A stretch of DNA of 64,000 nt from contig OZ024757.1 in NCBI GenBank assembly GCA_964016885.1, positions 15,748,001 to 15,812,000 of the forward strand. Reading direction: 5' to 3'. The notes under the pieces were generated by a model. The model was given only the letters and a program-made list of their open reading frames with translations. It did no database searches and had not been told where the DNA came from. Origin of the DNA: Eledone cirrhosa (taxonomy: Eukaryota). A program made the position numbers and the translations under genes. This document shows positions 1 through 64,000 of the stretch, piece after piece (position 1 is the first letter of the stretch; each line of letters starts with the position of its first letter).

Positions 1-44
1 CTTTTATAGTTTAAGTGGCTGAGTATTCACAGACAGATATACCG

Positions 45-254
45 TTAACCTTTTAGCATTTAAACCAGCCATATTTGGCCAGAATTCTCTCACTTTTTCC
101 TGTTCAAACCAACCATAACTGACTGCTCATACTATTCATAATATATATCAAAATCTCATAGATCCAATATTATGTGGGATAATTATGTGAGATAAAGTGT
201 ATACCATGAAAATATAGTAGTATATACAGAATAATGTAAATGCTAAAGGGTTTA
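45..254 (-). mobile_element. piggyBac-type MITE (about 210 bp), copy 1
   Basis: Ends TTAACCTTTTAGCATTT ... AAATGCTAAAGGGTTTA form inverted termini with TTAA-like flanks; the body is the reverse complement of the copies at 33945 and 63484. Confidence 0.8.
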
Positions 255-862
255 TGTAATTTAATCTAAAACTAAATCATCGAAATTAATCTGGGCAGGG
301 TTTGAATTCACAATGGAAAGAGATGGAACAAATAACACAAAGCTTTTTGTTAGACGCTCCAACGATTCTTATTTCTCTGTAAAATCTTCTCTGATAATGT
401 AAAAGACAAAATATCTCCATATTTCAGTAGGCGGGTGTTATACTGATGATGAGAAAATAATCTTGATAAGATGCGCTTTTCCAGGGTTTCCCTGTATTTC
501 TAACACCCGAAGGAATATTTCAATGAAGCAACTAAATCTCTCCTTGAGATTTTCTCTGTAAAAATCTTGTATGATAATGTAAAAATAAAATTATCAGAAA
601 GGCAAATGAAATTATGACAGCAGCAGAAAATATAGATATATATTGCTGAGAGATGAGGATTCACATAGAATTATTGGCTTAAAAAATAAAATCTGTGATT
701 GACATAACGCTGACATCATGACAACCTCGTCTCTATAGGCATTTTACTTTGGCTGTTTTAGCTCAACATTTTAAATATAGTTGTTAATACAATTTAATTA
801 AATTTACTGCTTCAATTAATTTTTTATGTTATGAAGACACATCATTATTTTGTTGTATATAA

Positions 863-1669
863 GGGCGGTGGATTGGCAGTATCGGTAGAAGGTCAGACGC
901 CATGCTTTGCAGCAAAGAGTTACAGCTCTTTATGGTCTGAGTTCAAATCCTGCCGAGGTTAACTTTGCCTTTCATCCTTAAGGGGTCGATAAAATAATGT
1001 ACCAGTAATACACTGGGATAATTGCTGGCCTTGTGCCAAAAGTAGAAACAATTATTTAATTGTATATAAGATGTTTAATTGGCATTTAGTTATAGCCCTT
1101 TATGCTCGCAGTTCAAATCCTGCTGAGGTTAGCTTTGCCTTTCATCCTTACGGGGTCGATAAAATAAAGGTACCAGTAATACACTGGGATAATTGCTGGC
1201 CTTGTGCCAAAAGTAGAAACAATTATTTAATTGCATATAAGATGTTTAATTGGTATTTAGTTATAGCCCTTTATGCTCGCAGTTCAAATCCTGCTGAGGT
1301 TAGCTTTGCCTTTCATCCTTACGGGGTCGATAAAATAAAGGTACCAGTAATACACTGGGATAATTGCTGGCCTTGTGCCAAAAGTAGAAACAATTATTTA
1401 ATTGCATATAAGATGTTTAATTGGTATTTAGTTATAGCCCTTTATGCTCGCAGTTCAAATCCTGCTGAGGTTAGCTTTGCCTTTCATCCTTAAGGGGTCG
1501 ATAAAATAAAGGTACCAGTAATACACTGGGATAATTGCTGGCCTTGTGCCAAAAGTAGAAACAATTATTTAATTGCATATAAGATGTTTAATTGGTATTT
1601 AGTTATAGCCCTTTATGCTCGCAGTTCAAATCCTGCTGAGGTTAGCTTTGCCTTTCATCCTTACGGGGT
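863..1669 (+). repeat. tRNA-derived SINE (family A) followed by a 171-bp tandem array made from its body and flank (about 4.3 units)
   Basis: A-box-like TGGCAGTATCGG, B-box GAGTTCAAATC and central GCCTTTCATCCTTACGGGGTCGATAAAATAAAGTACCAG (resembles the Deu/Nin-type SINE domain). AGTTCAAATCC recurs at about 940, 1110, 1281, 1452 and 1623. Confidence 0.9.
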
Positions 1670-1750
1670 GCTGTATTGACATATGGCGCTTCTTGGGCAT
1701 TTTGAACCTGGTGGAGCCCATCCCTCTCCAGGACTGAGTACAGCAGATTT
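1665..1750 (-). other. candidate 86-nt internal exon (unassigned)
   Basis: On the minus strand a long polypyrimidine tract ends in ...CTTTCTCTGGAAG, followed by 86 nt of non-repetitive, GC-richer sequence open in all 3 frames, then GTAAGG. Confidence 0.35.
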
Positions 1751-2027
1751 CTTCCAGAGAAAGATAGAAAGTGAGAGAGAGGAAATGAGAAAGAGATATA
1801 GAGGAAGAATCAACTCTAATCAGACCCTAGACTGGTACTTTTTTTTATCTACCTCGAAAGGATGAAAACCAAAGTTGATATTGGTGGGATTTGAACTCCG
1901 AGAGTAGAGAGCCAGAGTGAACTAACAGCTCTGCCAATTCCCTGCCGTCAACTGTGTGTTAAGTACTGTATATACATGAATATAAGCCGACGAGTATGTG
2001 ACTAAAATAAAAATGAAAGTGGAGATG

Positions 2028-5000
2028 GTGTGTGTGTTCTATGATGTTACAAGACTTGGGGGGGGGGATGAGAAGGTCCTGGCTGTGTGCTATGATGTTA
2101 TAAGACTTGGGGGGCATGAGAAGGTCCTGGGTGTGTGCTATGATGTTACAAGACTTGGGGGGATGAGAAGGTCCTAGATTTGTGCTATGATGTTACAAGA
2201 CTTGGGGTATGAGAATGTCCTAGATCTGTGCTATGATGTTACAAGACTTGGGGGGGATGAGAAGGTCCTGGGTGTGTGCTATGATGTTATAAGACTTGGG
2301 GGGATGAGAAGGTCCTGGGTGTGTGTTATGATGTTACAAGACTTGGGGGCATGAGAAGGTCCTGGGTGTGTGCTATGATGTTACAAGACTTGGGGGCATG
2401 AGAAGGTCCTGGGTGTGTGCTATGATGTTACAAGACTTGGGGGGATGAGAAGGTCCTGGGTGTGTGCTATGATGTTACAAGACTTGGGGGGATGAGAAGG
2501 TCCTGGGTGTGTGCTATGATGTTACAAAACTTGGGGGCATGAGAAGGTCCTGGGTGTGTGCTATGATGTTACAAAACTTGGGGGGGATGAGAAGGTCCTG
2601 GGTGTGTGCTATGATGTTACAAGACTTGGGGGGATGAGAAGGTCCTGGGTGTGTGCTATGATGTTACAAAACTTGGGGGCATGAGAAGGTCCTGGGTGTG
2701 TGCTATGATGTTACAAGACTTGGGGGCATGAGAAGGTCCTGGGTGTGTGCTATGATGTTACAAGACTTGGGGGGATGAGAAGCTCCTGGGTGTGTGCTAT
2801 GATATTACAAGACTTGGGGGGATGAGAAGGTCCTAGATCTGTGCTATGATATTACAAGACTTGGGGGGATGAGAAGGTCCTGGGTGTGTGCTATAATGTT
2901 ACAAGACTTGGGGCCATGAGAAGGTCCTGGGTGTGTGCTATGATGTTACAAGACTTGGGGGGATGAGAAGGTCCTGGGTGTGTGCTATAATGTTACAAGA
3001 CTTGGGGGATGAGAAGGTCCTGGGTGTGTGCTATATTGTTACAAGACTTGGGGCCATGAGAAGGTCCTGGGTGTGTGCTATGATGTTACAAGACTTGGGG
3101 GGATGAGAAGGTCCTGGGTGTGTTCTATGATGTTACAAGACTTGGGGGGATGAGAAGGTCCTGGGTGTGTGCTATGATATTACAAGACTTGGGGGCATGA
3201 GAAGGTCCTGGGTGTGTTCTATGATGTTACAAGACTTGGGGGCATGAGAAGGTCCTGGGTGTGTTCTATGATGTTACAAGACTTGGGGGCATGAGAAGGT
3301 CCTGGGTGTGTTCTATGATGTTACAAGACTTGGGGGGCATAAGAAGGTCCTGGGTGTGTGCTATGATGTTACAAGACTTGGGGGCATGAGAAGGTCCTGG
3401 GTGTGTGCTATAATGTTACAAGACTTGGGGGTATGAGAAGGTCCTGGGTGTGTGCTATGATGTTACAAGAATTGGAGGCATGAGAAGGTCCTGGGTGTGT
3501 GCTATGATGTTACAAGACTTGGGGGCATGAGAAGGTCCTGGGTGTGTGCTATAATGTTACAAGACTTGGGGGATGAGAAGGTCCTGGGTGTGTGTTATGA
3601 TGTTACAAGACTTGGGGGCATGAGAAGGTCCTGGGTGTGTTCTATGATGTTACAAGACTTGGGGGGGATGAGAAGGTCCTGGGTGTGTTCTATGATGTTA
3701 CAAGACTTGGGGGGCATAAGAAGGTCCTGGGTGTGTGCTATGATGTTACAAGACTTGGGGGCATGAGAAGGTCCTGGGTGTGTGCTATGATGTTACAAGA
3801 CTTGGGGGCACAAGAAGGTCCTGGGTGTGTGCTATGATGTTACAAGACTTGGGGGCATGAGAAGGTCCTGGGTGTGTTCTATGATGTTACAAGACTTGGG
3901 GGCACGAGAAGGTCCTGGGTGTGTGCTATGATGTTACAAGACTTGGGGGGATGAGAAGGACCTGGGTGTGTGCTATAATGTTACAAGACTTGGGGGCATG
4001 AGAAGGTCCTGGGTGTGTTCTATGATGTTACAAGACTTGGGGGCACGAGAAGGTCCTGGGTGTGTGCTATGATGTTACAAGACTTGGGGGGATGAGAAGG
4101 TCCTGGGTATGTGCTATAATGTTACAAGACTTGGGGGGATGAGAAGGTCCTGGGTGTGTGCTATGATGTTACAAGACTTGGGGGGATGAGAAGGTCCTGG
4201 GTGTGTGCTATGATGTTACAAGACTTGGGGGCACGAGAAGGTCCTGGGTGTGTGCTATGATGTTACAAGACTTGGGGGCATGAGAAGGTCCTGGGTGTGT
4301 GCTATGATGTTACAAGACTTGGGGGCACAAGAAGGTCCTGGGTGTGTGCTATGATGTTACAAGACTTGGGGGCATGAGAAGGTCCTGGGTGTGTTCTATG
4401 ATGTTACAAGACTTGGGGGCACGAGAAGGTCCTGGGTGTGTGCTATGATGTTACAAGACTTGGGGGCATGAGAATGTCCTTGGTGTGTGCTATGATATTA
4501 CAAGACTTGGGGGCATGAGAAGGTCCTGGGTGTGTGCTATGATGTTACAAGACTTGGGGCCATGAGAAGGTCCTGGGTGAGTGCTATAATGTTACAAGAC
4601 ATGGGGGCATGAGAAGGTCCTGGGTGTGTGCTATAATGTTACAAGCCTTGGGGGCATGGAAGGTCCTGGGTGTGTTCTATGATGTTACAAGACTTGGGGG
4701 CATGAGAATGTCCTGGGTGTGTTCTATAATGTTACAAGACTTGGGGGCATGAGAATGTCCTGGGTGTGTTCTATAATGTTACAAGCCTTGGGGGCATGAG
4801 AATGTCCTGGGTGTGTGCTATGATGTTACAAGACTTGAGGGCATGAGAATGTCCTGGGTGTGTGCTATAATGTTACAAGACTTGGGGGGCATGAAAGGTC
4901 CTGGGTGAGTGCTATGATGTTACAAGACTTGGGGGCATGAGAAGGTCCTGGGTGTGTGCTATGATGTTACAAGACTTGGGGGCATAAGAAGGTCCTGGGT

Positions 5001-7643
5001 GTGGGCTATAATGTTACAAGACTTGGGGGCATGAGAATGTCCTGGGTCTGTGCTATGATGTTACAAGTCTTGGGGGCATGAAAAGGTCGTGGGTGTGTGC
5101 TATAATGTTACAAGACTTGGGGGCACGAGAAGGTCCTGGGTGTGTTCTATGATGTTACAAGACTTGGGGGCATGAGAAGGTCCTGGGTGTGTGCTATAAT
5201 GTTACAAGACCTGGGGGCATGAGAATGTCCTGGGTCTGTGCTATGATGTTACAAGACTTGGGGGCATGAGAAGGTCCTGGGTGTGTGCTATGATGTTACA
5301 AGAATTGGGGGCATGAGAAGGTCCTGGGTGTGTGCTATGATGTTACAAGACTTGGGGGCATGGGAAGGTCCTGGGTGTGTTCTATAATGTTACAAGACTT
5401 GGGGGGCATAAGAAGGTCCTGGGTGTGTGCTATGATGTTACAAGACTTGGGGGGCATGAGAAGGTCCTGAGTGTGTGCTATGATGTTACAAGACTTGGGG
5501 GGAATGAGAAGGTCCTGGGTGAGTGCTATGATGTTACAAGACTTGGGGCATGAGAAGGTCCTGGGTGTGTGCTATGATGTTACAAGACTTGGGGGGCATG
5601 AGAAGGTCCTGGCTGTGTGCTATGATGTTACAAGACTTGGGGGCATGAGAAGGTCCTGGGTGTGTTCTATGATGTTACAAGACTTGGGGGGCATGAGAAG
5701 GTCCTGGGTGTGTTCTATGATGTTACAAGTCTTGGGGGGCATGAGAAGGTCCTGGGTGTGTGCTATAATGTTACAAGACTTGGGGGCATGAGAAGGTCCT
5801 GGGTGTGTGCTATAATGTTACAAGACTTGGGGCATGAAAATGTCCTGGGTGTGTGCTATGATGTTACAAGACTTGGGGGCATGAGAAGGTCCTGGGTGAG
5901 TGCTATAATGTTACAAGACTTGGGGGCATGGGAAGGTCCTGGGTGAGTGATATGATGTTACAAGACTTGGGGGCATGAGAAGGTCCTGGGTGTGTGCTAT
6001 AATGTTACAAGCCTTGGGGGTATGCTAAGGTCCTGGGTGTGTGCTATAATGTTACAAGACTTGGGGGCATGAAAATGTCCTGGGTGTGTGCTATGATGTT
6101 ACAAGACTTGGGGGCATGGGAAGGTCCTGGGTGAGTGCTATGATGTTACAAGACTTGGGGGCATGAGAAGGTCCTGGGTGTGTGCTATAATGTTACAAGT
6201 CTTGGGGCCATGAGAAGATCCTGGGTGTGTTCTATAATGTTACAAGACTTGGGGGCACGAGAAGGTCCTGGGTGTGTTCTATAATGTTAAAAGCCTTGGG
6301 GGTATGTGAAGGTCCTGGGTGTGTTCTATCATGTTACAAGACTTGGGGGCATGGGAAGGTCCTGGGTGTGTGCTATGATGTTACAAGACTTGGGGGCATG
6401 AGAAGGTCCTGGGTGTGTGCTATAATATTACAAGACTTGGGGGCATGAGAAAGGTCCTGGGTGTGTGCTATGATGTTACAAGACTTGGGGGCATGAAAAT
6501 GTCCTGGGTGTGTGCTATGATGTTACAAGACTTGGGGGCATGAGAAGGTCCTGGGTGTGTGCTATAATGTTACAAGCCTTGGGGGCATGAGAAGGTCCTG
6601 GGTGTGTGCTATAATGTTACAAGACTTGGGGGCATGAGAAGGTCCTCGGTGTGTGCTATAATGTTACAAGCCTTGGGGGCATGAGAAGGTCCTGGGGTGT
6701 GCTATGATGTTACAAGACTTGGGGGCATGAGAAAGGTCCTGGGTGAGTGCTATGATGTAACAAGACTTGGGGGGATGAGAAGGTCCTGGGTGTGTGCTAA
6801 GATATTACAAAACTTGGGGGCATGAGAAGGTCCTGGGTCTGTGCTAAGATATTACAAAACTTGGGGGCATGAGAAGGTCCTGGGTGTGTGCTATGATGTT
6901 ACAAGACTTGGGGGGATGAGAAGGTCCTGGGTGAGTGCTATAATGTTACAAGACTTGGGGGCATGAGAAGGTCCTGGGTGAGTGCTAAGATGTTACAAGA
7001 CTTGGGGGTGGGATGAGAAGGTCCTGGGTGTGTGCTATGATGTTACAAGACTTGGGGGGATGAGAAGGTCCTGGGTGAGTGCTAAGATGTTACAAGACTT
7101 GGGGCATGAGAAGGTCCTGGGTGTGTGCTATGATGTTACAAGACTTGGGGGCATGAGAAGGTCCTGGGTGAGTGCTATGATGTTACAAGACTTGGGGGGA
7201 TGAGAAGGTCCTGGGTGAGTGCTATAATGTTACAAGACTTGGGGGCATGAGAAGGTCCTGGGTGTGTGCTATAATGTTACAAGACTTGGGGGGATGAGAA
7301 GGTCCTGGGTGTGTGCTATGATGTTACAAGACTTGGGGGGATGAGAAGGTCCTGGGGTGTGCTATGATGTTACAAGACCTGGGGGGATGAGAAGGTCCTG
7401 GGGTGTGTGCTATGATGTTACAAGACTTGGGGGGATGAGAAGGTCCTAGGGTGTGCTATGATGTTACAAGACTTGGGGGGATGAGAAGGTCCTGGGGTGT
7501 GCTATGATGTTACAAGACTTGGGGGGATGAGAAGGTCCTGGGGTGTGCTATGATGTTACAAGACTTGGGGGGATGAGAAGGTCCTGGGGTGTGCTATGAT
7601 GTTACAAGACTTGGGGGAATGAGAAGGTCCTGGGGTGTGCTAA
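2028..7643. repeat. 47-bp minisatellite, about 5.6 kb (about 119 units)
   Basis: Unit GAGAAGGTCCTGGGTGTGTGCTATGATGTTACAAGACTTGGGGGCAT with variable G-run length. Confidence 0.97.
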
Positions 7644-7694
7644 GTATGTTGTTTTGGGACATGGAGAATAAATTCCAGTTTGATGTTGACTGTG

Positions 7695-8432
7695 CATCAT
7701 CATCACCACCATCATCATTATTATCATCATAACCACCATCATCATCATCACTACAACCATTATCACCATCATCACCATCATCATCATCATCACCACCATT
7801 ATTATCACAACCATTATCACCAGCAGTATCATCATCACCACCCCAACCACCATGATTACCACCACCACCATCATCATCACCATTACCACCACCACCATCA
7901 TTCACCATCAACACCACCACCACTATCATGCCTCCTCCCCTCCTCCACCATCATCATCGCCGTCAACAACAACAACAACCATACCCTCCGCCATCACACC
8001 TCCTCCTCTCCACCCTCCACCATCATGCATCCTCCCCGCCACCACCACACCACCTCCCCACCATCACCATCAACACAACAACCACCATGACCTCCGCCAT
8101 CACATCTCCTCCTCTCCACCCCCCACCATCACACCTCTTCCCCTCCACACCACCTCCCCACCATCACCATCAACAACAACCACCATGACCTCCGCCATCG
8201 CACCTCCTCCTCTCCACCACCACCCACGTGTCCTCCACCACCACCACCACACCACCTCCCCACCATCACCATCAACAACAACCACCATGACCTCCGCCAT
8301 CGCACCTCCTCCTCTCCACCGCCACCCATGTGTCCTCCACCACCACCATCGCACCCCTCCTCTCCACCACCACCACCCTCTCCACCACCACCCTCTCCAC
8401 CACCATCCTCTCCACCACCACCACCATCATCA
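7695..8432. repeat. (CAT/CAC/CCT)n low-complexity trinucleotide tract
   Basis: Degenerate CAT/CAC repeats with internal duplications of about 100 bp. Confidence 0.9.
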
Positions 8433-8473
8433 GTAACAGGTCTATTGTATACAACAGATCAATGTGGTGTAAA

Positions 8474-8592
8474 TAATTGTTTCTACTATTGGCACAAGGC
8501 CAGCAATTACCCAGTACATTACTGGTACTTTATTTTATCGACCCCGTAAGGATGAAAGGCAAAGTCAACCTCGGCGGGATTTGAACTCAGAT
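8474..8592 (-). mobile_element. SINE family A, 5'-truncated
   Basis: Reverse complement of the family A body and 3' end (TTGTTTCTACT...GGCACAAGGCCAGCAATT...GATTTGAACTCAGA). Confidence 0.85.
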
Positions 8593-8764
8593 CGTCCGAC
8601 CCTCATCCTCTAATATATTTACTTCATCTAATTTCACTCATTAAGCCCTCCTCTTCTTCCCTAATTAACTTAATTATCAAACACTATTTCACACTGAGGA
8701 AACCATACAACCTCTACACACACACACTCTCTCTCTTTCTCTCTCTAGATCTCTCCTTGGTTGC

Positions 8765-9735
8765 TTTGACTTGCTTGAAATGAAATAGCAGCCAAATCTT
8801 CCCTCATTTACAGAGAATTGTCAAGGTCGTTAGGGCATGTTGACTTGCCTGAAATAGCAGTCAAATCTTCCCTCATTGATGGTGAATTGATGGTGAATTG
8901 GCAGAGTTGTTAGGTCATGTTGACTTGCCTGAAATAGCAGTCAAATCTTCCCTCATTGGTGGTGAATTGGTCAAGTTATTAAGGCATCTTGACTTGGTAG
9001 AAATAACAGCCAAATCTTCCCTCATTGGTGGTAAATTGGCAGAGTTGTTAGGCCATCAGGACTTGCCTGAAATAGCAGCCAAATCTTCCCTCATTGATGG
9101 TGAATTCGCACAGTTGTTAGGCCATCTTGACTTGCCTGAAATAGCAGTCGAATCTTTCCTCCCTTATAGGTGGCAAACTGGAAATGTCATTAGGGAGTTT
9201 AGATGTGCTCAAAATAGCAGCCAAATGATCCCTCATTTGGTGGTGAATTGGTAGGGATTTTAGGGCATCTTGACTTGCCTGAAATAGCAGCCAAATCTTC
9301 CCTCATTGGCAGAGTTATTAACGCATCTTGACTAGTTAGAAATAGCAGCCAAATCTTCCCTCATTGGCAATGAATTGGCAACAGAAGAGGTGACTGCATT
9401 GGTACAGATGTGATGTGCATGGCTGATGATAACTGGGTGAAGACCTGCCAGGAAATCCCAGTGGAAGAAAGCTGTAGTAGAGGTAGACCAAGAAAGACAT
9501 GTGATGAGAGCTGATCTCAAATGGCTGAGACTCATAGAGGAGATGATGAAGGAACATAGTGAGTGGAGAGATGCTGTGCTGAAAAGTACCTATCGAACCC
9601 ATGCTAGCATGGAACAATGGACATATGATGATGATGATGATGTTAGGGAAGTCACAGACTTTTTACGGCATCTTGACTTGCATGAAATAGCAACCAAATC
9701 TTTCCTCCATCAGAATTGGCAAAGTCATTAGGGTA
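8765..9735. repeat. diverged 69-bp minisatellite interrupted by an RTE LINE fragment
   Basis: Unit TTGACTTGCCTGAAATAGCAGCCAAATCTTCCCTCATTGGTGGTGAATTGGCAGAGTTGTTAGGGCATC; the 23-aa periodicity of ORF 8898-9254 matches. Confidence 0.9.
9385..9641 (+). mobile_element. RTE-clade LINE 3' end (degenerate)
   Basis: Encodes LHWY...VMCM...SRGRPRKT / MRADLKWLRL..EMMKEHSEWRDAVL with frameshifts; tail CCATGCTAGCATGG...(GAT)n. Confidence 0.85.
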
Positions 9736-10521
9736 TTGGACTCTCTAGTTTAGGAGTCCGAATCTCTCTAAAGTCAATTTTACATTTGATCCTTTCATAT
9801 AATAAACACCTGAAAATAAACAGGTATGTTTCACCAACCTAGTGTAATTTCCAGGTGGCTTGATAGCAAAAGAGTAAAGTTAATTTTAATGTATTTATTT
9901 ATCTAAAAAACTTTATCATAACTTTACATAAGAACCTTTGTTAAGTAATGTTCCAGGTTCCATGAAATCTGAAACCACTCTTGTTTCTATGTTATAAAAC
10001 TATTTTTTAAAGTATTTATATTTATCTAAAAATCTTCCATCATAATTTTATGTAAGAACATTTAAGTTATGTTCCAGATACGAAACTGACTGAAACCACA
10101 CTTGGTTCTATGATTCAAAACTGCTTGTTTAAAATTACTAGCAGAAAAACCACCCTTGGGATGGTTTTCTGCTAGCATGTGTATATTGATATTATATGCC
10201 TATATATATATACATGAAGATATGATACATCAAATAAAATCGTATATAATACATAGAAATTGAACGAAGACTGCGTTACACTGTCTTATTTAATCAGTAA
10301 CGTAATCCATGATACATTAAAAAAGACGATATTATATATAAACTGCAGTAGGAGAAAATTAGTGACAGAAAATTAGTATGTTTATTTAAGCGATGGCCAA
10401 CCGGAAGTGTTGACATTTGAGAAATTTTAAAGAAGTGAATCTTTAAATAAACAAAATATATTTAATCAACAGCCATGAAATTTAGTAGATAAATTATGTA
10501 ATATCCATTCATTATTTACTC

Positions 10522-10712
10522 GGGTGGTGAATTGGCAGTATCGGTAGAGGGTCGGACGCCATGCTTTGATGCATTGAGTTACGGCCCTTTCCATTCTGAG
10601 TTCAAATCCCGCCGAGGTCAACTTTGCCTTTCATCCTTACGGGGTCGATAAAATAAAGTACCAGTAATGTACTGAGAAATTGCTGGCCTTGTGCCAAAAG
10701 TAGAAACAATTA
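10522..10712 (+). mobile_element. SINE family A, full length
   Basis: A and B boxes, central domain and the 3' end GGCCTTGTGCCAAAAGTAGAAACAATTATT. Confidence 0.9.
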
Positions 10713-10861
10713 TTTATTCAAAGTAATCCAACTTATTTTACTAATGGGATAAAAAATTATAAACCGTACGCAGTCCCGCGCTCCTTACTTTATTATAGTT
10801 TAGATTTATGTATATCTAAAAACTTTCCATCATAATTTTAAATGAGAACCGTTGTTAAGTT

Positions 10862-11062
10862 ATGGGGGCAGAGTCCTCAAACACTCCTTACAGTAGGTCC
10901 TGTCAGAAGCAACCATCTCTAAGTGATCCGGCTGGATCTCCAAGCAAGACTAGCCAAGCACACATGGATGTTATGCAGCTATCTTGCTTGGGTCTCCTGC
11001 CGGATGGTTTTACCTGAGACATTTTAACCACATGTCCATAATATAAGAGCTGTGATCTCTCA
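10862..11062 (-). mobile_element. RTE (Expander/Rex3-like) LINE 3' fragment
   Basis: Homologous to 27720-27975 (AGAGTCCTCAAACACTC...GTCAGAAGCAACC...GGCTGGAT...AGCCAAGC). Confidence 0.7.
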
Positions 11063-11629
11063 ACTTGGAAATCTGTTTGTTTAAAAAGAGAAGCCGTTTG
11101 TTTAAAAATATTTATATTTATCTAAAATTATTCCATCATAAGAGTACAAACCTTTGTTAAGTTATGTTCCAAACACCAGCATAGTGAGAAAGTAAATTAA
11201 CTTTATGAATAAACACCTCAAAATTCTAGCTATTTTTCAAAATTAGAGGCAAAGTGTTTTATTAGAATTACAGTAATGAAATGTTGAACTACATAACAGT
11301 ATGTTAGGTCAGATGGAGAGGAAAATATTGGTTGTTCTCTAGCCGAACACACATACACAGGCAATGTTTCTAGGAAGAAAAATATATACACATGTGTGTG
11401 TGTGTATACATAGACACAAACTGATAAACAGATACAAGTGTGTGTGTGTGTGTACATTCAGACACAAACATGCACATATACACACACAGATAGTCATATT
11501 CAGACATACACACATACACACGACGACACATACAAACAGACACATATGCAAACATAGACACATACGAACACAGTTTCAGTGATGTAATCACACACACATC
11601 ACAGAGTGACAAAGTGACATACATTTGCA

Positions 11630-11685
<56 letters not shown>

Positions 11686-11714
11686 TGCATACACATTATA
11701 TATATATATACATA

Positions 11715-11760
<46 letters not shown>

Positions 11761-11954
11761 CACACATACCTGCTCTGCATATATATATATTTATATATAT
11801 ATATATATACACACATACCTGCTCTGCATACATACATAATAAGTACATAGATACACACATACATACATACATATGTACATACATATATAGATACGTACAT
11901 ATATACATACATACATAGTCTTGAACACAACATTTTATCTAAAACAAAATTATA

Positions 11955-12007
11955 TCACGTGAATCAGTGATCACATGACAGGGGAGTGGGGGGGGGAGTG
12001 AGGAATT
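11955..12007. promoter_or_regulatory. candidate E-box + M-box + GAGGAA module, copy 1
   Basis: TCACGTGA-N8-TCACATGA-N21-GAGGAATT; the same layout occurs at 27525. Confidence 0.35.
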
Positions 12008-12189
12008 CTGGGAAGGCAGATATATATTCAGAACAGAATTTACTTTTGAGAGTGAATGCGTACGTAGGTGTGTGTTGTTCAGTCTATGTGTACGTATATG
12101 TGTATTTGTCTGTGTGTGTGAGTGTGCCAGTGTGTCAGTGAGTGTCTGTGTTTGTATGATGCATACATTTGTGTATATGTATATATATA

Positions 12190-12231
<42 letters not shown>

Positions 12232-13018
12232 TTATGTATATGTAAATGTGTCTGTATATATATATATGAATGTATGGGTTTATACATATATTGGTATATG
12301 AGTGTGTATATATGTACATTGATGCATGTGTTGTGTTTGTGCATAAGTACGCTTTTATGGGCATAGAAATGTGTACATCTGTGTGCGTATGTGTGTGTTT
12401 TTGTGTGAGTGTGTGTTTGTGTGTGTGTGTTTCTGTGTGTGTTTCTCTGTGTGTGTGTGCGTTTCTGTCTGTGTATGTGTGTGTGTTTCTGTGTGTGTGT
12501 GTGTGTGTTTCTGTGTGTGTGTGTGTGTGTTTCTGTGCGTGTGTGTGTGTGTTTCTGTGTGTGTTTCTGTGTGTGTGTGTGTGTGTGTGTGTTTCTGTGT
12601 GCATGTATGTGTGTGTGTTTCTGTCTGCATGTGTGTGTGTGTGTGTGTGATTCTGTGTGTGTGTGTATGTGTATAGAATGTGTTCGTGACCATGCATGCT
12701 GTTTGTACCTGTTTACCGAGATGGAAGTGTGCAGCGTGTTGACTGATTGTCGCTTGTTGGTGTATATATACACACAACACTGTGCATATTGCAGCATGTG
12801 TGTACGTATTTTATAGACATATTAGACATATGTGTGTATAAATATATACATAAACAAACATACACACGTAGATACACACACACATACACACATACACATA
12901 CACACACGCACACACATATATATATATATATAGGTACGTTATTCCGGGTTGAATCGGAGGTAACCACAGTAAGTAAGGTACTCAATACATAGCAGAGTAT
13001 AAAAGTTTTAATATAGAT

Positions 13019-13071
13019 GAGATTCTACAGGACTAGAACTGTTTCATTCTTTAGAAATCATCAGGAATCTC
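13019..13071 (-). ncRNA. type I hammerhead ribozyme motif
   Basis: Minus strand reads GAGAUUC CUGAUGA UUUC-UAAA-GAAU GAAA CAG-UUCUAGUC-CUG UA GAAUCUC: 7-bp stem I, intact core, stem III and a GUA cleavage triplet. Confidence 0.85.
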
Positions 13072-13173
13072 TATATATATATATGAATGTATGAATATAT
13101 ATATATATATATATATATATTCATGCACACAAACACACTCACATATATATATGTCTACATATATACGTACATT

Positions 13174-13400
13174 GTGAAGGTGTGTGGCTGAGTGGTAAGA
13201 GAATTGGATTCACAATTGTGAGGTTGTGAGTTCGATTCCTGGACCGGGTGATGCGTTATGTCCTTGAGCAAGACACTTTATTTTACATTGCTCCCTCTAC
13301 CTGGAGTTGCGACCAATAGATATTAATAGCAATTGGAAAGACCAATGGAAACATTGTTTCCTCGGTCCGATTTGATGACTGTCGATACATACAGAAACTC
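13174..13400 (+). mobile_element. tRNA-derived SINE with CORE-like domain (family B)
   Basis: TGGCTGAGTGG A box, GAGTTCGATTC B box and TGTCCTTGAGCAAGACACTT; a close paralog lies at 48849-49070. Confidence 0.85.
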
Positions 13401-13418
13401 AGAAACATGCATGCATAG

Positions 13419-13451
<33 letters not shown>

Positions 13452-13497
13452 TAAAGTGTATACATACATATATGTATGACATAAATATACATACATA

Positions 13498-13704
13498 TAT
13501 GGACACGTGATGCGCATGAAAGTCGATATCTGTATAACAAAGTGCAGGGCAATAAAGATAGACGGTAGCCACGGAATAGGCAGACCTAGAAAAACCTGGG
13601 ATGAGCTGATAAACTCCGACCTCACACACTTACACCTCTCCAAGACAATGTCACTGGACCGAGACTAGTGGTACTCAGTAATAGAGAAGACCCGCCTTAC
13701 CTAA
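13498..13704 (+). mobile_element. RTE-clade LINE ORF C-terminal fragment (one in-frame stop)
   Basis: YGHVMRMKVDICITKCRAIKIDGSHGIGRPRKTWDELINSDLTHLHLSKTMSLDRD*WYSVIEKT matches the RTE C-terminal GHV.RM...GRPRKTW...DL...DR..W pattern. Confidence 0.88.
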
Positions 13705-13799
13705 ATACAAAGTAAAACCTACTACAGTCAGTAGGCATCTCTAACAAAATACACCCCCGTCCCACCACCCCCACCTCATCCACACCGCCCCCTTCTATG

Positions 13800-14316
13800 T
13801 AAAGTTATGTTGGTGCCACACCATCCAGGCCGAAACAAATGAGATCGTGTAGGTGTCACGACAAAAAAACACACAGTCCACGCTGTAATGTGGCCATGTA
13901 GGCAACACGGTAAAAACCTCCCAGCCCCACACTGTAAATGTGGTTGGTGTTAGAAAGGGCATCCAGCTGTAGAAAACCCGCCAGACAGTCCACACTGTAA
14001 TGTGGCCGTGTAGGCAACACGGTAAAAACCTCCCAGCCCCACACTGTAAATGTGGTTGGTGTTAGAAAGGGCATCCAGCTGTAGAAAACCCGCCAGACAG
14101 TTCACACTGTAATGTGGCCGTGTAGGCAACACGGTAAAAACCTCCCAGCCCCACACTGTAAATGTGGTTGGTGTTAGGAAGGGCATCCAGCTGTAGAAAA
14201 CCCGCCAGACAGTCCTATGCGAGCAAGACAATCACTCTTGCCTCAAGTGGGAAAACCCCCGTCCAAACCCATGCAAGCGTGGAACACGGACGTTAAACGT
14301 TGATGATGATGATGAT
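13800..14316 (+). mobile_element. SINE (family C) with an internal 112-bp x3 tandem and an RTE-like (GAT)n tail
   Basis: GTGGTTGGTGTTAGGAAGGGCATCCAGCTGTAGAAA domain; ACAG unit starts at 13873, 13985, 14097 and 14209; tail AACCCATGCAAGCGTGGAACACGGACGTTAAA(TGA)n. Confidence 0.85.
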
Positions 14317-15208
14317 ATGTATGACATATATACATACATGTGAGAGCTGCGACTCGATTTCGAGTAATGCCTTCGCTTGATACTTAAGTATGAGCATCAC
14401 GCATGTGGCTTTTTTGCCCTGCTAGGGACTTGCCTAGGGCCAACAATCAAATATTAAGCGATGCCAGTGTTTGAAGCTTTTTAAGTGAGGAAAGGCTTTG
14501 CACGGGGCCAAGCCCACTCTCTGAACATCGAATGCATTTACCCCAAAAAATAGAACTGGTCTACATCATGGTGGAGTGTTCTGACCTGAAACCACACTGA
14601 GATTTGTGGTATACACTCTGAGTGATTGTGGTATACACTCTCAGAGTCTGTTCAGGACCACACAGGCAAAGAACTTCCTTTGTTCTGTCCTACACACAAA
14701 AACAAGATGGTGTGAGGCAGAACAAAGGAAAGACATGAAATAACAAATTAGTCACCGAGGAGGTCACAGAATGCATAACAAAAGAGCTTTGACAATAAAT
14801 AAACAACCATCTGGTTATTAAACCAACAAACTGGAAATTTTTAATAAATTGAAATTAAAACAAACAGGTACATGTGTTTCTATTGGCAGCATGACCCTCC
14901 AAAAATATAACAACATGTTTCAACACATTTTCAGATAAAAAATCTTGCAAAATAAATACAAAAACTAAGTAGAGTATTTCCCAGCACCAAAGAAGCTTCA
15001 TCCTCGAAGACACACCCCAATTTTGACAACCAAAAATTTGAAACAAATAATAAACAACCTTTGACCTCTGAGACACATGGTAGACTTTTGAGACTTATTT
15101 TAAGAAAAAAATAGCATCTTCGACACCGGAAAAACGGTATATATATAAGAGAGAGGTTATGTACACACAGAACCATTTATACATATATTAATTATTGAAC
15201 TTTACGAT

Positions 15209-15400
15209 GGCAGTGGATTGGCAGTATCGGTAGAGGTTCGGACGCCATGCTTTCCAGCATAGTTACGTCCCTTTATGATCTGAGTTCAAATGCCGCCGAG
15301 GTTGACTTTGCCTTTCATCCTTATGGGGTCGATAAAATAAAGTACCAGTAATGCACTGGGTAATTGCTGGCCTTGTGCCAAACGTAGAAACAACTAATTA
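15209..15400 (+). mobile_element. SINE family A, full length
   Basis: Same sequence organisation as 10522-10712. Confidence 0.9.
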
Positions 15401-15599
15401 TTGAACTTTACAAGTTCATAATTTTTCCTTTCCTGGTCTAAGCTTGGATATTTATTTTGACAGATCTCACATGTATAAAAATATATTGTGTTGTGATTAT
15501 GATGACAATTTTATATATATCTATCCAGACAGCTTCCAAAAATAATGGTCGCTTCTAATAGGGTACGTCAAAATTATTTATAAAACTGTTTATATATTG

Positions 15600-15664
15600 T
15601 ATTTTATCTGACGAAGGCATGCCATATTTTAATTTGGTATCCCTGAAATATGTATAATGAAATA
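15600..15664 (+). ncRNA. type I (minimal, palindromic stem III) hammerhead ribozyme motif
   Basis: UAUUUUAU CUGACGA AGGCAUGCCA-loop-UGGUAUCCCU GAAA UAUGUA UA AUGAAAUA: 8-bp stem I (one G-U), about 9-bp stem II, AUA triplet, with AAUAAA overlapping the end of stem I. Confidence 0.75.
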
Positions 15665-15908
15665 AATATGGTTTTATAAATATAGTTTCCATTTATTTAA
15701 CATCGTATATATATATATATATATATATATTTATCACGATAAATTAATGGAGCCATAGACTCTCGTATTTACACTTTAGTTTATATTTTTAATTATCGTG
15801 TCTCTACCCTGCCTTTCATAGGTTATAGATTCCATACACTGGTGGTTTTTCCCTGTTTTATTGATGGTGCACTATCTCTCTCTGGTGTGTTACCTTTTCA
15901 ACATATTG

Positions 15909-15951
<43 letters not shown>

Positions 15952-16155
15952 GATATATATGTACGTAGTTGATGGCTGATAGAATAGAGTACTCAATTCC
16001 GAAGCAGCATTTAAATATCTATTTTATTAATGCTAAATGGCGAGTTTTCAAATCCTGCTGAGGTTAACTTTGCCTTTCATCCTTATGGGGTCGATAAAAT
16101 AAAGTACCAGTAATGCACTGGGATAATTGCTGGCCTTGTGCCAAAAGTAGAAACA

Positions 16156-16187
<32 letters not shown>

Positions 16188-16202
16188 CATTATTATAAGA
16201 CA

Positions 16203-16826
16203 TAGAGGAAGACCATAGAAAACATGGGTGGAGGTGGTGAGAGCTGACCTCAGATCGCTGAAGCTCACAGAGGAAATGACAAAGGACTGTGACAAATGGA
16301 GAGATGCTGTGCTGAAGAGGACCTATCCCACCTTGCATGGGTGGAGGTGGTGAGAGCTGGCCTCAGATCACTGAAGCTCACAGAGGAAATGACAAAGGAC
16401 TGTGACAAATGGAGAGATGCTGTGCTGAAGAGGACCTATCCCACCTTGCATGGGTGGAGGTGGTGAAAGCTGGCCTCAGATCGCTGAAGCTCACAGAGGA
16501 AATGACAAAGGACTGTGACAAATGGGGAGATGCTGTGCTGAAGAGGACCTATCCCACCTTGCATGGGTGGAGGTGGTGAGAGCTGGCCTCAGATCACTGA
16601 AGCTCACAGAGGAAATGACAAAGGACTGTGACAAATGGAGAGATGCTGTGCTGAAGAGGACCTATCCCACCTTGCATGGGTGGAGGTGGTGAAAGCTGGC
16701 CTCAGATCACTGAAGCTCACAGAGGAAATGACAAAGGACTGTGACAAATGGGGAGATGCTGTGCTGAAGAGGACCTATCCCACCTTGCAAGCAGGGAAAA
16801 GTGGATGTATGATGATGATGATGATG
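16203..16826 (+). repeat. 113-bp x5 tandem array made from an RTE LINE 3' end, with an intact tail
   Basis: RGRP*KTWVEVVRADLRSLKLTEEMTKDCDKWRDAVL; CATGGGTGG at 16223, 16336, 16449, 16562 and 16675; ends GCAAGCAGGGAAAAGTGGATGTA(TGA)n. Preceded by a partial family A SINE (16045-16157). Confidence 0.9.
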
Positions 16827-16859
16827 AGTGTATTTGTGAGTTTGCTTGTTTGTGTACAT

Positions 16860-18430
16860 GTTATTGTGTCATTGTGTGTGTGCGTGGTTGTGTGCTTGTG
16901 TATATATGTATATGTGTGTGTATGTGTATATAAGTGTGTGTATGTATGTGTACATATATGTATATGTGCATGTGTGTGTAGTTGTGTTTGTGTATATATG
17001 TATATGTGTGTGTGTATGTGTATATATGTATATGTGCATGTGTGTGTATGCGTATTTATGTACATGTGCAGGTGTGTTTGTATGTGTATATATGTATATG
17101 TGCAGGTGTATATATGTGCATTTATGTATATGTGCAGGTGTGTTTGTATGTGTATATATGTATATGTGCAGGTGTATATATGTGCATGTGTGTATGTGTA
17201 TATATGTATATGTGCATGTGTGTGTGGTTGTGTTTGTGTATATATGTATATGTGCATGTGTGTATGTATGTATATATATGTGCAGGTGTGTTTGTATGTG
17301 TATATATGTATATGTGCAGGTGTGTTTGTATGTGTATGTATGTATATGTGCAGGTGTATATATGTGCATGTGTGTATGTGTATATATGTATATGTGCATG
17401 TGTGTGTGGTTGTGTTTGTGTATATATGTATATGTGCATGTGTGTGTGTATGTGTATATATGTGTGTGTTTATGTGTATATATGTATATGTGCAGGTGTG
17501 TTTGTATGTGTATATGTGTATATGTGCAGGTGTGTGTGTATGTGTATATATGTATATGTGCAGGCGTATATATATGTATAAGTGCATGTGTGTGTATTTG
17601 TGTATATATGTATATGTGCATGTGTGTGTATATATGTATATGTGCAGGTGTGTGTATGTGTATATATGTATATGTGCATGTGTGTGTATGTGTATATGTG
17701 CATGTGTGTGTATGTGTATATATGTATATGTGTGTGTATGTATATATGTAATGTACATGTGTGTGTATGTATATATGTACATGTGCATGTGTGTATGTAT
17801 ATGTATATGTGTATATATGTATATGTGCATGTATGTGTATATATGTATATGTACATGTACATGTGTGTGTTGTATGTGAGACTCCTTAAATTGCTCTACT
17901 GACTGACATATGTTCCAATTTCATTTACTTTTTAATTCTGGTTTGTATATACCTACTGGTGGTTAATACACATAGATATGTATTATATACACACATACAC
18001 ATACAGACTAATATATATATATACACATACATAGATATGTATTATATATACACACATACAGACTAATATATATACACACAGATATGTATTCAACACACAC
18101 ATACACACACACACAGAAACATACAGACAAAGGCACACACATGCACACACACACACAAGCAGATACACACACACACAAAAGCAAATACACACATACACAC
18201 AATGTCACACATAAAAAAACACACACACAAACATATACAAACACACACTAATGCACATACAAACACACACAAACATATACAAACACACACTAATGCACAT
18301 ACAAACACACACTCACACAAACATACACACAGGTAAATACACACATAAACAACTGTGTATATGCAGTAATATACCCACACAACACATACATACCATATAC
18401 ACAAACACACACATATACACACACACAAAC
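16860..18430. repeat. compound (TG/TA)n then (CA)n microsatellites
   Basis: Dinucleotide repeats with GCAGGT and GCATGT interruptions. Confidence 0.9.
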
Positions 18431-18559
18431 ACACTGGTTTCAGTCATCACACTGCATCCATCCTGGCCCACCACCTTAGAGATTTTAATAGTCCATAATA
18501 TTTTGTTTTTCTACTAATTTCACCTATTGAAAACACTACTTCCACTACCATAATCACCT

Positions 18560-20335
18560 ACAGCAGTAGCAGCAGCAACAACAACAATGGCAGCAGCAAC
18601 AATGACAGCAGCAACAATGACAACAGCAACAATGACAGCAGCAACAATGACAACAACAACAATGACAGCAGCAACAATGACAGCAGCAACAATGACAACA
18701 GCAACAATGACAGCAGCAACAGCAACAACAACAATGACAGCAGCAACAATGACAGCAGCAACAATGACAACAGCAACAATGACAGCAGCAACAATGACAA
18801 CAGCAACAATGACAGCAGCAACAATGACAGCAGCAACAATGACAGCAGCAACAATGACAACAGCAACAATGACAGCAGCAGCAGCAGCAACAACAACAAT
18901 GACAGCAGCAACAACAATAACAACAGCAATAACAGCAGCCACATCAACAACAACAGCAGCAATGACAGCAACAACAATAACAGCAGCAGCAATGACAGCA
19001 ACAACAATAACAGCAGCAGCAATAACAGCAATAACAGCAGCAACAACAATAACAACAGCAACAGTAGCAGCAGTTGTAATAACAGCAACAGCAACAACAA
19101 CAACAACAACAGCACCAATAACAGCAACAACGTCAGCAGCAATGATAGCAGCAGCAGCAGCAGCAGCAGCAGCTGTCAGCCAATTTTACTTTCACAAATA
19201 AATATGTCAGCTTTGAAACACCTCAAAGTTAACATCTTATTTTGCCGCCAGGGGGCGTGTGTTGTCTGTATCAAACCCTACTTTCTCTTTTAAACCTTCA
19301 CTGGTCACTTATTGTGATCTAGGAAACCTCTTCGCCTCCTTCACCCCCCCCCCCCCCCACCCCCACCTTCAAGCTCACCCATCAATCTCTGCCACCACTA
19401 CTATCACCACTACTATCACCACTACTACCACTCAGGTACAACATACACAACCACCACCACCGCCGCCAGCACCACTACCAGCACAATCACCACTGCCACC
19501 ACCACCACCGTCATCACCACAGTCACCAATACCAGCACCACCACCACCACCACACCTATTACTACCGCCACCACCACCACCATCACCAATACCAGCACCA
19601 CCACCCAGCACCACTGCCGCCAACACCATCACTACTACCAGCACCACCACCAGCACCACCACAACCACCACCACCTACTACCAACACCAACACTACCACC
19701 AACACCACCAACAGCACCCAGCACCACTGCCGCCAACACCGTCACTACTACCAGCACCACCACCACAATCACAATCACCACTGCTACCGCCACCACCACC
19801 ACCACTACTATCACCACTGCTACCGCCACCACCACCACCACCACAATCACCACTGCTACCGCTACCACCACCACCACTACCATCACCACTACCTACTACC
19901 AACACCATCACTGCCGCCATCACCATCACCACTACCAGCAGCACCACCACCACCACTACCATTACCACCACCTACTACCAACACCATCACTGCCGCCACC
20001 ACCATCACCACTACCAGCACCACCACCACCACCATTACCACTACCAACACCATCACTGCCGCCACCACCATCACCACTACCAGCACCATCACCACCAGCA
20101 CCACTACCATCACCACTACCAACACCATCACTGCCGCCACCACCATCGCCAATACCAGCACCACCACCAGCACCACCACCACCACTACCATCACCACCAC
20201 CATCACCACTACCATCACCAGCACCTACTACCAACACCATCACTGCCGCCACCACCATCGCCACTACCAGCACCACCATCACTGCCACCACACCACCACC
20301 ACACCACCACCACACCACCACCACACCACCACCAA
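18560..20335. repeat. (CAG/CAA) 15-mer tract followed by a (CCA)n tract
   Basis: ATGACAGCAGCAACA units to about 19172; CCA/CTA degenerate repeats at 19390-20335. Confidence 0.9.
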
Positions 20336-20913
20336 TCAGTCTATTATTACCCACCCACCCCCTCCCCACTCTGATACATCAACACCAAAAGACTATCATC
20401 CCAGCTACAAATATCAACACTTCTAGCTTCATAGTAGAAGCTAGTATACTGCATTTTCTGGCTTTATTCACTAAACACCCTCTCTCACACTCTCACATCC
20501 CCTCACCCCTCTCTCTCTTTTTTCTTTCTCACTCTCAGACCCTCTCATACTCATTCTCTCTCACTCTCTCTTTCTCTCTTTCACTCTTTCTTCCACTCTA
20601 TCCAACTCTTTCTCCCTCTAAATATTGGTCTATTAACACCTCACCCCCTCTCTATCTTTTACTTTTTCACTATCACACCCTCTCATACTCATTCTCTCTC
20701 ACTCTCTCTTTCTCTCTTTCACTCTTTCTTCCACTCTATCCAACTCTTTCTCCCTCTAAATATTGGTCTATTAACACCTCACCCCCTCTCTCTCTATCTT
20801 GCTCACTTTCTCTTCCACTCTATCCTTTTCTCTCTCTATCAGTCTCTCTATCTCTCTCCTTCTATTTCCCATGACTATATATGCTGGTCTATTATAATGT
20901 CTCTCCCACTCCT

Positions 20914-20964
<51 letters not shown>

Positions 20965-20999
20965 TGTTTGTGTATTAAGCTGTTATGTCTTTCTCTCTC

Positions 21000-21400
21000 T
21001 GATGATCTATTGGTCTATCACTCTCTCTTTATATATATATATATGATGGTCTATCACTCTCTCTGATGGTCTATCACTCTCTCTCTCTTTATATATATAT
21101 ATGTGATGGTCTATCACTCTCTCTCTCTTTATATATATATATATATATGTGATGGTCTATCACTCTCTCTGATGGTCTATCACTCTCTCTCTCTTTATAT
21201 ATATATATATGTGATGGTCTATCATTCTCTCCTATGGTCTATCACTCTATCTGATGGTCTATCACTCTCTCTGATGGTCTATCACTCTCTCTCTCTTTAT
21301 ATATATATATGTGTGATGGTCTATCACTCTCTCTGATGGTCTATCACTCTCTCTCTCTTTATATATATGATGGTCTATCACTCTCTCTGATGGTCTATTA
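21000..21400. repeat. TGATGGTCTATCACTCTCT compound minisatellite
   Basis: Repeated core with variable (CT)n and (AT)n spacers. Confidence 0.85.
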
Positions 21401-21699
21401 CTATCTCTTCTCCTCCTCCTCTATGCGTCTGTCCCTTCTCTTCCTATCCCCCTCACTCTCTCTCTCTCTCTCTCAACAAGAGGAGATAATTGCTATATTA
21501 CAAGAATGACAGACTCAAGTAAAGAAGACTACAGAGGTAGGTGGGGGAGGAGGAGGGGATAACAGTATATAATAGTGTGTTGTGAATAGAGATAGAGAGA
21601 GAGGTAGGAGAGAGGTAGGGAGGGAGGGAGAGGTAGGAGAGAGTTTGGGAGGGAGGGAGAGGGAAAGAGATACATAGAAAGTGTGAGGGAGAGGGAGTT

Positions 21700-21905
21700 A
21701 GAGTGTGAGGAAGAGGGAGAGTGTGAGGAAGAGGGAGAGTGTGAGGAAGAGGGAGAGTGTGAGGAAGAGGGAGAGTGTGCGGAAGAGGGAGAGTGTGAGG
21801 AAGAGGGAGAGTGTGCGGAAGAGGGAGAGTGTGAGGAAGAGGGAGAGTGTGAGGAAGAGGGAGAGGAAGAAGGAGAGTGTGAGGAAGAGGGAGAGTGTGA
21901 GGAAG
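21700..21905. repeat. 18-bp purine-rich minisatellite
   Basis: Unit GAGTGTGAGGAAGAGGGA, about 11 copies. Confidence 0.9.
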
Positions 21906-23122
21906 AGAGAGAGAGAGACAGAAAGAGAGGGATAGATACAAAGAGAGAGTGACAAAGAGAAAGAGTGACAAAGGGAGAGTGATAAAGGGAGAGTGTGAGA
22001 GATAGGAGCTATTAACAGTCGATAACAGAGGTGTAGGGCAACCCCCCCCATAAAAAGTAGAAGAGTATTTGGGGAGAGAGGAGAGAGGGGGAAAGGAATA
22101 TTTTCAATGGCCTCCTTCCACACCTCCAGCCCCACCCACATCGTTCCCCTCGCCTCCACCTCCCCCATCGTTTTCCCCCTCCTTTCTCCTTACAGCCATC
22201 ACCACCTCCACCACCTTCAGTTTCCAATCATATGTTTTTGCAGTTGCCACACTACTTTAGGATATATGATAACACTAAACGTGTGTGTGTGTATGTCATT
22301 GAGTGTGTGTGAGTGTGCATGTGTGCATTTGCAAGTGTGTGTGTGTGTGTGTGTGTATGTCATTGAGTGTGTGTGAGTGTGCATGTGTGCATTTGCAAGT
22401 GTGTGTGTGTGTGTATGTCATTGAGTGTGTGTGAGTGTGCGTGTGTGCATTTGCAAGTGTGTGTGTGCATGTGTGCATTTGCAAGTGTGTGTGTGTCATT
22501 GAGTGTGTCTGTTATTGAGTGTGCGTGTGTGCATTTGCAAGTGTGTGTGTGTGTGTGTATGTCATTGACTGTGTGTGTGCGTGTGTGAATTTGCAAGTGT
22601 GTGTGTGTGGGTGTGTATGTCATTGAGTGTGTGTGAGTGTGCGTGTGTGAATTTGCAAGTGTGTGTGTATGGGTGTGTATGTCATTGAGTGTGTGTGAGT
22701 GTGCGTGTGTGCATTTGCAAGTGTGTGTGGTTGTGTGTGTGTGTGTCATTTAGTGTGTGCATCAATCATTGTGTGTGTGCATCAGTCATTATGTGTGAGT
22801 GTGTGCGTTTGCATATGTGTGTGTGCATTGCATATGTGTGTGTGTGCCTGTTCTTGTGTGAGCCTGTTAGTGTGTCATTGTGTGTGTCTGTATGTGTGCA
22901 TCTGCATGAGAGTGTGTGTGTCGCTGTGTTTGTGAGTGTGATACCACAAACGACCACCCAGTGCCACCCAATGGAATCTACTACAGCCCTGTACATTCTT
23001 AAGAGTTTGCAGAACAGGTAAGATTTAACGAGATCAAAACAGGTTAATTGCTTTAATCAGATGGTTTTAATAAGAAGATCCACTATAAACTCTATTTTTT
23101 TTAAATTTTGATGGGTTAATAA

Positions 23123-23300
23123 TAATTGTTTCTACTTTTGGCACAAGGCCAGAAATTACCCAGTGTATTACTGGTACTTTATTTTATCGACCCCGTAAGG
23201 ATGAAAGGCAAAGTTAACCTCGGCGGAATTTGAACTCAGATCATAAAGGGACGTAACTATGCTTCAACGCATGGTGTCCAACTCTCTACCGATACTGCCT
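23123..23300 (-). mobile_element. SINE family A, near full length
   Basis: Reverse complement of family A. Confidence 0.9.
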
Positions 23301-23610
23301 AATAATAACGGAGTTATCACACTTGCTAATTATTTCCAGATTTTAAACACCCCTAATGGCAGATACAGCTTTAGTTTTTGTGGTGAATTGTCTTTCCCAG
23401 GTGTCTCTAGATGTATAGCTTCCAGAAAAATATAAGGTTATATAGAATTAGAATTTAGCTTCAGGCATAGTTGTATATAAGTATGTATTGGAATTTCATA
23501 TTTCTAAAGAAATACGGTATGTTTAAAATAAACATTTAGAGAGCCGTAGCTATGCCAAATCGCCAGCGGCTAACGCCGTCTGGTGGTGTCCAGCAGAAGC
23601 AAGGGGGACA

Positions 23611-23656
23611 ATTGTGAGTGCGCATTTCGAACTGAACTGGTTCTCATCAGGACGAT
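23611..23656 (-). ncRNA. degenerate hammerhead ribozyme motif
   Basis: Minus strand: AUCGUC CUGAUGA GAAC-CAGUUCA-GUUC GAAA UGCGCA CU CACAAU; core, stem II and palindrome are intact, but the cleavage site and stem I are imperfect. Confidence 0.55.
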
Positions 23657-23950
23657 CCCTCTCATTCTTGCAACCGCTGGACTTTGAAAACAGGCGAGAA
23701 TATATGGTTTCCTCGTCTGTGTAAATTAGGTGATTAAGCTCATGTGTATATGAAGCTGTATACGTTGGCTCAACTTATAATAGAATAGAATTAGAATTTA
23801 GCTTCAGATGTTTTCTATTCAAGTTTCAATGTTTTTTAAACAACTCCAGAATTCAAATATTTAATGGATCACAAATTGGTGTCACGTATGGAATGAAGAT
23901 CAGTCCATAAAAGAGCAAGATTTTCTTTACTAAAAATTGAAGACATAGAC

Positions 23951-24405
23951 AACATAAAATACCTAGGATCAACTGAACAGTGATCAACATAAAATATCTA
24001 GGATCAACTGAACAGTGATCAACATAAAATATCTAGGATCAACTGAACAGTGATCAACATAAAATATCTAGGATCAACTGAACAGAGATCAACATAAAAT
24101 ATCTAGGATCAACTGAACAGTGATCAACATAAAATATCTAGGATCAACTGAACAGTGATCAACATAAAATATCTAGGATCAACTGAACAGTGATCAACAT
24201 AAAATATCTAGGATCAACTGAACAGTGATCAACATAAAATATCTAGGATCAACTGAACAGTGATCAACATAAAATATCTAGGATCAACTGAACAGTGATC
24301 AACATAAAATACCTAGGATCGACTGAACAGTGCTCAACATAAAATATCTAGGATCAACTGAACAGAGGTCAACATAAAATATCTAGGATCATCTGAACAG
24401 ATGAC
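23951..24405. repeat. 35-bp x13 minisatellite
   Basis: AACATAAAATATCTAGGATCAACTGAACAGTGATC head-to-tail with no spacers. Confidence 0.95.
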
Positions 24406-25014
24406 AACTTGTTGCAAGAATTTGGGTCAGGTCTCCAGCCAGAAGATAACCTTTTTTCCTTTTCTTCCACCAAACTCGGAGACCCTAAAAAGGCTTCATG
24501 AATGCTATCTGTCTTTATCCGACTATGTAAAGAAAAAAGCAATCCTTAGAGAAAAAAAAAACAAGATTTAAAAACTACTCTTTGCTGTCAGAAGTCATAG
24601 AAGCATCTAGATTGATTGTAAAGACAGCTGGCTGATTGACTCTATAGCTCCTCCTCCACATACACACCACCACCTTCACCACTATTTTGAATCATTATAT
24701 GCTGAGTCACAAATTTGATTTCATGTTAAGTTAAACAAAGCTGCCATCTTGTTAGATACATTGATCTTCTCAACTAGAGATGATGTGATCATACTGAATC
24801 AAGCTTTTCCCCCACATGCAGCTACAAATGGTTATATTGATATTTTGTCACTCCCTCTGACTGCTTTCACATCAATCAATGTCCGTCCATGCCTTTCAGT
24901 GTAGCTCTAACATAGAAGAGTTTTATACAAATTGACTTTTTGTCTTATGAAGAAAAAAAACTAAGACGGGAAAAACAAGAAAAACATGGTTGAATTTTTT
25001 AGGTCAATTTCGAC

Positions 25015-25680
25015 ATTGAGCGTTTGATCAACAGATCAGCTTGCTCTTGGAATTAACATATAAGTGGCTGAGCATTCTACAGATACATATGCACTTTTAA
25101 AATAAATCTCAGGGAGATTCAGTGTTGGTGGTAAACTGGGTTTAAATTAAGTCTGGCCAGGAATTGTCAAGAAGGCTGGTTTTGATGATCAGTGTTCCAG
25201 TTATTTGATCAACAGATCAGCTTGCTCTTGGAATTAATGTATAAGTAGCTGATCATTCCACAGATATATGTGCAACTTTAACATAATTCTCAGGGAGATT
25301 CAGTGTGTGAAATGCTTTGAATTATTAAGAAGGTCAATTTCAAACATTGAGTGTTCCACTTATTTGATCAACAAAACAGACTGCTCAAGAAATTAACATG
25401 TAAGTGGCTGAGCATTCCACAGATACATGTATACGCTTAACGAAATTCTCAGGGAGATTCAGTATTGTTTGTAAACTGGGTGATTAATTAAGTCTAGCCC
25501 TGAATTGTTAAGCAGGTCAGTCTCACTAATTAGTTTTCTAGTTGTTTGATCAACAGAACTGCCGGCTCATGAAATTAAAATGTATGTGGCTGAGCATTCC
25601 ATAGACACGTGTATCCTTAATGTAAATCTCAGGAAGATTCAGCATGACACAGTATATGACATGGCTGGCCTTTAAGATTA
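25015..25680 (+). repeat. 4 diverged tandem copies (about 160-180 bp) of interspersed family D
   Basis: TTGATCAACAGA...AAGTGGCTGAGCATTCCACAGATAC...TCTCAGGGAGATTCAG; the family also occurs at about 13-44, 53790-53995 and 55415-55880. Confidence 0.8.
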
Positions 25681-26149
25681 CCGCTACCTTTCATCTGATG
25701 GGATTCCAAACAGTTTCCATTTACCTGTTTTCCCTTCACACAACTTGGCTCAACACAAGACTATGGTGAATGACCCTTGTCCAAGATGCCATGTGATTGA
25801 ACCTCTTAACTATTTATGCTAGCATGGAAAATGAACATTAAATGACGATGATGATGATATAACAATAACAACAACTTGACTTGTTTCCCATGTTGATACA
25901 TTTTCAATATCAGTAATATACTGCGGTGGTTAGTGGTGTATTGCAGAGGGTGCATGGAGGGTGAAGCTGCACCCAACCAGAAAAATTGTTGTCAGAAAAT
26001 TATGAACGTCTAAGCCCCGATAAGTGATAGGAGCAATATGCTTATGGTGGTGGTGGTGGAGAGGGGGGGGGGGTTACAAAGGGGTAGTGGTTTAAAAGAG
26101 TTGTTAGAGCATTGGATACATATTTTGCTGCATATGTTCAGGCTCTACT

Positions 26150-26640
26150 CCATCTGGCAGGCAACCAATGCATTTGAAGCAAACCATGGTACCAGTCAGG
26201 AGAGGAAGAGAGCAGAATCTAGCAGAACCCAGACATTTCCTTGTGACCACTGTGGTCAGATCTCCTTATCGCTGATCAGAGAGCCTGGCTGAAAAACTGT
26301 GTTAAAGTAGAGCCCAGCCAAATCCAGACCTTTCCTTGTGACCACTGTGGTCAAATCTGCTAATCCTTGATCAGAGAGCCTGACAGAAAAACTGTTTAAG
26401 TAGAGCCCAGCCAAATCCAGACATTTCCTTGTGACCACTGTGGTCAAATCTGCTAATCCTTGATCAGAGAGCGTGACAGAAAAACTGTTTAAGTAGAGCC
26501 CAGCCAAATCCAGACATTTCCTTGTGACCACTGTGGTCAAATCTGCTGATCCCTGATTCAGTCATATAAGTTACCAGTGTGCCTGCACAAGAGGTGGACA
26601 GAACTGATCTGACTTTCAATAGAATCTTTGTTATCGAAGT
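26150..26640 (+). mobile_element. RTE-BovB-like LINE 3' end with an internal tandem of about 93 bp (about 3.5 units)
   Basis: WQATNAFEANH...ERKRAES...TFPCDHCGQI resembles the C-terminal CxxC tail of BovB-type RTEs; CCAGACATTTCCTTGTGACCACTGTGGTCA is repeated. Confidence 0.6.
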
Positions 26641-26779
26641 CATTGCCAACAATACAACAGTGGTCCTTTATATTCTGAGGTCAAATTCTGCTTAGGTCAA
26701 CTTCACCCTTCATTCTTCTGTAGGGGTCAATAACAACATACCAGTCAAGTACTGGGGGTTGATATAATAGATTTTCCCC

Positions 26780-27343
26780 TTGTTACTGTTGTTGTTACTG
26801 CTGTTGTTGCTACAGTTGTTGCTACAGTTGTTGTTGTTACTGCTGTTATTGTTGCTATTACTGGTTCTGCTGTTGTTTTTACTGCTGTTACAGTTACTGC
26901 TGCTACAGTTGCTGCTGTTGTTGTTGTTATTGTTGCTGTTGCTGCTGTTGCTGTTGTTGATTTTATTGCTGTTGTTGTTATTGTTACTGTTGTTGCTGTT
27001 GTTGTTACTACTGTTACTATTGCTGCTGTTGTTGCTATTGTTACTGTTGCAGTTACTGCTGTCATTGTTACTGTTGTTGTTACTGCTATTGCTGTTATTG
27101 TTACTGTTGTTACTGTTGCAGTTACTGCTGCTGCAGTTGCTACTGCTGTTGTTGTTGTTGTTGTTACTGTCATTGTTGCTGTTGTTGTTGTTACTGTTGT
27201 TACTGCTGTCATTGTTGCTGTTGTTGTTACTGTCATTGTTGATGTTACTGCTGTTGCTGCTGTTGTTGTTGTTACTGCTGTTGCTGTTGTTGTTGTTGTT
27301 ACTGCTGTTGCTGTTGCTGTTGTTGTTACTGCTGTTGCTGTTG
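26780..27343. repeat. (GTT/GCT/ACT)n trinucleotide tract
   Basis: Degenerate triplet repeat. Confidence 0.9.
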
Positions 27344-27524
27344 AGATATCTATCCCTGTGTGCTTCTTCACTGTTTAATTATTCATCGTTTCCTTAACAA
27401 AGTGACCAAACCACAATAAATAATTAAAAAGCTTTAAATTCTTTGTCAATTAACTTCTTGTCTTAATTCAATATTTGGCTATCAGCATTTAGCTGGTAGG
27501 TCTTTGTCTATAGATCAATATTTA

Positions 27525-27577
27525 TCACGTGAAGTGCACATCACATGACCAGTTTATTCATGGGGGAAAGAGGAATT
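27525..27577. promoter_or_regulatory. candidate E-box + M-box + GAGGAA module, copy 2
   Basis: TCACGTGA-N8-TCACATGA-N21-GAGGAATT. Confidence 0.35.
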
Positions 27578-27611
27578 TTTTTTTTTAAATGACAGTTCGA
27601 TTGCTTTATAT

Positions 27612-27705
27612 TAGAGTCGGCTAAAAAGTTCATTGACTGACTATGAAGGAGTGATGCTAGAGCTGTGAAATCTTGCATGCATTAATTCCAATTTTTCTTA
27701 TTAAT
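27612..27705 (+). mobile_element. mariner-like terminal fragment
   Basis: GCTAAAAAGTTCATTGACTGACTATGAAGGAGTGATGCTAGAGCTGTGAAATCT; the paralog at 44815-44880 begins TATGAGGG..GCTGAAAA, a mariner-type TIR pattern. Confidence 0.55.
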
Positions 27706-27719
27706 AACTACTAAGAGGG

Positions 27720-27975
27720 TCATGGGAAAGAGTCCTCAAACACTCTTACCAACGGGTCCCGTCAGAAGCAACCGTCTCCAACTGATCTGGCTGGATACCC
27801 AAGTGTGACCAGCCAAGCTCATGGATGTTAGATATCCAACCATCTTGCTGAGGGTCTACCCCCTGGGTCTCCTGTTGGTTGGCCCTGCCTATAAAATCTG
27901 TCCAGCAATTCTTTCCTGAGGCATGCTAACTACATACTCATAGTATAGGAGCTGTGATTCTCAATTCAGAGAAGT
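27720..27975 (-). mobile_element. RTE (Expander/Rex3-like) LINE 3' fragment
   Basis: Minus strand with frameshifts: SQLLYYEYVVSMPQERIA..GPTNRRPRG / RPSARWLD / GWSHLGIQPDQLETVASD..W..CLRTL. Confidence 0.75.
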
Positions 27976-28394
27976 AGCAGCTCTCCCTGGAATGACTCTC
28001 TGATCTCCAAGCAATGCTCAATTTTCTCAAACCCACAAAAACTAGGCTTTTTTTAGATGTAGCCTTTAATTGCCTCATCGTAACTACATTGCTGAGTTAT
28101 GAGAATTTTCTTTGAGAGCTAATAGTGTGAACCATCACTACATCTCCCCTGTTTGATCCTTTGTTGCTTATTTATCCAGCAGAAGCCTGCCTATGTCACA
28201 ACAAACCATCATCACAGGTAGCTACATTGCTTTCTGCCAGTTGCAACCCATTCTCTAGCAGAAAATCTCTGCCAAGAAATAGAACCACTTTGCCAATTAA
28301 TTAGAATTATACAGCTTTAGTGAGGAGGGTTGGTGGGGAAATATGATTATTGAAATGAGTAATTGTGGTCAGAAAATGCAAGGGAGACAAAAAC

Positions 28395-30095
28395 ATCATC
28401 ATCATCGTCATCATTTAACGTCCATTTTCCACGTTAGCATGAGCTAGACAGACTAACACATTGTGAGACATGTCAGATGCAGAGACCACGTCTTGCTGAT
28501 ACGGATCTGTATTTTGGCTTGGTTTCTACAGCTGGATGACAATCCTAACACCAACTACCTTACAGTGTGGGCTGGGTGGCTTTTATCATGGTACCAGCAT
28601 GACTACAGTGTGGGCTGGGTGCCTTTTATCATGGCACCAGCATGACTACAGTGTGGGCTGGGTGCCTTTTATCATGGCACCAGCATGACTACTCTACTGT
28701 GTGGGCTGGGTGCCTTTTATCATGGTACCAGCATGACTACTCTACAGTATGGGCTGGGTGCCTTTTATCATGGCACCAGCATGACTACTCTACAGTGTGG
28801 ACTGGGTGCCTTTTATCATGGCACCAGCATGACCACTCTCCTGTGTGGACTGGGTGCCTTTTATCATGGTACCAGCATGACTACTCTACTGTGTGGGCTG
28901 GGTGCCTTTTATCATGGTACCAGCATGACCACTCTACTGTATGGACTGGGTGCCTTTTATCATGGCACCAGCATGACTACTCTACAGTGTGGGCTGGGTG
29001 CCTTTTATCATGGTACCAGCATGACTACTCTACAGTGTGGGCCGGGTGCCTTTTATCATGGTACCAGCATGACTACTCTACTGTGTGGGCTGGGTGCCTT
29101 TTATCATGGCACCAGCATGACTACTCTACTGTGTGGGCTGGGTGCCTTTTATCATGGCACCAGCATGACTACTCTACTGTGTGGGCTGGGTGCCTTTTAT
29201 CATGGCACCAGCATGACTACTCTACTGTGTGGGCTGGGTGCTTTTATCATGGTACCAGCATGACCACTCTACTGTGTGGACTGGGTGCTTTTTATCATGG
29301 CACCAGCATGACCACTCTCCTGTGTGGACTGGGTGCCTTTTATCATGGTACCAGCATGACTACTCTACTGTGTGGGCTGGATGCCTTTTATCATGGCACC
29401 AGCATGACTACTCTACTGTGAGGGCTGGGTGCCTTTTATCATGGCACCAGCATGACTACTCTACTGTGTGGGCTGGGTGCCTTTTATCATGGCACCAGCA
29501 TGATTACTCTAGTGTGTGCTGGGTGCCTTTCATCATGGCACTGGCATGACTACTCTACAGTGTGGACTAGGTGCCTTTTATCATGGCACCAGCATGACCA
29601 CTTTTCAGTGTCGACTAGGTGCTTTTTGTTATGTCACCAGCATGACCACATTACAAAGTGAACTGGGTGCTTTTTGATGTGTCACCAGCATAACCACTTT
29701 ACTGTGTAGACTGGGTACATTTTACAGGGTGGACTGGGCGCGTTTTGACATGTCACCAACACCACCACTTTACAAGGTAGACTGGGTACTATTTCTCATG
29801 TCACCAACACCACCGCCACCACTTTACAGGGTGCTATTTCTCATGTCACCAACATGACCACTTTACAGAATCTACTCGGTGCTATTTCTCATGTCACCAA
29901 TATGACCACTTTACAGAATGTACTCGGTGCTATTTCTCATGTCACCAATATGACCACTTTACCAAATGGACTGGGTGTTATTTCTCTTGTCACCAACACC
30001 ACCATTTTACAGGGTGGAATGGGTGCTATTTCTCTTGTTACCAAAATGACCTCTTTGCAGAGTGGACTGTGTGCTTTTTCCCGTGTCACCATAAT
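28395..30095 (-). repeat. family C SINE whose internal segment expanded into a 48-bp minisatellite (about 30 units)
   Basis: Tail CATCATTTAACGTCCATTTTCC and TTTCTACAGCTGGATG lead directly into GTGTGGGCTGGGTGCCTTTTATCATGGCACCAGCATGACTACTCTACT units, which diverge progressively after about 29500. Confidence 0.9.
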
Positions 30096-30224
30096 ATGAT
30101 TATATGAAATATTTCTGCTCAGAATTATCTTCTCTTGTGTAAGGACAATGACCACCCCATTACATCATGAGATTTGTTGACCCCTACAGTAAGGATAGGG
30201 CAAAATATCTGGGTTATATGCAGT

Positions 30225-30999
30225 TGCAAGTGTGTGTATGTGTATATATGTATATATTTGCGTGTGCATGTGTATGTAAGTGTGTGCTTGTATATGCTTG
30301 ATGTGTGTCTAAGTATGTATGTGTGTCTAAGTATGTGTATGTAAGAGTGTGTATGCATATGTTTATATATGTGTGTGTGTGTGCATGTCTGTGTGTGCAT
30401 GCATGTGTGTATGCATGCATGTAGGTTATGGTGTAAGCCTCCAGTACTACATGCTATATAAGTTACTACATGATATATACAAGCAGCTACATGTGAGTGT
30501 GTGTGTTTGTATGTATGTATGTATGGGTATGTGTGTATGTATCTACGTGTATATGTATATATATATATATATATACGTATGTATGTGTTTATGTATATGT
30601 ATATATATATGTATGTGTCTGTGTATATAGGAATGTATGTGTATATATATGTATGTATATGTGTATATATATATGTATATGTGCATATATGTGTTTATGT
30701 TTGTATGTATATATGTATGAGTATATATATGTATGAGTATATATATATATATATATATATATATGCATATATGGATATATGTTTGAGTATATATATATAT
30801 ATATATATGCATATATGTATATATGTGTGAGTATATATGTGTGTATATGTATGTATATCTGTGTGAGTATATATATGTGTGTATGTATATATGTGTGAGT
30901 ATATATATATGTATGTGTGTATATTTATATATGTATGTGTTTGTATATATATATATATGTATATGTATGTATATATGTGTGAGTATATATATATATGCA

Positions 31000-31032
<33 letters not shown>

Positions 31033-31071
31033 GTAGTATATATATATGTGTATATATATATATATAGTATA

Positions 31072-31130
<59 letters not shown>

Positions 31131-31181
31131 GGGTGTATATATATATACGTATGTGTGTATATATATATACATATATGTGTA

Positions 31182-31251
<70 letters not shown>

Positions 31252-33449
31252 ATATACTTCATGCTATCCACCAGTTAGCTATGTGCAGGTTGGTCGGCTG
31301 CTGTGGGTCGTGTGCAAAAATTTCTTTGGAAATTGATTGAATAAATTACATGACGTCATCTATATAGCTAGCCAACCAGTTGCTCACTTTATAGTAGTGA
31401 CATACACACATACACACATACACATATATACATAGAGACACATACACACATACATATATACATAGAGACACATACATATACATAGAGACACACACATATA
31501 CATAGAAACACATACCCACATACATACATTCACACACATACATATATACATAGAGACACATACACACATACATATATACATAGAGACACACACACACATA
31601 CATAGAGACACATACCCACATACATACATTCACACATACATATATACATAGAGACACACACATATACATATATACACACACATATACATAGAGACACATA
31701 CCCACATACATATATACATACATACACACACATACATATATACATAGAGACACACACACACGCACATAGAGACACATACACACATACATACATACACACA
31801 CACACATAGAGACACACACATATACATAGAGACACACACATACATACATACACACACAGAGACACACACATATACATAGAGACACATACACACATACATA
31901 AATACACACACATACATATATACATAGAGACACACACACATATACATAGAGACACATACACACATACATACATTCAGAGACACATACATACAGACAAACA
32001 CACATACATATATATACATAGACACACACACATACATACAGAGAGACACCAACATACATACAGACACACACACACACATGCATACATACATAGACACACA
32101 CACACACAGACACACACACACACATGCATACCTACAGACACACACACATACAGAGACACACACACACACATGCATACACAGAGACACATACACACATATA
32201 CACAGAGATACACACATATAGATGACATAAATACACAGACATACACACATACACACACATACAGAGACATACAGACACAGTCATACACACACACAGAAAC
32301 ATACATATACAGATACACAGACATACATAGACATACACACACATTAAGACACACACATACACATACATAGACACATATACATATACACAAACATACAGGC
32401 AGACAGGCAGACAGGCAGGCAGACAGACATACACACAAATAAACAGGCATACAGACACACAGACACGCACGTGAACACACACACACACACACTGACACAC
32501 ATACACACAGACAGAGACTGGCACACATAAACATACACACACATGCACATACATGCATATACACATGCAGACACACACACACACATACATACATATAAAC
32601 ATACACACACACACACAGACATACTGGTACACATAAACATACACACACACAGACTGGTACACATAAACATACACACACATGCACATACATTCAGACACAC
32701 ATACACACAAACACACTCTTTCCCGCTAAACACATTTGCACATACATACAATCACACACACACATACATACAATCACAGACACACACACACATACAATTA
32801 CTCTCACGCATTCTTACTTGCATGATACGCAGTCATGTGCACACCTGCACTCTCTATATACACACACTGTTACTCCCAGTTACGCATATACACTCACACA
32901 CGTACATCCGTGTTCTCTCTCTAAACTCAGATATATAAGCACCTACACACACACACTCATACACTCTAACACGTATTCTCTTTCTCTCTCTCTCTCTCAT
33001 ACACGCATACACATACACATTCACCTACACATGCATGCATTCTCTTACACACTCACCTCACAGTTTCACACATACTCTCTTACACAGACACACACATTCA
33101 TATAAAAATACATGAATACACTTACACACATACACAGACATACTTTCTTATGCATACACATACATACATACATACAAACTGTCAGGTGGATACATACATA
33201 CACACATTTCCACACACAGACTCTACTATAGATAAAAATACACATATACATACTGTCATGCTCATAGACGCACTTACAGAGATGAGAGAGAGAGAGAGAG
33301 GGAGAGAGAGAGAATAGAGGGGGGGAGAGAGAGAGAGAGAGAATAGAGGGAGAGAAAAGAAGAGAACAGAAAGAGAGAGAAAAGAATAGAGAAGAGAAGA
33401 GAAGAGATGAGAAAAGAGAGAGAGAGGAGAGAGTAGAGAGAGAGAGAAC

Positions 33450-33483
<34 letters not shown>

Positions 33484-33485
33484 AA
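30225..33485. repeat. compound (TG/TA)n, (CA)n and (GA)n microsatellite field
   Basis: Dinucleotide repeats with a short unique island at about 31260-31400. Confidence 0.9.
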
Positions 33486-33944
33486 TAATATATGTAGGTG
33501 ACAGTATAATTATAGTTTATAGGTAGCAGGGACGTATATTTAAGTTTTCCTACTAAATAAGATTTATCCTATAGAGGGTAGGAAGTTCTGGGGTTCCAGG
33601 ATCAATAAATCAAGACTTAAGTAGGGCTGGTGCTACCATGAAAGTCAACTAGCCCCCCCCCACCCCCAACCTAGGGTACATACCTGGGAGAGGGGTAATA
33701 CTGGACTTTAAAGGACCACAATTTTATACAGGGCCAGCTAGGTCCCCATCTAGGGTACATATCTCAGAGAGGGGCATTACTGGACTTTAAAGGACCGCAA
33801 TTTTATGCAGGGTCAATTAGGTTGCTACCTAAGGCACAGATATCACAGAGGTATATTACTGGACTTTAAAAGATTACAGTTCAATACAGGGTCAACTAGC
33901 CAGCCACTAAGAGCACAGATCTCACACAGGTATATTACAGAACC

Positions 33945-34158
33945 TTAACCCTTTAACATTTACATTACTCTATATATACTATAGTATTTTTGTGGTAAAG
34001 GTTTTATCTCATAATATTGAATCTATAAGATTTTGATGTTATTTATTTTGGTAACAATACCTTAACATCAGTATGAGTGACCAGTTACAGCCAGTTTGAA
34101 CAGAAAAGAGTGAGAGAATTCTGGCTGGATGTGGCCAGTTTAAATGCTAAAGGGTTAA
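33945..34158 (+). mobile_element. piggyBac-type MITE, copy 2, with a TTAA target duplication
   Basis: TTAACCCTTTAACATTTA ... TAAATGCTAAAGGGTTAA; the flanks rejoin into the host repeat seen uninterrupted nearby. Confidence 0.88.
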
Positions 34159-34676
34159 AGGAACTAGTTTTATACAGGATAAACTAGCTAGTCACCCAGG
34201 GCACAGACCTCACAGAAGTACATTAAAGTATCACAGTTTTATACAGGACAAGTGCTAACATTAAGGTCAACCAGGCAGTCACCTTCAACACAAACCTCAG
34301 AGAGGTACATTACTGAATCTTAAAGAATCAGTTTTATACAGGGTTGGTGCTACAAGTAAGGCCAACTAAAGGATAAACATTTTATCCAGGACTAGTGCTA
34401 CCATCAAAGTCAACTGGACAACAACCTAAGGCCCAGATCTCACAGAGGTGCCACTATTAAGGCCAGATGGGCAGCCAGCTAGGGCCCAGACCTCACAGAG
34501 GTGCCACTATTAAGGCCAGCTGGGCAGCCAGCTAGGGCCCAGACCTCACAGAGGTGCCACTATAAGGCCAGCTAGGCAGTCACCTAGGGCCCAGACCACA
34601 GAGAAGTACATTACTGAACCTTAAAGAATCACAGATTTATACAGGGTTGGTGCAGTAAGGCCGACTAGGCAGTCAC

Positions 34677-37600
34677 CTAGGACACAGATCTCAGAAAGGT
34701 ACACTACCTAGGACACAGATCTCAGAAAGGTACACTACCTAGGACACAGATCTCAGAAAGGTACACTACCTAGGACACAGATCTCAGAAAGGTACATTAC
34801 CTAGGACACAGATCTCAGAAGGTATATTACGTAGGACACAGATCTCAGAAAGGTACACTACCTAGGACACATATCTCAGAAAGGTACACAACCTAGGACA
34901 CAGATCTCAGAAAGGTACACTACCTAGGACACAGATCTTAGAAGGTACATTACCTAGGACACAGATCTTAGAAAGGTACACTACCTAGGACACAGATCTC
35001 AGAAAGGTACACTACCTAGGACACAGATCTCAGAAAGGTACATTACCTAGGAGACGCATCTCAGAAAGGTACATTACCTAGGACACAGATCTCAGAAAGG
35101 TACACTACCTAGGACACAGATCTTAGAAGGTGCATTACCTAGGACACAGATCTTAGAAAGGTACACTACCTAGGACACAGATCTCAGAAAGGTACACTAC
35201 CTAGGACACAGATCTTAGAAGGTGCATTACCTAGGACACAGATCTCAGAAGGTACACTACCTAGGACACAGATCTTAGAAGGTACACTGCCTAGGACACA
35301 GATCTCAGAAAGGTACACTACCTAGGACACAGATCTTAGAAGGTACATTACCTAGGACACAGATCTCAGAAAGGTACACTACCTAGGACACAGATCTCAG
35401 AAAGGTACATTACGTAGGACACAGATCTTAGAAGGTGCATTACCTAGGACACAGATCTCAGAAGGTACACTACCTAGGACACAGATCTTAGAAGGTACAC
35501 TACCTAGGACACAGATCTCAGAAAAGTGCATTACCTAGGACACAGATCTCAGAAAGGTACACTACCTAGGACACAGATCTTAGAAGGTACATTACCTAGG
35601 ACACAGATCTCAGAAAGGTACACTACCTAGGACACAGATCTCAGAAAGGTACATTACGTAGGACACAGATCTTAGAAGGTACATTACGTAGGACACAGAT
35701 CTTAGAAGGTGCATTACCTAGGACACAGATCTCAGAAGGTACACTACATAGGACACAGATCCCAGAAGATACACTACCTAGGACACAGATCTCAGAAAGG
35801 TGCATTACTTTGGACACAGATCTTAGAAGGTACACTACCTAGGACACAGATCTCAGAAAGGTACACTACCTTGGACACAGATCTCAGAAGGTACACTAGC
35901 TAGGACACAGATCACAGAAGGTACACTACCTAGGACACAGATCTCAGAAAGGTGCATTACCTTGGACACAGATCTTAGAAGGTACACTACCTAGGACACA
36001 GATCTCAGAAGGTACACTACCTAGGACACAGATCTCAGAAGGTACACTACCTAGGACACAGATCTCAGAAGGTACACTACCTAGGACACAAATCTCAGAA
36101 AGGTGCATTACCTTGGACACAGATCTTAGAAGGTACACTACCTAGGACACAGATCTCAGAAGGTACACTATCTAGGACACAGATCTCAGAAAGGTACACT
36201 ACCTAGGACACAGATCTCAGAAGGTACACTACCTAGGACACAGATCTCAGAAAGGTACACTACCTAGGACACAGATCTCAGAAGGTACACTACCTAGGAC
36301 ACAGATCTCAGAAGGTACACTACCTAGGACACAGATCTCAGAAAGGTACACTACCTAGGACACAGATCTCAGAAGGTACACTACCTAGGACACAGATTTC
36401 AGAAAGGTATATTACCTAGGACACAGATCTCAGAAGGTACACTACCTAGGACACAGATCTCAGAAGGTACACTACCTAGGACACAGATCTTAGAAGGTAC
36501 ACTACCTAGGACACAGAACTTAGAAGTACACTACCTAGGACACAGATGTCAGAAAGGTGCATTACCTTGGACACAGATCTTAGAAGGTACACTACCTAGG
36601 ACACAGATCTCAGAAAGGTACATTACCTAGGACACAGATCTCAGAAGGTACACTACCTAGGACACAGATCTCAGAAAGGTATATTACCTAGGACACAGAT
36701 CTCAGAAGGTACACTACCTAGGACACAGATCTCAGAAAGGTACACTACCTAGGACACAGATCTCAGAAGGTACACTACCTAGGACACAGATCTCAGAAAG
36801 GTACACTACCTAGGACACAGATCTCAGAAAGTACACTACCTAGGACACAGATCTCAGAAGGTACACTACCTAGGACACAGATCTCAGAAGGTTCACTACC
36901 TAGGACACAGATCTCAGAAAGGTATTTTACCTAGGACACAGATCTCAGAAGGTACACTACCTAGGACACAGATCTCAGAAAGGTATATTACCTAGGACAC
37001 AGATCTCAGAAGGTACACTACCTAGGACACAGATCTCAGAAAGGTATATTACCTAGGACACAGATCTCAGAAAGGTATATTACCTAGGACACAGATCTCA
37101 GAAGGTACACTACCTAGGACACAGATCTCAGAAGGTACACTACCTAGGACACAGATCTCAGAAAGGTATATTACCTAGGACACAGATCTCAGAATGTACA
37201 CTACCTAGGACACAGATCTCAGAAGGTACACTACCTAGGACACAGATCTCAGAAAGGTACACTACCTAGGACACAGATCTCAGAAGGTACACTACCTAGG
37301 ACACAGATCTCAGAAGGTACACTACCTAGGACACAGATCTCAGAAGGTACACTACCTAGGACACAGATCTCAGAAAGGTATATTACCTAGGACACAGATC
37401 TCAGAAGGTACACTACCTAGGACACAGATCTCAGAAGGTACACTACCTAGGACACAGATCTCAGAAGGTACACTACCTAGGACACAGATCTCAGAAAGGT
37501 ACACTACCTAGGACACAGATCTCAGAAGGTACACTACCTAGGACACAGATCTCAGAAGGTACACTACCTAGGACACAGATCTCAGAAGGTACACTACCTA

Positions 37601-38565
37601 GGACACAGATCTCAGAAGGTACATTACCTCGGACACAGATCTCAGAAGGTACACTACCTAGGACACATATCTCAGAAGGTACACTACCCAGGACACAGAT
37701 CTCAGAAATGTATATTACCTAGGACACAGATCTCAGAAGGTACACTACCTAGGACACAGATCTCAGAAGGTACATTACCTAGGACACAGATCTCAGAAGG
37801 TACACTACCTAGGACACAGATCTTAGAAGGTACACTACCTAGGACACAGATCTCAGAAGGTATACTACCTAGGACACAGATCTTAGAAGGTACACTACCT
37901 AGGACACAGATCTCAGAAAGGTACATTACCTCGGACACAGATCTTAGAAGGTACACTACCTAGGACACAGATCTCAGAAGGTACACTACCTAGGACACAG
38001 ATCTCAGAAGGTACACTACCTAGGACACAGATCTCAGAAAGGTACATTACCTAGGACACAGATCTCAGAAGGTACACTACCTAGGACACAGATCTTAGAA
38101 GGTACACTACCTAGGACACAGATCCCAGAAAGGTACATTACCTAGGACACAGATCTCAGAAAGATTCATTACCTTGGACACAGATCTTAGAAGGTACACT
38201 ACCTAGGACACAGATCTCAGAAGGTACACTACCTAGGACACAGATCTCAGAAAGGTATATTACCTAGGACACAGATCTCAGAAGGTACACTACCTAGGAC
38301 ACAGATCTTAGAAGGTACACTACCTAGGACACAGATCCCAGAAAGGTACATTACCTAGGACACAGATCTCAGAAGGTACATTACGTAGGACACAGATCTT
38401 AGAAGGTGCATTACCTAGGACACAGATCTGAGAAGGTACACTACCTAGGACACAGATCTGAGAAGGTACACTACCTAGGACACAGATCTGAGAAGGTACA
38501 CTACCTAGGATACAGATCTCAGAAGGTACACTACCTAGGACACAGATCTCAGAAAGGTACATTAC
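34677..38565. repeat. 30/31-bp minisatellite, about 3.9 kb (about 125-130 units)
   Basis: CTAGGACACAGATCTCAGAA(A)GGTACACTAC, flanked by older related units of about 85 bp (33600-34680 and 38555-38595). Confidence 0.97.
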
Positions 38566-38769
38566 TGAATCTTAAACGATCACAGTTTTATACAGATTTG
38601 TATAATCAGATATAATATATAATAATTTCCTGCAATTAATAAATAAATCACTAAACATATTTGCTACATAGCAAGATTGTGTATAAATCCAAAATGGTGG
38701 AGAGGGTTGTATGGTGTTATGACTCATCACATGATTTGTTATGGGTGTGTGTGGACTGTGTAACAGATA

Positions 38770-39035
38770 ATAATTGTTTCTACTTTTTGACACAAGGCCA
38801 GCAATTATCCAAGTGTATTACTGGTACTTTATTTTATTGACCCCGTAAGGATGAAAGGCAAAGTTAACCTCGGCGGGTTTTGAACTCAGAATGGCAAGGG
38901 CCGTAACTCTAACAGATAATAATTGTTTCTACTTTTTGGCACAAGGCCAGCAAAGTTAACCTTGGAGAGATTTGAACTCAGACCGTAAAGGGACGTAACT
39001 ATGCTGGAAAGTATGGCATCCGACCCTCTACCGAG
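38770..39035 (-). mobile_element. SINE family A, rearranged or partly duplicated
   Basis: Two family A 3' ends, each preceded by TAACAGATAATAATTGTTTCTAC. Confidence 0.8.
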
Positions 39036-39399
39036 GCTTAGTAGTTTTCTTAGTGTTGTCAGAGCAAGGAGTATCTAAAATTAGGTTTGTCAGCTCATCA
39101 AACGTAGAATTTATCTAAGGAACTAAAGTATTTATAATTCTAAGTGAGACTAACGATTTCAAAGTGAGGTTAACACAAAAGATGTGAGTAGAATCAGTTA
39201 AACACAAAGACAGCCATCCCAATTGTGTGATTGTATATTTGTGAATACCATTAGTTAACCACACAATCACACAGCCAAGTAACCTGGTTGTATGGTTGTG
39301 AATAATACTGGTTAACCACACAACCACACAGTCAGCTTAGTTGTGTGGTTGTGTTAGTGACTAGAACCAGTAAACCACAGAGCCAAACCCACCTGCCTG

Positions 39400-40228
39400 C
39401 CACTCACCCAGCTAGCTCGACAGCAAACCAGCCTACCTACCGACTTGCCAGCCAGCTTAACCTACCAGCCAGCCAACCAACAAATTCAACAGCCAGCAAG
39501 CGATTCAACCAACCAGCCAACCTACCAACAACCCACCAGTCAGTCAGTCTACTGGCCTACCAGCTAACCAGCCAGCCAACCTACAAACCAGCCAGCCAAA
39601 CAAAGCACCAGTATGCCAGCCATCCGACTATCAGCCACCCACCAGCCAGCCAGCCAAACAAAGCACCAGTCAGCCAGCCATCCGTACCAGCCAGCCAACC
39701 CCTCTACCAACCAGCCAGCCAACCTACCAACAACCCACCAGTCAGTCAGTCTACTGGCCTACCAGCTAACCAGCCTGCCAGCCAACCAACCTACAAACCA
39801 GCCAGCCAAACAAAGCACCAGTCAGCCAGCCATCTGACAACCAGCCAGCCTCCCAGCCAGCCTTCCAGCCAACCCCCCTCCCTAACCACCGACCAACCCA
39901 ACAACCAGCCAGCCACCGACCAGCCCACCATCTCCCAGCCAGCCTAACAAACCAGCCAACCAACCCACTCACCAACCAACCAGCCTGCCAGCCAGGCTAT
40001 GGCTGCTGCTGCTGCTTTCTACATGTTTAGGACATCATTGGTGTATTGAGAAAGATCAATGTTTGATCAATTAGGTTAATCAATTTGACGAGCTGACTTG
40101 GAGCACAACACTTCAATTTCGGCTCCACTGCAGTCACACTTAGTAAGTACTGCTGTCTTGTTTACTGGCTTAGTTAACTACTACTACTACTACTGCTGCT
40201 ACTACTAGTACTACTACTACTACTACTA

Positions 40229-40262
<34 letters not shown>

Positions 40263-40390
40263 CACTACTACTACTACTACTGCTACTACTACTACTACTG
40301 CTGCTGCTGCTACTACTACTACTACTACTACTACTACTGCTACTACTACTACTACCACTACTACTACTACTACTACTACTGCTGCTACTA

Positions 40391-40425
<35 letters not shown>

Positions 40426-42030
40426 ACTACTACTGCTGCTGCTACTACTGCTGCTACTACTACTACTACCATTACTGCTACTACTACTACTATTACTATT
40501 ACTGCTGCTACTACTACTGCTGTTGCTACTACTGCTGCTGCTACTACTACTACTACTACTACTACTGCTGCCATTACTGCTACTACTACTACTACTACTA
40601 CTATTACTGCTGCTGCTACTACTACTGCTGCTGCTGCTGCTGCTACTACTACTACTACTACTACTGCTGCTACTACTACTGCTATTACTGCTGCTACTAC
40701 TACTACTACTACCATTACTGCTGCTACTGCTACTACTACTATTACTATTGCTGCTGCTGCTACTACTACTACTACAACTACTACCATTACTGCTGCTACT
40801 ATTACTACTACTACTACTGCTGCTACTACTACTACTATTACTGCTGCTACTACTACTACTATTACTGCTGCTACTACTACTACCATTACTGCTACTACTA
40901 CTACTACTACTACTGTTACTATTACTGCTGCTGCTACTACTACTATTACTATTGCTGCTGCTGCTACTACTACTACTGCTGCTGCTACTACTAACACCAC
41001 TGCCATCACAACAACCGCAACTGCCACCACCGCCATCACAATCACCAACGCCAACACTGTCACAAGCACCACCATCACCAACAACATCAACTTCATCAAC
41101 TCAACCAACAACAACAACACCATCACTGTCACAAACACCACCACTACAACCACCATCACCAGAACCACCACCACCATCATCATCACCAGAACCACAACAC
41201 CACCACTGACCACCACCACTATCACAAACACCGCCATCAACACCACCACAACACCACCACCGCCACCATCACTATCACTATCACAAACGCCACCACCACC
41301 ACCATCACTATCACAAACACCGCCACCACCACCATCACTATCATAAACACCACCACCACCACCACCACCATCACTATCATAAACACCACCACCACCACCA
41401 CCACCACCACCATCACTATCATAAACACTGTCACCATCACTATCACTATCACAAACACCACCACCACCACCATCACTATCATAAACACCACCACCACTAC
41501 CATCACTATCATAAACAACACCACTGCCACCATCATCACCATCACTATCACAAACACCACCACCACCACCATCACTATCACAAACACCACCACCACCACC
41601 ATCACTATCACAAACACCACCACCACCACCATCATCACCATCACTATCACAAACACCACCAACATCACTATCACAAAACCCACCACCAACAACATCACTT
41701 TCATAAACACCACCACCGCCACCATCATCATCATCACCATCACCAGAAGCACCACCATCACTATCACAAACACCACCGCCACCACCACCACCACCACTAT
41801 CACTATCACAAACACCACCACCAACAACATCACAATCATAAACACCACCATCACCACTGCCAACAACATCACTATCACAAACACCACCACCGCCACCATC
41901 ACTATCACTATCACAAACACCGCCACCACCACCATCACTATCACAAACACCACCACCAACAACATCACTATCTTAAACACCACCACCACCACCATCACCA
42001 CTACCACCAACATATACACCACCACAACAA
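39400..42030. repeat. (CCAG/CCAA)n, (CTA/CTG)n and (CCA/ATC)n low-complexity tracts
   Basis: Tetra- and trinucleotide repeats with a unique gap at about 40010-40170. Confidence 0.9.
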
Positions 42031-42321
42031 ATCAATCCTCACCAGACATAACTAAAGATGCCCACCCCCCCCTTACCAAATATGAACAATAATAAGTTAA
42101 AAACAATAAAAAGAAATGAGAATAGTGTGGGTGGGGGAGTGAGGTGGGGTGTATGTGTGGGAGAGTGGCTGTCTGGGTGTGTATGAATGTGTATGTGTGC
42201 ATATGAGTGTCTATGTGTGTGTGTATGTGTAGATGTGTGTATGTGTGTGTGTATGCGTATGTATGAGTGTGTGTGTATGTATGAGTGTGTGTGAGGGTAT
42301 GTATGTATGTATGTGTGTATA

Positions 42322-42357
<36 letters not shown>

Positions 42358-42371
42358 TGTATGTGTGTATA

Positions 42372-42406
<35 letters not shown>

Positions 42407-42448
42407 GTTTATATGCTTATATATATGTAAGCATATATGTGTGTGTGA

Positions 42449-42480
<32 letters not shown>

Positions 42481-42768
42481 ATATATATATCCACACACAC
42501 ATGTATGCTTACATATATATAAGCATATAAACACATACATACATACATATATATACACACATACATACATACACTCACACACACACTCATACATGCGCAT
42601 ACTCACTCAATTTATGCTTATATATATATATATGTATGTATATATATATATAAGCATAAATTTGTGTGTGTACCATATATATATACGTGTGTGTGTGTAT
42701 AGTGTGTATGTAAGTATATATATATATACATCCCAGCACATACATATATGTATGTGCTGGTATGTAAG

Positions 42769-42800
<32 letters not shown>

Positions 42801-42835
42801 CCAGCACATACATATATGTATGTGCTGGTATGTAA

Positions 42836-42868
<33 letters not shown>

Positions 42869-42901
42869 AGCACATACATATATGTATGTGCTGGTATGTA
42901 A

Positions 42902-42936
<35 letters not shown>

Positions 42937-42945
42937 CATACCAGC

Positions 42946-42983
<38 letters not shown>

Positions 42984-43292
42984 GCTGGTATGTATGTCTA
43001 TATATGGCTATATATGTTGATGATCATCATCATTCTGATGATATATCTCTGGATGATTTAGTTTGGAACAGGATGCAAAGTTTTGGCAGCTGACCAAAAC
43101 TCCACAACACCACCATGTCATATTTTCCTCTAACAACGCCCACACCAAATTCAATAGCATGCTTCATAATTCACTTCTTGTACTTGACCAGGAAATGTGC
43201 TGAAGATGGACAAGTCAGAGACGCCATTTTTGTTATATTCTACTAACACTTGTGGAGGACCCATGCCATGAATAATGACAGTGATAGTGTTA

Positions 43293-43760
43293 GAAGACAC
43301 GTGGCTTAGTGGTTAAAATATTGAGCTCACAATCATCAGGTTGTGAGTTCAAATCCTGGACCAGGTGGTGCATAGTGTTCTTGAGGAAGATACTTTATTT
43401 CACATTGTTCCAGTTTACTCAGCTGTAGAAATAAGTTGCACCGTCACTGATATATATCATCATCATCGTTTAACGTCTATCTTCCACGCTGTCATGGGTT
43501 AGATGGGAAATTGTCCCACTTGAGGCAAGTTGGGTCGGGTGACCGTGTCTTGCTCGTATAAGACTATCTGGCAGGTTTTCTACGGCTGGATGCCCTTCCT
43601 AACACAAACCACATTTAAATTGTGGACCGGGAGCCTTTTTTTACCGTGTTACCTACACGGACACATTACAACATGGACTGGGTGTTTTTTTGTCGTGACA
43701 CCTACACGACCTCATTAGTTTGGACTGGATGTTGTGGTACCAACATAACTTTATAGAGAA
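43293..43760. mobile_element. family B SINE (+, 43293-43450) next to family C SINE (-, 43458-43760)
   Basis: GTGGCTTAGTGG...GAGTTCAAATCC head; reverse-complement GGATGCCCTTCCTAACAC domain with a (CAT)n tail. Confidence 0.8.
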
Positions 43761-43802
43761 AGAGTGGTGTTGGCGGGGGTGGAAGGATGGAGTAGGGATA
43801 TA

Positions 43803-44275
43803 TAATAATAATAATAATAATGAAATTATTGTGTAAAGTGCTCAGGTGCACTACAACTCATCAAAGGTGCATGCATAGTACATAGAACAATATACAAATG
43901 TCTGGGAAGCGAATAGTGCATGAGTCATGATATATATGTGTGTATGTGTATGGAGGGGGAACACTCGGTACAGTGTTGGCGAATCTCGGGAAGCATGGAG
44001 GCCTTAAAGGATGCAGTGTCACGACAGCTAACAACTGATGCAGGCAGTTTGTTCCATGGAGGTCTTAAAGGATGCAGTGGCCCGACAGCTAACAACTGAT
44101 GCAGGCAGTTTGTTCCATGCTTCAGCAACTCTGAGCATGAAAAAATGTTTCTGCAAGACATGGTTATGCCGACTTTGTGGGCATAACCACGTGTGTTAGA
44201 CACATGGAAATCAAAAAGGTACTCGGGGTTGTTGTTGGCAAGATGGTTAACAATTTTGTGGGTGTTTACCAAGTA
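43803..44275 (-). mobile_element. CR1-clade LINE 3' end with an internal duplication of about 59 bp
   Basis: VNTHKIVNHL...LFDFHVSNTRG..HK and WNKLPASVVSCRDTASFK motifs typical of the CR1/L2 ORF2 C-terminus; (TTA)n tail. Confidence 0.8.
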
Positions 44276-44361
44276 AACATCATATATATATATGATGATG
44301 ATATATATACCTACTCCATCCTTTCACTCCGGCCAACACCACCCTTTATATATGGTAAATC

Positions 44362-44770
44362 GTGAAGGCACATGGCTTAGTGGTTAGACCATTGGGCTTA
44401 CAATCGTAGGATTGTAAGTTCAATTATTGGACCGGGCTTTGCGTTGTTTTCTTGAGCAAGACACTTTATTTCACATTACTCCAGTTCACTCAGCTGTAGA
44501 AATGAGTTGCGACGTCACTGGTGCCAAGTTGTATTGGCCATTGCCTTACGCTTGAACACCATCAGTGGTATGGAGAGGGGAGACCAGTATGTATGTGTGA
44601 TTGCTGGTCTTCCACAAACAATCTTGCCCAGGAGAGACGTGGCTTAGTAGTTAGAATGTTGCGCTCACAATCATCAGGTTGTGAGTTCATATCCTAGCCC
44701 AGGCTTGAGCCTTAGAGAGAAATTTCTAGGAGCAAAATCATGGTCATTCATGACCAAAGGCAGCTTTAAA
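44362..44770 (+). mobile_element. family B SINEs (two heads, nested or tandem)
   Basis: GTGAAGGCACATGGCTTAGTGG...CTTGAGCAAGACACTT; second head at about 44632. Confidence 0.75.
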
Positions 44771-45116
44771 GTGTTGGCTGTATTTAATGTCATATATACT
44801 AAAATTATTGGATATATGAGGGCCAGCTGAAAAATTCATAGGCTGACTAAGAAGGAGCAATGCTAGGGCTGTGAAATCTGTTTTGTTCTTTGAATAGCTG
44901 AAACACATTGATGGTTTGCATAAAAGCGACCCTATAATTTTTGCTGATTTCTGATATGTGTGAGTGAATAAAGATAAGAATGATATTTTTCAGCATTTCT
45001 GGTTATCTGAGCAATCAGACAAACTGGAGAATTTGCATTATGAAAAAAATTAATGGCTTGCAGAAGAGAATCTCTATAGGTTATGTTGATTACTGACATG
45101 TGGAAGTGATTAAAGA

Positions 45117-45305
45117 TAATTGTTTCTACTTTTGGCACAAGGCCAGCAATTACCCAGTACATTACTGATACTTTATTTTATCGACCCCGTAAGGATGAAA
45201 GGCAAAGTTAACCTCGGCGGGATTTGAACTCAGACCGTAAAGGGACGTAACTATGCTGGAAAGCATGGCGTCCGACTCTCTACTGATACTGCCAATCCAC
45301 CGCCC
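45117..45305 (-). mobile_element. SINE family A, full length, with an apparent target-site duplication
   Basis: Flanked on both sides by AGTGATTAAAGATAAT (about 45105 and 45307). Confidence 0.9.
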
Positions 45306-45377
45306 TAGTGATTAAAGATAATGATGATATATTAATAATTTATTTTGAACATATAATTACCTACATGCGCACATATA

Positions 45378-45543
45378 CAGGGCCTATGAGAGGTGGGGAT
45401 CCAGCCAGTTCTTTCTTCTGGAGCCCAAGAGCTAAGAAGGCTCCACAGCAGCCATGCAACATCCATTTTGATAAAAAGTTTTGCCTGCTTTGGGCCCCAA
45501 AGGGGTCTTGTACAGTCTTGCAAAATTCCTCTTGGAGGCCCTG
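45378..45543. mobile_element. hAT-like MITE
   Basis: Imperfect TIRs CAGGGCCTATGAGAGG / CCTCTTGGAGGCCCTG (13 of 16); the 8-bp flanks match only partially. Confidence 0.55.
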
Positions 45544-45719
45544 CATACACACACACACATATATAGTGGTAAAAAAAAAATGGTAAGTAGAGCACTCAGT
45601 CCAAAAGATGAGTTTGGTACAGAGTTAGTTCCACAATAAATTAGCAAACCATACTCGAGGACGCGTGTTTGCTGAATGGATTTCCAATCCATGTATGGTT
45701 GCATGAAACATACACACAC

Positions 45720-45773
<54 letters not shown>

Positions 45774-45796
45774 GTATATATATTTATATATATATG

Positions 45797-45841
<45 letters not shown>

Positions 45842-45842
45842 T

Positions 45843-46183
45843 TCATCATCATCATCATTTCATTTTACGTCCGCTTTTTCCCTGTTTGCAAGGGTGGGAC
45901 GGGAACTGATTCTGGCTTGATTTCTACAGCTGGATGCCCTTCCTAACACCAACCTCATTTACAGTGAGTGCTGGGTGCTTTTTTGCCGTGGCACCTCCAC
46001 GACTACTTTGCCGTGGAATGATAGGGACCCCAGTCCCTATCATCTCATTTCTACAGCTGAGTAAACTGGAGCAATGTGAAATAAAGTGTCTTGCTCAAGG
46101 AAACAACACATTACCTGGTCTGAGAATTGAACTCACAACCTTTCGATTGCAGGGCCAATGTTCTAACCACTAAGTCATGTGCC
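45843..46183 (-). mobile_element. chimeric SINE of about 335 bp (B head + C domain + RTE tail), copy 1
   Basis: Reverse complement of 47122-47456. Confidence 0.9.
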
Positions 46184-46493
46184 AACCTCTCTCTTTGGAC
46201 TATCTTTTATTTCCTACATCTATCCTTTGTGATCCTGTCTCTATTTTTTTTATGTGTCGGGTTTTAACCCCGAAGAAGAGCTAAAGACCGACACACTGAA
46301 CTTTCTTTCTCCTTTTCCATATAAAGCGTGAAACTAATAAGACTTTTGGTACCTCTGTTTGTCGTTTCTTTGAACTATATATATATATATATGTGTGTGT
46401 GTGTTGGTGTGTGTATGTGTGTGTGTTGGTGTGTGTATGTGTGTGTGTGTGTATATATATGTGTGTGTGTGTATATATATATGTGTGTATATA

Positions 46494-46546
<53 letters not shown>

Positions 46547-46652
46547 ATATATGTGTAGGTATATATATATATATGTGTGTGTATATATGTGTGTGTGTAT
46601 ATATATATGTGTGTATATATATATATATGTGTGTGTGTATGTATATATGTGT

Positions 46653-46740
<88 letters not shown>

Positions 46741-46781
46741 GTGTATATATATATATATATGTGTATATATATGTGTGTGTA

Positions 46782-46831
<50 letters not shown>

Positions 46832-47121
46832 AGTCTATACAAATGTCTCTCATTGTCGGTGATAGTTGCTAACTATGTTTACACTCTGTATTTCCTGCTT
46901 GTTGCTCACGTTACTTTTCAGTCGATCATCTTGCCTGGTAATGGAAAGAGAGAGATAGCCAATAGGTTTTTACAATAGCCGAAAATGGATACACTACAAC
47001 TATATTTGATTGGGTGTTTCTCTGTGAGCTAGAAACGGAAACCAGAATAGCTGAGGTCTTTAATTGGATGAGAATAGAGATATAGAGGGATAGATAGATC
47101 GACATATATATATATATATAT

Positions 47122-47454
47122 GGAGGCACATGGCTTAGTGGTTAGAGCATTGTCCTTGCAATCGAAAGGTTGTGAGTTCAATTCTCAGACCGGGTGATGT
47201 GTTGTTTCCTTGAGCAAGACACTTTATTTCACATTGCTCCAGTTTACTCAGCTGTAGAAATGAGATGATAGGGACTGGGGTCCATATCATTCCACTGCAA
47301 AGTGGTCGTGTAGGTGCCACGGAAAAAAAGCACCCAGCACTCACTGTAAATGAGGTTGGTGTTAGGAAGGGCATCCAGCTGTAGAAATCAAGCCAGCATC
47401 AGTTCCTGTCCCACCCTTGCAAGCAGGGAAAAAGTGGACGTAAAATGAAATGAT

Positions 47455-47456
<2 letters not shown>
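47122..47456 (+). mobile_element. chimeric SINE of about 335 bp, copy 2
   Basis: tRNA head, CCTTGAGCAAGACACTT, then AGGAAGGGCATCCAGCTGTAGAAA and the tail CTTGCAAGCAGGGAAAAAGTGGACGTAAAATGA. Confidence 0.9.
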
Positions 47457-47508
<52 letters not shown>

Positions 47509-47592
47509 GTAGGAGGTGAGTTTTTTTATTGTAGTACAATAAAGCAATGCAGATATCGGATAAGAAGCACTCTACAGTTTGTAGGACTGGAG

Positions 47593-47728
47593 TATACATA
47601 ATATATAAGAAAAAAAGATGGTTAAAAGAGTTCCATGTATTTTATTATGCGCATTTCAATATTTTGTTTTTGAAATGCGCATAATAAAATACATGGAACT
47701 CTTTTAACCATCTTTTGTTCTTATATAT

Positions 47729-47736
<8 letters not shown>
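47593..47736. repeat. fold-back inverted repeat, 67-bp arms, 10-nt spacer
   Basis: 47593-47659 is the reverse complement of 47670-47736 with 2 mismatches; the inner 47 bp are perfect. Confidence 0.95.
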
Positions 47737-47772
<36 letters not shown>

Positions 47773-47882
47773 GGTTTGAGGTTCACTTGCATGCCGCTGT
47801 TCATTATTACATTTTCGCCCTCGGGTCCTCGATTTTCATACCCCATGGATTTTATCTATTACATTCATGCATTATATTTCGA

Positions 47883-47940
47883 ATACCTGATGATATCACC
47901 GGATTCATACGGAACCCGGTCATTGAAATGATCATAGTAT
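47883..47940 (+). ncRNA. type I minimal hammerhead ribozyme motif in an island of about 220 bp embedded in (TA)n (47768-47990)
   Basis: AUAC CUGAUGA UAUCACCGGAUUC-AUACG-GAACCCGGUCAUU GAAA UGAUCA UA GUAU, followed immediately by AAUAAA. Confidence 0.8.
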
Positions 47941-48023
47941 AATAAACCTTTCAAGGATTTACACAAATCCAGCCTCCTGTCATTTCATTAAAAAAAAAAA
48001 AATATATATATATATATATATAG

Positions 48024-48217
48024 ATTAAGACAGGGGGGAAGAAAAAATGGCTTCACTTGTGCTTTCAACAAATTTATTTTCTTCACAAAATCCAAAAAGA
48101 ATTTTCCTTAAAAAAAATTATTTTATAAATTAAGAAAAATTCTTTTTGGATTTTGTAAAGAAAATAAATTTGTTGAAAGCACAAGTGAAGCCATTTTTTC
48201 TTCCCCCCTGTCTTAAT
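48024..48217. repeat. fold-back inverted repeat, 88-bp arms, 18-nt spacer
   Basis: 48024-48111 is the reverse complement of 48130-48217 with 2 mismatches. Confidence 0.95.
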
Positions 48218-48267
48218 ATACCTAACTGTACCAAGGATTACACACATTTTCCAATATATATATATAT

Positions 48268-48327
48268 ATAGGAACCAGTAAGACCCCGACACTTGAGCTC
48301 AGCTGTCGGGGTCTTGCTGGTTCCTAT
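48268..48327. repeat. 24-bp-arm hairpin
   Basis: ATAGGAACCAGTAAGACCCCGACA / TGTCGGGGTCTTGCTGGTTCCTAT with one T-G pair and a 12-nt loop. Confidence 0.9.
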
Positions 48328-48409
48328 TACCTACTCTACTACCTCAAGTATTGAGTACTTTGGTGCGTTATGGTCCACCTGGTTCCTTACCACATTTCCT
48401 TCGTTATAT

Positions 48410-48754
48410 CATTTCATCATCATTTCATTTTACGTCCGCTTTTTCCCTGCTTGCAAGGGTGGGACGGGAACTGATTCTGGCTTGATTTCTACAGCTGGAT
48501 GCCCTTCCTAACACCAACCTCATGTACAGTGAGTGCTGGGTGCTTTTTTTTTGCCGTGGCACCTCCACGACCACTTTGCAGTGGAATGATAGGGACCCCA
48601 GTCCCTATCATCTCATTTCTACAGCTGAGTAAACTGGAGCAATGTGAAATAAAGTGTCTTGCTCAAGGAAACAACACATCACCCGGTCTGAGAATTGAAC
48701 TCACAACCTTTTGATTGCAAGGCCAATGCTCTAACCACTAAGCCATGTGCCTCC
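48410..48754 (-). mobile_element. chimeric SINE of about 335 bp, copy 3
   Basis: Reverse complement of 47122-47456. Confidence 0.9.
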
Positions 48755-48848
<94 letters not shown>

Positions 48849-48853
<5 letters not shown>

Positions 48854-49070
48854 GGCGTGTGGCTGAGTGGTTAGAGAATTGGATTCACAATCGTGAGGTC
48901 ATGAGTTCGATTCCCGAACCGGGCAATGCGTTATGTCCTTGAGCAAGTTACTTTATTTCACGTTGCTCCTTCTACCTGGAGTTGCGACCGATAGATAGTT
49001 TTAGCAATTGGAAAGACCCATGGAAACATTGTTTCCTCGGTCCGATTTGACGAAAGTTGATCGATTAGAA
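48849..49070 (+). mobile_element. family B SINE
   Basis: Paralog of 13174-13400, including the tail GGAAACATTGTTTCCTCGGTCCGATTTGA. Confidence 0.85.
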
Positions 49071-49277
49071 AATATATATATATATATATGTGTGTGTGTA
49101 TATATATATATGTGTGTATATATATATATATGTGTGAATATATATATATATGTGTGTGTATATATATATATATGTGTATATATATATGTTTGTGTGTATA
49201 TATATATATGTGTATATATATATATGTTTGTGTGTATATATATATGTGTGTGTATATATATATATGTCTGTGTGTAT

Positions 49278-49618
49278 TCATTTCATTTCATTTCATTTTA
49301 CGTCCACTTTTTCCCTGTTTGCAAGGGTGGGACGGGAACTGATTCTGGCTTGATTTCTACAGCTGGATGCCCTTCCTAACACCAACCTCATTTACAGTGA
49401 GTGCTGGGTGGTTTTTGCCGTGGCACCTACACGACCACTTTGCAGTGGAATGATATGGACCCTAGTCCCTATCATCTCATTTCTACAGCTGAGTAAACTG
49501 GAGCATTGTGAAATAAAGTGTCTTGTTCAAGGAAACAACACATCACTCGGTCCGAGAATTGAACTTACAACCTTTCGATTGCAAGGCCAATGCTCTAACC
49601 ACTAAGCCATGTGCCTCC
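49278..49618 (-). mobile_element. chimeric SINE of about 335 bp, copy 4
   Basis: Reverse complement of 47122-47456. Confidence 0.9.
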
Positions 49619-49825
49619 TATATATATATATATACACACCTACAAACACATACATATATATATATATACACACACCTACAACCACATACATATATATATA
49701 TATACATACATATATATATACACACACATATATATATATACACACATATATATATATACACACACACATATATAAATATACACACATACACATATATATA
49801 TACACACACATACACATATATATAT

Positions 49826-49874
<49 letters not shown>

Positions 49875-50032
49875 TATATATACATATACACAAATACACA
49901 CACAGACACGCATATATACAAATACGTACACACCGACACACGTGGTCAAGAGTGAAATTACAGTGTGGCTATTGGCAAAACAATAGTTTCTACTTTAGAC
50001 ACGAGGCCAGCAATTTGTGGGGAGTGAAAAGT

Positions 50033-50703
50033 CAATTATATTAATCCTGGTACTTTATTTTATAGACCCCAGAAGTACAAAAGGCATTACCTCCCTCTCT
50101 GCTCCCATCTTCCCCTTCAAGTGGAACTTGAAGAAGTTGAGGACTTGGCTGGAGAGGAAAGTTCCTGTCCTCAATCTTTTTAGGCAAGTCCACCTACAGC
50201 TTCCTTTGCCAATTATATTAATCCTGGTACTTTATTTTATAGACCCCAGAAGTACAAAAGGCATTACCTTCCTCTTCAAGTGGAACTTGAAGAAGTTGAG
50301 GACTTGGCTGGAGGGGAAAGTTCCTGTCCTCAATCTTTTTAGGCAAGTCCACCTACAGCTTCCTTTGCCAATTATATTAATCCTGGTACTTTATTTTATA
50401 AACCCCAGAAGTACAAAAGGCATTACCTTCCTCTTCAAGTGGAACTTGAAGAAGTTGAGGACTTGGCTGGAGGGGAAAGTTCCTGTCCTCAATCTTTTTA
50501 GGCAAGTCCACCTACAGCTTCCTTTGCCAATTATATTAATCCTGGTACTTTATTTTATAAACCCCAGAAGTACAAAAGGCATTACCTTCCTCTCGACTCC
50601 CACCTTCCTCTTCAAGTGGAACTTGAAGAAGTTGAGGACTTGGCTGGAGAGGAAAGTTCCTGTCCTCAATCTTTTTAGGCAAGTCCACCTACAGCTTCCT
50701 TTG
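50033..50703. repeat. 159/177-bp x4 tandem of a SINE-A fragment fused to non-SINE sequence
   Basis: AATTATATTAATCCTGGTACTTTATTTT at 50034, 50211, 50370 and 50529. Confidence 0.9.
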
Positions 50704-50869
50704 TCAAAGCTATGAAGTAGAGGAAGACTTACCACATACCCCTTCTACAAGAAGGTGACTGTTCAATCGTCACTATAGACCCATCTGATGGCTGGATCTG
50801 TCCTATGTGTGATACCAGTTGTTCGACCCAGGTCTACAAAGCATGTCACTGAATGACAGCATGTAGGAT

Positions 50870-51358
50870 GGTTTCTGATTTAGGCACAAGGTAAACAATT
50901 TTGGGAGTAAAGGGAAGTCAATTAAATCAACCCTAGTGTGTTACTGGTACTTTATTTTATTGACCTCAGAACGTAAAGGGCCGTAATTAAATACTGCAAA
51001 CCATTTCATCCAACGCTCTACAGATTCTGCCTATCCACCACCCTATAACAATAATTGCTTCTACTTTTTGGCACAAGGCCAGCAATTACCCCAGTGCATT
51101 ACTGGTGCTTTATTATATCGACTATGTTAGGATGAAAGGCAAATTTAACCTTGACGGGATAAGAGCTCAGAACGTAAAGAGACATAACTCTATGCCGCAA
51201 AGCATACCGATACTGCCAATCCACCGTAATAATTGTTTCTACTTTAGGCACAAGGCCAGCAATTACCCAGTGCATTACTGGTACTTTATTTTATCGACCC
51301 CGTGAGGATGAAAGGCAAAGTCAACCTCGGCGGGATTTGAACTCAGATCGTAAAGGGA
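50870..51358 (-). mobile_element. cluster of three family A SINE pieces
   Basis: Repeated GGCACAAGG...CTGGTACTTTATTTTAT...GAACTCAGA. Confidence 0.8.
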
Positions 51359-51779
51359 TAATAATAATAATAACAATACTCTAGAAGTGATGAGATCTAA
51401 TAACAGAGAACAAGAGGGTGGGGGAAACGTTTGTAATCGAAAAATGAATGGTTTATATATTATAACAGGAGTGAAAAATTGTAAAAATGGTTAGAGAAAA
51501 ATTGGATTGCCTGTTGCGGTTATTTAAACAGAAAAAAAGATGAAGGTGGTTTTGGCTGCAGTAAATAGCTGGACACGCCCACAACATGCTGGACTGTTTG
51601 TCGTGGGATTCTTAATGGTACAGTTTTGTATTTATATTTATTGGAAAACTTGGTTTTGTTTGGTTGGTTCGTTGGCTTTCTTTCTTTATCTCTTTCTTTC
51701 TTTCTTTTCTTTCTCACCAAACATTAAACTTGTTGATGTCGATAAACCGAAACTGTTTGTGCAGTTGTTGCTTTGAAAT

Positions 51780-51832
51780 AATCAACATCATCATCATCAG
51801 CAATATCATCATGATCATCGTCATCATCATTG

Positions 51833-51863
<31 letters not shown>

Positions 51864-64000: not shown

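What the first reader, a model, noticed from the sequence alone, without database searches (positions are those of the whole stretch)
13019..13071. Complete monomeric type I hammerhead with a U-U pair at the base of stem II
A perfect 7-bp stem I, A-CAG/CUG-U stem III, intact CUGAUGA and GAAA, and a GUA triplet (cleavage predicted between 13026 and 13025). Position 10.1-11.1 is U-U rather than the usual G-C. The same U-U occurs in the unrelated 47883/60019 motif, hinting at a shared core variant rather than decay.
Basis: partly seen in the sequence, partly recalled or inferred. Interest (0 to 1): 0.75.

Follow-up and report, generated by a model that had tools for sequence, protein, structure and literature searches.

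The report
U·U hammerhead of a Hydra-clade Penelope
This is one of about nine thousand near-identical copies of a likely self-cutting RNA motif at the end of a young Penelope-type jumping gene; its odd U·U is the normal form in that family and the commonest form in this genome, and it was already reported and shown to cut in other organisms.

Summary
The motif is real (minus strand, 13071-13019; predicted cut 13026/13025). It lies in a 137-bp piece, 135/137 identical to the pseudo-LTR of an intact Hydra-clade Penelope-like retrotransposon. U10.1·U11.1 is not decay: 97 of 100 family copies carry it, none G-C. Genome-wide, U…U cores number 58,928 against 13,607 G…C, in about seven families with different stems II. 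It is not new: U·U is reported in Perreault 2011, shown to cleave in an axolotl family of about 60,000 copies (Cervera 2020), and present unremarked in 14 of 25 Hydra families in Craig 2021 File S2. Two corrections: the parent's stem I has 6 pairs (the seventh, G13071, is a junction addition), and 'monomeric' is unshown. Side result: 32 of 61 copies begin at the 5' strand of stem I, 30 nt behind a TATA box, and about 1% at the cut site. The copied RNA likely starts at the ribozyme and is uncut. The scan noted a like pattern before in another family of this genome. Cleavage was not tested.

The parts
13019..13071 (-). type I hammerhead: stem I, CUGAUGA, stem II closed by U·U, GAAA, 4-bp stem III, GUA triplet
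   Evidence: family counts
13057..13057 (-). U10.1
13046..13046 (-). U11.1
13025..13026 (-). predicted scissile bond (A17/G1.1)
   Evidence: standard hammerhead numbering; not assayed
12934..13070 (-). pseudo-LTR fragment of a Hydra-clade Penelope-like element, from the predicted transcription start to the distal 3' end
   Evidence: 135 of 137 identical to parent L164
13071..13071 (-). non-parental G that makes the seventh pair of stem I (cap copy or 1-nt fold-back, inferred)
   Evidence: G in 7 of 17 short arms, 0 of 32 long arms; 1,655 of 8,999
13004..13006 (-). proximal fixed 3' end of the family (predicted reverse-transcription start site A), read through in this copy
12933..12935 (-). distal fixed 3' end (predicted start site B); the 70 nt between A and B is the one-sided 'tail'
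12943..12958 (-). small predicted hairpin just before site B
   Evidence: prediction only
12916..12932 (.). (TA)n target tract, 3' side of the element
13072..13084 (.). (TA)n target tract, 5' side of the element
47883..47940 (+). hammerhead of a second repeat family: U·U (47894/47924), long stem II, palindromic stem III; parent not identified
60019..60076 (-). second copy of the 47883 family, U·U

Best explanation
The motif is the hammerhead in the pseudo-LTR of a young Hydra-clade Penelope-like retrotransposon, U·U at 10.1-11.1 is the family's normal closing of stem II, and the ribozyme is likely a slow but working cutter. Shown: family, parent, U·U consensus, two fixed 3' ends in (TA)n, and 5' ends piled at the 5' strand of stem I. 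Inferred: the pLTR promoter (CCAAT, TATA, initiator-like site) starts the RNA at the first base of stem I. The element's protein nicks (TA)n and starts reverse transcription at one of two internal sites 24 and about 92 nt behind the cut site. The copy runs through the still uncut ribozyme and off the RNA's 5' end. That gives 137-bp solo pieces like this one and, when both strands are primed, head-to-head pairs. U·U is predicted to weaken stem II and slow cutting, which fits an RNA that is copied uncut; cutting may need a dimer or the element's protein.
For: Parent: 14 of 20 fetched loci hold an open frame of 700 aa or more, and 9 of 20 show the U·U ribozyme on both sides of the ORF; unit 5,394 bp in L164. 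Hydra motifs RWR, DKT, CxCX5C, CxxC, CxH and a C-terminal YIG; no GxKF/Y (against PMC8557442). U·U: 97 of 100, 99 of 100 and 99 of 100 listed copies; 38 of 42 with intact core in an unbiased set. Genome: 58,928 U…U (control 223), 13,607 G…C (control 50), of 121,251 cores (control 5,031). Pair 10.2-11.2 varies (U-A, A-U, C-G) among U·U families. PLE footprint: 22 of 30 best copies have an adjacent inverted partial copy. 5' ends: 32 of 61 at -7 to +3 from C3, 27 of them with an inverted arm; TATA 30 nt before stem I. Only 168 of 7,178 copies lack G16.2, and 16 of 30 of those inspected break near the cut. Activity of U·U elsewhere. Internal priming at two sites on uncut RNA in another PLE.
Against: No cleavage, transcription start or RNA was observed for this family. 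The hammerhead fold is 2.9-3.4 kcal/mol above the predicted minimum in the two short constructs, with stem II and III pair probabilities under 0.1 (tertiary contacts not modelled). Loop II varies freely (UAAA, UAAU, UCCC, UUUU), so no conserved loop II-stem I contact is seen. Pfam finds no RT family in the parent ORF and GIY-YIG only at E 0.067 (2e-4 on a C-terminal piece); the clade call rests on motifs and on a by-eye likeness to File S4 proteins, no tree. Other closings also amplified (G-C, A-U, U-A, G·U, A·A, C·C), so U·U is not required. 16 of 61 copies run further upstream and 10 stop inside the ribozyme. Cut-and-rejoined or still-paired RNA would leave the same DNA footprint as uncut RNA.
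Confidence: 0.82

Rival explanations
1. On why U·U: it is only the best-tolerated mismatch under weak selection in AT-rich elements, with no role of its own.
For: U-U supports more cleavage than any other mismatch there (PMC3088659 citing Ruffner 1990). Homologous 466-bp array units differ as G-C versus U·U (66% over 249 nt, E 2e-8) and 310/311-bp units as U·U versus A-U (308 of 311 identical); each state formed arrays. A·A and C·C families exist. The axolotl U·U ribozyme cut more than its sister (22% versus 6%).
Against: U·U outnumbers G-C 4.3 to 1 and holds while the next pair changes, here and in 14 of 25 Hydra families from three phyla. Copy counts are not independent events.
Confidence: 0.55
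2. The ribozyme of this family no longer cuts; the fold is kept as part of the promoter or the protein-binding 5' end.
For: About 1% of copies begin at the cut site; weak predicted fold; in the anole element catalytic mutants did not affect insertion in vitro.
Against: All core bases and GUH are kept in the parent and in sister subfamilies whose stem I changes on both sides; U·U forms cleave elsewhere.
Confidence: 0.1
3. The pile of 5' ends marks a fold-back or fall-off of the cDNA at stem I on a longer RNA, not the RNA's start.
For: Some junctions are clear fold-backs through stem I (L057, L188, L195, L206); Arkhipova 2013 explains palindromic junctions by self-priming; the extra G equals a 1-nt fold-back extension.
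Against: Ends fall at the exit of stem I and stop at -7, at an initiator-like site 30 nt behind a TATA box; one insertion with a whole ORF begins at the same place (L167).
Confidence: 0.3
4. It works only as a dimer, like most metazoan type I hammerheads.
For: Loop III holds a CUAG palindrome; the co-fold of two cores gives -21.4 against -5.7 kcal/mol for one; axolotl U·U dimers cut far better.
Against: Stem III has 4 pairs; a sister copy lacks the palindrome (L120); the two pLTR ribozymes are about 5 kb apart.
Confidence: 0.3
5. The U·U is decay of this one copy, or the motif is chance.
For: Low Rfam score and folding z.
Against: 8,999 copies, control 0; 97 of 100 U·U; intact parents carry it.
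Confidence: 0.01

Closest known systems
Hydra-clade Penelope-like elements (Craig et al. 2021, PMC8557442; passages, File S1/S2 tables and File S4 excerpts read)
   Same: C-terminal GIY-YIG, RWx, DKT, CxCX5C, (TA)n targets, type I hammerhead in the pLTR; 14 of 25 listed families have U opposite U at 10.1-11.1 (hand count)
   Different: New family: its ribozyme differs from Hydra-1_Obim; 4-bp stem III with 8-nt loop; unit about 5.4 kb with a long 3' UTR against under 3 kb; thousands of copies. The authors put the two U in the 'core' columns and call the motifs canonical.
Axolotl HHR_Amex2 retrozyme hammerhead (Cervera and de la Pena 2020, PMC7229834; passages and section 15 read)
   Same: Type I, U·U at the base of helix II, about 60,000 copies; cleaves 22% in 1 h as monomer, more as dimer
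   Different: Tandem non-coding retrozyme with a 2-bp stem III; here the ribozyme is in an autonomous element
Natural U10.1-U11.1 core variant (Perreault et al. 2011, PMC3088659; section 8, passages and Figure S6 text read)
   Same: Same mismatch, among core variants listed as active; the machine-read Figure S6 appears to show it in the PaP3 phage ribozyme
   Different: Described there as rare; here it is the commonest state
Minimal PLE hammerheads (Cervera and de la Pena 2014, PMC4209133; parts 1-2 of 4 read)
   Same: Type I motif in pLTRs, mostly solo or inverted copies
   Different: Those keep G10.1-C11.1 with an extra base after A9 and have little or no stem III; that form also occurs in this genome but not in this family
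Poseidon element of the green anole (Frangieh et al. 2024, PMC11167929; parts 1-2 of 4 read)
   Same: Two internal RT start sites behind the ribozyme, one-sided tail, AT-rich target, uncut RNA as template
   Different: Other clade; ribozyme overlaps the ORF start, here it lies 175 nt before the ATG

Membership tests
Type I hammerhead ribozyme | core C3-A9, G12-A14, A15.1-U16.1, H17 | tested here: met
Type I hammerhead ribozyme | three helices, open at stem I, with compensatory change | tested here: met
   stem I changes on both sides in sister subfamilies; stems II and III are not in the predicted minimum fold
Type I hammerhead ribozyme | Watson-Crick pair at 10.1-11.1 (consensus; natural exceptions known) | tested here: not met
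   U·U in 97 of 100; accepted active variant in PMC3088659 and PMC7229834
Type I hammerhead ribozyme | loop II-stem I tertiary contact | tested here: inconclusive
   loop II sequence not conserved
Type I hammerhead ribozyme | self-cleavage 3' of N17 | not testable with these tools
   needs an in vitro assay
EN+ Penelope-like elements | single ORF with RT and C-terminal GIY-YIG | tested here: met
   713-aa ORF with YRDD and YIG; GIY-YIG E 2e-4 on a piece, 0.067 on the whole, no Pfam RT hit; 22% over 313 aa to a PF00078-positive PLE protein, E 1e-4
EN+ Penelope-like elements | pseudo-LTRs with hammerhead, inverted 5' copies, one-sided tail | tested here: met
Hydra clade | RWK-like motif, DKT, no GxKF/Y | tested here: met
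   RWR at 38, DKT at 116, no GxK[FY]
Hydra clade | CxCX5C linker; CxxC and CxH in the endonuclease | tested here: met
   positions 566, 666, 694
Hydra clade | (TA)n insertion | tested here: met
   30 of 30 copies end in a TA tract
Hydra clade | generally under 3 kb | tested here: not met
   5,394 bp between ribozymes in L164; descriptive, not diagnostic
Hydra clade | placement in the RT tree | not tested
   reference proteins were seen only as paper text
Non-LTR retrozymes | non-coding tandem units of 200-500 bp, one ribozyme each | tested here: not met
   the window copy is solo and has a coding parent; other U·U families here do form such arrays

The most novel reading that the evidence does not exclude
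U10.1·U11.1 is a selected brake. Penelope-like elements put the hammerhead at the very start of their capped RNA and repeatedly replace G-C by U·U so that the RNA stays uncut long enough to be translated and reverse-transcribed, with cutting switched on later by dimer formation or by the element's protein. Sister families here that differ only as G-C, A-U or U·U would be a ready test set.
Probability: 0.2. Interest if true: 0.6.

Novelty: new member of a known kind. Interest (0 to 1): 0.3.

Why it matters
The variant is known, so the single copy matters little. Two things are useful. Searches that demand a Watson-Crick pair at 10.1-11.1 would miss about half of the CUGAUGA…GAAAC cores in this genome and over half of the listed Hydra families. 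And the role of hammerheads in Penelope-like elements is still open (PMC8557442, PMC11167929): an intact, recently active family with a mapped pile of 5' ends and natural G-C, A-U and U·U sisters makes 'is the RNA cut before it is copied?' directly testable.

Tried and rejected
Whole-window Rfam scan: the 150 rows shown of 400 were all microsatellite-driven miRNA hits below gathering score. Expression: no RNA holder listed. Two contig runs of unrecorded kind were laid; depth steps up at stem I and down at site B, but contig depth is not copy number or expression, so it is not used. Reading the first U as the extra base between A9 and 10.1 (Cervera 2014 type): rejected, the remaining register does not pair (sequence). 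A SINE or retrozyme identity for the window copy: rejected once the coding parent was found. Parent of the 47883 family: tblastn with two PLE proteins and flank reading found no firm link. Cap versus fold-back origin of G13071: not separated. Ungapped breakpoint mapping mixed in sister subfamilies and was replaced. Lunse 2017 (PMC5785218) is not held and was not seen; it may discuss U·U in PLE ribozymes. Ruffner 1990 was seen only as cited. PMC6155905, PMC6765202, PMC2377424, PMC11300833 (passages) and preprint 10.64898/2026.07.22.740005 (part 1 of 5) added nothing on U·U; PMC5785220 (outline) was unrelated. Paper searches surfaced no main-text statement that U·U is the majority state in Hydra-clade or cephalopod elements; the library lacks most subscription journals.

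Full report
1. Observation. The motifs at 47883 (+) and 60019 (-) also have U opposite U and share only the core word with this element. Alone the motif is weak by standard scores: Rfam 13.7 bits against a gathering score of 48.5, folding z -1.17. Its reality rests on copy number and covariation.

2. What it is. The block between two (TA)n tracts is a young repeat: 861 candidates, the 40 scored 99-100% identical. All 30 fetched copies end at one site before a TA tract, all carry U·U, and 22 of 30 have an inverted partial copy at the 5' side (these were picked for likeness to the query). Longer copies continue upstream into a shared region with CCAAT and TATA boxes, and one continues downstream into an ORF. 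Of 20 loci fetched from the best hits to that ORF (723 candidates), 14 hold an open frame of 700 aa or more and 9 show the U·U ribozyme on both sides in the same orientation. The window piece is 135 of 137 identical to that pseudo-LTR. The 713-aa protein has RWR, DKT, YRDD, CxCX5C, YIG, CxxC and CxH and lacks GxKF/Y, the marks given for the Hydra clade in PMC8557442, and resembles the Hydra proteins of File S4 by eye. Pfam support is weak and no tree was built. The genome is 3.0 Gb; earlier scan notes call it octopus-type (unchecked).

3. The U·U. Within the family, with N at both positions, there are 8,999 matches (control 0); of the first 100 listed, 97 are U·U, one A-U, two U·G, none G-C. 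In 61 consecutive copies anchored downstream of the cut, 38 of the 42 with an intact core are U·U. Genome-wide, CUGAUGA…GAAAC cores number 121,251 (control 5,031), U…U 58,928 (223) and G…C 13,607 (50). These are copy counts, inflated by arrays, limited to U7 and C15.2, and a few U…U hits are chance or decayed forms; among the first 100 cores I count 35 U…U and 10 G…C by hand. About seven families with different stems carry U·U while the next pair varies, including a Neptune-type element and tandem arrays. Other closings amplified too: homologous 466-bp units differ as G-C versus U·U, and 99% identical 310/311-bp units as U·U versus A-U. So U·U is inherited and common, but not required.

4. Known already. 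Perreault 2011 reports a natural U10.1-U11.1 start of stem II and cites Ruffner 1990 that U-U is the most active mismatch there (Figure S6 text). Cervera and de la Pena 2020 describe HHR_Amex2, about 60,000 axolotl copies with a U·U at the base of helix II, 22% cleaved in 1 h as monomer against 6% for its sister, and much more as dimer. In Craig 2021 File S2, 14 of 25 Hydra families (Hydra, sea cucumber, copepod; two share an identical ribozyme) have U opposite U; seven have G-C, two G·U, one U·C and one is ambiguous (hand count). Cervera 2014, by contrast, calls G10.1-C11.1 highly conserved in PLE ribozymes. Searches surfaced no main-text remark on U·U as a Hydra-clade trait; Lunse 2017 could not be read.

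5. Corrections. The parent has C where the window copy has G13071, so its stem I has 6 pairs. G is found there in 1,655 of 8,999 copies, in 7 of 17 arms that end at this place and in 0 of 32 that run on: a junction addition, from the cap or a 1-nt fold-back. 'Monomeric' is unshown: the hammerhead fold lies 2.9-3.4 kcal/mol above the predicted minimum, and two cores co-fold through loop III at -21.4 against -5.7 kcal/mol for one (no tertiary terms).

6. How it likely works. Copies have two fixed 3' ends about 70 nt apart, the one-sided tail that Frangieh 2024 traced to two internal RT start sites. Of 61 copies from 60 loci, 35 appear to begin between -9 and +3 from C3; three of these are sister subfamilies that run on and are dropped, leaving 32 between -7 and +3, 27 with an inverted arm. 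Sixteen run further upstream and 10 stop inside the ribozyme. The TATA box starts 30 nt before the first base of stem I. Few copies begin at the cut: 168 of 7,178 lack G16.2, and of 30 inspected 14 keep the ribozyme and 16 break near the cut, several by fold-back through stem I, about 1%. I infer that the RNA starts at stem I, is primed internally, and is copied uncut to its 5' end, as for the anole element, where the ribozyme is protein-assisted and uncut RNA is the main template. Start site, cutting and priming were not observed. A fold-back hotspot, or cut RNA that stays paired, remain possible. The scan noted a like pile of ends in another family of this genome (e1-9525717), seen after my own note; it is an AI note and not support.

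7. Verdict. Real, a new family member of known kinds on both counts (Hydra-clade element; U·U hammerhead). Interest 0.3: the variant is precedented and shown active elsewhere. What remains of value is its scale, the blind spot it shows in strict searches, and a ready set of natural sisters for testing whether U·U is a brake (probability 0.2) or mere tolerance.

Noticed in passing
window 13170-13300 (+): tRNA-like SINE head with A- and B-box-like words right beside the element (label from recall, no call).
   Followed up: no
window 15600-15665 (+): Another complete type I hammerhead with A-U at 10.1-11.1, long stem II and palindromic stem III; family also in L191.
   Followed up: partly
window 23625-23650 (-): Hammerhead-like core with G-C closing but poor stem I and III junctions; probably decayed.
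   Followed up: partly
window 12978-12988 (-): An 11-nt word behind the ribozyme recurs in sister subfamilies, in the parent's 3' UTR, in the repeat at window 48350 and, nearly, at the end of Hydra-2_Amil; possible protein-binding or priming signal.
   Followed up: no
L110, L114, L115, L118, L123: A second autonomous family with Neptune-type motifs (GxKF, DKG, CX4CxxC; by eye) also has a U·U hammerhead about 400 nt after its ORF, so U·U is not confined to the Hydra clade.
   Followed up: partly
L139 versus L128; L125 versus L127: Homologous tandem retrozyme-like units differ as G-C versus U·U (466 bp) and U·U versus A-U (310/311 bp).
   Followed up: partly
G000:C1:83679797-83698997: Tandem array of the query family's pLTR with about 1.08-kb period; strand imbalance suggests a larger array elsewhere.
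   Followed up: no
G000:C1, first 100 cores: Families with A·A and C·C at 10.1-11.1 also recur.
   Followed up: no
window 48033-48209 and 42403-43003: Long perfect fold-back sequences between or within microsatellites; likely inverted ends of other elements.
   Followed up: no
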